Shown: piece after piece, positions 1 through 64,000 of the stretch
How the letters are laid out: the number at the start of each line of letters is the position of its first letter
How positions within the stretch are numbered: the first letter of the stretch is position 1
DNA from: Candidatus Binatia bacterium
GTDB lineage: Bacteria > Desulfobacterota > Binatia > Bin18
DNA: 64,000 nt
Direction of reading: 5' to 3'
Assembly (NCBI GenBank): GCA_963664395.2
Contig: OY761159.2
Location: forward strand, 4,704,001 to 4,768,000
Notes under the pieces: generated by a model
Seen by the model: only the letters and a program-made list of their open reading frames with translations
Databases searched by the model: none
What the model was told of the DNA's origin: nothing
Program-made: the position numbers and the translations under genes

Positions 1-94
1 TACCCAGCAGGGTCTGGGCCGGGTTCTTCTTCACTGTCTGCTCACGCGAAGGGGGTCGAGATGCAGGGGCTTTAGCCATGCGTGGAATATACCA

Positions 95-1255
95 CTATCC
101 CCACAAGCGCCGCGACGCCATGCGCGCGCCTTCTGCACACGCCCGCAGCTTCGCCCAGACAACGCTCTCAGGCACCATCTCCCAGCCGGCAAACGTGCCA
201 AATCCACAATCCGAACCGGCAATGATCCGACTCCGGTCTCCTATGGCGTCGGCCACTTGGCAAATACGGTCGGCAACGATTTCCGGATGTTCAATATAAT
301 TCGTTGTGGAATCAATAACGCCGGGAATCAACAGCATCGAGTCGGGTAAGGGATGCTGCTGAAAGGCTTTATATTCGTGTTGATGGCGGGGATTCGCGAG
401 TTCAATGGAGAGCGCTCCAACCTTGGCCTGGTAGAGAATGGGAAGAATATCAGTCAGCGGCACATCGTGATTGTGCGGACCGTCATAATTCCCCCAGCAG
501 ATATGCAACCGGATACGCTCGGCCGGAATGTTCTCGGTCGCGCGGTTGACGGCCTCGATATGTATCTCAATCGTCTTTTGAAATTCGGCGAGGGTCTGAT
601 CCTGAAAGAGGAAGGTCCGCTCCATAGCCAGGTCGGGGGCGTCGAGTTGCAGCAGCAGGCCCTGGGCGTGGATATATTCGTACTCTTTCTTCATCTGCTC
701 AGCCACCGCCAGCACATACGCCGCGTGCGAGTCGTAATAGGCGTTCAACATGGTGGTGGCAATGATGCCGGGCGAAGCCGCGGTCATGAAACGTTCAGTG
801 AACGCGCCCGGAGTCTGATCCGTACAACGCAGAAACATGGCACATTCATCTTGCACGGCTGAGAGGTCATCATACTCGACCTCGGCAATGGCCTGCGGCG
901 CGTTGAAGACCTTGGCCCGCATCATATTGCGACTCTGCATCATAGCCGCAAAGTCCGGGAATTCAGCCATGTCCTGCGGCGTGGGCCGCTTGCTCTCTCC
1001 GCCAAAACCACGCATGCGTTGCGGCACATAGGTCTGAAAACCGATGCGGGGCTGTTCCCCGTCATTGACGATATCCACACCCGCTTTGAGCTGCTCATCA
1101 ACCACGTGTTGCACCGCGGTTTCGGATTGGCGCGCCAGCGCGGCGGTATCGATTGCTTTGCCCTGCTCCTGGTCGATCAACAGATCGGTCAGTTCGGGAT
1201 TGCGCGGGAGGCTGCCGACGTGGGTGGTGAGAATACGTTCGTCGCTCTTTTGCAT
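95..1255 (-). CDS. Cobalamin-independent methionine synthase II family protein (single MetE C-terminal catalytic domain)
   Basis: N-terminal TTHVGSLPR, DGEQ, LQLDAPDL, Zn ligands HICWGN and SDCGF, PGVIDSTTNYIEHPE. Confidence 0.9.
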   Translation of the reverse strand: MQKSDERILTTHVGSLPRNPELTDLLIDQEQGKAIDTAALARQSETAVQHVVDEQLKAGVDIVNDGEQPRIGFQTYVPQRMRGFGGESKRPTPQDMAEFPDFAAMMQSRNMMRAKVFNAPQAIAEVEYDDLSAVQDECAMFLRCTDQTPGAFTERFMTAASPGIIATTMLNAYYDSHAAYVLAVAEQMKKEYEYIHAQGLLLQLDAPDLAMERTFLFQDQTLAEFQKTIEIHIEAVNRATENIPAERIRLHICWGNYDGPHNHDVPLTDILPILYQAKVGALSIELANPRHQHEYKAFQQHPLPDSMLLIPGVIDSTTNYIEHPEIVADRICQVADAIGDRSRIIAGSDCGFGTFAGWEMVPESVVWAKLRACAEGARMASRRLWG

Positions 1256-1273
1256 AAGAATCCCTCCATTACA

Positions 1274-2179
1274 TTAGCGCTGATGATACAAGGGATGGCC
1301 GCGGACTGCGGTGCGGACCTTATTCATATGATCCCCTTCCAGATTGGCAAAAAAGAGGTCCTGCATGTCGGGGCCGCCAAACGCGCAGTTGGTTGGAAAC
1401 GCCAGCGCGATGCCGTCCGGATCATGGATGAACGTCTCCCACTTGCCGTTCGGATCGACTTTGATGATCCTGTTTCGGGGCTCCAGCTTGCCGTTCTCCG
1501 GTACGCCGGGCAGCGTAATATACAGGTTCCGGTCCACGTCAAAAGCCATCCCGTCAGGCAAGGCCGGAAAGTCTTTGGCATAGATTTCAGGCGGGCCGAA
1601 TGTGCCGTCTTTGTTGATCTGGATACGGACGCAATCGTTGCGCGAACTCTCTAATACGTAGACCGCGTCCTCGTTGGGGTCGATAGCCGTCCCATTGGCA
1701 AAATAAATCCCGCTGGCGACGACCTCGCCCCGGCCGTCGGGACGGATGCGCACAACCGCGCCGTTGGGCTGGGGATTCTCAAACTCCTTAAACACCTCGC
1801 GGCCCGGCTGGGAGCTGGAGTTCGAGACGTACAGATTGCCCTCGGCATCATAGCTGGCGAAGTTGGGAATCGAGATCGGAAAGTCGCCGGCGTGGTCGGC
1901 GACGAGGGAGACTTTTCCGTCGGGCGCAAGCCGCATCACGGCTTTATGCCTGAGGTCGCAATAGACGAAGTTGCCTTCCCGGTCCAGCGTGACCCCATTG
2001 GGTATGGCCCGGTCCGGCAACTCGGCAACCTCGTGGACGACACCGTCCGGACTCACTTTATAGACAATGCCATTCCGTCCGCCCCCCCACGCATTGCCCT
2101 CTTTATCAATGACCACGCCTTCAGCCCTGAGCACGCCAGAGCCAAAAATTTCAACCTGCTCAACAGCAATCGCTGCCAT
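1274..2179 (-). CDS. SMP-30/gluconolactonase/LRE family beta-propeller protein
   Basis: EG..ID..G, PNG, ANG.A, PDGMAFD and PTNCAFGG motifs; ATG at 2179 follows an AGGGGGA RBS. Confidence 0.85.
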   Translation of the reverse strand: MAAIAVEQVEIFGSGVLRAEGVVIDKEGNAWGGGRNGIVYKVSPDGVVHEVAELPDRAIPNGVTLDREGNFVYCDLRHKAVMRLAPDGKVSLVADHAGDFPISIPNFASYDAEGNLYVSNSSSQPGREVFKEFENPQPNGAVVRIRPDGRGEVVASGIYFANGTAIDPNEDAVYVLESSRNDCVRIQINKDGTFGPPEIYAKDFPALPDGMAFDVDRNLYITLPGVPENGKLEPRNRIIKVDPNGKWETFIHDPDGIALAFPTNCAFGGPDMQDLFFANLEGDHMNKVRTAVRGHPLYHQR

Positions 2180-2240
2180 GTCTTCCCCCTGTCTTTTGTC
2201 TTGACACAAAACTTAACAGGAGACCGTGGGTCTGCCTGTC

Positions 2241-2292
2241 ACGATCTAACGGTCTAACGATCTAACGGTCTAACGATCTAACGATCTAACGA
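2241..2292. repeat. 8-bp tandem repeat (ACGRTCTA x6) overlapping the CoA-transferase stop codon
   Basis: acgatcta acggtcta acgatcta acggtcta acgatcta acgatcta acga read directly. Confidence 0.95.
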
Positions 2293-3521
2293 TTCTCCGC
2301 GTACAGCACGCCTTTCTCCCGGAGTGCGGCTATGTTTTCGTCGGTATAGCTGAGCTGCTCTCGCAGCACGTCAGCACTGTGCTGGCCTAGAAGCGGAGCT
2401 TGAATGTCCGGGAGCTGAGGGAACTCGGAGTACTTGAGCGGGAAGCCGGGTATGGTGACTTCTCCGAGGATGGGGTCGGGAACCGTGCGGATCATCTCAC
2501 GCGCCTTGAAATACGGGTGCGCCAGGATATCGGTGATGGACATGACGGGAGCGGATGGAACCCGATGGTCTTCAAAGACTTGCAGGACAGCCTCATCATC
2601 CGGCTGAGTCTGCATCCAACTTTCGATAATCGGAACGAGTGCGGCCTGGTTCTTCCCACGCTCGGCATTTGTCGCAAAGCGAGGGTCTTCGATCAGTTCC
2701 GGTCGGCCCATAGCCTTGCACATATTGGCCCACTGTCGGTCTAAGACCAGGACGACGATCCAGCCTTGGGGGCCTTTGAACACCCCACACGGACACACCA
2801 AGGGATGATGGGAGCCCATCCGGGTCGGCACAAACTCGCCCTTGCTCATCGTATATCCCTGCACATTGACCTCGTGCATGTGGAACATGGCGTCAATCAT
2901 GGACAGGTCGATATACTGGCCGACGCCGGTCCGTTCCCGGTGATATAACGCATAGCCCAGGGCCGCAAAGGCGTGGACGCCACTGCTGACATCGGCAATA
3001 CCCAGGCCGACAAACTGCGGCGGACCATCCGGACTGCCGGTCATGTGCATGATGCCGGAGAAGGCTTGCGCAATAAAGTCATAGCCGACCTTGTGAGAGA
3101 GTGGCCCCGTGCGCCCAAAGGCGGAAATCGAGACCATTATCATCTTGGGATTGATTTTCTTGAGCGAAGGATAGTCAAGGCTACGTTTTTCCATCACGCC
3201 CGGCCCGAAATTCTCAACCACAACATCTACGGTAGGAACCAATGCCCGCAGGATTTCAAGCGACTCTGGTTTGTCGAAATCCAGACAGAGGCTTTTTTTG
3301 CCGCGATTTTGCTGGACAAAATAGGCGCTGCGATCATTCCGAATAAACGGCAGCAAACGCGCAGGATCACCCATGGGGGCCTGTTCCACTTTGATAATAT
3401 TGGCGCCCATCTCTGCCATGAGGCGGGTGACAGTTGGCCCGGCCAGGTATTGGGTAAAATCCAGAACCGTCACGCCGGAAAGCATATACGACTGCTCACG
3501 TGTCCCTTGCGTCTCTTGCAC
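2286..3521 (-). CDS. CoA-transferase family III (CaiB/BaiF)
   Basis: LSGVTVLDF..LAGP, NRGKKSL, ENFGPG, GYDFIAQA..G, APLLGQHS. Confidence 0.93.
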   Translation of the reverse strand: MQETQGTREQSYMLSGVTVLDFTQYLAGPTVTRLMAEMGANIIKVEQAPMGDPARLLPFIRNDRSAYFVQQNRGKKSLCLDFDKPESLEILRALVPTVDVVVENFGPGVMEKRSLDYPSLKKINPKMIMVSISAFGRTGPLSHKVGYDFIAQAFSGIMHMTGSPDGPPQFVGLGIADVSSGVHAFAALGYALYHRERTGVGQYIDLSMIDAMFHMHEVNVQGYTMSKGEFVPTRMGSHHPLVCPCGVFKGPQGWIVVLVLDRQWANMCKAMGRPELIEDPRFATNAERGKNQAALVPIIESWMQTQPDDEAVLQVFEDHRVPSAPVMSITDILAHPYFKAREMIRTVPDPILGEVTIPGFPLKYSEFPQLPDIQAPLLGQHSADVLREQLSYTDENIAALREKGVLYAENR

Positions 3522-3674
3522 ACTGCACCTCCGCTTAATCTTTGCCAGTACGGCGGGCAGTGTAACGCGGGCACTCTGAAAAAGCGAGCCTTTTCCAGGC
3601 GCTCACAGCATGTGCTCACAAGAGGAGCGGGGCTGCCCCGAAAGGGCAGTAGACGTGGGAGACTGCGGAAAAAT

Positions 3675-4631
3675 TTACGCGGAATCTTCTTTTGAAGAAG
3701 GAACCGGGGCCGGGTATTTCCAGGTCAACGACAGGAGCGTATCCCCACCGGAGAGCGAGGTGGATTCTGACTCAGGAGCAACATCGGCAGGGACTTCCGG
3801 ATGCCGGTTGCGCGCCTCAGTGACAGCCATCCGAACGAGGTCTTCCGGCGTTGGCGGAGCCTCATCATTTGACGCGTCTTGTGACGCGGCTTGCAGCTCG
3901 GAAGCCCGCAGCTTGACTGTGACGGTCACTTGCATGGCATGCGAGCTGCGCGGTGGGGGGGCGGAAGGCTCGCTGGCCTCAACCTCAAGTTCGGTTGGCG
4001 CTTCAACCGGTTCGACTTCCAAATCGGCTTCCAAAGCCCGGATATCCTGCTTTTGTTGCCTTTGTACGCGAGGCGTTTCATTTGTTTCAGCAGCGGGCCT
4101 CGCCGCGGCTTCTCGCACCTGGGTCTGAGCCGTTTCCTGTCGAGCCCCCTCGTCCCGTTCTTGATCGTCTCGTCTCCTCCGACCTCGGCCACGTGTACTA
4201 CGCCGCCGGCCGCCCCGTTCGTCCGCATCCGTCTCGCTCGATTCTTCACCGCGACGCTGAACACGCTGGCGGCCGCCCCGTTCGTCCGCATCCGTCTCGC
4301 TCGATTCTTCACCGCGACGCTGAACACGCTGGCGGCCGGGGATGAGTCCGAGTGCAAGATATTCGCACGTCTCCGTCGAAATATGCTCGAAGGCATCGTT
4401 CGCAAAGTCCAGCGCCTTTTCTTCGGTGTAGGCATCAACGTCGCAATCAACGAACACCATGCAGTAGGATTTGTCGGGCGTAGAGTTTCCCGGACCTTCA
4501 CTCATTTCGTGCTCATGGTAGCGGACACGTGGATGAGAGAAGGCGTCGAATAGTGAGGAGACTGCCTCTTGGATATTCTCTGTCGAAGGTCCGCAGGCAT
4601 CAAAAACGGCTAAGGCATGAAAGTTGGGCAT
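3675..4631 (-). CDS. Hypothetical protein with a charged low-complexity central linker
   Basis: 318-aa ORF with globular-looking termini and an R/E-rich middle carrying an exact 21-aa duplication. Confidence 0.65.
   Translation of the reverse strand: MPNFHALAVFDACGPSTENIQEAVSSLFDAFSHPRVRYHEHEMSEGPGNSTPDKSYCMVFVDCDVDAYTEEKALDFANDAFEHISTETCEYLALGLIPGRQRVQRRGEESSETDADERGGRQRVQRRGEESSETDADERGGRRRSTRGRGRRRRDDQERDEGARQETAQTQVREAAARPAAETNETPRVQRQQKQDIRALEADLEVEPVEAPTELEVEASEPSAPPPRSSHAMQVTVTVKLRASELQAASQDASNDEAPPTPEDLVRMAVTEARNRHPEVPADVAPESESTSLSGGDTLLSLTWKYPAPVPSSKEDSA
4207..4338. repeat. 63-bp perfect in-frame tandem duplication (RQRVQRRGEESSETDADERGG x2)
   Basis: Units start at 4207 and 4270. 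Confidence 0.95.
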
Positions 4632-4827
4632 ATGCTACGAGACCTTATATAGCGTGGAGCGTATCCGCAAGAGCGGCCAAAACAGAAACAAAACAGGAAA
4701 AAGAGGAAGAGCGACCTCTGAATTCTTCTGTGGATCTAGACCTCTCAAGTATTTAGGCGTAAGCTGTGGGAAATTTTTCGGTCGGGCTGACACAGTCCAT
4801 ATCGCTGCTGGCTCTACAATACGGTAG

Positions 4828-5092
4828 GGCGCAGCGGACCGAGCCTCGGGCCGGTAACGGCGATCGGTTCCTGGCTGAGCGGATTCTGGACCCGCAGTGG
4901 GTGCGCCGAGAAAGGAGGTGGTCTAGTGGAGTTATCTATTACGGTGATCAGTGAGGTGGTGGCCTCTTAGGCCGACACATCCCAAAATCGGGTGGTCGCT
5001 TGGGAGGACCAGGCACCGCCGTAACCCCGGCAGCCCGTGTTCATCACCCACGGGACGTCCCTGCGGACGTAACACTGTCGGGGTTTCTTTGT
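4828..5092 (+). ncRNA. Candidate structured RNA or leader containing a 14-codon ORF, ending in a terminator-like stem
   Basis: Paired segments ggcgca/tgcgcc, tcccaa/ttggga, cccgtg/cacggg, acgtcc/ggacgt and aaccccggcag/ctgtcggggtt followed by TCTTT; TACAAT at 4815. Confidence 0.5.
4926..4970 (+). CDS. Putative micropeptide MELSITVISEVVAS
   Basis: Strong SD AAAGGAGGTG at 4911-4920, 5 nt before GTG; TAG at 4968. Confidence 0.45.
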   Translation: MELSITVISEVVAS

Positions 5093-5139
5093 CTGAGGCT
5101 CGACAGCGAAACAGATCGTACAATAAGCATCGAGAAATA

Positions 5140-5676
5140 ATGTGCAACGTAGATGAGACAAGTCAGAGTATCCGTCAGGCATTGACCGAGATCAATGCTC
5201 GTCTGGCGGGTCAAGGTGCGTCCGATAAAGAGTGGACAAACGCCGTCAAGACTAAACTCTATCAAGCAGGTCATAATCTCGGTTATCGCGTGGCCACGTC
5301 GCTCGACAGAAAAAGGGTAGCAGAAGGATGCGCAGACGGTCCTGACTTTGGGGAATGGCTTTTTGATTTGGTTTGGATGGTATGGAATGGGGAACCACAA
5401 CGACAATTGAATCGTATTTGCCTTGTCGTCGAATCGGAATGGGGCAACCAAGATGACATTATGGACGATTTCGAGAAACTGCTTGTGGCTCGCTCATGTG
5501 TTCGCTTAATGATTTTTCAGGCATCCAATAGAGCAGAGGTAGAAGAGGTATTTAATTTGCTTCAGGGGGAAGCTGAAGGATTTGAACAAAGACAAGCTGG
5601 AGATTACTACCTTCTTGCCGGTTATAACCTTCGGAATTCAACTTTCCGATGGTGTGAATTCCAGGTGGAGCGTTAG
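5140..5676 (+). CDS. Hypothetical protein, possible PD-(D/E)xK nuclease-like fold
   Basis: FDLVW...LVVESEW...DDFEKLL pattern; more AT-rich than its flanks. Confidence 0.6.
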   Translation: MCNVDETSQSIRQALTEINARLAGQGASDKEWTNAVKTKLYQAGHNLGYRVATSLDRKRVAEGCADGPDFGEWLFDLVWMVWNGEPQRQLNRICLVVESEWGNQDDIMDDFEKLLVARSCVRLMIFQASNRAEVEEVFNLLQGEAEGFEQRQAGDYYLLAGYNLRNSTFRWCEFQVER

Positions 5677-6020
5677 CGTTTCTTGGCTTGCGCCTCAACC
5701 AGCAACCACTGCGCCTGGCCGATTCCGCGTAGACTGCGGTATTCAGCATCGGACCAGCCCCCTGCCCCCCTTTTCCGGGCAACGTCGAGTGCCCGCGTCA
5801 ACACGGATTCACACAGCTCAAGTAATGGCTCAAGTTCCCGGTCCACCTCATCTAAAGGGGTCTCAAGTACTAGGGTCTGGGCATGCGGAAGCATGGCAGC
5901 AAGCGCGACCTTCGTCCGGCTCCCATTTCCTTGAGGCGCGGCTGCCTCCCCCACTGAAGGAGAAAGAAAGGCGAATCCAAGCTGACCGGCGGCTTGCGAA
6001 TTATCTGTTTTTTCTGCCAC
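5673..6020 (-). CDS. Hypothetical protein
   Basis: 115-aa helical-looking ORF co-oriented with and just downstream of holA. Confidence 0.5.
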   Translation of the reverse strand: MAEKTDNSQAAGQLGFAFLSPSVGEAAAPQGNGSRTKVALAAMLPHAQTLVLETPLDEVDRELEPLLELCESVLTRALDVARKRGAGGWSDAEYRSLRGIGQAQWLLVEAQAKKR

Positions 6021-6043
6021 AGTTTGGGTCTACTTTAAGCCGA

Positions 6044-6076
6044 CGTTAAACCGGCGTTAAACCGGCGTTAAACCCG
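6044..6076. repeat. 11-bp tandem repeat (CGTTAAACCGG x~3) spanning the holA stop codon
   Basis: Units at 6044, 6055 and 6066; TAA at 6068-6070 on the minus strand. Confidence 0.9.
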
Positions 6077-7090
6077 CGTTCTTGCACAGGCTTCCAGAAC
6101 AAAGGCATCGAACAAGAAGCGTGGAGCGGTCGGGCTTGATTTGAGTGCCAGATCTAATTGCGCGGCGTGTCGCAAGACGCGCCGCAGGTCCGAGTGCGAA
6201 AAGACACGACTCTGCGCGACTAAAGCGTGTACCCGAGCTCCCCGCAAGCCGACCGCCTGTTCAATCTGACCACTGGACGCTTTGGCGTCGGACAAATCCT
6301 TGACCTGCCACAGCCGCCGGAAATGACTGACCAGAGCGTGCAAGACCGGGAGCGCCCGCTTCTCATCGCTCAACACCTGCTGTACCAACCGTAAAGCCCG
6401 TTTAGCATTGCGCTGTCCCAAAGCGTCAGCCAGATCAAAAGCGGAATGCGGATGAAGAACCCCCACGCATTGCCTGACGGCCTCCTGGTCTATGTCGGTT
6501 GCCGGGAAAACAAAGGCAACCAGCTTATCCATCTCGCTGGACAGGGCCAGCAAATCCGTTCCACTATGATCGGCCAAATACGAAGCAGCCTCAGCGTTGA
6601 GGCGGACACCCCGTTCCCGAGCAAAACGCTGTGCCCAGCCCGGAATTTGGTTGATAAAGGGCGGGCGGAATTCGCCAACAAAGCCACGCTGAGCACACAC
6701 AGAAAAGAATTTCTGACTGAGATTGGCCCTGCCCTGAACGCAGACCACAAGGGGCTGACTTTCATCTCGCAGTGCGGCTTCGGTCGCTAGACGTTCTCGG
6801 TCTGCGGCGGACAGTTGGCCGGCATTCTTGAGAACGATTAATTGGTGTTCAGCAAAAAGCGAAGCGCTGCCCCATGCCTCAAGGAGCAGCTCAAGAGCAT
6901 CTTCGCCGGCATAGAACGTATGCACGGCCGGGCTTTCACCAAGGCGTGCCCGAACATAGGCGACCGCCCGATTAATGAAATAAGTCTCCTCACCATGAAA
7001 GAGGTAGAGCGGGGAGAGGGGCTCTTTGGTCAGGAGGGCAAATATCTCATCGGGTTGGCGAAACGCCTTTCTCGGCCGCTGGGTCGCCAT
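6068..7090 (-). CDS. holA: DNA polymerase III delta subunit
   Basis: PLYLFHGEE, SLFA..LIVLK, EMDKL, FDLADAL, D.ALKS; 340 aa. Confidence 0.88.
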   Translation of the reverse strand: MATQRPRKAFRQPDEIFALLTKEPLSPLYLFHGEETYFINRAVAYVRARLGESPAVHTFYAGEDALELLLEAWGSASLFAEHQLIVLKNAGQLSAADRERLATEAALRDESQPLVVCVQGRANLSQKFFSVCAQRGFVGEFRPPFINQIPGWAQRFARERGVRLNAEAASYLADHSGTDLLALSSEMDKLVAFVFPATDIDQEAVRQCVGVLHPHSAFDLADALGQRNAKRALRLVQQVLSDEKRALPVLHALVSHFRRLWQVKDLSDAKASSGQIEQAVGLRGARVHALVAQSRVFSHSDLRRVLRHAAQLDLALKSSPTAPRFLFDAFVLEACARTRV

Positions 7091-7102
7091 GGTCGCAACT
7101 CA

Positions 7103-7990
7103 CTATGATCTGATACTGACCTCCAGTTGACGCGACACTGGTTCGGTCGAAACGATGTGCCGCTGGAGTTCCATTTCTTTCTCGTCAAATCCAAGGGCCA
7201 ATCCCAAGAGCTGAGGCAGGTGGATAATAGGCATCCCAATCTGTGTCCCCGCCCGCTTCTCGGCAGTCGGCTGGTTGGCGTCAAGATTCAGATGACACAA
7301 CGGACAGGGCGTCACCATGCAGTCCGCGCCTTTCGTCTTGGCGTCACCGGTATGATCGCTCACCATCCGCATCGAATTTTCTTCGTTGACCGTCAGAATC
7401 GGAAACCCACAGCATTTGGACTTCCCACTCGAATCGACAGACTCAGCGCCAATGATCTCGATCAGGTCCTCCAAATATGTTTTCCGACCGGACAGCCCTT
7501 TTGGAGCAATAATTGAGGTCGGACGACGGATGTAGCAGCCATAGAAGGGCGCGACCTTGAGCCCGGTCAGTTTACGCTTGATATGGGGTTTCAGATTCTC
7601 CACCCCATAATCTTCCATCAGTACCCATAAGAGATGCTTGACTTCCACCGTGCCTTTGTATTCAAGCCCCTCCTCTGCCAGGTATTCTGTGTTAATCTTC
7701 TCGCGATACTCAGGCTCGTTTTTGAAGCGATGATTCGCCTGGGTAAAGACCCCCTGACAGGTACTGCAAATCGTCATGAGTGAGGACAGCCCCATTGCTT
7801 CCACTTTAGCCAAAGTACGCGCATTGATGGGGTCGGACAGGTCACGGCTTAACACCCCGGCTCCCGTACAGCCGACATCGGTCACTTCTTCGATTTCGAT
7901 CCCCAGTTTCTCCGTCACCTTGACCGAAGCCGGGTAGAGTTCAGGACACGCACCACGCGACACACAGCCTGGATAAAATGCGTACTTCAT
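7103..7990 (-). CDS. CCG-domain HdrB/SdhE-like iron-sulfur subunit
   Basis: YAFYPGC, CTGAG, CSTC, PFYGC..RP, KCCG, TPCPLC. Confidence 0.9.
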   Translation of the reverse strand: MKYAFYPGCVSRGACPELYPASVKVTEKLGIEIEEVTDVGCTGAGVLSRDLSDPINARTLAKVEAMGLSSLMTICSTCQGVFTQANHRFKNEPEYREKINTEYLAEEGLEYKGTVEVKHLLWVLMEDYGVENLKPHIKRKLTGLKVAPFYGCYIRRPTSIIAPKGLSGRKTYLEDLIEIIGAESVDSSGKSKCCGFPILTVNEENSMRMVSDHTGDAKTKGADCMVTPCPLCHLNLDANQPTAEKRAGTQIGMPIIHLPQLLGLALGFDEKEMELQRHIVSTEPVSRQLEVSIRS

Positions 7991-8955
7991 ACTTTGCTCC
8001 TCTGGGCTTTGTCTATGATTCTTCGAATCGCCTCGGCGCCCGGCCGCTTGTGATGGAAATACGGCAGCGGGGCCTTACCCTTGGGGATGGCCCGGATAAC
8101 CGTGGGTAGGAGTTTCGCCAGTCCGGCAATATTGGTGAGCCCTTCACTCTCGATCGCCAGCCGGCCCTCATCCAGCCACCCGCTCCGCTTAATCGAATTC
8201 AAGAAGCTATCGTAATGCCGCTGAACCTTCGGATTCCGGGTGCCGGAGCGTATCCCCTGGCGAATCGCCTCGTCACGCACCTCAAAGAGTCGGTCCGTCG
8301 GTTCCAGACCGAGGGGGCAATGCCCGTTGGCCTCAAAACAGTGCGTACAGTCCCAGACCCCACCAGGCTCGCTGACCAGCGTTAAGCGCTCATTGTGCTG
8401 TCCGTCGCGAGGGTCGAAGACGGCTCGATACGCCTTGGTGAGGGCGGCCGGGCCGACAAAATCCTTGTCGATTTTAATCACCACACAACCCTCGTCACAC
8501 AGGCCGCACATGACACAGCTCATCGCTTTGCGGACTTCGGCCAGTTGCTCCTCGGCGACCACGTATTCACCCTCGGGCTGCGGCTCGCGGGGTGTGATCC
8601 AGGGTTGGACCGCCTTAATTTTCTTCCAGAGAAAGTCCTCAAGGTTATACACCAAATCCTTCAGCACCGGGATATGACGGATAGGTTCGACGGTCACCAC
8701 TCCATCCTTGACCGTTTTGGCGATTTTCAGGGTACAGCCGAGCCGGCCTTTTTTGTTTATACGGAGCGCGCAGTCACCACACGACCCCCGCTCACACGAG
8801 GCCCGAAAGGCCAGACTGGGGTCCTGTTCATCCCGAATATGTCTGAGCCCGTCCATCACGGTCGCCGAATCTGGCAGGTCTACCTGGTAGGTCGCAAAAT
8901 CCGGTTTGCTCCCATTTTCAGGATCGAAACGGTAGACCCTAAATGTTGTTTCCAT
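7987..8955 (-). CDS. sdhB: Succinate dehydrogenase/fumarate reductase-type iron-sulfur subunit
   Basis: SCERGSCGDC..C (2Fe-2S), CVMCGLCDEGC, WDCTHCFEANGHCP. Confidence 0.85.
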   Translation of the reverse strand: METTFRVYRFDPENGSKPDFATYQVDLPDSATVMDGLRHIRDEQDPSLAFRASCERGSCGDCALRINKKGRLGCTLKIAKTVKDGVVTVEPIRHIPVLKDLVYNLEDFLWKKIKAVQPWITPREPQPEGEYVVAEEQLAEVRKAMSCVMCGLCDEGCVVIKIDKDFVGPAALTKAYRAVFDPRDGQHNERLTLVSEPGGVWDCTHCFEANGHCPLGLEPTDRLFEVRDEAIRQGIRSGTRNPKVQRHYDSFLNSIKRSGWLDEGRLAIESEGLTNIAGLAKLLPTVIRAIPKGKAPLPYFHHKRPGAEAIRRIIDKAQRSKV

Positions 8956-8993
8956 AGGTCCCCTCCATGTGTGCGGTCAATGATAGAGTAGCC

Positions 8994-10628
8994 TCACTGA
9001 CCGGTATTGACCGGACAGGTGGTCAGGTTTGGGCCATCGGGTCCGTGCGTCACAAGCGAGTGCTGTTGCCACTCGGTATCGTTCGTTGCCGGGAAGTCAC
9101 TCCGTTGATGAACTCCGCGGCTTTCCCGCCGTTCCTGGGCCGCAGCGACAATGGCTTCGGCAACATCGATAAGCGCGCCCAACTCATAAAAGGTGAGCAA
9201 TTCATGGTTATACATTTTTCCGTGATGTCGGAGTCCAACCTGAGTGTAGCGAGTCTGTAAGTCGGTGACACAGCGGGCGGCCTCCCGCAATCCGGCTTCA
9301 TCTCGTACCAGTCCAACCTGCTCAGCCATTGTGGCGACCAGTTCGCGCCGAATCGTGACAATGGTATCCTCTGACACAGGCCGGGAAAAAATCGACTCAA
9401 GTGTTCGTTGGGCATCCTGCAGGGTAGAGTCGGCAATTGTCTGGGGAGCGATGTTCGACACCTGGGCGGCCGCGGCGCTGCCGGCCTGCCGACCAAAGAC
9501 AACGCTGGCGGTCAGCGCATTCCCGGCCAAGGCATTGGCCCCGTGCACCCCAGGAGAAGCACACTCTCCGGCAGCAAACAGACCGGAAACAGCCGTTGCT
9601 CCGTTCGTATTGGTCTGGATGCCACCGAGTACACGATGCATGCGCGGCATGACAGGCAGCGGCGCGCTGTCCAGACTGATACCAGCTATATCATTGGCCG
9701 CTCGCTCCAAATAGAGGAATCGGGCACCAATACGCTCTTTGCCAATCGAGCGGAAATCGAGTGTCGCGCCCTCCCCGGCGGAAGCGAGCGAGCGGCACAG
9801 CGCGTCCCGGAGCGGCAGGTCGTTGGTCTGCGAGTCGTTAATCTGAAAAATGGGCTGCCCAGCCTTGTTACACAGGACAGCGCCTTCTCCTAACGCTGCC
9901 TCAGAGGCGAAGGCGGCACGGTCACAAAAACCCAGCGGATGGTATTGCACCATCTCCATATCCCTGAGGCTCAGCCCGGCTCTGTAGGCCAGGCTCATGC
10001 CGTCACCGCAGCACGATTGCGAGGCCGTGCTCGGTGCATAGACACGCCCGGCACCACCCGTGGCCAGCACCACAGCGGACGCACTGAACGCATCAAGCTT
10101 GCCCGTTCCAAGTTCCAGGGCGAGCACTCCGCGACAGATGCCGTCCTCAACAACCAGGGAGGTCCCGAGCCACTCTTCATGACTGAGAATATCCTCCCGC
10201 ATACATTGCTCATAGAGCGTGTTCAGCACTGCATGACCGGTCATGTCGGCAGAAAATGCCGTGCGCGGGCTAGTATGCCCGCCGAGGGCCCACCGGTCGA
10301 ATTTGCCCTCAGCATTCCGGTTGAACGGCACCCCGATATGATCCAGATGAATAATGTCGTCCGAGGCGGCGCGGCACATCTCCTCGACAGCCGCTTGATC
10401 GCACAGGCCCGCTCCGGCCCGTACCGTATCCTGGGCGTGCTGCTGCCACGAATCGTCTTTTCCAAAGGCTGCATTCAATCCGTCTGACGACGTTGCAGAA
10501 TGGCTGCGTAGCGGATGGGTCTTACTGAGCAGGGCAACCTGTACCCCGGCATTGTTGGCCGCAAGGGCGGCCCGAAGCCCGGCAACCCCGCCGCCGACAA
10601 TAAGAACATCATATTTGGGCATAGACAC
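8994..10628 (-). CDS. SdhA/FrdA-family flavoprotein subunit with a divergent active site
   Basis: GGGVAG, RSHS, LATGG, MEMVQYHP, GLFAAGEC, R.ESRGVHQRSDFP. Confidence 0.9.
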   Translation of the reverse strand: MSMPKYDVLIVGGGVAGLRAALAANNAGVQVALLSKTHPLRSHSATSSDGLNAAFGKDDSWQQHAQDTVRAGAGLCDQAAVEEMCRAASDDIIHLDHIGVPFNRNAEGKFDRWALGGHTSPRTAFSADMTGHAVLNTLYEQCMREDILSHEEWLGTSLVVEDGICRGVLALELGTGKLDAFSASAVVLATGGAGRVYAPSTASQSCCGDGMSLAYRAGLSLRDMEMVQYHPLGFCDRAAFASEAALGEGAVLCNKAGQPIFQINDSQTNDLPLRDALCRSLASAGEGATLDFRSIGKERIGARFLYLERAANDIAGISLDSAPLPVMPRMHRVLGGIQTNTNGATAVSGLFAAGECASPGVHGANALAGNALTASVVFGRQAGSAAAAQVSNIAPQTIADSTLQDAQRTLESIFSRPVSEDTIVTIRRELVATMAEQVGLVRDEAGLREAARCVTDLQTRYTQVGLRHHGKMYNHELLTFYELGALIDVAEAIVAAAQERRESRGVHQRSDFPATNDTEWQQHSLVTHGPDGPNLTTCPVNTGQ

Positions 10629-10865
10629 TCTCTAGCGCAGGCCACTATAACCGAAATGGCACGAGAAGGGCAAATCCGGCAGAGTCTCACGTTGAACTTG
10701 ACTTGCCCCTCGGCGGCCGCCCCCCCATTCTCACACATGCGCGCACGTCTTTTCGGGTCCAGTTGACCGGGCCGCCTTGGCCCGCCCGTGCCTCCCGGTG
10801 CACCGCCGCGTTTCCCCTTCCCGCCTCTCGGCGGCGCCGGTCGCCTGGTGCGGCGCCCTCGTCAT

Positions 10866-10987
10866 GCGGTGTGAAGATTCCTCCCATATTGGGAGGGCCA
10901 CGCGCGGCGGGATGGGGTAATTCTGGGCGGTGTGAAGATTCCTCCCATATTGGGGGGGCCACGCGCGGCGGGATGGGCTAGTTCTGG
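10866..10987. repeat. 61-bp direct repeat x2, each containing the palindrome CCTCCCA-TAT-TGGGAGG (second copy imperfect)
   Basis: Units start at 10866 and 10927. Confidence 0.92.
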
Positions 10988-11015
10988 AAGGAGAGAGTCC
11001 GTGCGGCGTCAGCGG

Positions 11016-11100
11016 CCCGGCCAGGCTCTCGATGGAAAGGCCCAGGATGCGCAGTGAGACACGACTTTCCCAACTTTCGATTTCAAAGTGAGGTACGACC
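11016..11100 (+). repeat. Intergenic element copy R1
   Basis: ggctctcgatggaaaggcccagga.gcgcagtgagacacg is shared with R2 and R3; actttcgatttcaaagtga is shared with R3. Confidence 0.9.
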
Positions 11101-11101
11101 C

Positions 11102-14100
11102 ATGCATAGTGAAAAGAGTAGAAGAAGAACGAAGGATGAATCTCCGGACCGGCACCTCGTGGCCGGGGCGTGCGAACGAGCCGAGTCCCACAGCACAGGT
11201 GCATCGGGCTGTCAGCCCCTACGGCTGGCGTGCGCCGCTTGGGGGCTGCTCGGGCTGTGCCTGCTGGCGCTGCCGCTGCGCGTGGGGGCGGCCGTGCCGA
11301 CCGGCACCAACAGGACGGCGCTGGAGGCGCTGTACGATGCGACGGACGGAGAGAATAGTTGGACGACCAAAACGAACTGGAAGACGACTGATGGGGACTG
11401 GCACGGCGTCACCACGGATACTGATGGCAACGTCCTCGAGCTGGACCTCTCCAGGAACAAGCTGAGCGGGACGATTCCGGCGGCGGTGTGGACTTTGACC
11501 CAGCTCACTCAGCTGCGGCTCAACAACAATCAATTGAGCGGGGAGATACCGGAGGAGGTGGGAGATTTGACCCAGCTCACGGGCCTGCGGCTCAACAACA
11601 ATCAATTGAGCGGGACGATTCCGGCGGCGGTGTGGACTTTGACCCAGCAGCTCACTCAGCTGTTCCTCAACAACAATCAATTGAGCGGGACGATTCCGGC
11701 GGCGGCGGGGGACTTGAAGAACCTCATCTATCTCTACCTCCACGACAACAAGCTGAGCGGGGCGATTCCGATGGAATTGGGGAGCTTGCCCGAGATTCTC
11801 CACCTGGACCTCCACAAAAATGATCTGAACGGAGCGATTCCGAAGGCGTTAGGGGAGTTGGCCAATCTCACAATTCTGCGCCTCGACACCAACAAGCTGA
11901 GCGGGGAGATACCGGAGGAGTTGGGGAACTTGACCCAGCTCATTCATCTGTATCTCCAGGCCAATGATCTCAGCGGGTCCATTCCGGCGGAATTGAAGAA
12001 ATTGACCCAGCTCACGGGCCTGCTGCTCAACAACAATCAATTGAGCGGGGAGATACCGGCGGAGTTGTGGAGGATTTGACCCTTCTCACCACCCTGTATC
12101 TCCACAACAATCAATTGAGCGGGGAGATACCGGCGGCATTGGGGAAATTGACCCGGCTCCGCACCCTGTGGCTCCACAACAATCAATTGAGCGGGGAGAT
12201 ACCGGCGGAGTTGGGGACTTTGACCGCTCTCACCGACCTGCGGCTCTACAACAATGCGCGCTACCGCAATGCGGCGTTGAGCGGGCCTCTGCCCACCAGT
12301 TTCTCCAGCCTCACGGCGCTCAAGGAATTGCACGCCCAGAACACCTACCTCACGGTGCCCGCTGCCTTGGACAATTGGGCGGCGGGCCGCGCAGTCACCA
12401 CCGGCACTGCGGCCAGCAGCGGCACGATAACGCTGGACGCGGCCAACACGGCGCCGGGCGGGGTGTGGGCGAACGCGACAACACTGTACGTGTCGGACGC
12501 TGACGCTCTCGCCACCAAGGTGTTTGCCTACAAATTGGCCGACGGCAGCCGCGATGCCGCCAAAGATATTACGTTGGACCCCGAGAACACGGCGGCGCAA
12601 GGGCTGTGGGGGAATGAGACCACGCTGTGGGTGGCGGACCTCTTTGGCCACAAGCTGTACGCCTACACACTGGCCACCCGTAGCCGCGACAGTGCCAAAG
12701 ACATTGCCTTGGAAGAAACCAATCCCCGCGCTCTGTGGTCGGACGGGACGACCGTCTGGGTGGTAGACTCCTATAGCAACGTGTACGCCTACACGCTGGA
12801 CGGCAGCCGCCATATGGGCAGCGACTTTTCCTCGGGGCTAATTGCCGCCAACGATGTGCCGCGGGGGCTGTGGTCGGACGGGACGACAGTGTGGGTCGTA
12901 GACCCCGAGGACGTGCGCCTGTACGCCTATACGCTGGCCAGTGGCAGTCACGATGCGACCAAGTACCGGGTGCTGGACCCGGCCAACACGGCGCCGCGGG
13001 GAGTCTGGTCAGATGGGACGACGTGGTACGTGGCGGATAGTCGTGACCGCGTCGTGTACGTCTACGTCTACCGGAACCAGGGGCCGGAGGCCGTGGGCAC
13101 GCTGCCGAACCAGCGGCTGGCGGCTGGCGGGAGCGTCCAGATGGTGACCGTGACACACGCGTTCCGGGACCCGGACGGGGATGCGTTGACGTACAGTGTC
13201 GAGTCGTCAAATACGGCGGTGGTGATGGCGAGCGTGACGGGGGCGGAGGTGAGCGTGCAGCCGCCCGCCATGCTCCCGGTCACGACCTCGGCCCTGGTCA
13301 CCGTGACGGCGACGGACGCGGACGGCTCCCAGATGATGGCCACCCAGAGATTTGCCGTGCGGATAGAGGCGGCTGAGGATTTGCCGTCGAACCGGGGGCC
13401 GGTGGCCGTGGGCAGGCTGCCGGACTTGCTGCTGCAACGGGAGGCGGCGGGCGGGAGCACCCATATGGTGACCGTGACACACGCGTTCCGGGACCCGGAC
13501 GGGGATGTGTTGACGTACAGTGTCCACGTCGTTAGATACGGCGCTGGCCACGGTGAGCGTGACGGGGGCCGAGGTGGCAGTGCGGCCGCTCGTGGAGGGC
13601 CTGGTGACGATCACCGTGGGGGCGAGGGACGCGGACGGCTCCAATACGACGGCTACCCAGAGCTTTGACGTGCGGATTGGGCCCCCGCCGCTGTCTACAG
13701 GCACGGACACAGGCACGGACACAGGCACGGACACAGGCACTGGCGGCGGCGGTGGTGGCGGTGGTGGTGGTGGTGGTGGTGGTGGTGGCGGTGGTGGCGG
13801 TGGCGGCCGTCCCAGCCACGACGCCCACGGCAACACGCCGGGGCAGGCGACCCCCGTCACCCTGGACCCCGCCGGCATGGCCTCCACGGCCGGCCAGCTT
13901 AATACGGCCCCCGATGTAGACTACTTTACCGTAGACGTGCCCCACGCCGGGACGCTGGTGGTCACCACCACGGGCTCGACTGATACCGTCGGCACGGTAT
14001 GGCAAGACGGGGAAGAATTGGCAATGGCAGACAGTGGCGGCACGCGGCGGAACTTCCGGCTCAGTGTGCGGGTCCAGGCCGGGCCGGTGGTGATTGCCGT

Positions 14101-15010
14101 GGCGGGCAATGGGCGGCAGACCGGGGCGTACACCCTTCAGCTGACCTTGCTGCTGGGCTTTCTGGAGAATCCGGGCCCCAATTCGTTTCAGAGCGGCATC
14201 GGCGTCATTTCGGGGTGGACCTGTGAGGCCGAAGATGTGGAGATTGCACTCAACGGGACGGTGCAGGAGGCGGCGTACGGCACGGAGCGGGTGGACACGG
14301 CGGATATCTGTGGGGACACGGACAACGGCTTTGGGTTGTTGTTCAACTGGAACCTGCTGGGGGCGGGCGAGCATACGGTAGTGGCCACCGTGGATGGCAT
14401 CGAATTGGACCGGACCACCGTCACCGTGACGACGCTGGGCGAGGAGTTCGTGCGGGGGGCCGAGGGGAGCTGTACGGTCCCCGACTTCCCCCTGGCCGGG
14501 GAGACAGCGGCCCTGGTGTGGCAGCAGAGCAAACAGAACTTCGTGCTTGCCGCCGGCGCGGCCCCGAACGGCGCCAACCAGGCCGGGACCCCTGGGGTGG
14601 GGTATCTGGAGAATCCGAGCCCCAATTCGTTCCAAAGTGGCATTGGGGTGATCTCGGGTTGGGTGTGTGCGGCCAACGAAGTCGTAATCGCGATAGGGGA
14701 CCTGGGCTCGCAGGGGGCGGGCTACGGGACGGAGCGGTTGGACACCCAGGAAGTGTGTGAGGACACGGACAACGGCTTTGGGTTGCTGTTCAACTGGAAC
14801 CTGCTGGGGGAGGGAGAACATGAGGTGGTGGCCTATGTGGACGACGTAGAGTTAGGCCGGGCCACGGTGCGGGTGACGACGTTGGGACAGGAGTTTCTGC
14901 GGGGGGTTGAGGGCGAATGTGTGGTTGAGGACTTCCCGACGGCTGGCGAGAGGGTGACGTTGGGGTGGCAGCAGAACAGCCAGAACTTTGTCATGACAGA
15001 CGTGGAGTAG
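11102..15010 (+). pseudogene. Secreted LRR + WSDGTT beta-propeller + Ig-like repeat protein with the conserved duplicated C-terminal domain, broken by two frameshifts
   Basis: Plant-type LRRs (LxLxxNxLSGxIPxxLGxLT) continue from ORF 11054-12079 into 12067-13668; the second Ig repeat continues into 13520-15010; 2 extra nt near 12068 and 1 extra nt near 13525 relative to sister repeats. Confidence 0.8.
13697..13806 (+). repeat. 12-bp TGTD repeats followed by a GGY poly-Gly linker
   Basis: acaggcacggac x3 followed by a ggc/ggt run. Confidence 0.9.
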
Positions 15011-15133
15011 AGGGGTTGGACCGGTAAGATCGTGCCGCCCTCAGGGCCTACGATTGGGAGACCTTGGGTGCCGTCAAAGACCAAACACCCGGCGGCTCTC
15101 GATGGAAAGGCCCAGGAGGCGCAGTGAGACACG
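15011..15133 (+). repeat. Intergenic element copy R2
   Basis: About 120 bp near-identical to the start of R3; its 3' part matches R1. Confidence 0.92.
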
Positions 15134-15146
15134 CCCGGAGGGTGAG

Positions 15147-15752
15147 ATGAGTACATTCGCTATCGGTATGGTTGTTGTGGCGGTGGTTGCGGCGCCGGTC
15201 GCGTGGGCGCAGCCGCTTGAGTTTGAATCGATCGATCCGCCTTCCGTAGATAAGCGCTCTCCCGCCCTGAAACAGCGCAGTCCCCAGGCGAGAAGCGACT
15301 CCGGCCAAAGCGGCCAGGTCTATACCTACGAAGACGGCGACCGCACCGTGCGGGTGCAGTTGCAGTCCGACCTGGAGGTGAGCGGGGACAGCAGCGTCGC
15401 CAGAGGCAGCGGAGAGCACATCGTGACCAAGGACAGCTCCACGAAGGACCGCTCCGAAACAAGCACCGGGCAACCGGTGTTCCGCTCCGAATCCTCGGGC
15501 ACCCTGATGACCTTGCCCGGCGGTGTCCTGCTAGTGCTGGACGCGGAGTGGAGCACGGCAGAGACCAATGCCTTTTTCGCTCGCAACCGAATCAAGCTGG
15601 GCCGGGTGTCAGACTTGGATGTCGCCGCCAACAGTTTCTTCGTGGAGACCGAGCCGGGCTTTGCGTCTCTGAATTTGGCTAACACTCTGGCCGCGCAGGA
15701 CGGGGTACTCATCTCCAGCCCCAATTGGTGGAGAGAACATACAACAAAGTGA
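15147..15752 (+). CDS. Secreted protein, candidate stand-alone propeptide or chaperone of the downstream S8 protease
   Basis: Signal peptide ending AWA-Q; GGAGG RBS; C-terminal PVFR..LMTLPGGVLL...LANTL...SSPNW pattern. Confidence 0.7.
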   Translation: MSTFAIGMVVVAVVAAPVAWAQPLEFESIDPPSVDKRSPALKQRSPQARSDSGQSGQVYTYEDGDRTVRVQLQSDLEVSGDSSVARGSGEHIVTKDSSTKDRSETSTGQPVFRSESSGTLMTLPGGVLLVLDAEWSTAETNAFFARNRIKLGRVSDLDVAANSFFVETEPGFASLNLANTLAAQDGVLISSPNWWREHTTK

Positions 15753-15769
15753 ACGACTGACCCAAGACC

Positions 15770-18700
15770 ATGCACTCGCACGTGAGGAAAACACTGCTGC
15801 CGACGGCAGTGTGGGGACTGTGTTGGTTGCTACTGATTGCTGGCGACGTCTGGGCGCAGACCGCACCCGGCGCTCCCACCATCACTACGGTTGCGGCAGG
15901 ACACAGCAGCTCTCTCGGTCTCACCCTTGCCGTGACCTGGACCGCACCCGCCGATACCGGCGGCTCGGCCATCGAAGCCTACGATGTGCGCTTCATCGAG
16001 ACTGCCGACGACGAGACGGACGACGCCAACTGGACCGTGGAAGAAGGAGATGGTGCACTGTCCTATACTATCTCCGGTCTGATCGACAGCACGGAATACG
16101 ACGTGCAGGTGCGGGCAATCAACGCCAACGGCGACGGCGCCTGGTCCGCTACCGAAACGGGTACCACCTCCGATCATAGCGACACGACCTCGGGGGCGAC
16201 GAGCCTGACGCTGGACACCGATATGGGCGGCGTCATCGACCCTGGGACCGACGTGGATTACTTCACGTTCACGCTGACCAGAGAAACCGGTATGCTCATC
16301 TATACGACCGGTGATCTCGATACCGTGGGCGAACTCCAGAACAGCAGCGGCTCGGTGATTGACAGTGACGATGATAGCCCTCTCTCCGACACTCCGTTGA
16401 ATTTCTTCATGTGGCAAACCCTTGCAAGGGGAACGTACCGCATCAAGGTCTCCAGCTATGGAGAGGCTACGGGGTCCTACGTCCTGCACGCCAGGGCGAT
16501 GGTCGACAGCAACGGCAGTGCCAACGCGCAAGAGATTACCTTCGACAGTGCTGGAAACGGGGCTGCAAACGGGATTATCTCTCAGGGCGGTCGGTACGGC
16601 GACGTGGATTACTTCAAATTTACGCTCTCGGAAGCGACCGATATCGTCATTCATACCACCGGCCTGGTTGATGATACGGTAACGAACCTGTTTAACAGCG
16701 ACGGAACAGAGCGTCTTGCTGCCAACGATGACGGGTATCTGTGGCCGAGTTCGTATCAATCCCTGATCCGCACCCGCCTTGACGCCGGGACGTACTACAT
16801 CCTGGTCGCCAGCCGTCACCAGATCTATACCGGGTTCTACAATTTGCACGTCAACAAAGTGACGGAGCCGGGCAACTCCCTCGCTACCGCCACCCCCCTG
16901 ATCCTTGGTAAGGCGGGGGGCGGCCGGATCGACCCATCAGACGATGTGGACTACTTCCGCCTCGACATCCCCGAAACGACGACTATCTACTTGGGGGCCA
17001 TAAGTAAAACGGTGCAGGTGCATATCGACGGAGACTTACTTGATAGCAACGGCACCACGTTTTACCCAAATCTGCCTGAAGAGCTCTATGGTAGAGGCTT
17101 TCGTTTCTACGACCGCCTGACCGCGGGCACCTACTACATTAAGGTCACCCATGACGGTGACGACACCGGGCTGTACACTATTCGTGCGTTTGAAGACAGG
17201 AGCTACAACAACTTTCTGACCCGCTGTTCAAACATCCAGACTACTCTCGAAGAGGGCAGTGATCCGCTGTACGGCTGTCAGTGGCATCTGCACAACACGG
17301 GACAACTCACAGGCGGGACGGCAGGCGAAGACATCAACGTCGAAGAGGTCTGGACCGCCGGCAACCTGGGGGCCGGCATCAATGTGGCCGTGGTCGACGA
17401 CGGCATGGATTATACGCACGAGGATTTGAGCGCCAATGTGATTACGGCGCGTAACCACGATTACACCGCCGGCGAGGGCGAAGACACGACCGACATATTT
17501 GATCCCTTTGAAAACCATGGCACGGCGGTGGCGGGACTCATCGCGGCGCAGAATAACAGCCTGGGCGTACGGGGTGTCGCACCCCAGGCAAAAATCTACG
17601 GCCACAATGTCGTCCTGGATCCCACCGAGGCAAACGAAGTCGACGCCATGATACGCAACCTGGAGACTACCGCCGTCTCCAACAACAGTTGGGGACCTCC
17701 CGACGGGCTCGGACCGGCCACCGCTCCCACTATCTGGGAGATGGCGATGGAGAAAGGCATCACGGAAGGGTTTGGTGGCAAGGGCATCTTCTATGCCTGG
17801 GCTGCCGGAAACGGGGTGGAAGGAGGTTCCAACCTCGACGAGTACGCCAACCACTACGGCGTCACCGCCGTCTGTGCGGTGAGCGACCAGGGAAAGCGCT
17901 CCGCGTATTCGGAACGGGGCGCCAACCTGTGGGTCTGCGCGCCGTCGGATGACTTCGACCGCGGTCGGCACGAGATTACCACCACCGATAACGACGACTT
18001 CTACACCAACAGTTTTGGCGGCACCAGCGCGGCCACGCCCATCGTCTCCGGCGTGGCCGCGCTGGTGCGCAGCGCCAATACCGCCCTGAGCTGGCGGGAC
18101 GTGAAGCTCATCCTGGCCGCGTCCGCCCGTAAGAACGACCCGGACAACACCGGCTGGGAGGACGGGGCGCTGCAATACGACTCCGACACGGAGCGCTACC
18201 ACTTCAACCACGAATACGGCTTCGGGGTGGTGGATGCTAAGGCCGCCGTGGATTTGGCCGACGGCTGGACCGATCTTCCGACGCTAGGGCAGGAGACGAA
18301 ATCGTCCGAGAATCTCAACTTGCGCATCCCAGACAGAGGAACGGTCACCAGCAGTCTCACCCTGGGCTCTGCTGTCGCGTTCACCGAGTTCGTCGAAATC
18401 AACGCCGACTTCGGCCACCCTGCCTTCCGGGACCTCCAGGTGGAGTTGGTCTCCCCGTCGGGGACGGTGTCTATCTTATCCGTTCCCCACCGTTTACCCT
18501 ACATCGCGAGATTTATCAGAATCCCATTATGGGGCAGATTCCGGTTCGGCTCGGCCAAGCATCTGGGCGAGGACCCCGCCGGGACGTGGACGCTGCGCAT
18601 AAGCGACCGAGTGTCCGGAGACACCGGCACCCTGAATTCGTGGAGCCTGACCGTCTACGGGCACCGATCCACCCCCGGAGCACCGGACATCGACGCAGTG

Positions 18701-21700
18701 ACGCCGGGGATCGGCTCTCTCACTGTTGTCTGGAAGGAGCCGACCAATACTGGCGCATCCGCCATTACCGGCTACGACGTGCGCTACATCAAGACCACCG
18801 AGGACGAGACGGACGACGCCAACTGGACGGAGGTTGACACCGGCTGGACCTCCGGGGACGATCTGGAATACATCATCAGCAACCTGTCCGATGACGTTGC
18901 CTACGACATCCAGGTGCGGGCGGTCAACGACCAGGGCGACGGCGCGTGGTCAGACACGGCCACCGAGACGCCCTCAGGCGACGCGCCCTACTTCTCGGAA
19001 AGAGCCGCCACCACCCGGAGCGTCGATGAGAATGCGACCGCCGGCACGAACGTTGGCGCCCCGGTCGAGGCGACCGATCCCACCAACGAGACTTTGACTT
19101 ACACGCTTTTAGGCACCGACGCCGGCTCGTTTGATATCGATGACAGCACCGGCCAATTGTCAGTAGCCTCAGGGACGGCGCTGGACCACGAGACCAAGCC
19201 CAGCTACGCCGTCACCGTGACGGCCACCGATCCCGTAACGGCTACCGACCCCTCCGCAGACTCCGACTCCATCGCCGTGACTATCGAAGTCGAAGACGTG
19301 GATGAATCGCCCACGCTGACGGGCAAAGACAGCGTCTCGTATGCCGAGAACAGCATTCTCCCGGTCACTGAATACGACGCCCGTGACCCGGAGGAGGAGT
19401 CCCTCATTTGGTCGGTGGCCGGGACTGACGGTGGCGCCTTCTCCATCAGCAACGGTGTCCTGAGCTTCGACTCCGCTCCCGACTTCGAGGCGCCCCGCAG
19501 CAACGTCTATGAAGTGACCGTAGTCGCCTCGGATAGGACCTCCCGCCCCGCTCGACTGCCCGTCACCGTCACCGTCACCAACGTGGATGAAGTGCACACG
19601 CTGACGGAGCTGAGCCGCGTCTCGTCGTATGACGAGAACGGCATCGGGTCGGTTGCGGGATATATCGTCACCGACCCGGAGGGTGTGTCACCCACCTGGA
19701 CGCTGGCGGGTACCGACCGGGGCGACTTCACCATCAGCAACGGCGTCCTGCGCTTCACAAACTCACCCGACTTCGAGCAACCCGCCGACGCCGGTGGCAA
19801 CAATTTCTATGAGGTGACCGTACAAGCCACCGCTGGGATTCACACCAGAGAGCAGGCCCTCACTGTCCGTGTCACCGGCGTGGATGAACCGCCCACGCTG
19901 ACGGGACCGACCAGCGTGCCACTGTATGACGAGAACAACACGGCCCAGGTCGCCCGCTACACCGCCACCGACCCGGAGGGTAAGACCGTCCTCTGGTCGG
20001 TGACCGGAACCGACGCCTTCGATATCAGCAACGATGGTGTTCTCACCTTCAAAAGTCCGCCCGACTATGAGGCGGCCGACAGCCACACCGTGACCGTGCA
20101 AGCCTCTGATGAGACCACCGACCCCGCGACGCAAGCCCTCACCGTCACCATCAACAACCTGGACGAAGCGGGCCGCCTGACCCTGTCGTCAGAGCAGCCG
20201 CAGGTGGATGCCGCGTTGACCGCAACCCTGACCGACCCCGACATCCCTGTCTCTATCAACTGGGTGTGGGAGCGTTCCTCGAACAGGAGTACGTGGACGG
20301 AGATTGCTGGGGCGGACTCGGGCAGCTACACGCCGGAGACCGGCGACATAAGCAACTATCTGCGGGTCAGGGTGACCTACACCGACGGGCATGGGGAGCC
20401 CGACAGTAAAAGTTTCCAGCGTATGGCCACCAACCCGGTGAGGGATGAGCAGGGCAGGAACCCACCACAATTCCCGGAACCCACCACAACCCGTAGCGTC
20501 CAGGAGAACGCGGCTGCCGGGAGTCCCGTCGGCGCACCCGTGACGGCAACGGATGCGGACGAGGCGGACAAAGACCTGCTGACCTACACGCTCTCGGACG
20601 CTGACGCCGGTCCGTTTGCCCTCAACCCCGATACCGGCCAACTGACGGTGGCCGAGGGGACGGAGTTGGACCACGAGACCACGTCGAGCTACGCCGTCAC
20701 CGTGACGGCCACCGACCCCTCCGGAGCCTCCGACTCCATCGTTGTGACTATCACCGTCGAAAATGAGGATGAGCCGCTCACACTGATGGGACCGAGCGCC
20801 GTCCCGTACGCGGAGAACGACACGGGGCCAGTTGACACCTTCAGCGCTGACGACCCGGAGCACGAACACGACCCGATTACCTGGCCGATTACCTGGGCGC
20901 TAACAGGAGTCGATCGAAACTCTCTCACCCTCACCGCTAACATCACCGACGCCACCCTCACCTTCAACGACCCGCCCGACTACGAGGCGGACACCCGCTA
21001 CACTGTGACCGTGGAAGCCTCCGCCGGGAGCCATACCGCGCGACAGACCGTCACCGTCAACGTCACCGACGTGAACGAGCAGCCGACAATCACCAGGCCA
21101 GCCGATACCGATATCCCGTATGAGGAGCACGGCACGGGGCCGGTTGCCACCTACCGCGCCACCGACCCGGAACGCGACCCGATTCAGTGGACCGTCGATT
21201 CCGACGACTTCACCATCAGCGCCGGGGTTCTGCGCTTCCGCACCCCGCCCGACTATGAAGCGGACAACCGCTACACCGTGACCGTGACAGCCTCCGATGG
21301 AGAGTTTACTGATGAGCTGCCCGTGACGGTCAGCGTGACCAACGAGGACGAAGATGGCAGCCTGACCCTGTCGTCGGTACAGCCGCAGGTGGATGCCGAG
21401 TTGACCGCAACCCTGACCGATCCCGACGGCCTCGTCTCCACCGACTGGGTCTGGGAGCGGTCGCAGGACAACAAGCGGACTTGGGAGCCCGTCAAGGGGA
21501 CGCCCGCCGCCAGCGTCGAAGAAGACCTCTATACGCCGGAGACTGCCGACGTGGGCGCGTACCTGCGGGTCACAGTGACGTACACCGACGGGGCCGGGGC
21601 CGACAAGCGCGTTCCGCCGATCGTTGCGCCCTATGCGGTACGACAGGCGCGGGTCAATAACGATCCCCCGGCATTTACCGAGCCCACGGCCACTCTCACC

Positions 21701-23314
21701 ATCGGAGCCAACGCGAGAGCGGGGAGTAGCGTCGGTACACCGGTGAGGGCCGAGGACCCTGGTGACCCGCTCACCTATACGCTGGACGAAACGGAATCGG
21801 CTGCGGCCTGTTTCGATATCGACTGGCTCAGCGGCCAGATCACGGTGGGCCCACAGGGGGTGGCGCCCTGTGCAAACTCGGTGACGCGGTCACCCGGGCA
21901 GCGCACGATAAGCGCGAGGGCTGAGGAACCCAAGACCTACCAACTCACCGTGCTCGCCTCTGACCCGTCCGGGGAATCCGCCGACATCCCCGTCTTCATC
22001 ACCGTCTCGTCTTCTCCGCCGCCCCCGCCACCCCCGTCACCCCCGCCACCGCCTCCGCCTGATCGTGGGGGCAGCGTGGGTGGGGGCGGCGGCGGTGGGG
22101 GCGGGGGCGGTGCTCCCGCCTGTACGCAGGATGACGTGCACGCCAACACCGCCGCACAGGCCACTGACAGTGCGCTGTCTGCGGTGACGGCCGGCGCGAT
22201 CTGTCCAGCCACCGACGTGGATTATTTTACCGTCACCGCCCCCGGCCAAGGTCTCGTCTTTGTGGACACCACCGGCGGCGTGCAGACCCGAGGGATCATC
22301 TGGCAGAACGACGTAGTCTTGGCGTCCGGCTCCACGGGGAGCAGTGGGCAGGCCGACCGGCTTGGATATCGCGTGCAGGCCGGCCCAGTCGTGGTGGCCG
22401 TGCAAGGGCAAGGCGGGGCGACCGGGCCGTATGCCGTCGAGATCACCTTTGTGCAAGGCACTCTGGAGAACCCCGGCCCCGATTCGTTTCAAAGTGGTGT
22501 GGGCGTACTGTCGGGCTGGGTGTGTGAGGCGGCGGTGGTGGAGATTGAGTTGAACGGGATACCGCAGGAGGCGGCGTATGGGACGGAGCGGCTGGACACG
22601 CTGAGGGCGTGTGGCGACACGGACAACGGCTTTGGCCTCTTGTTCAACTGGAATCTGTTGAGAGATGGGGAGCATGAAGTCGTGGCCCTGGTCGATGGCG
22701 TGGAGTTGGGCCGGGCGACGGTGACCGTGACGACGCTGGGACAGGAGTTTCTGCGAGATGTGACGGGGACGTGTGAGGCCGCAGACTTCCCGACGCTGGG
22801 TGAGCGCGTGACGCTGGAGTGGCAGCAGAATAGCCAGAACTTCGTCATTGCGGGGGGGAGTCCCCCGGCTGGGGCCACCACGGGCCGGACGAGTGGGCTG
22901 ACGGGGTTTCTGGAGAATCCGGGTCATAACTCCTTTCAGAGTGGGGTCCGGGTGCTCTCGGGTTGGGTGTGTGACGCGGACACGGTCGAGCTTGCGATTG
23001 GGACCGCCGGGCGGCAGGTGGCCGCGTATGGGACGGAGCGGTTAGATACAGCCGGAGTCTGTGGGGATACGGACAATGGGTTTGGGTTGTTGTTCAACTG
23101 GAATCTGTTGGGGGAGGGGGAACATGAGGTGGTGGCCTACGTCGATGGGGTCGAATTGGGTCGAGCCACGGTGCGGGTGACGACCCTGGGGGCAGAGTTT
23201 CTGCGGGGGGTTGAGGGCGAGTGTATGGCGGAGGACTTTCCCATGCTGGGCGAGACGGTCACACTGGAATGGCAGCAGAATAGTCAGAATTTTGTCATTA
23301 CAGACGTGGAGTAG
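15770..23314 (+). CDS. Giant secreted kexin/furin-like S8 serine protease with FN3, PPC-like, P-domain and cadherin repeats and the conserved duplicated C-terminal domain
   Basis: Catalytic VAVVDDG / NHGTAVAG / GGTSAATP; AAGNG; YGFG; GTWTLRISD P-domain; SVDENA..VG.PV.ATD and PDYE cadherin motifs; 2514 aa. Confidence 0.92.
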   Translation: MHSHVRKTLLPTAVWGLCWLLLIAGDVWAQTAPGAPTITTVAAGHSSSLGLTLAVTWTAPADTGGSAIEAYDVRFIETADDETDDANWTVEEGDGALSYTISGLIDSTEYDVQVRAINANGDGAWSATETGTTSDHSDTTSGATSLTLDTDMGGVIDPGTDVDYFTFTLTRETGMLIYTTGDLDTVGELQNSSGSVIDSDDDSPLSDTPLNFFMWQTLARGTYRIKVSSYGEATGSYVLHARAMVDSNGSANAQEITFDSAGNGAANGIISQGGRYGDVDYFKFTLSEATDIVIHTTGLVDDTVTNLFNSDGTERLAANDDGYLWPSSYQSLIRTRLDAGTYYILVASRHQIYTGFYNLHVNKVTEPGNSLATATPLILGKAGGGRIDPSDDVDYFRLDIPETTTIYLGAISKTVQVHIDGDLLDSNGTTFYPNLPEELYGRGFRFYDRLTAGTYYIKVTHDGDDTGLYTIRAFEDRSYNNFLTRCSNIQTTLEEGSDPLYGCQWHLHNTGQLTGGTAGEDINVEEVWTAGNLGAGINVAVVDDGMDYTHEDLSANVITARNHDYTAGEGEDTTDIFDPFENHGTAVAGLIAAQNNSLGVRGVAPQAKIYGHNVVLDPTEANEVDAMIRNLETTAVSNNSWGPPDGLGPATAPTIWEMAMEKGITEGFGGKGIFYAWAAGNGVEGGSNLDEYANHYGVTAVCAVSDQGKRSAYSERGANLWVCAPSDDFDRGRHEITTTDNDDFYTNSFGGTSAATPIVSGVAALVRSANTALSWRDVKLILAASARKNDPDNTGWEDGALQYDSDTERYHFNHEYGFGVVDAKAAVDLADGWTDLPTLGQETKSSENLNLRIPDRGTVTSSLTLGSAVAFTEFVEINADFGHPAFRDLQVELVSPSGTVSILSVPHRLPYIARFIRIPLWGRFRFGSAKHLGEDPAGTWTLRISDRVSGDTGTLNSWSLTVYGHRSTPGAPDIDAVTPGIGSLTVVWKEPTNTGASAITGYDVRYIKTTEDETDDANWTEVDTGWTSGDDLEYIISNLSDDVAYDIQVRAVNDQGDGAWSDTATETPSGDAPYFSERAATTRSVDENATAGTNVGAPVEATDPTNETLTYTLLGTDAGSFDIDDSTGQLSVASGTALDHETKPSYAVTVTATDPVTATDPSADSDSIAVTIEVEDVDESPTLTGKDSVSYAENSILPVTEYDARDPEEESLIWSVAGTDGGAFSISNGVLSFDSAPDFEAPRSNVYEVTVVASDRTSRPARLPVTVTVTNVDEVHTLTELSRVSSYDENGIGSVAGYIVTDPEGVSPTWTLAGTDRGDFTISNGVLRFTNSPDFEQPADAGGNNFYEVTVQATAGIHTREQALTVRVTGVDEPPTLTGPTSVPLYDENNTAQVARYTATDPEGKTVLWSVTGTDAFDISNDGVLTFKSPPDYEAADSHTVTVQASDETTDPATQALTVTINNLDEAGRLTLSSEQPQVDAALTATLTDPDIPVSINWVWERSSNRSTWTEIAGADSGSYTPETGDISNYLRVRVTYTDGHGEPDSKSFQRMATNPVRDEQGRNPPQFPEPTTTRSVQENAAAGSPVGAPVTATDADEADKDLLTYTLSDADAGPFALNPDTGQLTVAEGTELDHETTSSYAVTVTATDPSGASDSIVVTITVENEDEPLTLMGPSAVPYAENDTGPVDTFSADDPEHEHDPITWPITWALTGVDRNSLTLTANITDATLTFNDPPDYEADTRYTVTVEASAGSHTARQTVTVNVTDVNEQPTITRPADTDIPYEEHGTGPVATYRATDPERDPIQWTVDSDDFTISAGVLRFRTPPDYEADNRYTVTVTASDGEFTDELPVTVSVTNEDEDGSLTLSSVQPQVDAELTATLTDPDGLVSTDWVWERSQDNKRTWEPVKGTPAASVEEDLYTPETADVGAYLRVTVTYTDGAGADKRVPPIVAPYAVRQARVNNDPPAFTEPTATLTIGANARAGSSVGTPVRAEDPGDPLTYTLDETESAAACFDIDWLSGQITVGPQGVAPCANSVTRSPGQRTISARAEEPKTYQLTVLASDPSGESADIPVFITVSSSPPPPPPPSPPPPPPPDRGGSVGGGGGGGGGGGAPACTQDDVHANTAAQATDSALSAVTAGAICPATDVDYFTVTAPGQGLVFVDTTGGVQTRGIIWQNDVVLASGSTGSSGQADRLGYRVQAGPVVVAVQGQGGATGPYAVEITFVQGTLENPGPDSFQSGVGVLSGWVCEAAVVEIELNGIPQEAAYGTERLDTLRACGDTDNGFGLLFNWNLLRDGEHEVVALVDGVELGRATVTVTTLGQEFLRDVTGTCEAADFPTLGERVTLEWQQNSQNFVIAGGSPPAGATTGRTSGLTGFLENPGHNSFQSGVRVLSGWVCDADTVELAIGTAGRQVAAYGTERLDTAGVCGDTDNGFGLLFNWNLLGEGEHEVVAYVDGVELGRATVRVTTLGAEFLRGVEGECMAEDFPMLGETVTLEWQQNSQNFVITDVE

Positions 23315-23473
23315 AGGGGTCGGGCCGGTGGGATCGTGCCGCCCTCAGGGCCTACGATTGGGAGACCTTGGGTGCCGTCAAAGACCAAACGCCCGGCGGC
23401 GTTCGATCGAAATCCCCAGGAGGCGCAGTGAGACACGACCTCCCCTTACTTTCGATTTCAAAGTGACACGACC
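23315..23473 (+). repeat. Intergenic element copy R3 (longest copy)
   Basis: Combines the R2 sequence with the R1 tail actttcgatttcaaagtga. Confidence 0.92.
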
Positions 23474-23542
23474 GCAAATCCAACCAAGCACTATTCGTCG
23501 ACCCTCCTCGCGTTGTGTTCTTGCAGTCCTCCAGCGTGCAGC

Positions 23543-24139
23543 CTACGCATCTTTTTCCACGCCGGTCCCGGCACATTCGATCAGTCGCTTTTCCGTGACA
23601 ATGTAGTCCACGCGCTCGTCATGCTCATCAATAGGGATGTGCGAGACGATTTGGTAGTCATAGGCAAGACCAACTCGAAAAGCTCCAGCTAAAATTCCTC
23701 TCAACGCCCGGTCATAATAGCCTCGGCCGCGGCCAAGTCGGTGGCCGGCCCGATCAAAACCAACGCCGGGGATCAGCACCAGATCAGTGTGGGCGACACT
23801 CGTGAGCAGGTCTTCCCCCGGTGGGATCAGTATATCAAAAATTCCTGGAATTAAATGATCTTCGTCTTGGCGCCTGACGAACTCAATCGCCTGTTTATCC
23901 GCGCTGATTCTCGGGTAGTAGACATATTTTCCTTGCCTGCGGGCTGCCTGCCACAGCCCGTCGGTTTCTACTTCATTTTCATGCGGACTGTACAGCATAA
24001 GCTGCCGGGCTTGGTGAAAAATCGAGCGAGCCAACAAACGGGCCGCAATCCGCTGACTGTTTTTCTCGACTTCCTGGGCTGAGAGTGCCCACCGCTGCCG
24101 GCGGAGTACTGTGCGGAGTCGTTGTTTTTCAGCCCGCAT
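23543..24139 (-). CDS. 5-formyltetrahydrofolate cyclo-ligase
   Basis: K..LR, Y.P..NEV.T, DLVLIPGVGFD..GHRLGRGRGYYDR, HDERVD.IVTE; start uncertain. Confidence 0.92.
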   Translation of the reverse strand: MRAEKQRLRTVLRRQRWALSAQEVEKNSQRIAARLLARSIFHQARQLMLYSPHENEVETDGLWQAARRQGKYVYYPRISADKQAIEFVRRQDEDHLIPGIFDILIPPGEDLLTSVAHTDLVLIPGVGFDRAGHRLGRGRGYYDRALRGILAGAFRVGLAYDYQIVSHIPIDEHDERVDYIVTEKRLIECAGTGVEKDA

Positions 24140-24176
24140 AAACGTCAATGGACCCAACAGGTCAGTATGAGTTCTC

Positions 24177-24629
24177 CTAGCCGCGTTCGGGTAAGGTGAA
24201 GGTCGCTTCACCGGTCAGAATGTTCTCACCTTTTTGATTACGCTGCCAGATCTCACAATCGACTAGAGGCTCGTTAGTGGGCTCGGCATCTGCATGATAC
24301 GTCCGCGTCACAACCCCGCCACAGGTCAACATATCGTCCGGAAAAACATTGGCGGCAAAACGCAGCTTGGTTTTTCGGATGTCCCAGGGATGGTGCAGCC
24401 AATCAGTCAGAAAACGATATAAAAAGGTTTCGTTCAGAGGGCCTTGTTGGACAACGTCAGGCAGTCCGCGTTCCTGCGCGTAGACACGATCAAGATGCAG
24501 CGGATTGGTGTCACGCAAAATAATGGCCACTGGGATATACGAAAGACGGTCCATCGGACCATAGGTCGCCTGGGGCAGTGGCATGCCCTCATGCGCATCT
24601 TCAAAAAAGATTTTTGGCCGGGTGTCCAT
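24177..24629 (-). CDS. MaoC-family hotdog dehydratase (HadB-like)
   Basis: DTNPLHLD..YA...GLP hydratase motif; RF...VFPDD. Confidence 0.85.
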   Translation of the reverse strand: MDTRPKIFFEDAHEGMPLPQATYGPMDRLSYIPVAIILRDTNPLHLDRVYAQERGLPDVVQQGPLNETFLYRFLTDWLHHPWDIRKTKLRFAANVFPDDMLTCGGVVTRTYHADAEPTNEPLVDCEIWQRNQKGENILTGEATFTLPERG

Positions 24630-24634
24630 ATTGA

Positions 24635-25114
24635 CTATTTGAACAGGATATACGACTGCGCGCCCTGAAAGGCTACGGCCTCGGTTTCATCCGTCGCAGT
24701 AAAACGAACTTGGATCACATCAAACCTGCTTTTGCCGTGCTTCTCGTACACATCCGCCACTTCGGCCCGAACGGTCAGCGTTTCGCCAACATAGAGTGGC
24801 CGCACGTATGCCAACTCCTGCTCACCGAACATAGCGGTTCCGGTCCGATAGTTGAACAAAAAGTCTTTTTCCCAATCAAAGGAGCGAATCAGCGCCTGCA
24901 CCGCAATAAAAGGGGCGAACGAGGGTGGAATAACCCGACGTTCATAGCCAGCCGCTTTGGCCCCCTGGTCATTAAGAAATGCGGCCCGCTCTTCGCCCGC
25001 AACGGGGAGATAGTCTTGTATGTCGTCCGCACGAATGGTGTAGCGCACTGGAGACAGGACGCGGCCGATCAAGCCGGTCCGGTCCGGCGCTGTTACAGAT
25101 TCTTGGCTGGCCAT
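24635..25114 (-). CDS. MaoC N-terminal/FAS1-like hotdog protein (HadA-like)
   Basis: A.AAGY....PPSF, GEQEL.YVRPL.VGE; paired with the MaoC gene. Confidence 0.8.
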   Translation of the reverse strand: MASQESVTAPDRTGLIGRVLSPVRYTIRADDIQDYLPVAGEERAAFLNDQGAKAAGYERRVIPPSFAPFIAVQALIRSFDWEKDFLFNYRTGTAMFGEQELAYVRPLYVGETLTVRAEVADVYEKHGKSRFDVIQVRFTATDETEAVAFQGAQSYILFK

Positions 25115-25162
25115 CGGTCTGGGTCGGTCTGGGCAGGACGCCGGACCCGACGCCCCTTGGGA

Positions 25163-25561
25163 CTACTTTCCAAATACAGCGTTCACGAGTTCGGTATCCA
25201 GATATTCCGTGACTTGCTGCACTTTACCATTTTCGAGTCGAAAGACTTGGGCGTAGGTGTTGTTATACGCCTTACCGGACTTGGTGGTGGACTCGCCACG
25301 GCCTTGCATGACAATAGTGTCCCCTTCTGCAATCAGATTATCCACGTGCATGGTCAGCCCGTTTTCAAGCTGTGCTCCGAGGGGGGCCAGGACTTTTGCA
25401 ACGAGTTCCGCTTTGCCTTTGAACACGCCCGAGAATTTGGTCGAGCCGATAATGGTGAAATTGACATCGTCCGCCAAGGTACTCAAAAAGGCATCCGCAT
25501 TCCCTTTCGAGAGCTCGGCAAACATAGTTCTGATGATTTCCTTATTCTCAGCAGCACTCAT
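25163..25561 (-). CDS. NTF2/SnoaL-like protein
   Basis: NKEIIR..F, LADDV, IAEGD.IV, Y.N.Y..VF..ENGK...V.EYLDT. Confidence 0.88.
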   Translation of the reverse strand: MSAAENKEIIRTMFAELSKGNADAFLSTLADDVNFTIIGSTKFSGVFKGKAELVAKVLAPLGAQLENGLTMHVDNLIAEGDTIVMQGRGESTTKSGKAYNNTYAQVFRLENGKVQQVTEYLDTELVNAVFGK

Positions 25562-25595
25562 GATTTCCTCCTATGAAACATCCTTCACCGGGAGA

Positions 25596-25625
25596 ACTGT
25601 ACGCCGGGTGATAAAAGGGTGTCAA
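25596..25625 (-). promoter_or_regulatory. Putative sigma70 promoter TTGACA-N18-TACAGT
   Basis: Lies upstream of the NTF2-MaoC operon. Confidence 0.5.
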
Positions 25626-25690
25626 GTTTGAAACGGGCAATGTGGGACGGTTCGCACCCCTCCCCTTTCTGCTCCCTCGCCCCGAAGAGT

Positions 25691-25795
25691 GAACCCACCC
25701 CGCCGCTGACGCGGCACCCCTCCGAGGAGGGGATTGTTCTACTCCCCTCCTTAGGAGGGGTGGTCCTGAGCTTGTCGAAGGGCCGGGGTGGGTTC
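25691..25795. repeat. REP/MITE-like palindromic element with 12-bp terminal inverted repeats
   Basis: gaacccaccccg...cggggtgggttc, two internal cccctcc-N-ggagggg hairpins and cctgagcttgtcgaagg. Confidence 0.7.
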
Positions 25796-25811
25796 CTTTT
25801 TACATCAGACG

Positions 25812-27092
25812 TTAGCGTCCGGGGAAGCGCGCGCGCAGCCAGTCCACAATCACTTTCATCGTCGCGTCGCGTCCGCCGCGGTCGGGCTTTGACGCGAGCG
25901 GAAAACCAAAGTGATCGGCGTCCACATGCGCAATGTGTTTGTCGTCAGCCGGCGATTGTCGATAGACGGCTTCTGACTCCTGCGGGTAAATGGCGTGATC
26001 TCCGGTGTGATTCACGACCAGAGTCGGCAGGCTGAGGTGGGCCATATTGTCGAGCACAGCCGCTCGCGACGCCTGGCCCGACCAGGTGCTGAGCCAGGCG
26101 CGCGGCGTTTGGTATTTGGCAAAACCGGCTTCAAGATAGTTAAACAGATCCGGCCGTGGAGACCAGAGTGAGCCATAGTCCCGCGCTGACGGGTGAATCG
26201 AAGGGTCGGTATAGGCAAGATTCGCCTCCGTGCGGTGAATCTCCATATAGCGCCCGACGAGAGCCCGCCGACTGAGGAAATTTCTCTGCTCAAGCGGCTG
26301 GTCGTCAAAGTCCGGCTGTCGAATCTGCTCTTGAAAATAGCGTTGCTCGTCCACATGGCGACGGGCGATAGCGTCAATGCGCTTCACCCGCTGCAACTGA
26401 GCGGCCCGGTAGCGTTCGATGAATTCGGCGCTATACGAGCTGGACTGTGGCGGCTCACAAAAGCCATTGGCCGGATGATACATATCCAGACTTGGATCAT
26501 AGGAGAGGGGGTCGTCCTCGTCTGTAATAGATGGATCGATTGCGCCTTCCAGAAATTTCCCTTCCCCAAGATGGGCCGCCAGAAAGACCATCCCGTCTGC
26601 GCCTGGCAGTTGAAATCGATTCAGATCGTACGGATCGCCTGCCGGAGTCGTTGTCAGCCGGTCCGGTGGTGCGGTCGCGGCTTGGGCCAGATAAAAGGCA
26701 TATAGGGAGCCGCCGCCACTATTGCCGATCAGCACGATGTGCTCAAAACCCCGCTCTTCTCTGAGGTAACGCAGGCTGGTGGCGACATCCAGCAACAGCA
26801 TTTCGTGGATACAAGCAATATCGTTGCCGGGCCAACGGCCTTCCTGACCAAACGCGGCATAACCGCCGTCAAGCAGATAGGGAATGGCATAGTGGCGGCT
26901 CATGTCGGCCCGCGGGTGCATCAAGCACACAGCCGTTTTCTCTCCACCCTGTGTGTACAGGACGCCTTTTGATTCACCCCGGTCTTCCGCGGTGAACGGA
27001 ATAATCTCATAGTTCGTGTGTGACGGAAGCGCGTCAAATGAAATCAGACTGAGACCCTGGGCCGAATAGCGCGGGATGCGGGCGAGTGCCAT
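25812..27092 (-). CDS. Alpha/beta hydrolase
   Basis: GNSGGGS nucleophile elbow, GD.AI acid, ADH histidine; AGGAGGA RBS before ATG 27092. Confidence 0.85.
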   Translation of the reverse strand: MALARIPRYSAQGLSLISFDALPSHTNYEIIPFTAEDRGESKGVLYTQGGEKTAVCLMHPRADMSRHYAIPYLLDGGYAAFGQEGRWPGNDIACIHEMLLLDVATSLRYLREERGFEHIVLIGNSGGGSLYAFYLAQAATAPPDRLTTTPAGDPYDLNRFQLPGADGMVFLAAHLGEGKFLEGAIDPSITDEDDPLSYDPSLDMYHPANGFCEPPQSSSYSAEFIERYRAAQLQRVKRIDAIARRHVDEQRYFQEQIRQPDFDDQPLEQRNFLSRRALVGRYMEIHRTEANLAYTDPSIHPSARDYGSLWSPRPDLFNYLEAGFAKYQTPRAWLSTWSGQASRAAVLDNMAHLSLPTLVVNHTGDHAIYPQESEAVYRQSPADDKHIAHVDADHFGFPLASKPDRGGRDATMKVIVDWLRARFPGR

Positions 27093-27124
27093 AGGCGATC
27101 CTCCTTTCTCACACAGCCTCATGA

Positions 27125-27153
27125 GACATAGAAGACCCCTCTCCACTTGTCAA
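27125..27153 (-). promoter_or_regulatory. Putative sigma70 promoter TTGACA-N17-TATGTC
   Basis: Canonical spacing upstream of the hydrolase. Confidence 0.5.
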
Positions 27154-27248
27154 AACATAGGGTATCGCCTTGCCCTGACTCGCCCTGACTCGCCCTTGCA
27201 CCCCTGCCCTTTTCCTAGCAGTATAAGGTGAGAGGAAGAGAGGCTTGT

Positions 27249-28076
27249 ATGACTACACGCGAACGTTTCACCGCCCTTATCTCAGGACCTGAAGCAGACC
27301 TGGACCTCGCCGAAGCCGCTCTCCTGATTGCGCAAGAAGAACAGCCGGAACTCAACGTTGCCCACTACCTGAAGCGTCTCGACCAACTCGCAGACGCGGT
27401 ACGCGCCAAGCTGCCCGAGTCACCCACCCCCCAGGACAGTATTAAAGCCCTCAACACCCAACTCTTTTTTGAGGAGGGCCTAAGAGGTAATGCCGGCGAA
27501 TATTATGACCCGCGCAACAGCTTTCTGAATGAGGTGTTGGAACGCAAGAGCGGTATCCCTATCACCTTATCCGTTCTGTATATGGAGGTTGGCCGTCGCC
27601 TGGGTCTTTCTTTGGCTGGAGTTGGATTTCCGGGCCATTTCCTGGTCAAGTATGTCGGCCCGGATGAAGAGCACATTCTCGATCCATTTGCCGGCGGGGC
27701 AGCGCTGACCGAAGAGCAGCTCGCCGCAAAGCTCAAGAGCATGTATGGGGACAATAATCCCTTTGTGGCTCAAATCCCTCAGTTGCTTACCCCGGCAACG
27801 AAAAAAGAAATCCTCATCCGGATGCTGCGCAACTTAAAAGGCGTCTATCTGCAAAAGGGCGATTTTGAACGTGCCCTAAGCATTATTGATCGGATTCTTT
27901 TGCTGGCGCCGGATTTTGCCATGGAGGTCCGCGACCGCGGAGCCGTTCAGCAACGCTTAGGGCGTATGCAGGGTGCCGTCCGCGACTTCAAGAAATATCT
28001 GGAGCTGGCACCCAAGGCTGAGGATGCGGCAAACATACGCGCCCTTATTCAGCGCTCGGTCGCCCAATTGAATTAG
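27249..28076 (+). CDS. SirB1/YchA family transglutaminase-like + TPR protein
   Basis: LAEAALLIA, GN..YYDPRNSFLN.VL..K.GIPITLS, GVGFPGHFLV, RMLRNLK, RDRG. Confidence 0.9.
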   Translation: MTTRERFTALISGPEADLDLAEAALLIAQEEQPELNVAHYLKRLDQLADAVRAKLPESPTPQDSIKALNTQLFFEEGLRGNAGEYYDPRNSFLNEVLERKSGIPITLSVLYMEVGRRLGLSLAGVGFPGHFLVKYVGPDEEHILDPFAGGAALTEEQLAAKLKSMYGDNNPFVAQIPQLLTPATKKEILIRMLRNLKGVYLQKGDFERALSIIDRILLLAPDFAMEVRDRGAVQQRLGRMQGAVRDFKKYLELAPKAEDAANIRALIQRSVAQLN

Positions 28077-28083
28077 TGCCACA

Positions 28084-28512
28084 ATGGCCAAGCCCATTCG
28101 GCCTATGCGCGTCTCAGCCGGTCTCTTGACCCGCTCTACCCGGCTTCTTATTTGTCAGCGTCGAATAGGTGACCTGCACGCCCTGAAATGGGAATTTCCT
28201 GGAGGCAAAGTCAAAGCCAGCGAAGATGAGGCGGACTGTCTGCGGCGTGAGTTAGAAGAAGAGTTGGGGATTCAGGCCACAGTGAGAGAAGAGCTCCACC
28301 GTACCGCGTATACCTACCCGAATGGCCGGAGTGTGGCGCTGACCTTTTTCCATGTTCCCGCCTACCACGGCACTCTGGTCAACAAGGTGTTTGAGACCCT
28401 GGCCTGGGTGGAGCCGCCGCAGCTCGGTCAATACGACTTTCTTGAGGGTGATGTTGCCTTTGTCACCAACCTCGCGCGGGGTCAGTGGGGCCATATTTTC
28501 TCCACCGGCTGA
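28084..28512 (+). CDS. NUDIX hydrolase, MutT/NudG-like
   Basis: WEFPGGKV...E....CLRRELEEELG Nudix box. Confidence 0.9.
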   Translation: MAKPIRPMRVSAGLLTRSTRLLICQRRIGDLHALKWEFPGGKVKASEDEADCLRRELEEELGIQATVREELHRTAYTYPNGRSVALTFFHVPAYHGTLVNKVFETLAWVEPPQLGQYDFLEGDVAFVTNLARGQWGHIFSTG

Positions 28513-28549
28513 GACGCCGTATTGCACCATCTCGGCACAGCCCCCCGTC

Positions 28550-29596
28550 TCACACCTTGAACCGAAAATGGACGACATCGCCATCCTGCATGGCGTACTC
28601 TTTGCCTTCGAGCCGCATTTTTCCGGCGTCCCGACAGCCGGCCTCTCCGCCGTGTTCAATATAGGCATCGTAGGCGATGACCTCAGCCCGAATAAAGCCC
28701 CGTTCGATATCCGAGTGGATTTTTCCAGCGGCTCTGAGCGCGGGCAGGCCACGTTCTATCGTCCAGGCCCGGGCTTCCATAGGACCGGCAGTAAAAAAGC
28801 TCATCAGATTCAGCATACGATACGCATACTGGATGAACCGGTCCCGTGCGGATTCCGTAACACCCAGGTCGGCCAGGAAGAGGCCCCGTTCGTCTTCTTC
28901 CAGTTCTGCGATTTCCATCTCCACCTTGCCACAGATAGGCACAACGGTGAGCCCCTGTTCCTCAATGTAAGCCGCGACTTCCTGCGGCACTACGGCGAGC
29001 ATCTCATCTTCTTCCCGGTTGTAGACAATCAGCAGAGGTTTTTGACTCAGAAAGGCAAAACCCGACAGGAGCATTTCTTCTTCAGGCAGGAATGCCTCGT
29101 TCCGCAAAGGTTGCTCTGCTTCCAGCACGGCCTGGCATTTCTCCAGCAACTCCTGTTCGCGCTCCTTGCCCTTTTCCTTGCGCAGGCGTTCCAGGCGTTT
29201 CTCGATCACCTCCATGTCGGCCAAGATCAATTCGGACTGAAAGTCACGTAAATCTCGGAGAGGATCAGTCGGTACAGTCGCCATGGGGTCGTCAAACCCG
29301 CGGACCACTTGCGTCAAAGCTTCGACTTCGCGCATCTGAGTCAGTGAACGGGTATCAAGCGCGGCCTTACGTTCTGCTGAAGGCGGAAAGTCGAGAAACG
29401 TCACTTCCGCATATTTTTTCCGGTCCGGCTGAACGATCTCGGCCAGGGCATCAACCCGCGAGTCAGGAACTTTGACCACAGCAATCGCAGCGTCGCGTTT
29501 GGTTTCAAAGCTGCCGACCTCGGCGCTCATGCCGGTCAGGGCGTTAAAGATGGTTGTTTTTCCCGAACGAGCAAATCCAACTAAGCCTACTTTCAT
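28550..29596 (-). CDS. ychF: YchF-family Obg-like ATPase (DUF933 C-terminus)
   Basis: G..SGKTTIFNALT, VPD.RVD.L, FFT.G..E.RAWTI, AGKIHSDIERGFIRAEV, EGKEY..QDGD. Confidence 0.85.
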   Translation of the reverse strand: MKVGLVGFARSGKTTIFNALTGMSAEVGSFETKRDAAIAVVKVPDSRVDALAEIVQPDRKKYAEVTFLDFPPSAERKAALDTRSLTQMREVEALTQVVRGFDDPMATVPTDPLRDLRDFQSELILADMEVIEKRLERLRKEKGKEREQELLEKCQAVLEAEQPLRNEAFLPEEEMLLSGFAFLSQKPLLIVYNREEDEMLAVVPQEVAAYIEEQGLTVVPICGKVEMEIAELEEDERGLFLADLGVTESARDRFIQYAYRMLNLMSFFTAGPMEARAWTIERGLPALRAAGKIHSDIERGFIRAEVIAYDAYIEHGGEAGCRDAGKMRLEGKEYAMQDGDVVHFRFKV

Positions 29597-29646
29597 AGGC
29601 CGGAGTCTAGCAGGTTAGGCACAATCGATCATCCGGCCCGGCAGCG

Positions 29647-30729
29647 CTAGCGACGAAATTCTTGAATGGACGTGGCTGGCCGACCGTCTTTGAGGGCAAT
29701 CTGGCGGGTGACGGAGCGAGTCATGGCGCCGAACGTCGGTATCCAACATGAGTGGCGACCCGGACCACCGACGACGATAATCATGAGCCGTTCCGGCTTG
29801 CGAATCAGCGGGATTGCGTCTTCGTCAGAAAAGGCATCATCCGGGGTAAACCCCATACCGATCATGCCACCCGCCTCCCATTGTGCGCGAGGCACGCGGG
29901 CGTGCTCAAAGACATAGGCGCGAATGTCGTCCTTTGAGATTCCGTCTCGGGCAAGAACCTCAGCGTGCTCCGGTCCAAGCGCGAGAATCGGTTCACCAAA
30001 CGCGTAGGCATTGTTCGACCCCATACCAGCCATGGTGCTGGCAATGGTCGTCAGAATCCCAGGCGCGGCACTACTGATATGGTCGTTGATATTATGCGGC
30101 CCTTCCGCTCCACACACCGTGACCGTGCTGGTCTCGGCTGTAAAGCCGCGTTCGACATGCAGCGGTCCCCAGGGATTTTCCTCCTCGTTTTCGGCAACGC
30201 AATAGCTGTACTTTGAGGGTTGACCCTGGGTTGAGCGGTCCAGCATGCCCGGCGTTCCCCCGCCGATATTCAGCAAGGCTAAACGAATCGCGCGGCCGAT
30301 TGTGGCGTTTGGCCGCCAGCCTTGGCCAAAGGCGTTGTAGCGCGAGTTGACGCCGATCTCAGCCGCAATCGGGCCGTTGAGAATCAGCAGCGGCGCGCAG
30401 GGGTGGGTTGTGCTCTGGACCCCGTACAGATTGAACGGTCCTTCAAGCAGCGCCTCGACCGCGGCAATAATGACCGGGAAGTATTCGGGCACACAGCCGG
30501 CCATGACCGCGTTCACGGCTAATTTTTCAAGTGTAGCAATGCCGTACTTTGGCGGTATCGGTCCCAGTTCGTCTTGGGGAGCGCGGTCGGTCCAGGCCAG
30601 CATCTTTTCCACCCGCTCTGGTATGGGTGGAATAATCGGCAAGCCATCCGTCCAGCCTTGGTCGTAAAACCAGTCGTTGACGGTTTCGATAGAATCGTCC
30701 AGGGAGATTTTGTCTGATTGGAAATCCAT
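29647..30729 (-). CDS. Conserved UGSC-associated hypothetical protein
   Basis: GWTDGLPIIPP, NAVMAGC.PEYFP, NATIGRA..L, AENEE..PW.PLH..RG. Confidence 0.85.
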   Translation of the reverse strand: MDFQSDKISLDDSIETVNDWFYDQGWTDGLPIIPPIPERVEKMLAWTDRAPQDELGPIPPKYGIATLEKLAVNAVMAGCVPEYFPVIIAAVEALLEGPFNLYGVQSTTHPCAPLLILNGPIAAEIGVNSRYNAFGQGWRPNATIGRAIRLALLNIGGGTPGMLDRSTQGQPSKYSYCVAENEEENPWGPLHVERGFTAETSTVTVCGAEGPHNINDHISSAAPGILTTIASTMAGMGSNNAYAFGEPILALGPEHAEVLARDGISKDDIRAYVFEHARVPRAQWEAGGMIGMGFTPDDAFSDEDAIPLIRKPERLMIIVVGGPGRHSCWIPTFGAMTRSVTRQIALKDGRPATSIQEFRR

Positions 30730-30741
30730 TACGCTACTACT

Positions 30742-30779
30742 CCCTCTCCCCTCAGGGGAGAGGGCTGGGGTGAGGGGGC
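30742..30779. repeat. REP-like GC-rich palindrome
   Basis: ccctctcccc-tca-ggggagaggg followed by ctggggtgagggg. Confidence 0.55.
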
Positions 30780-30782
30780 TGA

Positions 30783-31388
30783 TTACGCCGACACCCGCTC
30801 GATCTTTTTCTCCATCGGCTTGAGAAATCGGTCCCGATAGGCGGCGGCCAACTGCTCCGCGGGCTGGGTCAAAATGGCTAGAATTTCATCCACTACCGCC
30901 GCGGCCTTGGCTTGCACTATCTGCGGCGTATTGCCGGCCAGGGGATGGGGAATCGCGGCAATGGGCACACCGCCCATACCCAAGGTGCGGGACTCGGCCC
31001 GGCCGAGCGGCGCAAACTCGTCGCTGCAAATGATGGCGGTCGGAATGCCCTGCTTTTCAAATTCAATGGTGTCGTGGAGACCCCACGACGTGCACGAGCC
31101 TCAATCGCCTATGGCTTCGACAATCACGTCACAGCTTGACAGGCGTGCCCTCACCTCTTGGGGTACGCCGAGTGAAGCATTCTTCTCCCCCTTGATAACC
31201 CTAAAATCTCCGCAGCGTTCGTGCAGCAGCGCTTCCACCTGTTCGAGCAGCAGGCCCGCATTTGCCTTGCGGTTATTCAGAAAGCCGATTGTTTTTCCGT
31301 GCAGGCTACCCTCTCGTCGGGCAAGCGAAAACTCACCGGCTTGCGATTCTCCAATCGGACTGAGGACTTCAATCTGTCCCATACGCAC
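30783..31388 (-). CDS. UGSC-family selenoprotein (in-frame UGA at 31101-31103 read as Sec)
   Basis: ...EAIGD-TGA-GSCTSWGLHDTIEFEKQGIPT... continues in frame into ORF 30783-30983 (PHPLAG); UxxC motif. Confidence 0.9.
31071..31089 (-). promoter_or_regulatory. Candidate SECIS hairpin
   Basis: GTCGTGG-GGTCT-CCACGAC starts exactly 11 nt after the UGA. Confidence 0.7.
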
Positions 31389-31484
31389 CTCCCTTGCCCT
31401 TCGCTATATAGTCCAACCCTCTTGCCCGTGCAATGGAACGCCGGTTACAGTTTCCGCCACCAAGAATGAAGTGGATGAATCCTT

Positions 31485-32090
31485 ATGGCGAATGTCAAAA
31501 TCCCGGTGTATTACGATTATGCCTCTTCCCTCAGCTATATTGCCAAGCGGGTGATGGAACAGATCGACGGTCAGCTCGCAATCGATCTGTTGTGGAAAGG
31601 CGTCCACATCGCCCGCCGACACAAGGGCTGGAAAAATGGGGAAGTGATTGGAGATGACGCCAAAGGCAAGATTGTTCGTATCTCGCGCGAAACCGGCGTC
31701 CCGCTGCGCATCCCGGCAAAATGGCTGGACTCGACCTACGCCTTAGAAGCTGCCGAATTCGCCAAAGACCGCAAGCTGTTTGCCGCCTATCACGAAGCGG
31801 TTTTTGCGGCCGCGTTTGAGGCAGAGCAGGATATTGGCGACCTGTTTACCGTGCTTGGAGTGGCCGAACAGGTTGGCTTACCCGTAGCGGCATTAGAGCA
31901 GTCCTTACAGTCCGGGGAGCTGACCAAGCGGGTCCAAGAGACCGAGCAAGAGGCCGCCACTTTTGGCGTGGTCGGCTACCCCACCTTTATGCTCGGCGAG
32001 TTCCCGCTCATCGGCATTCAGCCCGCGGAAACCATGCGGCTGCTTATCCAGCGATATGTTGATAAAGCGCGCGAGCAGGTGGGGCATTAG
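31485..32090 (+). CDS. DsbA/FrnE/kappa-GST-like thioredoxin-fold protein lacking CxxC
   Basis: [10 protein letters not shown] at the CPWC position; GVVGYPTF cis-Pro motif; G.QP. Confidence 0.8.
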
Positions 32091-32137
32091 GCTAGGCCGT
32101 CCGTCCCTGGAGCGGTATAAAAGGATAAGAGAACGCT

Positions 32138-32377
32138 ATGAATTATCAGGATCGGATTATCCGGGACCCACGAGTCTGTGGCGGCGAGCCTGTCATCAAA
32201 GAGACACGAGTAACGCTCCGTACGGTGTTATCGAGCTTAGCCGAGGGGGCAAGCATCGCAGAAATCCTGGCCGATTTTCCCTCACTCACAGAAGAAGACG
32301 TTCGCGCGGCAATCGCTTTTGCCGCCGCTTCTGCCCACGAAGACCTTCCCGTACCTGGCGTTCCAGATAATCTGTGA
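32138..32377 (+). CDS. DUF433 family antitoxin
   Basis: RI..DP.VCGGEPVI..TRV...VL..LAEG....ILADFPSLT.EDVRAA. Confidence 0.92.
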   Translation: MNYQDRIIRDPRVCGGEPVIKETRVTLRTVLSSLAEGASIAEILADFPSLTEEDVRAAIAFAAASAHEDLPVPGVPDNL

Positions 32378-32439
32378 AGATTATGCTTGCTCTGTTCGAG
32401 TCCAGGGCTGACCTGAATCGCGGCGACCACAAGCAATAA
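32374..32439 (+). pseudogene. Possible truncated DUF5615 PIN toxin remnant
   Basis: GTGA overlap with the DUF433 stop; begins MKIML, then stops after 21 codons. Confidence 0.35.
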
Positions 32440-32468
32440 AGCTCGATCCCTGATTAGGAAGTATTGAA

Positions 32469-33896
32469 ATGAAAAAAGAAGAAATCCCAGGCGTGGGTGC
32501 TGGCGTTAGTGGAAGTGCCGAAAACTACGCCGATAACGTCATTTTAAGAGCCGAGCGTGGACATGGTTTTGCTGCGGAGAGAGCGAATCACTTAAAAGAT
32601 ACTCTGACAGGAAAAGATGCAAAGATTATTGGAGGCGATAATACAAAGAATGGCGCAGACCGTCTCGTTGATGGTGTGAACATCCAGACCAAATACTGCA
32701 AAACCGGCTCCAATTGTATAAGCGAATGTTTTGAGAACAACACGTTCCGGTATTTGAACTCAGACGGGACGCCAATGCAAATCGAAGTCCCATCTGACAA
32801 GTACGATTCTGCCATACAGGCAATGGAAAATAGAATCAGAAACGGACAAATACCTGGTGTTTCTGATCCAGGAAAGGCCAAGGGAATTGTAAGAAGAGGC
32901 GCTTTCACTTACGAGCAGGTTAGAAACATTGCAAGGTTCGGTACCGTTCAAAGCCTTACTTATGATGCCGTCAACGGTATCAAACTCGCAGGGACGTCCA
33001 TGGGTATATCCGCAGCGTTGTCTTTTGCTGTCGCCGTTTGGAACGGAGAAGATTGGGAAAAAGCCCTGCAAGGAGCATGTCATACCGGCCTGAAAGTAGG
33101 AGGTATAGCTTGGGTGAGCAGTGTTATAGCGGCCCAGCTAGGAAGAACTGGCGTTGAGCAAAGTCTGCGTGGCACGACAGATTGGGTTGTTAAGGGGATG
33201 GGTACCAAAGCAGCTTCTTGGTTAGCAAACGGATTGCGGTCAGGAAACTCAATTTATGGTGCAGCGGCGGTGAACAACGTCAGCAAATTACTTCGAGGAA
33301 ACATTGTCACTGGAATAGCGACAACGTTGGTCGTCTCATCTGCTGATTTTGTCCGTCTATTCAGAGGGAGAGTATCTGGTGTTCAAGTGTTCAAGAACGT
33401 TGCAACCACAGCCTCAAGCGTTGCAGGTGGGACTGTTGGTTGGGTGGCTGGTGCAGCAGCAGGAGCAGCACTCGGCTCAGCAGTTCCCGTTGTCGGCACT
33501 GCTATTGGAGGAATTGCAGGAGGAATAATTGGAGCTTTTACCGGCGGAACTGTTGCGTCAAAGGCTGCGGAGACTATTCTGGATGAATTTATAGAAGACG
33601 ACGCCAAGGAAATGTTGACTATAGTAGAAAAATATTTTGGCGAACTAGCGACAGACTATTTACTCAATAAGGACGACGCGAAAAAGGTAATCCAGGACTT
33701 TCAGAAAAAAGACCTACCCGATACGCTACGAGACATGTACGCATCCAACAATCGAAAGGATTTCGCAAGACGTTTGTTAGAGCCTCTGATGGAAAAGCAA
33801 GCAAAAAAAAGAAAACCCATACAGCTTCCTTCAGACAAAGAAATTCTACAGAAAACGGGACAAATAATAGAAGAGATGATCCCGGCTGCAAGCTAA
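32469..33896 (+). CDS. YeeR-like membrane protein with glycine-zipper helices
   Basis: GHGFAAERANHL, KNGADRLVDG..IQTKYC, GAALGS.VP.VGT.IGG; low GC. Confidence 0.7.
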   Translation: MKKEEIPGVGAGVSGSAENYADNVILRAERGHGFAAERANHLKDTLTGKDAKIIGGDNTKNGADRLVDGVNIQTKYCKTGSNCISECFENNTFRYLNSDGTPMQIEVPSDKYDSAIQAMENRIRNGQIPGVSDPGKAKGIVRRGAFTYEQVRNIARFGTVQSLTYDAVNGIKLAGTSMGISAALSFAVAVWNGEDWEKALQGACHTGLKVGGIAWVSSVIAAQLGRTGVEQSLRGTTDWVVKGMGTKAASWLANGLRSGNSIYGAAAVNNVSKLLRGNIVTGIATTLVVSSADFVRLFRGRVSGVQVFKNVATTASSVAGGTVGWVAGAAAGAALGSAVPVVGTAIGGIAGGIIGAFTGGTVASKAAETILDEFIEDDAKEMLTIVEKYFGELATDYLLNKDDAKKVIQDFQKKDLPDTLRDMYASNNRKDFARRLLEPLMEKQAKKRKPIQLPSDKEILQKTGQIIEEMIPAAS

Positions 33897-33913
33897 CGAG
33901 AGCAATCACGAAC

Positions 33914-34849
33914 GTGAACATCGAATGGACTGGAAAGAAATGTATACTTTGCCTAAAAGAGGTTCCTCTATCCCGGGAACATCTTATTCCAAAGGCGCTA
34001 GATGGAATACTCACCTGTTCGTTCCTCTGTAAAGAATGCAATTCGAATCTCGGCGCTCGGGTCGATGCAGAAGTCAAAAAAGATCCGCGAATCCGGTTCG
34101 CTGTAGACCATCTTGAATCCGATATACCGAATTTCGCTTCTAAATTCAGGGAAGGACAAAAATACCTCCTTTACGGTCGGGGTTTGAGCGAATGGGGAAA
34201 GATTCGCAAAGGAGAATTACGAGTCACTCCACGGGAAACGGAAGGTGGTGCCCTGATTCAATCGCCCGATGAGAGCTATAAGTCGAATGAGAAGATTCTA
34301 CGGAAAAGTGGTATTAGCGAAGATGCTATTCAAGAAGGATTAAGGTGCCTTTATGAAGCCGGAGAAAACGAGATAGTAGAACTGGCTCCAGGCAGAGTAG
34401 CGGTCAAACGGAGAGTGGGACAGGTCGAACCCGATCTCCGCGGCAGCAAGCTGTTGACCCCACTGTTTCCACTCAAAATTGGATATGAATTCCTTGCACT
34501 TCACCTATATCATGTAATCTACGATCAAAATCCAGCATTGAACGGGGTACGAACTGCATTAAGAGAGAAAGTCGAAGACCATCCGTCCTTTAAAGTGGAA
34601 CCACTAAACGCGTCAGAATACAGACCGTTCCATGGGATTGGCTTCGTGGGAAACAGCCCTCACGCTACCGTCTTGATAAGACTGTTTGGCTGGCTGGCAT
34701 TCCGCGTCCATTTCCTGCGGCTGACAGTAGACGGCCCTCGCCTCAGCTATAAACATGATCTGGACACTAATCAGGACGAGATGCTGGTTAACTGGCAGGC
34801 ACGTCTTGATAAAGCAGGCACCCCGACCGCCGAGATAGACAACACATGA
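33914..34849 (+). CDS. HNH endonuclease domain protein
   Basis: CILC.....S.EHLIP..L.G......LC..CNS.LG; low GC. Confidence 0.8.
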   Translation: MNIEWTGKKCILCLKEVPLSREHLIPKALDGILTCSFLCKECNSNLGARVDAEVKKDPRIRFAVDHLESDIPNFASKFREGQKYLLYGRGLSEWGKIRKGELRVTPRETEGGALIQSPDESYKSNEKILRKSGISEDAIQEGLRCLYEAGENEIVELAPGRVAVKRRVGQVEPDLRGSKLLTPLFPLKIGYEFLALHLYHVIYDQNPALNGVRTALREKVEDHPSFKVEPLNASEYRPFHGIGFVGNSPHATVLIRLFGWLAFRVHFLRLTVDGPRLSYKHDLDTNQDEMLVNWQARLDKAGTPTAEIDNT

Positions 34850-35130
34850 CCAGGATTCAGAGAATCCGACAAAAAATTCTTGATCGTACCTACTACCTTT
34901 CTTCCCATGCGGAAGCCGAGATGTTGGATGACAGATTAGAGCGAAGAGATATTGAGAACGCGATACTCAAGGGACGGATTCAGAGAAAACTATCGGAGGA
35001 TATCCGGGGGGTCCGATATCGGATAGAAGGACCGACAGAAGATGGGCGGTTGATTCACGTCATATGTCGCTTTCAGGAGACTGCGTTCCTCATCATCGTT
35101 ACTGCCTATGCCCTGATGGAGGAGTTATGA
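34846..35130 (+). CDS. DUF4258 family protein (putative toxin)
   Basis: YYLS.HA..EM..D.L...DIE.AIL.G, Y.IEG.T.DGR.IHV.C, IVTAY. Confidence 0.85.
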   Translation: MTRIQRIRQKILDRTYYLSSHAEAEMLDDRLERRDIENAILKGRIQRKLSEDIRGVRYRIEGPTEDGRLIHVICRFQETAFLIIVTAYALMEEL

Positions 35131-35348
35131 TTTGCGAGTTCTGTAAAGGAAAGTCAAGAAAGAAGAAAGTCAAGCGTCAACATTGGCTCCGAGGAAAACT
35201 CTATATTGTCGAAAATGTTCCCGCAGAGGTCTGTTCGGAGTGTGGAGAGCGTTATTTTCTTGCGGCGACTCTTGACGAGATTGACCAACATATTTCAGCC
35301 GAACACAAGGTCAAAGAACACCTTCATGTCGAGGTTGTCAGCTTGTAG
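35127..35348 (+). CDS. YgiT-type zinc-finger protein (putative antitoxin)
   Basis: MICEFCKG...IVENVPAEVC.ECGE.Y; ATGA-coupled to DUF4258. Confidence 0.88.
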   Translation: MICEFCKGKSRKKKVKRQHWLRGKLYIVENVPAEVCSECGERYFLAATLDEIDQHISAEHKVKEHLHVEVVSL

Positions 35349-35354
35349 GAATCT

Positions 35355-35398
35355 GCCGATAGAGGGGCGGCTTCGGCCTCGTCTCTCGGCTTTTGTTT
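35355..35398 (+). terminator. Putative intrinsic terminator
   Basis: gccga...tcggc stem with a TTCG loop followed by TTTTGTTT. Confidence 0.55.
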
Positions 35399-35426
35399 CT
35401 TTATCAGTAAGGATTGGAGCCTTCAG

Positions 35427-36206
35427 TCAGAACTGAACCGAAAACCCTTCGCGTTCGTCGTTCTCTTTATCAATCACGGAAGTGCGGGCGGAAGAATATT
35501 TTCCGGCTGGATAGTACAGAAAGCCAGACGCACTTTGGCCGGGCTCGATAGTCATATCCTGGAGAGAACTCCCCCCACCCGGTGTGGAGACCGGGGCAAC
35601 CCGCCCGCCACTGTCAGGCACCAGAAAAATCTTGCTGGCCTCAATAGCGTAGGGGCGTGGCGTATTGTTCTGAATCGTCACCCGCACGGGAAGAATTCCA
35701 CTGGCCTGCGTATCAGTTCCAAGGGCGTTTTGAGCTTCAAAATTATTGAGCGGCACAATCGTGAGTTGGAGAGTCCCCGTTTCGGGGTTGTCGGCCATAT
35801 AGGCTGCGCGCCGTTGGACCATCTGATACGACATGGGAAAGCTATTCACAAAATGGTGCGGTCGCTCGGCCGCACCAATCAGCGACGGGACCTGTACGGA
35901 ATTCCGGGCATCAATGCTGGCACTACTCTCTGTGCATGAGATGGTGACAATACCATTGGTCGCATTCTCCTTCGTGGCAGAGATGCGGCCAGCCTGCCCT
36001 GGTCTTGCCAGTGAGTATTCAGCAATAGTATAGCCCATAGCCTGGATTGTTTTGTAGACAAGCCGGTTCGCTTCTTCGCATGAAGTTGCCGTCAGCTTGG
36101 GCTTTTCCCGCACCACCCGCGGCGGCGTCTTTGGGGCTGCACAACTGACGATAAAAAACGAGAGAGCACCCAAGGTCAGGTGACCCAGGCGAACGGGCAT
36201 CTTCAT
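35427..36206 (-). CDS. Hypothetical lipoprotein
   Basis: MKMPVRLGHLTLGALSFFIVS-C lipobox-like signal; C-terminal Ig-like I.PGQS.SGFLYYP. Confidence 0.7.
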   Translation of the reverse strand: MKMPVRLGHLTLGALSFFIVSCAAPKTPPRVVREKPKLTATSCEEANRLVYKTIQAMGYTIAEYSLARPGQAGRISATKENATNGIVTISCTESSASIDARNSVQVPSLIGAAERPHHFVNSFPMSYQMVQRRAAYMADNPETGTLQLTIVPLNNFEAQNALGTDTQASGILPVRVTIQNNTPRPYAIEASKIFLVPDSGGRVAPVSTPGGGSSLQDMTIEPGQSASGFLYYPAGKYSSARTSVIDKENDEREGFSVQF

Positions 36207-36381
36207 TGGCTTTGCTCCTTGCAGGCTTTCCTGTATGACGGGCATCCTACCATAGCTTATGGGGAGAGCGACACAGACCAGCGTCCCTCTGGCCGCCCTT
36301 CCGACCCGGAAGAAAAATATATACACTTCTCGCCCGTCACTCACCGCTCACAACAAAACGCATCTTTCGGAGGACAGACCT

Positions 36382-37170
36382 GTGGAATTCAAGGAAGTTG
36401 TTGGTCGCAGACGCTCGATTCGTTATTTTCTCCCGTGGCGTCCAGTCGAACGGGACAAGGTCCAGACTATTCTTGAAGCGGCTCGATTGGCGAGCCGAGC
36501 CGGAAATGCCGACTTTGCCCGGGCCGTTGTTGTCGAGCGGGACGGGCTGTCGAAAGCTGACCTTGAGGCGCTGACGCTTCCGGTGAATGCCGGCATGATC
36601 GAAATGGCACCCATCCACATCTACTGGTGGGGCGACCTCAAAGCGTTTGCCCGCGATATGCCCTCCCGCGCTACACAGCAGGTAGACCAGGGCATCCTCA
36701 ATATCAGCCATGGCTGGACACACACCTTCATCAACGAAGTCGCCTACCCCCAGGTCGTCCAGGCGTTTAGTTCTGACGCTGTCCTGTGCGCCAAGGTGAC
36801 CGGCTGTGAATCGGGTCTGGCCATCTCGCAGGCATTACTCGCCGCTGTCGATGAAGGGCTCGGGACCATGCTATGTACCTATCCTGAAGAACCGGCCCGC
36901 CAGGTTCTTGGTGTTCCGGATTCCTGGACATCATTGTGGGTCCAGTTTGTTGGCTACCCGGCAGAGAGCTGGGAAGCCGGCGGCCAACGCCCCCGTCCCC
37001 CGCTGGGTGAATTATTCCATGAAGGCAAATATGGACAACCGTTCCGGGGAACAGAGGAGGGAGCGGCACGGCTCCGCGCCGAGAAAATGATTCAGGACCC
37101 AGCGCCCTTCTCATGGCGGAAAGAGGAAGTCCGGGCGGTGAGCCGTATGCTGGGCTTGCCGGAAGAATAG
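36382..37170 (+). CDS. Nitroreductase family protein (paralog 1)
   Basis: EVVGRRRSIRYF, LAAVDEGLGT, VGYPAE; GGAGGA RBS before GTG. Confidence 0.88.
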   Translation: MEFKEVVGRRRSIRYFLPWRPVERDKVQTILEAARLASRAGNADFARAVVVERDGLSKADLEALTLPVNAGMIEMAPIHIYWWGDLKAFARDMPSRATQQVDQGILNISHGWTHTFINEVAYPQVVQAFSSDAVLCAKVTGCESGLAISQALLAAVDEGLGTMLCTYPEEPARQVLGVPDSWTSLWVQFVGYPAESWEAGGQRPRPPLGELFHEGKYGQPFRGTEEGAARLRAEKMIQDPAPFSWRKEEVRAVSRMLGLPEE

Positions 37171-37207
37171 TAAGGAAACTCAACCCTCTAGGAAGATACC
37201 GCACACC

Positions 37208-37564
37208 ATGACGACAGATAGGGCGACAGCTATAGAGAATACAAAAACGGTTCAGACTTGGCTGAAAGGATTGGAAGACCAGTCCGGCGTGTCCCGCGAC
37301 GAGGGATTGCAGCGCGTGGCGGTCTTAAGCGATTTCTGTACCCTCGTCGAGAAAGCGCCCGATCAGATCATTGCCGAGTGCTTGCGTGAGGTTGAGGGCG
37401 GGAAAAAAATTCGAGCCAAGGGACGGCGATTTTACGCGGATAGGATCACCGAGTTTGAATCCAACATCGAAGGCGGCGCAGGCGAAAAGCGACAAAGGGG
37501 TAATTATATCCGAAGCTTTCTGATCCATAACGGCGTCCTGTTACAAACGAGCCCCCTGTCATAA
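37208..37564 (+). CDS. Small helical hypothetical protein (paralog 1)
   Basis: Shares VQxW, LxDFC, KxPD..I.E and N..RSF.IHNG with 38457-38783. Confidence 0.85.
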   Translation: MTTDRATAIENTKTVQTWLKGLEDQSGVSRDEGLQRVAVLSDFCTLVEKAPDQIIAECLREVEGGKKIRAKGRRFYADRITEFESNIEGGAGEKRQRGNYIRSFLIHNGVLLQTSPLS

Positions 37565-37590
37565 ACTGGCCCACTAAAAAGGAGGAGACG

Positions 37591-38424
37591 ATGGATTTTC
37601 TCGAAGTTGTTGGTTCACGACGCAGCATTCGGATTTTCAAACCCTGGGCGCAGGTCGAAAAGGAAAAGATTCAACGCATTCTCGAGGTGGTCCGTTTGAC
37701 AACCTGTCCGGGCAACCTCCAGCCGTGGCGAGCCATTGTGGTTGAACGCGACCAACTGTCGAAGGAAGATCGGGAGACCCTGCTGGCGTGTGACAACTAT
37801 CAGGGGGCACACGTCAACGCCCCGGTCTGGATCTACTGGTTTGCCGATGTGGAGGGTTCTACCGCAGACACTTTTCGGACTCGGGTCCACGACCTGGTAG
37901 ACCTGGGTGCGCTGCCGACATTCTATGGCTGGACGCATGAGACGATTGATTCGGCCATTGTCAAAGGCGAGACCGCGCCCGAGGGCATGCCGGCCATACA
38001 CTCGCTGATTCACGGCCTCCCGCGTGAGGCCGCAGAAGCGGTTGCCCGGCAGGAGACGGTTGGGGCGTGTGCGGTCGCCGTCCTGGCCGCCGTCAACGAG
38101 GGACTCGGCACCTGCCTGCACATGGCCGCCTCGGCCGAGAAAACTCCGGCGCTGCATGCCGTCCTGAAGGCTCCTGAGGGCTGGGTACCGGTCTGGTGTC
38201 AGTTGGTTGGCTATCCGGCGGAATCCCCGGATGCCGGCGGCCAACGGCCACGCCTGCCCTTTGAAACGCTCTATTATGATGGCACCTATGGCCAGCCGTT
38301 TGCGCGCGATGCCAAGGTTGTTGAAGAGTTGAAAGAAGAAAAACTGATCCAAGAACAAATGCCCAAACCCGGACGTTTTGAAGAACTCAAACATCTCGCC
38401 CGCATGTTGGGTTTTCCGCTGTAA
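37591..38424 (+). CDS. Nitroreductase family protein (paralog 2)
   Basis: EVVGSRRSIR.F, GNLQPW, LAAVNEGLGT, VGYPAES..AGGQRPR; GGAGGAG RBS. Confidence 0.9.
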   Translation: MDFLEVVGSRRSIRIFKPWAQVEKEKIQRILEVVRLTTCPGNLQPWRAIVVERDQLSKEDRETLLACDNYQGAHVNAPVWIYWFADVEGSTADTFRTRVHDLVDLGALPTFYGWTHETIDSAIVKGETAPEGMPAIHSLIHGLPREAAEAVARQETVGACAVAVLAAVNEGLGTCLHMAASAEKTPALHAVLKAPEGWVPVWCQLVGYPAESPDAGGQRPRLPFETLYYDGTYGQPFARDAKVVEELKEEKLIQEQMPKPGRFEELKHLARMLGFPL

Positions 38425-38456
38425 GCCCAACACAATGAATCGACCATAAATCGACC

Positions 38457-38783
38457 ATGAACGACTTAAAATCTTACCCAAGCGTCCAAAAGTGGATTGA
38501 GAATGTCAATCGCTATTACGCTCTCAGCGATGAGGAGTGGGACAGTCGCCTTCAGACATTGGCCGACTTCTGCCGGTCTGAGGAAAAAGATCCGGATACA
38601 ATGATTTCCGAGGCCCTGGCTGACAGAGGAGAGAAGGTTGACTTTATTCGACGACTCAAGAAATTCGTCAAAGCCCAAACCTCGAATCCACGCGTCGGAC
38701 ACGATTTGGAGAACATGGTTCGCTCGTTCTTTATTCATAACGGCGCCCGGGTTGTGACACGTCCGTATCGCGCCGACGACTAA
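38457..38783 (+). CDS. Small helical hypothetical protein (paralog 2)
   Basis: Motifs shared with 37208-37564. Confidence 0.85.
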   Translation: MNDLKSYPSVQKWIENVNRYYALSDEEWDSRLQTLADFCRSEEKDPDTMISEALADRGEKVDFIRRLKKFVKAQTSNPRVGHDLENMVRSFFIHNGARVVTRPYRADD

Positions 38784-38799
38784 ACCTGGCGTGAGACCC

Positions 38800-38835
38800 C
38801 GGTCTAGCAGGCATCGGTCTAGCGGGCATCGGTCT
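38800..38835. repeat. 15-bp tandem repeat spanning the mug stop codon
   Basis: cggtctagcaggcat cggtctagcgggcat cggtct. Confidence 0.9.
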
Positions 38836-39397
38836 GGAGCGTCTCTTTGAATTCCTTGAGATCGTGCAGCGCGACGACAATGTCATGGAGTGAGTAGTGC
38901 GCATTACGCGGGCTCGTCGACGGCACCGCAAATACGTGGGCGCCCCCAAAGCGGTGGTCCAGATCACCCAGCCCGGCATCCTTTCCGCAACAGACTCGGT
39001 AGCCGGTCAGACCGTTAAAGCACACGATACGAGGCGCATAGTAGACAATTTTTTCGCGTAGCGCCTGTGCGCCCCGCCGAAACTCAGTGGGCGAAACCTC
39101 ATGAATACCCCTGGTCGGCCGCTTGACGATATCGGTCAGCCCAATGCCCCATACCATGAGGCGGGCATCATCTTCCGGCCCGACCGGATCGGGAACCAGG
39201 CCTGAAGCGGAGAGCGCGTCCCAAAAACGATTGACCTTGTTGGCAAAATAATGTCCGACTTCGGCGGAATAGAGGCCGGGATTCAGTCCAACAAACACGA
39301 TGTCCAAATTTTTTCGTAAATAGTCAGGCAAAGTCCGCCGCTGCCACTCGTCTCCACCCTGCCGGTGCAAAGCTGTTTTCTTCGTCCTTTTTTTCAT
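38819..39397 (-). CDS. mug: G/U mismatch-specific DNA glycosylase
   Basis: LPDYL..NL.IVFVGLNPG, HYFA...NRFW, GIGLT, PSTSP. Confidence 0.9.
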   Translation of the reverse strand: MKKRTKKTALHRQGGDEWQRRTLPDYLRKNLDIVFVGLNPGLYSAEVGHYFANKVNRFWDALSASGLVPDPVGPEDDARLMVWGIGLTDIVKRPTRGIHEVSPTEFRRGAQALREKIVYYAPRIVCFNGLTGYRVCCGKDAGLGDLDHRFGGAHVFAVPSTSPRNAHYSLHDIVVALHDLKEFKETLQTDAR

Positions 39398-40467
39398 AAG
39401 TATGGCTCTGATGCTACTGAACGCTCTCTTGAAGAACAGAGAGAATTGTAATGGAGTGTCAGCGTCCGATTTGACCAGACGGTCACGAGAGAACCCAGGA
39501 GGAGCCGATAAAGGTGCGAACGCGGAATCTTGACCCGCACGGTCGGGTCGAGCAGGTCTGGCGCACCACGCAGGAGATGGACAGTTGAGGCACCGATGAG
39601 TAACGGCCAGGAGCAGGCGAGGCGCAGTTGCCACTCGCGTCTTGGGATTGCCTGTGTATAGCCCCAGCCCTCTTGATAGTAGCCCAGGGTTACCTCCAGC
39701 AACTCGTCCAACAGCGGCCGTATCTTCTCAAGGGTTTCCGTCCTGTCTGCTCGGCGCAGCTGTTCTGGTTCAACCCCTAAGGTCCTGAGATCGGTCCGGG
39801 GGAGATAGCAACGTCCAATCCGGAGGTCTTGTGCCAGATCGCGCAGGATATTCGTGAGCTGTAAGCCTTTGCCAAATCGGACCGCCCGCGCAAGCATGTC
39901 TTCGGCATTCCAGTGTTGCAGCGAGGCGATATGCTCCAGAGACATATTCGTCCAGAATTCACCCACACAGCCAGCAACAAAATAGGTGTAGCGGTCCAAG
40001 TCGTCCCGCGTTTCGAGCGCGCCCACCCTCCCCTCCTCTTCAGCCGGGAAAACGGTCAAATCCATATGCATGCCCTGAGTCAGGGTTAAAACAAGCGTGC
40101 GGATATGGGCTTGGTCGTGCGGGTCAAGAGCGTCCAAACAGGCGAAACACTGTCTGAGGCTTGAGAGCAGAGTGCGCTCAGCGGGATTGTCTTGGTGCGG
40201 AGCAAGCTCGGTCTCCAAAGTCCGGCAGACCGCAACATTCTGATTCTCAAAGGCAGCCCGATACTCCTGTAGACGCTCCAAGCGGCCCTCTCGCGGAACG
40301 AGGCGTGTATCCGCTATCGTGTCCGCCGCCCGGCAAAACAAATAGGCCAGACCAAACGGTCGTCGGAGCGCCTTGGGGAGAATACGTAAGCTCAAGTAAA
40401 ATGATCGACTCACCCGAGGCAGGGTCTCGAACAGGAGCGTGTCTTCAAGAGGGCGCGTGTTCACCAT
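39394..40467 (-). CDS. Squalene/phytoene synthase family (farnesyl-diphosphate farnesyltransferase-like)
   Basis: VSRSF, AYLFCRAADTIAD, YTYFVAGCVGEFW, GLQLTNILRD...D...GRCYLP. Confidence 0.9.
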   Translation of the reverse strand: MVNTRPLEDTLLFETLPRVSRSFYLSLRILPKALRRPFGLAYLFCRAADTIADTRLVPREGRLERLQEYRAAFENQNVAVCRTLETELAPHQDNPAERTLLSSLRQCFACLDALDPHDQAHIRTLVLTLTQGMHMDLTVFPAEEEGRVGALETRDDLDRYTYFVAGCVGEFWTNMSLEHIASLQHWNAEDMLARAVRFGKGLQLTNILRDLAQDLRIGRCYLPRTDLRTLGVEPEQLRRADRTETLEKIRPLLDELLEVTLGYYQEGWGYTQAIPRREWQLRLACSWPLLIGASTVHLLRGAPDLLDPTVRVKIPRSHLYRLLLGSLVTVWSNRTLTLHYNSLCSSRERSVASEPYL

Positions 40468-40495
40468 GCGTGTCAGTCTGGGTCAACCGGACAGT

Positions 40496-41038
40496 TCAGC
40501 CAGCGAGCAAGCCCGATGCCTGTAACGCCTCAAGCGCCTTGCGCCGCATGGAAAAACGATCTTTTTCCGCAGCATTCATTTCAGCAAAAGTGAGGACACT
40601 CGCCGTTGGCTGAAAAATCGCATCCCAGCCAAACCCCCCCGTGCCCCGCGGACGATCGGGAATGGAGCCCGGTACCGTCCCGGCAAACGTTTGCACCCTT
40701 TCACCGTCACAATAGCCAAACAGCGTTGTTGCCGTTGCCGCACGATTCGTCTCTGCCTGCATCAGCTGACACAGGCCCGCTACACCGATACTGCTGAGGA
40801 AGCATTTGATTAACGCGCCCGGCAACCCATTCCAGGCAGCAAACGCAAGGCCGGTGTCTTCAACCAGGACGGGGCGGCTGAGAGCCGCGTAGGCAAGACG
40901 CGCCTTATGCTCGACGACAGGGAGGGGGTCTATAGACTGAATTTCGTCGAGCGGCAGCGATTCATGCGCCAGAGCAGCGCCAAGGATGCGTTCACATTCT
41001 CGGACCTTGTGTGTATTACCGGAGATAAAAGTCAACAT
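40496..41038 (-). CDS. Ham1/RdgB non-canonical purine NTP pyrophosphatase
   Basis: SGN.HK, EIQS, VEDTGL, GLPG..IK, GFGWD.IF, AEM...EK...S.R. Confidence 0.9.
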   Translation of the reverse strand: MLTFISGNTHKVRECERILGAALAHESLPLDEIQSIDPLPVVEHKARLAYAALSRPVLVEDTGLAFAAWNGLPGALIKCFLSSIGVAGLCQLMQAETNRAATATTLFGYCDGERVQTFAGTVPGSIPDRPRGTGGFGWDAIFQPTASVLTFAEMNAAEKDRFSMRRKALEALQASGLLAG

Positions 41039-41054
41039 GACGACCCACCCTCCG

Positions 41055-41741
41055 TTATCGGCGGCGCCGCATCCGAGTAGAAGTCTGGTCGGTAGCCCCA
41101 GAACGAAACGCATGAACGCGGTGCCCTTTGACTTGCAACGAACGCAACCTGACAAACTCGGCCTGATCGATCAACACAACCCCCTGCTGCAATGCGGCCA
41201 TCTGCACTTGCGCTGACGATTTGTGCGGGCTCAGGACCATGGCCTGCTGACAATCGGTCTTTTTCAAAGCTTCCAGGGCTGCGCCAATAACCGCTTCATC
41301 CACTAGCGCATATTCAACGAGACACCAGACCCGTTCGTTCCCTCTGACAAGCAACAGAGCGGTTGCTGAGTCAGCGGACACGTCCTTTATCTGCGTTTCA
41401 TATCCTTGGGTCTGGAGAACTCCCATTGCCTGTTCCAAGAATTCCGCACGCTCCATCTGACCGATTTCAACGAGCCAATCAGATTCGGATTGGTCAGAAC
41501 GTGCAGCAGAATTTCGGCGCCGCCGAGTAAAGACGCTCATGAGCAACCACACCCCAATACCGCCGGCCAGCCACAGAACGGAATCCGGACCAAGGTAGCG
41601 CTGAATGGTTGTCGTGCCGAAGATAATCAGCAGGAGAATCGCCGTGCCCTTTATAAGACTGTCTCGTGAGCGCTTCGCACGGCGAAGCTTTTGCACTGCA
41701 ACTGGAGGACGAGAAGGCTCTTGCATATCTTGCTCCCACAT
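41055..41741 (-). CDS. Membrane protein with a degenerate Mrr-like restriction endonuclease domain
   Basis: Two N-terminal TM helices, then I..M...EF.......L...GY and A....GVVLID. Confidence 0.55.
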   Translation of the reverse strand: MWEQDMQEPSRPPVAVQKLRRAKRSRDSLIKGTAILLLIIFGTTTIQRYLGPDSVLWLAGGIGVWLLMSVFTRRRRNSAARSDQSESDWLVEIGQMERAEFLEQAMGVLQTQGYETQIKDVSADSATALLLVRGNERVWCLVEYALVDEAVIGAALEALKKTDCQQAMVLSPHKSSAQVQMAALQQGVVLIDQAEFVRLRSLQVKGHRVHAFRSGATDQTSTRMRRRR

Positions 41742-41905
41742 GGAGGGATTGCCCCTCCTGTCCTATCGATTTAGCTGATAGGCCTGACCTCTCGCAAGCT
41801 CATCTGCGCATCTCTCTGTATCCTCCTTCCTCGCAGAGGGGCCTGAGCGAACAGTAATGAGGATTTTGGGGCTCAATTGGTGCTCAGGCAGGGAGGAGTG
41901 GAGCA

Positions 41906-42772
41906 TCACCGCTTCGTCGTCAGCACAACGCCGCCGATCACACAGGCAGTCCCCAGGACCTGTACCCGAGTGATCTGTTCGTCGAGAAAAATTGCTGACG
42001 AAATCATAACGATGATCGGAATGAGGTTCATGAACACCGCAGCTCGATGGGGGCTCACTCTGGTCAGGGCCTGGTAGTACAGTAGATTCGTCAGCGGTGA
42101 CAGCACCGAGAGATATCCAAGGGCAACCAACACCAGAGGTGAAAAATCAAAGTCTGCACTAAACGGAGCTTCAACCAAACACAGCGGGACTAAAATAAAG
42201 GTCCCCGCGATATAAGAACTCGCAGTTGCGGCGGCTGCCGAACGATTGGCCAGCGCCACCCGACTATACACAGTATACAACGACCAACTGAACTGGCCGA
42301 GCAGAATATACAAGTCTCCCCAATTCAAAGAAAGATTAAAGAGGACCTCCAGTGAGCCCTGACAGATAATGGAAACGAGGCCAACAAAGGACAACAGGAT
42401 GCCCGAGACATTGATAAGTGAAAGCTGTTCCTTCAAGAAAGCCCAGGAAAAAAGGGCGACCCACATCGGAGTGGAGGCAGCGATAATACCCGCATTCGAA
42501 GCGGACGTCGTCTGAAGGCCAATATAAAAAAGCGCGCCGGCTCCAATAACGCCGGTGAGCGTCATCACGGCCGTACTCTTCATATCTTTTCGTAATTCAG
42601 CCCACCAATTGGGCTGGGACTTCCAGCCCACGAGCGTCAGGAGAATAGCGCCGACGACCGTTCGGATAGCGATCAAGGTCAGCGGTCCAACCGACCCGAG
42701 CATGAACTTCCCGGCCGGGAAATTCGTTGCCCATAAACACACCACGCCCAAAAGGAGAAAATAGGCCGCCAC
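41906..42772 (-). CDS. DMT/EamA family transporter
   Basis: About 10 TM helices; WATNF, TSASNAGII, GD...L, AAVFMNLIP. Confidence 0.9.
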   Translation of the reverse strand: MAAYFLLLGVVCLWATNFPAGKFMLGSVGPLTLIAIRTVVGAILLTLVGWKSQPNWWAELRKDMKSTAVMTLTGVIGAGALFYIGLQTTSASNAGIIAASTPMWVALFSWAFLKEQLSLINVSGILLSFVGLVSIICQGSLEVLFNLSLNWGDLYILLGQFSWSLYTVYSRVALANRSAAAATASSYIAGTFILVPLCLVEAPFSADFDFSPLVLVALGYLSVLSPLTNLLYYQALTRVSPHRAAVFMNLIPIIVMISSAIFLDEQITRVQVLGTACVIGGVVLTTKR

Positions 42773-42779
42773 GTATGCC

Positions 42780-44225
42780 TTATCCTTTAATCACGGCCAT
42801 GGGTTTGAGTTTGGCAACTTTTTTACTGATACCGGCCCGATCCACAACATCCACAACGTTGGCGACATCTTTGTAGGCAGAGGGCATCTCTTCCGCAAAT
42901 GTGCGCTTGCCTCGGTAGCGGGCAATCACACCATACTCGCCGAGTTCTTTGACCAGGTTTCGACCCCGAGCAGCTTTCTTGGCTTGCATACGACTCATCA
43001 CCCGGCCTGCCCCATGGCACGTGGAACCAAAGGTTTCCTGCATCGCCTGCTTTGTACCAACGAGCAGAAACGAGTAGCGGCCCATATCTCCGGGGATCAG
43101 TACAGGTTGACCAAGCGCGCGCACCGAGCTCGGGAGAGCCGGATGGCCGGCTCCAAAGGCGCGAGTTGCGCCTTTGCGGTGCACCCAGACTTTTTGCTTG
43201 ACGCCACCGATTTCATGCGTTTCCGGTTTGGCAATGTTATGGCAGACGTCATAGATCAGACGCAACCCCAGGTCGGTCGGAGAGATGTCCAGGGTGGCCA
43301 GAAAAGCGTGCTCGGCCAAGTGCATCATCACCTGCCGATTGACCCAAGCGTAATTGGCCGCACAGGCCATAGCCGCCAGATAGTGCCGGCCTTCGGGAGA
43401 CGTTATCGGAGCACACGCAAGCTGTCGGTCAGGAACGCGGATATGATACTTGTCCATAGCCCGCCCCATGACGTGCAGCGCATCGTCACACGTCTGATGG
43501 CCCAGCCCACGTGAGCCCGAATGAATAATGAGTGTGACTTGCCCGACCGACAGGCCGAGCGTCTGTGCGGCCGCCGGTTCATATATTTCCTCGACGCGGC
43601 CAACCTCAAGAAAGTGATTGCCCGACCCAAGCGTGCCCACTTGCCCCAAGCCCCGGTTGAGCGCCTCTGCGCTCAATGCGGCAGGATCTGCTCCGATGAG
43701 ACAGCCGTACTCTTCCGTCCGTTCTATATCTTCTGCTCGACCGAAACCCCGCTCAACAGCCCAGCGTGCCCCTTGCACGGTAAGTTTCATTTCGTCTGAC
43801 CTGCTGAGCTTGGGAATAGCCCCCTGTGCGCCCACCCCACAGGGGATAGTGGCAAACAGCGCATCCGCCAGTGTGTGGAGCTTGCTTTGAATCTCAGCGG
43901 CTTGAAGCTTGGTACTGACTAAGCGCACGCCGCAGTTGATATCGTAGCCAACACCGCCGGGAGAGATGACACCTTCGCTGGCGTCCATTGCTGCCACCCC
44001 GCCGATAGGAAAACCATAGCCCCAGTGGATATCTGGCATAGCCAAGGAGTAGCCGACAATGCCGGGCAGATGCGCAACATTGACCACTTGCTGAAGCGCA
44101 GCATCGTGCTGAATGTCCTGCATGAGCTGGGCTGAGGCGTATATCCGTCCGGGGACGCGCATATCGCCCCGTTTGGGAATTTCCCAGACATAGTCGTTGA
44201 TTTGTCGAACCGAAAAATTGCTCAT
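42780..44225 (-). CDS. rtcB: RNA-splicing ligase RtcB
   Basis: MPDIHWGYGFPIGG, GYDINCG, GTLGSGNHFLE, HSGSRG, HN.AK, HRKGATRA, PGDMG, HGAGR, EE.P.AYK. Confidence 0.96.
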   Translation of the reverse strand: MSNFSVRQINDYVWEIPKRGDMRVPGRIYASAQLMQDIQHDAALQQVVNVAHLPGIVGYSLAMPDIHWGYGFPIGGVAAMDASEGVISPGGVGYDINCGVRLVSTKLQAAEIQSKLHTLADALFATIPCGVGAQGAIPKLSRSDEMKLTVQGARWAVERGFGRAEDIERTEEYGCLIGADPAALSAEALNRGLGQVGTLGSGNHFLEVGRVEEIYEPAAAQTLGLSVGQVTLIIHSGSRGLGHQTCDDALHVMGRAMDKYHIRVPDRQLACAPITSPEGRHYLAAMACAANYAWVNRQVMMHLAEHAFLATLDISPTDLGLRLIYDVCHNIAKPETHEIGGVKQKVWVHRKGATRAFGAGHPALPSSVRALGQPVLIPGDMGRYSFLLVGTKQAMQETFGSTCHGAGRVMSRMQAKKAARGRNLVKELGEYGVIARYRGKRTFAEEMPSAYKDVANVVDVVDRAGISKKVAKLKPMAVIKG

Positions 44226-44242
44226 CTGCTGCGCGCGTCCGC

Positions 44243-44665
44243 CTACACGTCAAAGATAATCCGCGCACGCCACCGCTCGGCAATCTTTTGCACGCTGAGC
44301 TGATGATACGTCACGGCCTTGATTTCAGTCTCAAACTCGTGGCGATCGTGATCCAGGCATTCACCCACCAGGCGAGAGGAAATCTGTGTTTTTTCCAGCC
44401 GCTCAATATAAATTTCTTTTCCAATAAAGCCGTCCTGTAGAAAATCGACGAGTAAGCGAGTGAGCCAATCGTGCAGCAAGTCTTCCCAGTTGTCTGCAAA
44501 CACAGTGTGAGAGCGTTCTTCAGCAGGCTGTACCTGTTCGAGATGGACCATAAGGGTGAACAAGGCCAGCCCCGCTCGACGAAACAAGTCCGGGGCAGAC
44601 TGAGCCTCGACTTCGATTCCGATATCAGCCGTATGCTCAATCTCTCGAAAGAGGGGAGTAGTCAC
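44243..44665 (-). CDS. Archease
   Basis: EHTADIG, EIKAVTYH, C-terminal FDV. Confidence 0.95.
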   Translation of the reverse strand: MTTPLFREIEHTADIGIEVEAQSAPDLFRRAGLALFTLMVHLEQVQPAEERSHTVFADNWEDLLHDWLTRLLVDFLQDGFIGKEIYIERLEKTQISSRLVGECLDHDRHEFETEIKAVTYHQLSVQKIAERWRARIIFDV

Positions 44666-44763
44666 TCTTTCATTATACGAGGTGCACTCCGAGAGCGGAA
44701 CTCCGTCCTCCCGGCGGGCCGGTGCACGAGTTCCTCCAGGAGGCTGCGTACATCAGATCTCGA

Positions 44764-45285
44764 TCATTCTGCGTCATATCGGATACATGAAAAGACCCCA
44801 CACGGGGCAAGGCGTTCCCGTCCGCCCAGGAACGACAGTTCTACCAGGAAGGCTGCTTCTACGATGTCGGCTTGCAGTTTGCCGGCGAGCGAAATTGCGG
44901 CGCGGGCGGTTCCGCCGGTTGCTAAGAGGTCATCAATCAACAAGACGCGACTGTTCGGGGGGAACGCATCCCGATGAATCTCTAACGTATCTGTTCCATA
45001 CTCGAGCTCGTAGCTTGCCTCAAATGTTGATGCCGGCAGCTTGCCGGGTTTTCGAACCAGCGCGTGGCCACAGCCCAAAGCATAGGCTAAGGCCGAGCCA
45101 AAGATAAACCCACGCGATTCAATCCCCAGGATAATGTCAATTTTATTTCGGTACCGGTCGGCGAGTTGATCTATCACCTGCCGCCAGGCCGGCCCATTGG
45201 TGAGTAACGGAGTAATGTCCTTAAAGACGATTCCCGGCTTGGGAAAATCCGGGACATCACGAATAAACGTTTTCAAGTCTAACAT
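44764..45285 (-). CDS. apt: Adenine phosphoribosyltransferase
   Basis: IRDVPDFPKPGIVFKDITPLL, ESRGF, RKPGKLP, YELEYG, DDLLATGGT. Confidence 0.96.
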   Translation of the reverse strand: MLDLKTFIRDVPDFPKPGIVFKDITPLLTNGPAWRQVIDQLADRYRNKIDIILGIESRGFIFGSALAYALGCGHALVRKPGKLPASTFEASYELEYGTDTLEIHRDAFPPNSRVLLIDDLLATGGTARAAISLAGKLQADIVEAAFLVELSFLGGRERLAPCGVFSCIRYDAE

Positions 45286-45300
45286 GCGCCCCTCCTCAGT

Positions 45301-45351
45301 CTTCTGTCTGCTTCTGCCTGCTTCTGTCTGGCTTCGTCTGGCTTCGTCTGG
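45301..45351. repeat. Degenerate 10-bp tandem repeat x5 filling an intergenic gap
   Basis: cttctgtctg cttctgcctg cttctgtctg gcttcgtctg gcttcgtctg. Confidence 0.85.
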
Positions 45352-45353
45352 TT

Positions 45354-46076
45354 TTACTCCCGCTGAGTCGCGTGGCGGACAGGTGGCAGATAATGTATCG
45401 GGTTGCGGGCGTTTTTGCCGCTGCGGACCTCAAAGTGTAAACTTGCGCCCGTCACCCGGCCGGTTTGTCCAACTTCACCGACAATATCACCGCGTTGCAC
45501 TGCTTGCCCATCTTTCACCAGATTGCGGCGATGATGAGCGTACACCGTGGTAAAGCCATTCGCATGCTTCACAATGACGACATTGCCATAGCCGCGTAAG
45601 GCATCGCTAAAGATGACCCGCCCGGCGGCTGCCGCACGGACCGGGGTTCCGACTGGGGCCACAATGTCAATGCCATCGTGGAAGCCCCCCTTACGCGGGC
45701 CGAAACGAGAGGTTACCGTTCCTTTGAGCGGCCAACTAAAAAGCTTTTCCGCATCCTTGGGAATGGGTAGATAGGCTGGTGGAGGTTTCCCCTCTAGCTT
45801 GGAACGGGAGGGCTTGGCCGGCGACGTTCTTGCCAGACCACGATATGTGGTCCCGTGCGGCATACGGAGGCGCTGCCCAACTTCTATACGGTCAGGATTG
45901 CGAATAGCGTTAAGCGCGGCCAACTCCTGATACGGAACGCGGTACGCATGCCCGATCTCAGACAGCGTCTCACCGGGCCGAACGACGTGATACTTGTACT
46001 GAGTGCGAGAACACGCAGAGAAGACGACCAACACCCAGAGGAAGACGCCCAGGACCACCCCACCCCACCGCCACAC
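45354..46076 (-). CDS. LysM + M23 peptidase lipoprotein (NlpD-like)
   Basis: Lipobox FSAC; H.V..GETL..I LysM; WP..G..TS.FG; HDGID; YAH; LHFEVR. Confidence 0.9.
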   Translation of the reverse strand: MWRWGGVVLGVFLWVLVVFSACSRTQYKYHVVRPGETLSEIGHAYRVPYQELAALNAIRNPDRIEVGQRLRMPHGTTYRGLARTSPAKPSRSKLEGKPPPAYLPIPKDAEKLFSWPLKGTVTSRFGPRKGGFHDGIDIVAPVGTPVRAAAAGRVIFSDALRGYGNVVIVKHANGFTTVYAHHRRNLVKDGQAVQRGDIVGEVGQTGRVTGASLHFEVRSGKNARNPIHYLPPVRHATQRE

Positions 46077-46135
46077 AGCTTCTTCCCTTTCTCCTAGAGG
46101 AGGTTATCCACCCGCTATCATTAGCGCCACAAACT

Positions 46136-46164
46136 ATTGTCAGATGCTTGCACCGCTTTGTCAA
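46136..46164 (-). promoter_or_regulatory. Putative sigma70 promoter TTGACA-N17-GACAAT
   Basis: Canonical spacing upstream of the LysM-apt-archease-rtcB run. Confidence 0.55.
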
Positions 46165-46224
46165 GAAGAAGAAGAATGAGCGCAAGGCAGGACCGGACAC
46201 AATCAACGCGCTGAAGAGACTGTG

Positions 46225-47205
46225 TTATTGAGCCGGGCTATTGAGCCGATTGAGGCCGAGCGTTGCTCCTGCACCAATAACGATCAACACCAGCGCCGCG
46301 CCTATCTGCCCACCGCTGGGTAGAAAAAACTGCACCGGCCAGTCTTCGGCATCAATCCGGGGAAGTGTCTCTGGGGTGACCACGTGCCCTTGTATCAAAT
46401 CGCCTATCTGGGGCGGGACGCCAGCCTGAAATGGCCAGAGGCCAACCACAGCACCAAGCACCAAGCCCATGAGGGCGCCAAGTGTGGCCGCTCGATGGTG
46501 TTCCAACAGCCAGCGTACGAGATTGCTGACTCCAATAACACCCGCCACCCCGCCAATGCCGACTGGCACCACAACACATAAAGCCTCCTCAACGAGGGGC
46601 CAATTCAGCCCGGCCGGCTCGCCTGTTCCAAGCAGGCCAAGGCGCAGCTTTTCAATGCTACTGAGAATGGGCACATATTGGCCGAGCAGGAGGAGAAGAT
46701 ACCCCCCCGACACTCCAGGGAGCACCATAGCACTCGCCCCGGCCAAACCAGCAACAAAAAGTAACCCCAGGGATGCCTCTCCGTGTCCAGTTTGCGTCGG
46801 ATTCCCGAAGGCGAGCAGAACCATCAGGAGAAAAGCGGCTCCAGCGCCAATAAAAAAGCGCTGAGATACCGGATGGGAAAGACGCCAGAGTAACGGCACA
46901 CTCCCCAGCGTGAGGCCAATGAACAGGCTGTACATGATCCAGCGGTACTCAATGACTACCGTTTTGGTGGGTCCGGCAAGGAGAACAATGGCAAGGGCTG
47001 CGGCTCCTCCAATTGCACTCAGAAGAACCAGAGACGCCAGACGCCAGCGGAATGTAGTGACCTCGGCTATGGCCCCAATAAAGTCGGGATATACTCCAGT
47101 GACCAGCAGCATCGTGCCGCCACTGATACCGGGAACGAGGTTGGCCAGTCCCATCAGTGCCCCGCCAATGAGGGCTTGGACGATCTTGCTCGCTTGTTCG
47201 GCCAT
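46225..47205 (-). CDS. DUF368 family membrane protein (undecaprenyl-phosphate recycling family)
   Basis: MG.AN.VPGISGGT and AMVLPGVSG..LLLLLG.Y signature repeats. Confidence 0.9.
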   Translation of the reverse strand: MAEQASKIVQALIGGALMGLANLVPGISGGTMLLVTGVYPDFIGAIAEVTTFRWRLASLVLLSAIGGAAALAIVLLAGPTKTVVIEYRWIMYSLFIGLTLGSVPLLWRLSHPVSQRFFIGAGAAFLLMVLLAFGNPTQTGHGEASLGLLFVAGLAGASAMVLPGVSGGYLLLLLGQYVPILSSIEKLRLGLLGTGEPAGLNWPLVEEALCVVVPVGIGGVAGVIGVSNLVRWLLEHHRAATLGALMGLVLGAVVGLWPFQAGVPPQIGDLIQGHVVTPETLPRIDAEDWPVQFFLPSGGQIGAALVLIVIGAGATLGLNRLNSPAQ

Positions 47206-47275
47206 ATGTGGGAGTCAGGTAGCGTTCAACGAGAGGCGGCTGAACTCTTCGGACTGACGCGCATCGAAACCGGGT

Positions 47276-48961
47276 TCAGACCCGCCGAGGGCGCACTGGC
47301 TCAGACGCAATGGATTGCGACTGTGATGTGGAACGCCGTCCAGCCCGCTTTGTATCCTTTTGCAGCTTGAACTCCATACTATCCACGAGTGCCTGCCAGC
47401 TTGCCTCTATGACATTATGGGACACCCCAACGGTGCCCCAGCGATCGGTTTTGTCACCGGATTCAATCAGGACCCGAACCGTGGCGCTGGTCCCCTCGCC
47501 CGCGCCCAGGACACGGACTTTATAGTCATGCAATTCGACAGATTCGAGCTGGGGGTAGAACTGCGTGAGGGCTTTACGCAGAGCCCGGTCAAGCGCATTG
47601 ACGGGTCCATTGCCCTGAGCCGCGGTATGCGCGATCTGGCCGTCTGGTCCTTCTACCATAATGGTGGCCTCGGAGAGCGGCGGCTCATCTTCCTTGCGTT
47701 TTTCGTCTATCACCCGAAACCCGATGAGACGAAAATGGCGGACCGCGCCATTCAGGGCTTTGCGCATTAAGAGTTCAAATGAAGCCTCGGCCCCTTCATA
47801 CTGAAAACCCGAGTGCTCAAGCTGCTTTACTTCATCCAGAATAGTCCTGAGCGCGGGATCAGTGCTCTCCACATCCAGGCCGAACTCTTTGGCTTTGTAG
47901 ATGAGGTTGCTCCGCCCGGACAGGTCGGAGACAAGCACGCGCTGGATATTCCCAATGAGTTCCGGGTCGATGTGTTCATAGGTCTCACTATTTTTCCGGA
48001 CCGCGGCGACATGCAGCCCCCCCTTGTGCGCAAAGGCGCTCACGCCGACGTAGGCCTGACGTTTATTGGGCTCAATATTGGCCAACTCATACACCAGGCG
48101 AGAGAGCTGGGGTAATTGCGTGAGTTGGTGCGGACTGACACAGCGGTAGCCCATCTTGAGCTGCAAATTGGGAATCACGGAACACAGGTTGGCATTGCCA
48201 CACCGCTCGCCAAAGCCATTGATCGTGCCCTGGACCTGGACGGCCCCACCTTCAACCCCGGCGAGCGAGTTTGCCACGGCTAATTCACAGTCGTTGTGAC
48301 AGTGAATGCCAAGTTTCGCATCGACCGCTTGAGAGGCCGCCTGCATGCCCGCACGAATTTCGTGCGGCATGCTCCCGCCGCGCGTATCGCATAATACAAG
48401 GACATCCGCTCCGGCTTGCGCCGCGGCGGTGAGGCATTCCAGCGCATAGCTTGGGTTGGCTTTGAAGCCGTCAAAGAAGTGTTCTGCATCAAAAATGATT
48501 TCATCCACCCGCTGTTTGAGATAGGCGATCGAATCGCCTATCACTTCCACGTTGGCCTTTTTTGAGATGCGCAGATCATCCCGCACGTGAAGATCCCAGG
48601 TCTTGCCAACAATGGTCACCACCGGGGTAGCGGCCTGTACGAGCAAACGAATATTAAAGTCGTCCGCGGCTGTATTATTCGCCCGGCGGGTAGAACCAAA
48701 GGCGGCAATCCGGGCACGTTTCAGTCCCACCTTTTTAATCGCCTTAAAAAATTCTTCGTCGCGGGGATTCGAGCCTGGCCAGCCGCCCTCAATGTATTGC
48801 AGACCGAAGGCATCCAGCTCTTCGGCGATGCGTAATTTATCATCCAGGGTGAGCGAAACATCTTCAGACTGACACCCGTCCCGTAAAGTTGTGTCGTACA
48901 AAGCGATCTTGGTAGTCTTGGTGATCTTGGGCATCTTGGCGGTCTTGGGCATCTTTTTCAT
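47276..48961 (-). CDS. cimA: Citramalate synthase
   Basis: [62 protein letters not shown]. Confidence 0.92.
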
Positions 48962-49008
48962 AACACTCTTATACGCTCCTCACCGTATTCTCTGCACGCA
49001 GCGTTTGA

Positions 49009-50223
49009 CTAGGCCGATGGGATAAACGCATCGTGCAGCACCCGAACGGCCAGCTCGGCATACTTGGCGGCAATCACAATAGAGATTTTAATCTCCGAGG
49101 TTGAAATCATCTGAATGTTGATCCCCTCTGCGGCTAACACTTCAAACATGTGGGAGGCCACACCAGCGTGGCTGCGCATGCCCAGCCCGACAATCGAGAC
49201 CTTGGCGACTTCGGAGTCATAGACAACATCCCCTGCCCCGATCTCCAGCGCGGCACTTTTGACTCGTTCAAGGGCCTTAGGCACATCCCCGCGTGGTATC
49301 GTAAATGTGACATCGGTTTTTTCATCTTCGCTGGCATTCTGGATGATCATATCCACAACAATATTGTCTTGCGCAATGGGCGTGAACAGCTTGGCGGCTA
49401 ATCCTGGCCGGTCAGGCACCCGCATAAGGGTAATTTTCGCCTGATCCAAATCAGACGTGACGCCCGAGACAATCACATCTTCCATGCTTTGATCCTCCTG
49501 CACTAACCACGTCCCTTCGTCGTGCGAAAAGCTTGAGCGGACATGAACAGGCACCTGATAGCGCTTGGCAAGTTCTACTGAGCGGATTTGGAGCACTTTT
49601 GCACCCAAACTGGCGAGTTCAAGCATCTCCTCATAGGAGATGCGCTCCAGTTTATGGGCATGGGGACAAATGCGCGGGTCGGCACTATACACCCCGTCGA
49701 CATCGGTATAGATCTCGCAGACATCAGCCTGTGTTGCCGCTGCAATAGCAACCGCAGTCGTGTCCGAGCCTCCTCGGCCCAAGGTCGTGATATTCTGCTG
49801 TGCATTAATGCCCTGGAAACCGGCAATAACAACAATATTGCCCTCCTTCAGCGCATTCAATAGGCGCGACGTCTGGACGTGCCTGATCCGCGCCCGGCCA
49901 TAGGCGTCATCGGTTTCGATTTGCACCTGATGGCCAAGGAGAGATACAGCCGGAGCGCCCATCTCTTTGAGCGCCATGGCAAGCAGGGCAATCGTTACCT
50001 GTTCACCGGTTGAAACAAGAACGTCGCTCTCACGTGCATCAGGCTGCTCGGCAATCTGCCGCGCGAGGTTCAGCAAGCGGTTTGTTTCACCACTCATGGC
50101 AGACAGCACGACCGTGACCTGATGGCCCGCCGCGCGCGTGGCAGCCACACGCGCGGCGACCTCTTGGATCCGGTCAATCGATCCGACCGAAGTTCCGCCA
50201 TATTTCTGGACAATCAACATCAA
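49009..50223 (-). CDS. lysC: Aspartate kinase
   Basis: [30 protein letters not shown], two ACT domains, STSEIKIS. Confidence 0.96.
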
Positions 50224-50238
50224 CGCTCGCTACTCTCT

Positions 50239-50712
50239 CTATAGATTAGATAGGTGGGCAACCAGCTGCTCATACCGTTCCCCGTACGGAGTAAGGATCA
50301 CAGTGCGCGCGTCCCCCTCCCCACACTCGATCGAAAGCAGCAGGTATTCTTCTATCAAATCGCGCACATCGTTCGACAGAAACGGAAACCATTCAATGAC
50401 GGCAACACCTTGCCCGAAAAGATACTCCTCATACCCTAATTCTTCGACCTCCACCCCCTCAAGCCGGTAGAGATCAATATGGTAGAGTGGTATTCTCCCC
50501 CTATAATGCTCAGCCACAAGAGTAAAGGTGGGGCTGGTAACGGTTTCGGGTGCAATACCGAGTCCGGCCGCTATGCCTTTCGCCATACACGTTTTGCCCG
50601 CGCCCAAATCGCCACACAGCCCGAGGACCATTCCAGGGGTCAGGAACCGCCCGAGCTGGCGCCCAATAGATACCGTCTCTTCAGCCGAGGATGTCTGAAT
50701 AATATGCGGCAT
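50239..50712 (-). CDS. tsaE: tRNA threonylcarbamoyladenosine biosynthesis ATPase
   Basis: [25 protein letters not shown]. Confidence 0.93.
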
Positions 50713-52273
50713 ACGGATCGACTTGGCCGGTCTGGTATAGGACACGCAGGGTGTCCGGAAGAGTGTCAATAACGTCGCGCGCCAGCATACCCGCCTCACC
50801 ATGCTGTTGGGCAAAGATATCGGCGGCAGCACCGTGCAGAAACACGCCGAGACAACACGCCTCGTCAGGAGCATACCCTTGGGCCAGCAAGCCACCGATA
50901 ATGCCGGACAAGACATCACCCATTCCACCACTGGCCATACCGGGATTCCCGGTCGGGTTGAGCCAGGTACGGCCGTCAGGGGCAGCGATAATGCTACGGG
51001 CGCCCTTGAGGACGAGGTAACAACCGTACCGAGTTGCAAAACTGCGAGCGACATCCAGGCGATTGGCTTGAATGTCTGTGGTCGGCATGGCGGCGAGCCG
51101 AGACATTTCTCCTGGGTGGGGAGTGAGCACGACCGGCACCGTGGCCGTTTTCAGCATGGCCACCTGAGAGGCAACACAGTTCAGCCCATCGGCATCTATC
51201 AGAAGGGGCACCTGACTCTTTTTGAGTAGCCAGCGTGCCATACGTTTCGTTTCAACAGATACGCCGATGCCAGGTCCAAAAGCGACGGCGCTTTTCCCAT
51301 TCAGAGCTTGGCTTAATACACGCTCATCCAGTTTCAGGCTCCCATCCGCACGCTCGGGCTGAGGGGCAGTCATGGCTTCAAGCAAAACGGAAGAAAATAC
51401 TGGAACGAGTCCTTGTGGACCGGCTAACGTGACCAGTCCGGTTCCGGTCCGTAAGGCGGCAGAGGCGCTTAATAAGGCCGCGCCGCTTTTGCCGCGCGCG
51501 CCGGCAAGGACAAGCAAGTGGCCAAAATCTCCCTTATGCGATTCGGGGTGACGCACGCGTATCTGCCTCCCCACTTCGTGTCGTGTCAACAAGTGCGTTT
51601 GGGGCGCAACCTCGGTCAGCGCTTGCGGGGCAATCCCGATATCGACACAGGCGAGTTGTCCGACATGCGCCGTCCCAGGATAGAGCACCTGACCGAGCTT
51701 GGGATAGCCAAATGTCACCGTCACCGCCGCCTCAACAACACGCCCTCCGGGCTGTCCGGAATCGGCATTCAAACCGGACGGAATATCTACTGACACGATG
51801 GGAACGCCGCGGGCATTCATGCCGGCGATAAGCGCGGCATGAATGCCCGTCACTGCGGTATTCAGTCCAGTCCCAAGAAGGGCGTCAACGATCACCTCAC
51901 ACCGTTCCAGTCGTTTCTCGGCAGCGGGCAACTGCTCAATTGATATGACTTCTTCCACTTGCCCTCTCAGCCGTAAGAACGCCTGCAAATTCCGCTTGGC
52001 ATCGCCGCGCACATCTTTCTTTTTGGCAGCAAGAATCACCGCACACGCTATTCCCTGCTTTTTCAGCAACCGCGCAATAACAAAACCGTCGCCACCATTA
52101 TTGCCTTTGCCAGCGACCACGACAGCCCGGTTGGGCCTCTGCTGAAAAAAATCGAGCAGGACCTGCGTCGCCCCGATGCCGGCACGTTCCATCAGGACAT
52201 GGCCGGGGGTACCATATTTCTCGATTGTGAGCCGATCAAGCTCACGCATCTGAGCGGCGGTGACGAGATACAT
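50681..52273 (-). CDS. nnr: Bifunctional NAD(P)H-hydrate epimerase/dehydratase
   Basis: LMERAG, GKGNNGGDG, DALLGTG, DIPSG, HKG.FG, DADGLN, TPHPGE, GGMGDVL. Confidence 0.95.
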   Translation of the reverse strand: MYLVTAAQMRELDRLTIEKYGTPGHVLMERAGIGATQVLLDFFQQRPNRAVVVAGKGNNGGDGFVIARLLKKQGIACAVILAAKKKDVRGDAKRNLQAFLRLRGQVEEVISIEQLPAAEKRLERCEVIVDALLGTGLNTAVTGIHAALIAGMNARGVPIVSVDIPSGLNADSGQPGGRVVEAAVTVTFGYPKLGQVLYPGTAHVGQLACVDIGIAPQALTEVAPQTHLLTRHEVGRQIRVRHPESHKGDFGHLLVLAGARGKSGAALLSASAALRTGTGLVTLAGPQGLVPVFSSVLLEAMTAPQPERADGSLKLDERVLSQALNGKSAVAFGPGIGVSVETKRMARWLLKKSQVPLLIDADGLNCVASQVAMLKTATVPVVLTPHPGEMSRLAAMPTTDIQANRLDVARSFATRYGCYLVLKGARSIIAAPDGRTWLNPTGNPGMASGGMGDVLSGIIGGLLAQGYAPDEACCLGVFLHGAAADIFAQQHGEAGMLARDVIDTLPDTLRVLYQTGQVDPYAAYYSDILG

Positions 52274-52285
52274 GGGACTCTGCGC

Positions 52286-53671
52286 TTAGGCAGCCTCACC
52301 TGTTCCAAGGTGGGTCCGCACGGCGTCGGCGACTTCCTCGCCATAGGCGCGTACAACGCTTTCGTCTTCACCTTCCACCATGACCCGTAGCAACGGCTCA
52401 GTACCGGAATAGCGGACTAAGAGACGGCCGTTCTCACCCAGTTTGTCAGTGACCTGCCGCATCACTTGTGACACCGGTTCGATTGTGTGTAAATCCTGTC
52501 GTTCTCGGACGCGAACGTTAATGAGTACTTGGGGATAGCGCCGCACGAGTTGTCGGAGCTCTGAGAGTGGCTGCTGCTTCTGGACGAGAATCGCGAGCAG
52601 AGAAAGAAAGGTGACAATGCCATCGCCCGTTGTATTCATATCCAAGAAGATAATATGTCCGGATTGTTCGCCACCGAGGCGATATCCCCCGCGGAGCATC
52701 TCTTCGACAACATACCGGTCACCAACTGGGGTTCGGACCAGTTTGCCACCCATCTGACGCAGCGCAACCTCAAGGCCCAGATTGCTCATCACGGTAGCCA
52801 CTACCGTCTTGTGGGGCAGCGTGCTCTTCTGTATGCGCTCTTGGGCGGCAATAGCCAGAATGGCATCTCCATCAACGATTTCTCCGGTCTCGTCAACAAG
52901 AATGGCGCGGTCCGCGTCTCCGTCCAGGCTGATGCCGATATGGGCGCCGTGCTTACGGACAAGCTGCTGGACATGCTGTGGATACATCGCGCCGCAGTCG
53001 AGGTTGATATTTTTACCATTCGGCTCTGTCCCTCTCGTAATCACCTCAGCCCCAAGCTCGGCTAACACATCTGGAGCGACTTTATAGGCAGCCCCATTGG
53101 CACAGTCGATCACGACCTTTATGCCGTCCAGCGTGAGATGGCGCGGAAAGGCATTTTTCACAAACACGTTATAGCGGCCAAGGGCATCATCAATGCGGAC
53201 CGCTTTTCCGACGGACTCGGCTGTGGGACGCCCGTCGTCAGTTTTGTGACTCAGAACCAACTCGGCGATCTGATCCTCCACTGCATCAGGCAGCTTGAGC
53301 CCATCGCGTGAGAATATTTTGATGCCATTATCCTGGAACGGATTATGCGAGGCAGAAATGACTACACCAGCATCCGCTCTCAGGCTGCGGGTGAGAAAGG
53401 CTATTCCTGGTGTTGGCACCGGGCCAACGAGCAGGACATCTCCGCCCATAGAGCACACGCCGGACGCGAGTGCCGTCTCCAGCATATAGCCTGATAAGCG
53501 GGTATCTTTGCCTATGAGGATTTTGTGCTGACCGGGACGGTCCCGGAAGACGGAGGTTAATGCTCGACCAACGCGGAGGGCGGTGTCCGACGTAATCGGC
53601 TCAATATTGGCCACACCGCGAATCCCGTCCGTACCGAATAGCCTCGTTTTCCGTGCTCCATTGAGCGGCAT
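52286..53671 (-). CDS. glmM: Phosphoglucosamine mutase
   Basis: [43 protein letters not shown]. Confidence 0.96.
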
Positions 53672-53846
53672 TCTGATGCTCCTCTCCTACAAAAAACTGG
53701 TGACGCCGCTGTCAAAAAGAAAAAAGGAGGAGGGTCTGCATTGCGGTGTACCCTTTTTGCCGCCTACCCTTTATTAGTACCGTCAATCAAGCGCCGAATG
53801 CGTTGGAATGCGCGGAGGGGAAAGTCTGGACGACTGACTACGCTGA

Positions 53847-55685
53847 CTACGCGCCTGTGGGCTCTGGGTCAATTTCAACGTTGAATTGTTTCAGTATCCC
53901 GTCGATCTCGGGTCCGTCCAAGGCTTCTTTTTCCAGCAGGACTTCAGCTATCTTGTGCAAAATTTCAACATGCGTCTGGAGCAGCTCCTTTGCCTGTTCA
54001 AAGGCGCCCTTAATAATGTTGCGGACCTCAGTATCGATCTCAATGGCCGTATTTTCAGAATAGTCTCTGGGCTGGGTGATATCCCGTCCCAAGAATATCT
54101 GTTCTTCCTTTTTCCCAAAAGTCATGGGACCAAGACGTTCGCTCATGCCCCACTCGCATACCATGCGTCGAGCCAAGTCAGTCGCCTTTTCAAGATCGTC
54201 CCCAGCCCCGGTTGTGGTATGACCAAGGACCAGCTCTTCAGCCACGCGACCGCCAAACATGATGGCCAGGCGTTTCAAAATATAATCTTTTGAAAAGGTG
54301 TGGCGATCATCAACGGGAAGCTGTTGAGTCACGCCCAAAGCCATACCGCGCGGAATGATCGTGACCTTATGAACCGGGTCTGTCCCCGGAGTTAATCGGG
54401 CAACCAAGGCATGGCCGGCCTCGTGGTAGGCCGTATTGCGTCGCTCATCAAGGCTGAGAATCATACTTCGGCGTTCGGCGCCCATGAGGACCTTATCCTT
54501 GGACAGCTCGAAGTCATCCATTTCGACTTTATCTTTATCTTTGCGAGCCGCCAGCAGCGCGGCCTCATTCACCAGGTTTTCAAGGTCAGCGCCTGAAAAT
54601 CCCGGTGTTCCCCGAGCGAGTTGGGAGACGTCAACCTTGTCATCCATGGGTACACGCCGCGTATGGACGTTGAGGATTTCCTCTCGACCTCGGACGTCCG
54701 GTGAAGGAACAATAACACGCCGGTCAAATCGTCCAGGGCGCAGCAATGCCGGGTCAAGGACGTCCGGACGGTTGGTCGCCGCGATCAGAATCACGCCCTC
54801 GTTCGCTTCAAAACCATCCATCTCCACAAGGAGTTGGTTTAAGGTCTGCTCGCGTTCATCGTGCCCGCCACCGAGGCCGGCACCTCGATGGCGCCCGACC
54901 GCATCAATCTCATCAATAAAGATGATACACGGCGCTTGCTTTTTCCCTTGAATGAAGAGATCGCGGACGCGCGAGGCCCCGACCCCAACAAACATCTCAA
55001 CAAAGTCAGAGCCACTGATCGAGAAGAACGGGACACTCGCTTCTCCGGCAATCGCCCGGGCGAGTAAGGTTTTCCCGGTTCCGGGTGAACCAACCAACAA
55101 CACCCCTTTGGGGATGCGCCCCCCCAAACGCGTGAACTTTTTGGGGTCTTTGAGAAAGGCGATAATTTCTTCAAGCTCTTGTTTAGGCTCTTCCACGCCC
55201 GCAACATCACTGAAAGTGACTCGATGTTGATTTTCCGTCAGGAGTTTGGCCCGGCTCTTCCCAAAAGACATCGCCTTGCCACCGCCCATTTGCATCTGGC
55301 GCATAAAGAAGATCCAGACTCCGATGAGGAGCAACATCGGAAACCACTGAATCAGGATGGTGATATACCAGGGATCGCCTTCTTCCGGGCGCGCCGCCAC
55401 CCGTACCCCCTTGTCGCGCAGCGTTCGCATGAGATCGGGGTCGTCGCTGGGAGCGTAGGTCTTAAAGAGGTCATCATTGCGAAATCTCCCGCGAATGACC
55501 TGGCCCTGAATGACGATCTCAGAGACTTCACCTTTTTCTACTGCCGTAAAAAAGTCGCTAAAGACAACGTCGGGTTCTCTGGGTTTCTGGCGATTGAACA
55601 GATTGAACATGAACAGAAATATCACCCCGAGAACCAACCATAGTGCGAGATTAGAAGAAACCTTATTCACTCCGTCACCTTTCAC
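53847..55685 (-). CDS. ftsH: ATP-dependent zinc metalloprotease FtsH
   Basis: Two TM helices, [38 protein letters not shown]. Confidence 0.98.
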
Positions 55686-55712
55686 CTGTGCGGATCTACC
55701 GTACCATAGTTC

Positions 55713-57098
55713 CTAATCGACCGGCAACGGGTTGACATGCAGCCGGTAGACTCGCCGGGTAGCCACCGTCACGGTTGCAATATTGCCTCTGACACAACCT
55801 GGGATCCACGCAATCTCACCATTAATTTCGACCACAGGAAATCCTGGACGGAGCGATTGTGGAATTTTTGTATCAACAAAGACATCCTGGACTTTCTTAT
55901 GTCCTCGCATACCTAAGGGGTGAATACGATCCCCTGCACGGGAATTTCGTACAATACACTTGTACTCCGTGCTGGAGATATCGCAATCGAAGCAGGCGGA
56001 CCAGAGATCCGAACACCGAGCCGCACTCAGATCGCCTTTCCATTCGAGGGCGGAAGAAACGGTCAGGTTCCACCGGGAAGCTAATCGCCAGCTCTGCCCA
56101 GCCTGCAAGGCATACTGGTAGCCTCGCTCCGTTCCCCCTCCTGGTCGTTGGGTCTGGAGAATCAGACGCGGCCCCTCACGAACGACGGACTTCCGGCCTG
56201 GAAGCTGAACCGTACCCTGGATTTTTCCTTCACTTAATTCTCTCAAACGGAGCAGGTGGGCAGTCTTCACATCCTGCACGTGTCCCTCAACCCACTGGCG
56301 GAGAATGCGCAGCCGTACTGCTGAGGGCTCTTTGTTCAATGTGAGGAGAGACAAGGTGTCGTCCTGTTCTGTGAGACGCGGGCGGGCGCGTGTGGCCAGT
56401 CCTTCGAGCCAGTCCTCCTCTTCTCGTGTTGTCTCAGCCAAAGAAGCCAGATGACGACGGATTTGCGGAGAAAATTCCTGTTCCAAAAAAGGCAGGAGGA
56501 TGTGTCGAATCTTATTCCGCGTAAAGCGCACCTCAGCGTTACTTGGATCTGTGACATAGGACAGCTTCTTTTCCTTTGTATAGACCTCGATTTCACGTCG
56601 TGAGCAATTGAGCAAAGGCCGGATCAGCCATTCTTCTCTTAGAGGTGGAATGCCGGCCAATCCCCGCCGAGCGCTCCCACGTATGATATGAAAGAGTACT
56701 GTCTCGGCTTGATCATCTAAGGTATGTGCTGTGGCAACGTAGTCGAGAGGCATGTCCTCTCGACTACGTTGAAAAAAAGCATAGCGGGCCTCCCGCGCCC
56801 AGGCCTCAAGACCGGTCTGCGGACGCGGAGGCTGGAGCTTTTCGACCCTAAGCGGCACCTGCCATTCCTGACACAAGGCTTGCACCAAGGCTTGCTCCCC
56901 CTCAGATTCGGGACGGAGACCATGATTGACGTGAAGCGCGGTCAGGCGATACCCCCGCAACGGAGCAATCGCTATCAGGGCGGAGAGCAGCGCTACTGAA
57001 TCAGGGCCACCGGAACATGCCACTCCAATACGCCGCCCGGACGTGTCCGGTAACATTTTTTGGAGAGAAGCCCAAAGCTTGTGCTCAAGGTGCAGCAT
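55713..57098 (-). CDS. tilS: tRNA(Ile)-lysidine synthetase
   Basis: SGGPDS, HVNHGLR, AR..RY, AH..DDQAET, RPLL, D.SN, RN.IR. Confidence 0.95.
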   Translation of the reverse strand: MLHLEHKLWASLQKMLPDTSGRRIGVACSGGPDSVALLSALIAIAPLRGYRLTALHVNHGLRPESEGEQALVQALCQEWQVPLRVEKLQPPRPQTGLEAWAREARYAFFQRSREDMPLDYVATAHTLDDQAETVLFHIIRGSARRGLAGIPPLREEWLIRPLLNCSRREIEVYTKEKKLSYVTDPSNAEVRFTRNKIRHILLPFLEQEFSPQIRRHLASLAETTREEEDWLEGLATRARPRLTEQDDTLSLLTLNKEPSAVRLRILRQWVEGHVQDVKTAHLLRLRELSEGKIQGTVQLPGRKSVVREGPRLILQTQRPGGGTERGYQYALQAGQSWRLASRWNLTVSSALEWKGDLSAARCSDLWSACFDCDISSTEYKCIVRNSRAGDRIHPLGMRGHKKVQDVFVDTKIPQSLRPGFPVVEINGEIAWIPGCVRGNIATVTVATRRVYRLHVNPLPVD

Positions 57099-57107
57099 GC
57101 GTCTGAA

Positions 57108-57140
57108 ATAAAAAAGGCGCTCCTATGGAACGCCCTTTTG
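57108..57140 (-). terminator. Putative intrinsic (possibly bidirectional) terminator
   Basis: aaaaaaggcg-ctcctatggaa-cgcccttttg. Confidence 0.55.
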
Positions 57141-57181
57141 TGTCGGTCTCTCAATCACAGTCTATTCAGTTGGCCTGTTCT

Positions 57182-57289
57182 CTACCCATCGCCCTTTGAA
57201 TTCCGCAGCACTACGGCGACGCTAGAAACGAGCGCAAAGAGCACGCCAATCCCCGCTATTATCTGCATAAATATCGCGAGTGGGTCCAT
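57182..57289 (-). CDS. 35-aa single-TM microprotein
   Basis: AGGAG RBS, then MDPLAIFMQIIAGIGVLFALVSSVAVVLRNSKGDG-TAG, followed by a terminator. Confidence 0.6.
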   Translation of the reverse strand: MDPLAIFMQIIAGIGVLFALVSSVAVVLRNSKGDG

Positions 57290-57346
57290 GTCAAACTCCT
57301 TATTGACGGCATTTTCTCCAGCCGCCGCTTTGGGATCGATACAGCG

Positions 57347-57420
57347 TAGCGGCGGGCGGACTTGAACCGCCGACCTAGGGATTATGAGACCCTCGCTCTA
57401 GCCACCTGAGCTACGCCGCC
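57347..57420 (-). tRNA. tRNA-Met (CAT), probably elongator; CCA not encoded
   Basis: GGCGGCGTAGCTCAGGTGGCTAGAGC...CTCATAA...GGTTCAAGTCC...CGCCGCTA cloverleaf. Confidence 0.93.
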
Positions 57421-57493
57421 ACGAAGTGTTAAACCCGGCAGTTCAGGGAAAGTCAAGAGCAGGCCCAAACATGTGAGGAGGCCGAGCACGCTT

Positions 57494-58216
57494 TCACTTC
57501 TTCTTCCAATACTCACTCACATCGGTCATCACTACCCGTTGGCTGCCACGTTCAATCTGGAAGAGCTTTTTCTCCGTGATTTCCAGACAGGTCAATTTTC
57601 CGCCATAGACGAGGCCGGTATCAATCCCGATTTTATACGGGAGGTCAAAACCAACTTCTCGTTGGGGGGTATGCCCGAAGACCACCGTATACGGCAGATC
57701 GTGCGGGTGAGCAAAAAAAGCCTCACGAATCCACAGCATATCTTCCGCTCCCTGGTCCTCCAGGCTGTAGCCTGGATTGATCCCGGCATGCACACATAAA
57801 ATAGCCTCGGCCGGCAGATAAAGCTGAAGATTCAGAAAAAAATCTCGATGGGCGTCGGGCATGAGCGCCGCAACCTCGCGGCCCGGAGTCCATGGATCAC
57901 ACTGATAGCTGGCAAGGGTATGTTGTCCGCCGTTCATCAGGAAGGACTGGCCGTATAAGCCGTCATAGCCCAAAAAGTCGAGAAACATATCTTCGTGATT
58001 GCCTTTGAGAAACGTGCAGTGACACACCTCAGCCGTCTTCATCCCCAAGAGCAGATCAACAACGGCCTTGGCATTCGGCCCACGGTCAATATAGTCACCC
58101 AAGCACACTAGGTGGTCTTCGGGCTGTAACGACAGCGCGGTGAGGAGGGTCTCAAGTTCCGCTGGACAGGCATGGATATCACCCACAATACAAAATCGAC
58201 CGGGTGGCTCGACCAC
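57494..58216 (-). CDS. Metallophosphoesterase (PphA-like Ser/Thr phosphatase family)
   Basis: GDIH, LGDYIDRG, GNHE, VHAG, FGHTP, IDTG. Confidence 0.92.
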   Translation of the reverse strand: MVEPPGRFCIVGDIHACPAELETLLTALSLQPEDHLVCLGDYIDRGPNAKAVVDLLLGMKTAEVCHCTFLKGNHEDMFLDFLGYDGLYGQSFLMNGGQHTLASYQCDPWTPGREVAALMPDAHRDFFLNLQLYLPAEAILCVHAGINPGYSLEDQGAEDMLWIREAFFAHPHDLPYTVVFGHTPQREVGFDLPYKIGIDTGLVYGGKLTCLEITEKKLFQIERGSQRVVMTDVSEYWKKK

Positions 58217-58227
58217 AGCACCTCCTT

Positions 58228-58998
58228 CTATCGTCCAATGTAGACAGGGTCGCGTTTCTCACGAAACGCGCGAATACCTTCTTTCACATCCTCGGACTGG
58301 AGCAGTTTTCGCTGCGCTGCCATTTCAGCGGTCAGCACGTCTCCCAGGCCGGCTCCCAAAGCAGCATGTATGGACGATTTGATCGCCGCGAGTGCCAGGG
58401 GAGCATTCTTTGCTAAACGCGTGGCATATTCCGAGACCTGCTCTCGAAAATTGTTTCCCGTGAGAATGCGGTTTACCAATCCCATATTGGCCGCTTCCGC
58501 CGCATCGACCATATCTCCGCTGAGGGCTATCTCCATGCCGCGCAGGCCGACCAGACGAGGGAGGAAATAGCTTGCACCACCGTCAATCGTCAGTCCACGT
58601 TTCACAAAAATCAGGGAAAAACGCGCAGACGGCGAAGCCAAACGGATATCAGAAGCCAACGCCAATGAGCAGCCGTATCCGGTGGCAACCCCGTCAACTG
58701 CTGCAATCACAGGTTTGGGCAGATTCCAGATCGTACGAATCACTGCGTTAAAGCCGTCCTCGGTCAGTTCTTCCCCGGGAGTTGTCGGACGTGAGGGAGC
58801 AGCCAGTAAATCCGCGCCGGATGAAAAGGCACCGCCGGCCCCAGTCAACACAACGAGGCGGGTATCATCCCCTGCGCTTTCGGCCAACGCGGCCTTCAGG
58901 GCATAGATGGTATCCCGGTCAAGCGCGTTCCGACGCTCGGGCCGATTGATCGTGAGCCAGCGGACTTGGTGGTATTCTTCGTTCAAGACAACATCCAT
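58228..58998 (-). CDS. Enoyl-CoA hydratase/isomerase family
   Basis: NRPERRNAL, GAFSSGADL, KPVIAAVDG.A.G.G, EGIRAF.EKR.P. Confidence 0.92.
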   Translation of the reverse strand: MDVVLNEEYHQVRWLTINRPERRNALDRDTIYALKAALAESAGDDTRLVVLTGAGGAFSSGADLLAAPSRPTTPGEELTEDGFNAVIRTIWNLPKPVIAAVDGVATGYGCSLALASDIRLASPSARFSLIFVKRGLTIDGGASYFLPRLVGLRGMEIALSGDMVDAAEAANMGLVNRILTGNNFREQVSEYATRLAKNAPLALAAIKSSIHAALGAGLGDVLTAEMAAQRKLLQSEDVKEGIRAFREKRDPVYIGR

Positions 58999-59644
58999 TG
59001 TCTACAACCTCCAGGCGTGCCTCAAAAATTGAGGCCACATTCTCGATAACAGCCTGCTCTACAGTGGGAAAAGCTATAGGTAGACTGCACTCCTGTTTTA
59101 AGCTGGTCACTCCCCTATCGGCAAGGCCACAGGGTACGATGTCTGTAAACGGCTGCAAATCAAGATCAACATTGAGCGCGAATCCATGAAAAGAGACACG
59201 GCGGCGGACAGCAATGCCGACCGCACCAATTTTTTTCTCGCCAACCCACACTCCAGGATATCCGGCCTGGCGGCTCGTTTGGACTCCAAAGTGGAGACAT
59301 ATCTGTCGCATGACCTCTTCAAGCTGCGTAATAAAACGTCGTATCCCATATTTATGTAACAAGGAAGAAAAGACCGGATACGCAACAAGCTGACCTGGCG
59401 CGTGATAGGTCGCGCCCCCGCCCCGGTCTGTATACTCTACGCTCAAACCTTTCTCGCGGAGCTGCGCGGCTGAAAGCTTTACCTGCTCACAAGGCCGGCG
59501 GTAACCGAGTGTGATCACGGGCTGATGCTGAGTCAGCAAGAGAACGTTTGTCCACTGGGCAACACACCACGCGTGCCAGCGTCGTTGCACTTGAAGTGCC
59601 TGGGAATATGTGGTCAGGCCCAGATTCACGCACTGAACGTTCAT
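58919..59644 (-). CDS. lipB: Octanoyltransferase
   Basis: H.PV.TLG, DRGG..TYH.PGQLV.YP, KI.A.G, HGFALN, IVPCG; start may be 59683. Confidence 0.92.
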   Translation of the reverse strand: MNVQCVNLGLTTYSQALQVQRRWHAWCVAQWTNVLLLTQHQPVITLGYRRPCEQVKLSAAQLREKGLSVEYTDRGGGATYHAPGQLVAYPVFSSLLHKYGIRRFITQLEEVMRQICLHFGVQTSRQAGYPGVWVGEKKIGAVGIAVRRRVSFHGFALNVDLDLQPFTDIVPCGLADRGVTSLKQECSLPIAFPTVEQAVIENVASIFEARLEVVDNGCCLERRIPPSPLAHDQSARASERA

Positions 59645-59832
59645 ACGCCTCGTATCGAATCGGCCACTGTTACGATCATTCACGCGCGTTAGCTCTCTTT
59701 ATCTCTTGCTTTATCTCTTCAGAAGACACCGTTAGGGGAAGTGCGCCCTGCGGCCATCTCCTTCACTTGCGCCGTCCTTACGCAGTCTTGACCCTATGTT
59801 CCTCAGGTGGTAGCGCAGGAATTGAATTCGAT

Positions 59833-60183
59833 ATGCTTACTGTCTCCTCGTTGTTTCGAAATACGCTTTTCGTTGCGGGCATTGTCCTGGTCGCTCTCGG
59901 CATAGGCAACACTATTGTTGCACACTTCAAAGTACGGGAGTACCAGAGCGCCCTGGCCCGTACACCCCCTCCGGTTGCGGCCGAGCAAACGTTCGGGCAA
60001 AACACCCGGCTGCACCACTTCTCGAGTGAAGCCTGGAGCCGACACGCCCTCAACCAAGCCAAACTTGACTTCTACCACCTGCTGCACAACGTCGGTTGGC
60101 TCATGCTGTGTATCGGCCTGCTGTGTACGATTATGGCGGTTCATCGCCAGCGCTATCGGCAGCCCCGCTGGATGTCGCCCTAG
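59833..60183 (+). CDS. Hypothetical two-TM membrane protein
   Basis: Two hydrophobic segments in a 116-aa ORF from ATG 59833. Confidence 0.6.
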   Translation: MLTVSSLFRNTLFVAGIVLVALGIGNTIVAHFKVREYQSALARTPPPVAAEQTFGQNTRLHHFSSEAWSRHALNQAKLDFYHLLHNVGWLMLCIGLLCTIMAVHRQRYRQPRWMSP

Positions 60184-60325
60184 ACCCGGCATCCACCCTT
60201 TTTTGTCCGCCTCCGCGTGAAGCGGCAAGAGTCCCATGATAGCCCGCTGATAGCCCGCCCCGGACCCGTTTGAACCGCCCCGCTCCCAATATCACGAAAA
60301 AGTGAGATTGTAGCGATTACCCATG

Positions 60326-60354
60326 TTGACATTCCCCCCCCGCTCTACTAGTGT
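60326..60354 (+). promoter_or_regulatory. Putative sigma70 promoter TTGACA-N17-TAGTGT for the cof operon
   Basis: Canonical spacing; implies a cofG start at GTG 60386. Confidence 0.6.
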
Positions 60355-60385
60355 CGCAAAGGCATTTCAGCATGGGGGATATCGG

Positions 60386-61540
60386 GTGCAATCTCACATT
60401 TCGGTGATATTAGACAAAGCGCTTTCAGATGTCGCTTTGTCCGCTGAGGACGGATACCAACTCATCAGCTGCTCAGAGGAGGACTTTCCGGCCCTCCTGG
60501 AGGCGGCGGGGACCTTACGCGACCGCCACAAAGGCCGGACGGTGACCTATTCCCGGAAAGTCTTCCTGCCCGTCACCAATCTGTGTCGGGACCGCTGCTC
60601 GTACTGTACCTTTCGGAAGGACCCGCGCGACCCGGACGCCTGGACCATGAGCCCGGAGGACCTTCAGAGCTGGTTGGAGCGTGCCCAAAAACAGGGCTGT
60701 AAAGAGGCCCTCATGTGCTTGGGCGATAAGCCCGAGAACGCCTTTTCGAGCTATCGGGAAACCCTGGCTCGCTTTGGCCACACCACGACAACAGCCTACG
60801 TCTATCAGGCGTGTGAAATCGCGCTGTCCTACGGCATCCTGCCCCACACCAATGCCGGCGTGCTGAGCTATGACGAAATGAAGTCGCTCAAAGACGTCAA
60901 CGTCAGTCTCGGACTCATGTTGGAAAACATCAGCCCACGGCTGTGTGAGCGCGGCATGGCGCACTTTTCCGCGCCCGACAAACGGCCCGAAGTCCGAGTA
61001 AAAATGATCCGTGAGGCCGGAGAACTGGAGATTCCTTTTACTACGGGCATTCTGATTGGTATCGGGGAAACGCGCGAAGAAGTTGTTGACAGTTTGCTTG
61101 CGATTCGTGACCTGCACGAGGAATACGGTCATATTCAAGAAGTGATTGTTCAGAATTTTCGTGCCAAGCCGAATACCGGAATGGCCGATGCGCCTGAGCC
61201 GGAAAGTTATGAAATGGCCCGAACGGTTGCCGTTGCGCGGCTGCTCTTGGGCGGACCCATGAATGTGCAGGCTCCCCCCAATCTCAGTCCGCATGACCAC
61301 CGACTGCTGTTGCGTGCGGGGATTAACGACTGGGGCGGTATTTCGCCGGTTTCGATCGATTATGTCAATCCAGAGGCGGCCTGGCCGCATCTCAATTTAT
61401 TAGCAAAGACGTGTACTGAAGCAGGCTTTACCCTACGAGAGCGTTTGGCTATTTACGAAGAGTATATAGACCGACCAGGCTTCCTCTTGCCGGCGTTACA
61501 GCCGCGTACCCGCGAGTTGCAAGCCGCAGTGACGGCCTGA
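60386..61540 (+). CDS. cofG: FO synthase subunit CofG
   Basis: VTYSRKVF.P.TNLCRDRC.YC, GCKEAL, LPHTN.G, PFTTGILIG, QEVIVQNF, QAPPNL, GINDWGG.SP. Confidence 0.95.
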   Translation: MQSHISVILDKALSDVALSAEDGYQLISCSEEDFPALLEAAGTLRDRHKGRTVTYSRKVFLPVTNLCRDRCSYCTFRKDPRDPDAWTMSPEDLQSWLERAQKQGCKEALMCLGDKPENAFSSYRETLARFGHTTTTAYVYQACEIALSYGILPHTNAGVLSYDEMKSLKDVNVSLGLMLENISPRLCERGMAHFSAPDKRPEVRVKMIREAGELEIPFTTGILIGIGETREEVVDSLLAIRDLHEEYGHIQEVIVQNFRAKPNTGMADAPEPESYEMARTVAVARLLLGGPMNVQAPPNLSPHDHRLLLRAGINDWGGISPVSIDYVNPEAAWPHLNLLAKTCTEAGFTLRERLAIYEEYIDRPGFLLPALQPRTRELQAAVTA

Positions 61541-61599
61541 TTTTCGCATCCGAGAGTACAAAGAAAAGCTCAAATCTTCGAGCGTAAGGAGACCCAGCC

Positions 61600-62886
61600 G
61601 TGGCAACCCATAACATTGCCGGCATCCTTGACCACATTGACCCGCAGATTAGCACCATCCTGCATCGGGCCTTGGAAGGTGAAGAGATCTCTTGGCAAGA
61701 CGGCCTCCAGGTATGCCAGACCAGTGGCATTAATTTTCACGCAGTTTGTCTGGTCGCCGACGAAATGCGGCGCCGCCAAGTCGGTGAGGTGGTGACCTAT
61801 GTTGTCAACCGCAATATCAACTTCACCAATGTGTGTATTAAGCACTGCACGTTCTGCGCCTTCAGCCGGGAGTATCGTGAGGAAGAAGGCTATTTCCTGC
61901 CCGAGGAGGAGATCATTCGGCGGGCCCAAGAGGCAGTTGACATGGGCGCAACCGAGGTCTGCATGCAAGCCGGCCTGCCGCCCAAGATGAACGGCAGCCT
62001 CTATATCGACCTGACCCGAGCCGTGAAGAAAGCATTTCCGGACCTCCATATCCACGCGTTTTCGCCCGAAGAAGTATTGTATGGATCGCTTCGTTCAGGG
62101 GTCTCTATTCTCGAGTATATACGGGAACTCAAAAACGCCGGTCTAGACACCCTGCCCGGCACTTCAGCGGAAATTCTGGATCAGGAAATCCGCGATATCA
62201 TAGCTCCAGGGCGCATTTCGACCAAACAATGGATCGAGGTCATGACCTCGGCCCATAGTCTCGGTATCCCGACCACATCAACCATTATGTATGGCCATAT
62301 CGAGACGCCCGAACATTGGGTCAAACATATGAACCTGTTGCGGGATATTCAAAAGGAGACCGGCGGGTTTACCGAATTTGTGCCGCTGTCGCTCATCCAC
62401 CAGGAAGCGCCTATGTATCAACGCAAACTCGTCAAAGGGGTCCGCGAGGGAGCAACCGGCGCGGAGGTCATTAAGATGCATGCGGTTGCCCGGCTGATGC
62501 TGGGCCCCACCTTCCGCAATATTCAGTCCTCCTGGGTCAAAGAGGGCCCCAAGATGTCGCAATATTTGCTGACAGTGGGAGCGAATGACCTGGGTGGAAC
62601 GCTCATCAACGAGAGTATTTCGACCTCAGCCGGTGCGCAGTACGGCCAGCTCGTTCCACCCAAAGAGTTGCGGCGCTTGATCCGCGACGTTGGCCGCACC
62701 CCGGCCGAACGTTCTACGACCTATAAGCTGCGGACGGTCTTTAACGGGACTGACGACAAATTAAGTCCCTTAGATATGGTTGAGAATGCAGATGAGCAAT
62801 TCGGCTCCTACCGGAAGCTCGCCGCCTCAGACCAGTTCCGTTACGTTCATCCATTCGAGCGGGACAAGCAAGAAACCGCCCACTAA
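61600..62886 (+). CDS. cofH: FO synthase subunit CofH
   Basis: VTYVVNRNINFTNVC...C.FCAF, PGTSAEIL, TGGFTEFVPL, NIQ.SWVK.G, GANDLGGTL..ESIS. Confidence 0.95.
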   Translation: MATHNIAGILDHIDPQISTILHRALEGEEISWQDGLQVCQTSGINFHAVCLVADEMRRRQVGEVVTYVVNRNINFTNVCIKHCTFCAFSREYREEEGYFLPEEEIIRRAQEAVDMGATEVCMQAGLPPKMNGSLYIDLTRAVKKAFPDLHIHAFSPEEVLYGSLRSGVSILEYIRELKNAGLDTLPGTSAEILDQEIRDIIAPGRISTKQWIEVMTSAHSLGIPTTSTIMYGHIETPEHWVKHMNLLRDIQKETGGFTEFVPLSLIHQEAPMYQRKLVKGVREGATGAEVIKMHAVARLMLGPTFRNIQSSWVKEGPKMSQYLLTVGANDLGGTLINESISTSAGAQYGQLVPPKELRRLIRDVGRTPAERSTTYKLRTVFNGTDDKLSPLDMVENADEQFGSYRKLAASDQFRYVHPFERDKQETAH

Positions 62887-62901
62887 TCTGGAGGCGGAGG
62901 A

Positions 62902-63903
62902 GTGCCCTCCGCCCGTTCGACCGTGTCTACAGCCAACTCCTTACGCCTCACCGCCTTAGCCGGCGGTGTGGGAGCCGCGCGATTCCTGCGTGGGGTCGTC
63001 CGTATTATCCCGCCGGCAAACCTGAGCGTTATCGTGAATACAGGCGATGACGAAGAATTCTTCGGCCTCTCAGTTTCTCCTGACCTGGACACGGTGACCT
63101 ATACCTTAGCCAATGCCGTTGAGCCTGAAAAAGGCTGGGGCTTACCCCAGGAGACCTATCGCTGCCTTGAGGCACTCGGGCGCTATTATTCCGACACCTG
63201 GTTTGGCTTAGGCGATGCTGACCTCGCAACCCACCTGTTTCGTACCCAAGAGCTGCGCCAGGGGAGGACACTCAGCCAGGTGACCGCCGAGATTGCTCTG
63301 AAGTGGGGCGTTGAAGCAACCCTGCTTCCCATGAGTAATGAGCGCGTTCGGACCATTGTTCATACTGAGGCCGGCGCCCTGCCCTTTCAAGAATATTTCG
63401 TGAAACAGCGCAGTGAGGGGCAGGTCTCGAAAGTTGAATTCAGCGGCATTGAAACGTCCCATGCCGCGCCCGGCGTCGTCGAGGCCATTCACAGCGCCGA
63501 TCTGGTTATTCTCCCGCCGAGCAATCCGATTGTCAGCATCGGGCCAATTATTTCCCTACCGGGCGTGCGCCAGGCCCTTCAAGAAACCGCAGCCCCCGTG
63601 GCAGCCATCAGCCCCTTAGTCGCCGGGAAGCCCATCAAAGGACCGGCCGATCGTATGCTTGCCGGCCTGGGGATCGAAGTCTCGTCTGTTGGGATCGCCG
63701 AGCTGTATCAGGATTTTGTGGATACCTTTGTGCTCGATCAGCAAGATATGCAGCACGACCCAGCACCACGCGAACGCCTGGAAAAAATGGGGCTGGCTGT
63801 TATTGTCACCGATACCGTCATGAGTGATATGGACAAGTCGGTTGCGCTGGCACGAACGGTTATTGAGTTTGCCCATCAGAAACGCCCCACAGCGGTGACA
63901 TAA
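62902..63903 (+). CDS. cofD: 2-phospho-L-lactate transferase
   Basis: LAGGVGAARFL.G, NTGDD, PDLDT..Y.L, WF.LGD.D.ATH, FQEYFV, PSNP.VSI, GPA. Confidence 0.95.
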   Translation: MPSARSTVSTANSLRLTALAGGVGAARFLRGVVRIIPPANLSVIVNTGDDEEFFGLSVSPDLDTVTYTLANAVEPEKGWGLPQETYRCLEALGRYYSDTWFGLGDADLATHLFRTQELRQGRTLSQVTAEIALKWGVEATLLPMSNERVRTIVHTEAGALPFQEYFVKQRSEGQVSKVEFSGIETSHAAPGVVEAIHSADLVILPPSNPIVSIGPIISLPGVRQALQETAAPVAAISPLVAGKPIKGPADRMLAGLGIEVSSVGIAELYQDFVDTFVLDQQDMQHDPAPRERLEKMGLAVIVTDTVMSDMDKSVALARTVIEFAHQKRPTAVT

Positions 63904-63936
63904 AGTCACGCTCACACAGATGTTTGAGGACCTCGC

Positions 63937-64000
63937 ATGAGTACGATTGCCATTATCCCCATTCCCGGCGTTCCTCAGATCAAGCCTGGCGATGACCTGC
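63937..64000 (+). CDS. cofE: Coenzyme F420-0:L-glutamate ligase, 5' end only
   Basis: MSTIAIIPIPGVPQIKPGDDL N-terminus immediately after cofD. Confidence 0.8.
   Translation, partial: MSTIAIIPIPGVPQIKPGDDL

Follow-up and report, generated by a model that had tools for sequence, protein, structure and literature searches.

The host of the element described here is a sponge-associated Binatia bacterium, and the closest described systems are mobile insertion cassettes (MICs), of which MIC231 of Bacillus is an example, together with MITEs and the IS1 and IS26 elements. The target duplication of IS1 is 8-9 bp. In a section of one published account (PMC3129680), MICs and MITEs are presented as IS-derived elements that lack a transposase and are moved in trans by the cognate IS. 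The tip GGnnnTG is given as common to IS1 and IS6/IS26 in a section of another (PMC6807381).

We analysed a 64-kb stretch of the bacterial genome (the window), in which 12,796 bp (10678-23473) form an insert that carries genes for surface proteins. This insert is probably (at a rough probability of 0.75) a cargo-bearing, non-autonomous transposon, of mobile insertion cassette type, whose ends come from a MITE family of the genus. Like MICs and MITEs, it has terminal inverted repeats, a target duplication of fixed length, passenger genes and no internal transposase; the same genome holds many short deletion derivatives, and a related transposase gene lies elsewhere. Unlike MICs, it carries an exceptionally large cargo of 12.8 kb, with a protease of 2514 aa among the eukaryote-like surface proteins that it encodes. 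The insert also differs in its three additional end copies, all internal, and in a palindromic module that is conserved; a cognate two-ended IS was not found. The pseudo-compound transposons and translocatable units of IS26 are similar in that co-oriented repeats alternate with cargo inside an outer 8-bp duplication, with a GGnnnTG tip and weak PF13610 matches. In contrast to IS26 systems, the internal repeats here are end fragments of 43-125 nt without any ORF rather than whole transposase-bearing IS copies in direct orientation, and no cointegrate or circle was observed for the insert.

The insertion site is empty in related genomes

The insert lies between an sdhA-like gene and the 5-formyltetrahydrofolate (5-FTHF) cyclo-ligase gene, with inverted ends at its limits and an 8-bp duplication, GCAAATCC, outside them. 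The flanking features are as follows.

8994-10628, minus strand: sdhA-like gene flanking the insert (Pfam)
10670-10677, no strand: target-site duplication, left copy GCAAATCC (genome comparison with empty sites)
23474-23481, no strand: target-site duplication, right copy GCAAATCC (genome comparison with empty sites)
23543-24211, minus strand: 5-FTHF cyclo-ligase gene flanking the insert (Pfam)

The gap between the two genes was 100-171 nt in 19 of the 22 same-genus genomes in which both were found, and 12.9 kb in this genome (G000). Alignment of eight empty sites from relatives set the junctions at 10677/10678 and 23473/23474. The octamer was single in seven of these eight fetched sites and double around the insert. 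The site is empty in other species, and contigs from four public sequencing runs, each of a different study and one perhaps of the source sample, span at least one junction per run (X10 the left; X6, X8 and X2 the right). The original prediction had set invariance of the locus beforehand as its refutation; the locus was found to vary, with an empty site in related genomes.

The ends of the insert match those of a MITE family

This genome contains ten full copies of a MITE of 223-244 bp. They lie at unrelated sites, and the octamers that flank them differ from copy to copy. Duplications of 8 bp were scored in ten elements, namely nine MITE copies on contig C1 and a 319-bp element described below: eight were exact, one matched at 7/8 positions and one element had none. 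Because the 8-bp target duplications of the insertion and of the MITE copies differ in sequence at each site, DDE-type transposition is indicated rather than site-specific recombination. The consensus of the terminal inverted repeat is GGTAGTGTCTCA(C/G)TTTGAA, with a tip that fits GGnnnTG and a target duplication of 8 bp. The two outer repeats of the insert are listed here.

10678-10698, plus strand: left terminal inverted repeat GGCAGAGTCTCACGTTGAACT, which opens the insert (four substitutions against the 21-nt MITE end)
23455-23473, minus strand: right terminal inverted repeat, reverse complement GGTCGTGTCACTTTGAAAT, which closes the insert (one substitution and a 2-nt deletion against the MITE end)

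A search of the window with the 21-nt MITE end, allowing at most four edits, returned exactly three matches, at 10678-10698 (plus), 11080-11100 (minus) and 23455-23473 (minus), compared to a mean of 0.13 in shuffles. The first and last bases of the insert coincide with two of the three, the right boundary at 23473 being fixed by the empty sites. MITE ends begin with GGTAGTG and the right end of the insert, read as reverse complement, with GGTCGTG; the left end, GGCAGAG, is one base off GGnnnTG. The left-end motif was also found at the head of other promoter-like units, at C1:53367 and C1:298280. A MITE profile built from near-identical copies gave collinear but individually weak matches to the window (nhmmer, E 0.18-6.7), and we therefore relied on tests at fixed positions, that is, the edit-limited end search and alignments against shuffles. 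Among 27 relatives, the 18-nt tip pattern was present in 21 (reversed control, 0) and MITE DNA in 13.

The 319-bp element (C1:1770871-1771189), flanked by the duplication CAATGCTG, comprises a left end, a P-element (see below), a leader, about 43 codons of an LRR-family gene and a right end. It appears to derive by deletion from an element that carried genes. A matching duplication together with a right end was found at only two of 11 left-end-like sites checked, which were this insert and the 319-bp element. Collectively, the MITE-matching ends, the 8-bp duplication and the empty site favour the MITE or IS end that the original prediction had offered as its alternative.

Internal repeats share modules with the same family

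A repeat search and reading of the sequence bore out the earlier claim of three co-oriented copies of one element, R1, R2 and R3, located at 11024-11071, 15094-15141 and 23398-23445 (each 83% identical to the first). The core shared by all three is about 43 nt long. The modules are listed in order.

10699-10868, plus strand: subterminal region (genome blastn, 68-92% identity to regions upstream of other P-element copies)
10869-10980, plus strand: two tandem P-element copies (GAAGATTCCTCCCATATTGGGAGGG...GGGATGGGGTA), conserved, palindromic and promoter/operator-like
10981-11023, plus strand: spacer module (local alignment to other P-unit leaders, z 8.8, score reached by 0/1000 shuffles)
11024-11066, plus strand: R1 core, right-end-like, ending ...CAGTGAGACACGACT (repeat search and collinear alignment)
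11080-11100, minus strand: R1 tail, an inverted 21-nt MITE end (GGTCGTACCTCACTTTGAAAT; three substitutions against the MITE end; nhmmer model positions 1-23)
15011-15093, plus strand: R2 T-module, a 5'-truncated unit without most of the P-element, directly after the stop (collinear alignment)
15094-15136, plus strand: R2 core, adjoining the native Shine-Dalgarno of the next gene
23315-23397, plus strand: R3 T-module, post-stop (collinear alignment)
23398-23440, plus strand: R3 core, similar to the final 36 nt of the MITE (alignment z 4.5, 1/1000 shuffles; nhmmer model positions 191-225)

On sequence comparison, R1, R2 and R3 are copies of one modular unit of the MITE family, the post-stop sequence represents a shortened version of that unit, and the core resembles the other MITE end. 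The unit would consist, in order, of the left end, the subterminal region, the palindromic P-element, the spacer and the right-end core. R1 would be a complete unit with an extra inverted end, the tail, and R2 and R3 would be 5'-truncated copies without the P-element, with the tail present again after R3, where it would be the end actually used by the insertion. The MITE itself contains a module homologous to the P-element. The R2 T-module aligned with a P-unit at z 7.6 (0/1000 shuffles), and R2 and R3 were 92% identical over the 123 nt of T-module and core. The R2 core alone had no significant likeness to the MITE end (z 1.8). Homology to the native leader in relative G004 begins immediately after the R2 core.

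A search of the 5.04-Mb genome with a 23-nt core pattern, at up to three mismatches, gave four matches, compared to 0 for the reversed pattern as control; the repeat is therefore not due to chance. The fourth full copy lies at C1:3363703-3363725 on the minus strand, and a fifth, partial copy at C1:4612558-4612634 has the post-stop part only. No match to the 311-nt R1 region was found outside this genome in 40 related genomes, including 24 of the same genus (a draw, perhaps not the full set, from a total of 27). The exact core pattern had 0 matches in metagenome contigs, and in other genomes 80 loci that follow the C-terminal domain contained neither T-module nor core. Since core DNA was not found in 27 same-genus genomes or metagenome contigs, this genome is the only one with known internal copies.

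The palindrome is part of the terminal inverted repeat

R1 and R3 had been noted to share the palindrome ACTTT-CGATTTC-AAAGT (ACTTTCGATTTCAAAGT), and we located it at 11073-11089, where it is associated with the R1 tail, and at 23448-23464. Its arm-spacer-arm geometry had led to the proposal that it serves as a lambda-type core site for a tyrosine recombinase, or as an integron-like attachment site, where an enzyme from another locus would insert and excise gene cassettes. As in lambda-type core sites and integron attC sites, short inverted arms surround a 7-bp spacer and co-oriented copies lie between genes, so that each gene block is bracketed by them. The genome also encodes five PF00589 integrase-type genes, one of which (C1:3371477-3372013) is about 8 kb from the fourth copy. 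However, the palindrome with its spacer is the inner part of the 21-nt terminal inverted repeat common to ten MITE copies at unrelated sites, whose 8-bp duplications vary by site, and the insertion ends at the tip of the repeat, which is 9 nt past the palindrome, rather than in the palindrome spacer. In addition, R2 has no palindrome at all, and PF00589 was not found in the window, the closest gene being more than 1.3 Mb away. The copies had also been expected to flank genes with the same C-terminal domain consistently, but only 3 of the domain's end-points in the genome, out of at most 90, have the post-stop module behind them. A recombinase site is thus the least probable of the explanations weighed here and has very little chance of being correct. 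From the proposal of a mobilisation site for swappable cassettes acted on in trans, the mobile DNA with surface-protein genes and the absence of the enzyme from the window are supported in outline; the tyrosine-recombinase site is not supported.

The cargo encodes surface proteins

The insert contains three genes.

11102-15010, plus strand: surface-protein gene of LRR / Ig-like type, spread over three frames (11102-12079, 12067-13668, 13520-15010) by two frameshifts and containing the shared C-terminal tandem domain
15147-15752, plus strand: secreted 201-aa ORF with no Pfam family
15770-23314, plus strand: 2514-aa S8 subtilase with P-domain, fn3 and cadherin-like repeats and the shared C-terminal tandem domain (Pfam)

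At 12066, 2 nt are missing in contigs of runs X8 and X10. Paralogs of the 201-aa ORF are encoded at C1:3363081-3363689 and C1:151655-152233. The Pfam content of the insert was limited to LRR, subtilase, cadherin and fn3, all on the plus strand. None of the nine minus-strand ORFs tested (at least 198 aa) matched a Pfam family, and no transposase or recombinase domain was found by Pfam within the insert.

As originally described, R2 and R3 begin directly after their genes, both of which end ...DVE-TAG (stops at 15008-15010 and 23312-23314), and new genes start shortly after R1 and R2: the ATG of the LRR gene (11102) is 1 nt past the R1 tail and the ATG at 15147 is 10 nt past the R2 core. The P-element is present in 14 copies in the genome, all co-oriented with and upstream of ORFs, at 13 loci that mostly lead to genes of the same surface-protein family. 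The post-stop module is conserved at 91%, compared to 58-83% for the coding sequence before it. The position of the copies between stop and start codons, the P-element loci and this conservation would each suit a purely regulatory RNA or DNA signal (leader, terminator or operator) that is immobile and kept in paralogs by duplication, the insertion having arisen by illegitimate recombination. In contrast, no Rfam match was obtained at the gathering score or at E <=1, save one chance microRNA match, two of the three copies folded no better than shuffled RNA (z for the three, -2.1, -0.25 and +1.25), and no terminator-like site was found in the repeat. A regulatory signal would also leave the inverted ends at both boundaries, the 8-bp duplication and the MITE copies unexplained, and we consider this explanation very unlikely. 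For the cargo-carrying transposon, the P-element unit may act as a putative portable promoter/operator from which transcription crosses the core and enters the gene behind it, although a scan of the P-element found no sigma-70 consensus.

Candidate transposases

PF03400 (DDE_Tnp_IS1) was matched in G004 (28.2 bits), G041 (38.9), G008 (37.3) and G000 (30.1), with a cut-off of 24.1, and at no position inside the window. The mutual homology of the IS1-family copies in G004 and G008 begins exactly at GGTAGTG, 12 nt beyond the gene. The stop codon of the G000 transposase gene (C1:1801124-1802071), which was located via a weak PF13610 match, adjoins GGTAGTGTCC. The G000 and G004 transposases are 42% identical, with only the first 9-10 bases of the tip in common. 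The insert resembles the IS1 family in its GGnnnTG tip, its 8-bp duplication and the PF03400 transposases beside the repeat tip in G004, G008 and G000. It differs in that the repeat is at one end only of those IS copies, the other end not being repeat-like, and in its left end GGCAGAG; the IS1-like transposases here are also distant from the Pfam model (28-39 bits). Matches to PF13610 (IS6-type DDE) scored 21-28 bits, with two of four under the 27-bit cut-off, one just over it and the G000 copy at 24.3.

We found no autonomous element whose two ends both match, either in G000 or in the relatives examined. Inspection by eye of the ORFs beside nine lone repeat tips in G000 revealed nothing transposase-like. 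Repeated segments of at least 600 bp in G000 comprised strain-variant contigs and two small elements, whose ORF translations we tentatively took for IS5-type transposases; PF00872 and PF01610 had no match in this genome. Two sets of candidates for an autonomous element were rejected: a 1.8-kb repeat-bounded stretch in G023, which has neither transposase nor duplication, and six further lone ends in relatives, which have no transposase.

Assembly of the insert

We propose that an IS1-family DDE transposase, provided in trans, mobilised the block by binding both of its outer ends, either in one step or after the cargo had joined a resident unit. In a two-step origin, the sdhA/cyclo-ligase spacer would first have received a small MITE-like unit, made up of left end, P-element, core and tail, whose transposition produced the 8-bp duplication. 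The genes would have come later, when a circular or tandem donor recombined with the core/tail of the resident unit, either by homology or with the help of a transposase. By analogy, this would resemble IS26 translocatable units joining a resident IS copy. The same core-plus-tail occurs in R1 and R3 as a direct repeat around all the genes, and the 389-bp unit at 10678-11066 is already MITE-like by itself. In a hybrid copy at C1:3363686-3363935, the left modules are of R1 type and run into a right side of R2 type with its gene. The core of this hybrid contains 15 nt duplicated in tandem, GGAAAGGCCCAGGAT + GGAAAGGCCCAGGAG, as might result from recombination there. This copy is 96% identical to the window over 15101-15893 and only 85% identical over the rest of the protease gene. 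Against two steps, the R1 and R3 tails are about 85% alike with a 2-nt indel, and therefore do not represent a fresh duplication, and the 15-nt duplication could be simple replication slippage. Furthermore, no circular or cassette-less joint was present among the 15 joints listed, of 160, which came from Logan contigs of public runs (300-2300 nt long, ending at repeats); an empty-site joint was not among these 15 either, and the 15 joints carry no weight in either direction. This two-step origin appears unlikely.

For the transposon with MITE-family ends, the internal end copies would be relics or alternative ends, and may also provide short homologies for the rearrangement of gene blocks. Slightly less likely again than two steps is that they are working sites, where the transposase or guided homologous recombination adds, removes and reshuffles surface-protein blocks behind portable promoters, as IS26-like translocatable units acting on bare ends; the hybrid copy would then be one product.

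Implications for sponge symbionts

Sponge symbionts have abundant eukaryote-like surface proteins with leucine-rich repeat, cadherin and fibronectin domains, and how these families expand and move is poorly documented. This locus offers a concrete case, in which about 12 kb of surface-protein genes lie between transposon ends, with exact junctions, a target duplication and an empty site in sister species. The promoter-like module belongs to the same transposon family as the ends of the insert, and a puzzling conserved intergenic repeat is explained in ordinary terms. Annotators of Binatia genomes gain a terminal repeat and a MITE to mask or track. If the internal ends do work, this sponge symbiont would have a swappable repertoire of host-facing proteins.

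Organisation of the repeated element and adjacent genes

A repeat search of the window (family D17), together with reading of the sequence, recovered three co-oriented copies of an intergenic element, as the original prediction had described: R1 (11024-11071), R2 (15094-15141) and R3 (23398-23445). R2 and R3 were read to start directly after the stops of two genes ending ...DVE-TAG, and they are 92% identical over 123 nt. An ATG lies 1 nt past R1 and 10 nt past R2, and ACTTTCGATTTCAAAGT is common to R1 and R3 (11073-11089 and 23448-23464). The 5.04-Mb genome has four occurrences of a 23-nt pattern for the core, the ~43-nt part shared by the copies, and none of the reversed control pattern.

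Genes at the locus
Left flank, minus strand: sdhA-type flavoprotein gene (Pfam)
11102-15010, between the flanking genes: leucine-rich-repeat (LRR) protein gene, split over three frames
Between the flanking genes: secreted ORF, 201 aa, without family
Between the flanking genes: S8 subtilase, 2514 aa, with fn3 and cadherin repeats
Right flank, minus strand: 5-formyltetrahydrofolate cyclo-ligase gene (Pfam)

The two frame shifts of the LRR gene, near 12066-12079 and near 13520-13530, are not in long homopolymers. Two nucleotides at 12066 are absent from contigs of public runs X8 and X10, in which the gene's first two pieces would share a frame; either this strain has a young pseudogene here or the assembly contains an error. 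Glycine-rich/proline-rich low-complexity linkers (GGT/GGC runs; PPPPPP...GGGGGG) at 13735-13811 and 22019-22110, where reads appear to break, precede the C-terminal domain pair of both large genes. This pair, two cysteine-containing domains of ~150 aa in tandem (...LENPGPNSFQSG(I/V)GV(I/L)SGW.C...; 14056-15010 and 22357-23314), ends many giant secreted proteins. It gave one weak Pfam match, to DUF3869, has relatives in many Binatia and also in MAGs of Competibacteraceae and other Gammaproteobacteria, and is possibly a sorting or anchoring domain that has no name yet.

The genes lie in a 12,796-bp insertion

Both flanking proteins were searched in 27 same-genus genomes and both were present in 22. 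The flanking genes are 100-171 nt apart in 19 of these; the other three, which are more distant, have a gap of ~2 kb occupied by an ordinary 575-aa amidohydrolase-like gene. The gap in the source genome is 12.9 kb. Comparison of eight empty sites with the window set the junctions to the base, at ...GAGAAGG GCAAATCC | GGCAGAGTCTCACG... on the left and ...AAAGTGACACGACC | GCAAATCC AACCAAGC... on the right, so that the insert is 10678-23473 (12,796 bp), with a direct duplication of 8 bp at its two sides. The octamer GCAAATCC is single-copy in seven of the eight empty sites. A sigma-70-like promoter of sdhA (10644-10673, minus strand; TTGCCC, 18 nt, TATAGT) has its -35 hexamer in or next to the duplicated octamer, which places the insertion just upstream of an intact promoter.

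Part of the stretch was found in 11 public sequencing runs from five studies, sponge metagenomes included. The left junction is spanned by a contig of X10 (10141-10819, five differences) and the right junction by contigs of X6, X8 and X2; these four bridging runs come from four studies, and one may be the source sample. Neither an empty-site joint nor a circle joint was among the 15 of 160 joints listed, which is not evidence of absence. All 13 small contigs of the assembly (C2-C14) are variants of stretches of the main contig, C1, at 94-99.6% identity, several with block differences: C3 is without ~9 kb present at C1:1985903-1995209, and there are insert differences in C2 and C6. The small contigs resemble strain haplotigs from loci of variable structure.

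The insert ends are those of a MITE family

The left-end motif of the insert was found again across the genome, mostly as inverted pairs 223-244 bp apart. These define a MITE with ten full copies, one on a strain-variant contig, and the terminal repeat GGTAGTGTCTCA(C/G)TTTGAA. We inspected ten elements for duplications (nine C1 copies and a related 319-bp element): eight had exact 8-bp duplications, one had a 7/8 match and one had none, and the sequence was different at every element. Duplications made by IS1 elements are 8-9 bp long. An 18-nt tip pattern (one mismatch allowed) was present in 21 of the 27 same-genus genomes, with no hit for the reversed control, and MITE DNA in 13.

With up to four edits, the 21-nt MITE end has exactly three matches in the window (shuffle mean 0.13): 10678-10698 (+), 11080-11100 (-) and 23455-23473 (-). 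Two of these begin and end the insert as independently set by the empty sites; the remaining one is the R1 tail. The palindrome with a 7-bp spacer, which the original prediction had likened in geometry to a recombinase core site, is thus the inner part of the MITE terminal repeat (...ATTTCAAAGTGAGACACTACC). The proposed lambda-type tyrosine recombinase site for swapping surface-protein cassettes fails on three counts: the boundary position is wrong for it, the flanking octamers vary among MITE copies, and R2 is without the palindrome. The genome's five integrase-type genes are all far from the window. One of them (PF00589; C1:3371477-3372013) lies ~8 kb from a fourth copy of the element, which we take as coincidence.

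The repeats are copies of one modular unit

Upstream of R1, at 10869-10980, a palindromic module of 50 nt, the P-element (GAAGATTCCTCCCAT(A/T)TTGGGAGGG...GGGATGGGGTA; palindrome CCTCCCA-N3/4-TGGGAGG), occurs twice in tandem. The source genome has 14 copies at 13 loci, the window and 12 others. At every one of the 13 loci, an ORF 40 aa or longer begins 32-174 nt downstream on the same strand (180 aa or longer at nine), and most lead into the same surface-protein family, as judged by coordinates. A sigma-70 scan found no consensus in the P-element. We also considered that the repeated element is purely a regulatory RNA; there was no Rfam match, no consistent fold (z -2.1, -0.25 and +1.25), and no terminator in a terminator scan.

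Collinear alignment gave one modular unit of left end, subterminal region, P-element, spacer and core. R1 (10678-11066) comprises the complete unit, with an additional inverted end after it; R2 and R3 start inside the unit and are without most of the P-element, keeping a spacer-like part and the core. A P-element homolog is also present inside the MITE. A profile of near-identical MITE copies matched the left end, P-element, R1 tail and R3 core in the correct order, each match being individually weak (E 0.18-6.7). We tested the links between modules by local alignment against 1000 shuffles.

Module links (z; shuffles reaching the score)
Post-stop module of R2 against a P-unit elsewhere: 7.6; 0/1000
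R1 spacer against the leader of other P-units: 8.8; 0/1000
R3 core against the last 36 nt of the MITE: 4.5; 1/1000
R2 core alone against the MITE end: 1.8; 78/1000, not significant

The sole tie of the R2 core to the unit is its 83% identity with the other cores.

The fourth copy (C1:3363703-3363725, minus strand) is upstream of a secreted-ORF paralog and has the same upstream region as R1. It lies in a unit (C1:3363686-3363935) joining R1-type left modules to an R2-type right side, with 96% identity to the window over 15101-15893 and 85% over the remaining protease gene. Its core has a 15-nt tandem duplication, one half R1-like and the other R2-like, a hint of recombination inside the core; slippage is the alternative. 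Upstream of the P-unit there (C1:3363939-3364052, L146), 86-114 nt from the beginning of the secreted ORF occur a second time, so that the P-unit lies between two copies of the gene start. A fifth copy (C1:4612558-4612634) consists of the post-stop part alone and follows a third gene that carries the shared C-terminal domain.

The related 319-bp element (C1:1770871-1771189, duplication CAATGCTG) holds a left end, P-element, leader, the initial ~43 codons of an LRR-family gene and a right end, as an internal deletion in a gene-carrying element would leave. A two-step origin, in which a MITE inserted first and the cargo arrived later by recombination at core and tail, seems to us improbable.

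Origin of the cargo

The secreted ORF and protease pair also lies downstream of an amidase-like gene in four relatives (G004, G001, G007 and G002) and at C1:152233, and this neighbourhood is its older home. At the latter locus, the repeat tip GGTAGTGTCTCCCTTTGA (C1:152380-152397, L144) is inserted 24 nt before the position of the G004 start codon. In the window, homology with the native leader of the pair begins directly past the R2 core, which thus acts like the end of an element placed against the Shine-Dalgarno sequence.

A tblastn search with the shared C-terminal domain gave as many as 90 end-points across the genome, some of which are not gene ends; three are followed by the post-stop module. 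The right-end tip (at most two substitutions in 12) is within 400 nt of eight, against ~1.4 by chance on our own estimate. Among 80 loci in other genomes, four have a right-end-oriented tip 78-290 nt past the gene, none has one in the opposite orientation, and the reversed control gave no hit. The association of the tip with C-terminal-domain genes is real but loose.

Candidate transposase and relation to known elements

No transposase or recombinase domain was found in the insert on either strand, and PF00872 and PF01610 had no match in the source genome. PF03400, the IS1 transposase domain, occurs in five of the 27 relatives. Homology between the IS copies of G004 and another relative, G008, starts exactly at GGTAGTG(T/C), 12 nt past the transposase gene, and the G004 end closely matches the MITE end (about 20/22 bases by hand count). 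The source genome has a single-ORF IS1-family gene at C1:1801124-1802071 (PF03400, 30.1 bits; cut-off 24.1), whose stop codon adjoins GGTAGTGTCC and whose protein is 42% identical to that of G004. This protein has an N-terminal zinc-finger-like motif, and the element has the right end GGTAGTGTCCTAATAAAAAG and a degenerate left-end tip. The other end is not repeat-like in any of the three IS copies (G004, G008 and the source genome), and thus a complete autonomous partner is still missing.

A passage of PMC6807381 gives the GGnnnTG tip as common to IS6/IS26 and IS1, and IS6-family duplications as 8 bp where recorded. The end signature here is IS1-like, or possibly IS6-like. As outlined in parts of PMC3129680, mobile insertion cassettes and MITEs are a known class that the structure fits. 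Four features set it apart: how large its cargo is and what it encodes, a palindromic module that is portable, end copies nested within it, and the lack of an autonomous partner with two ends. None of the papers listed by full-text literature searches dealt with such elements in Binatia. The mobile-element reading accounts for the repeat by ordinary means, and bears on the way in which sponge symbionts spread host-facing proteins.
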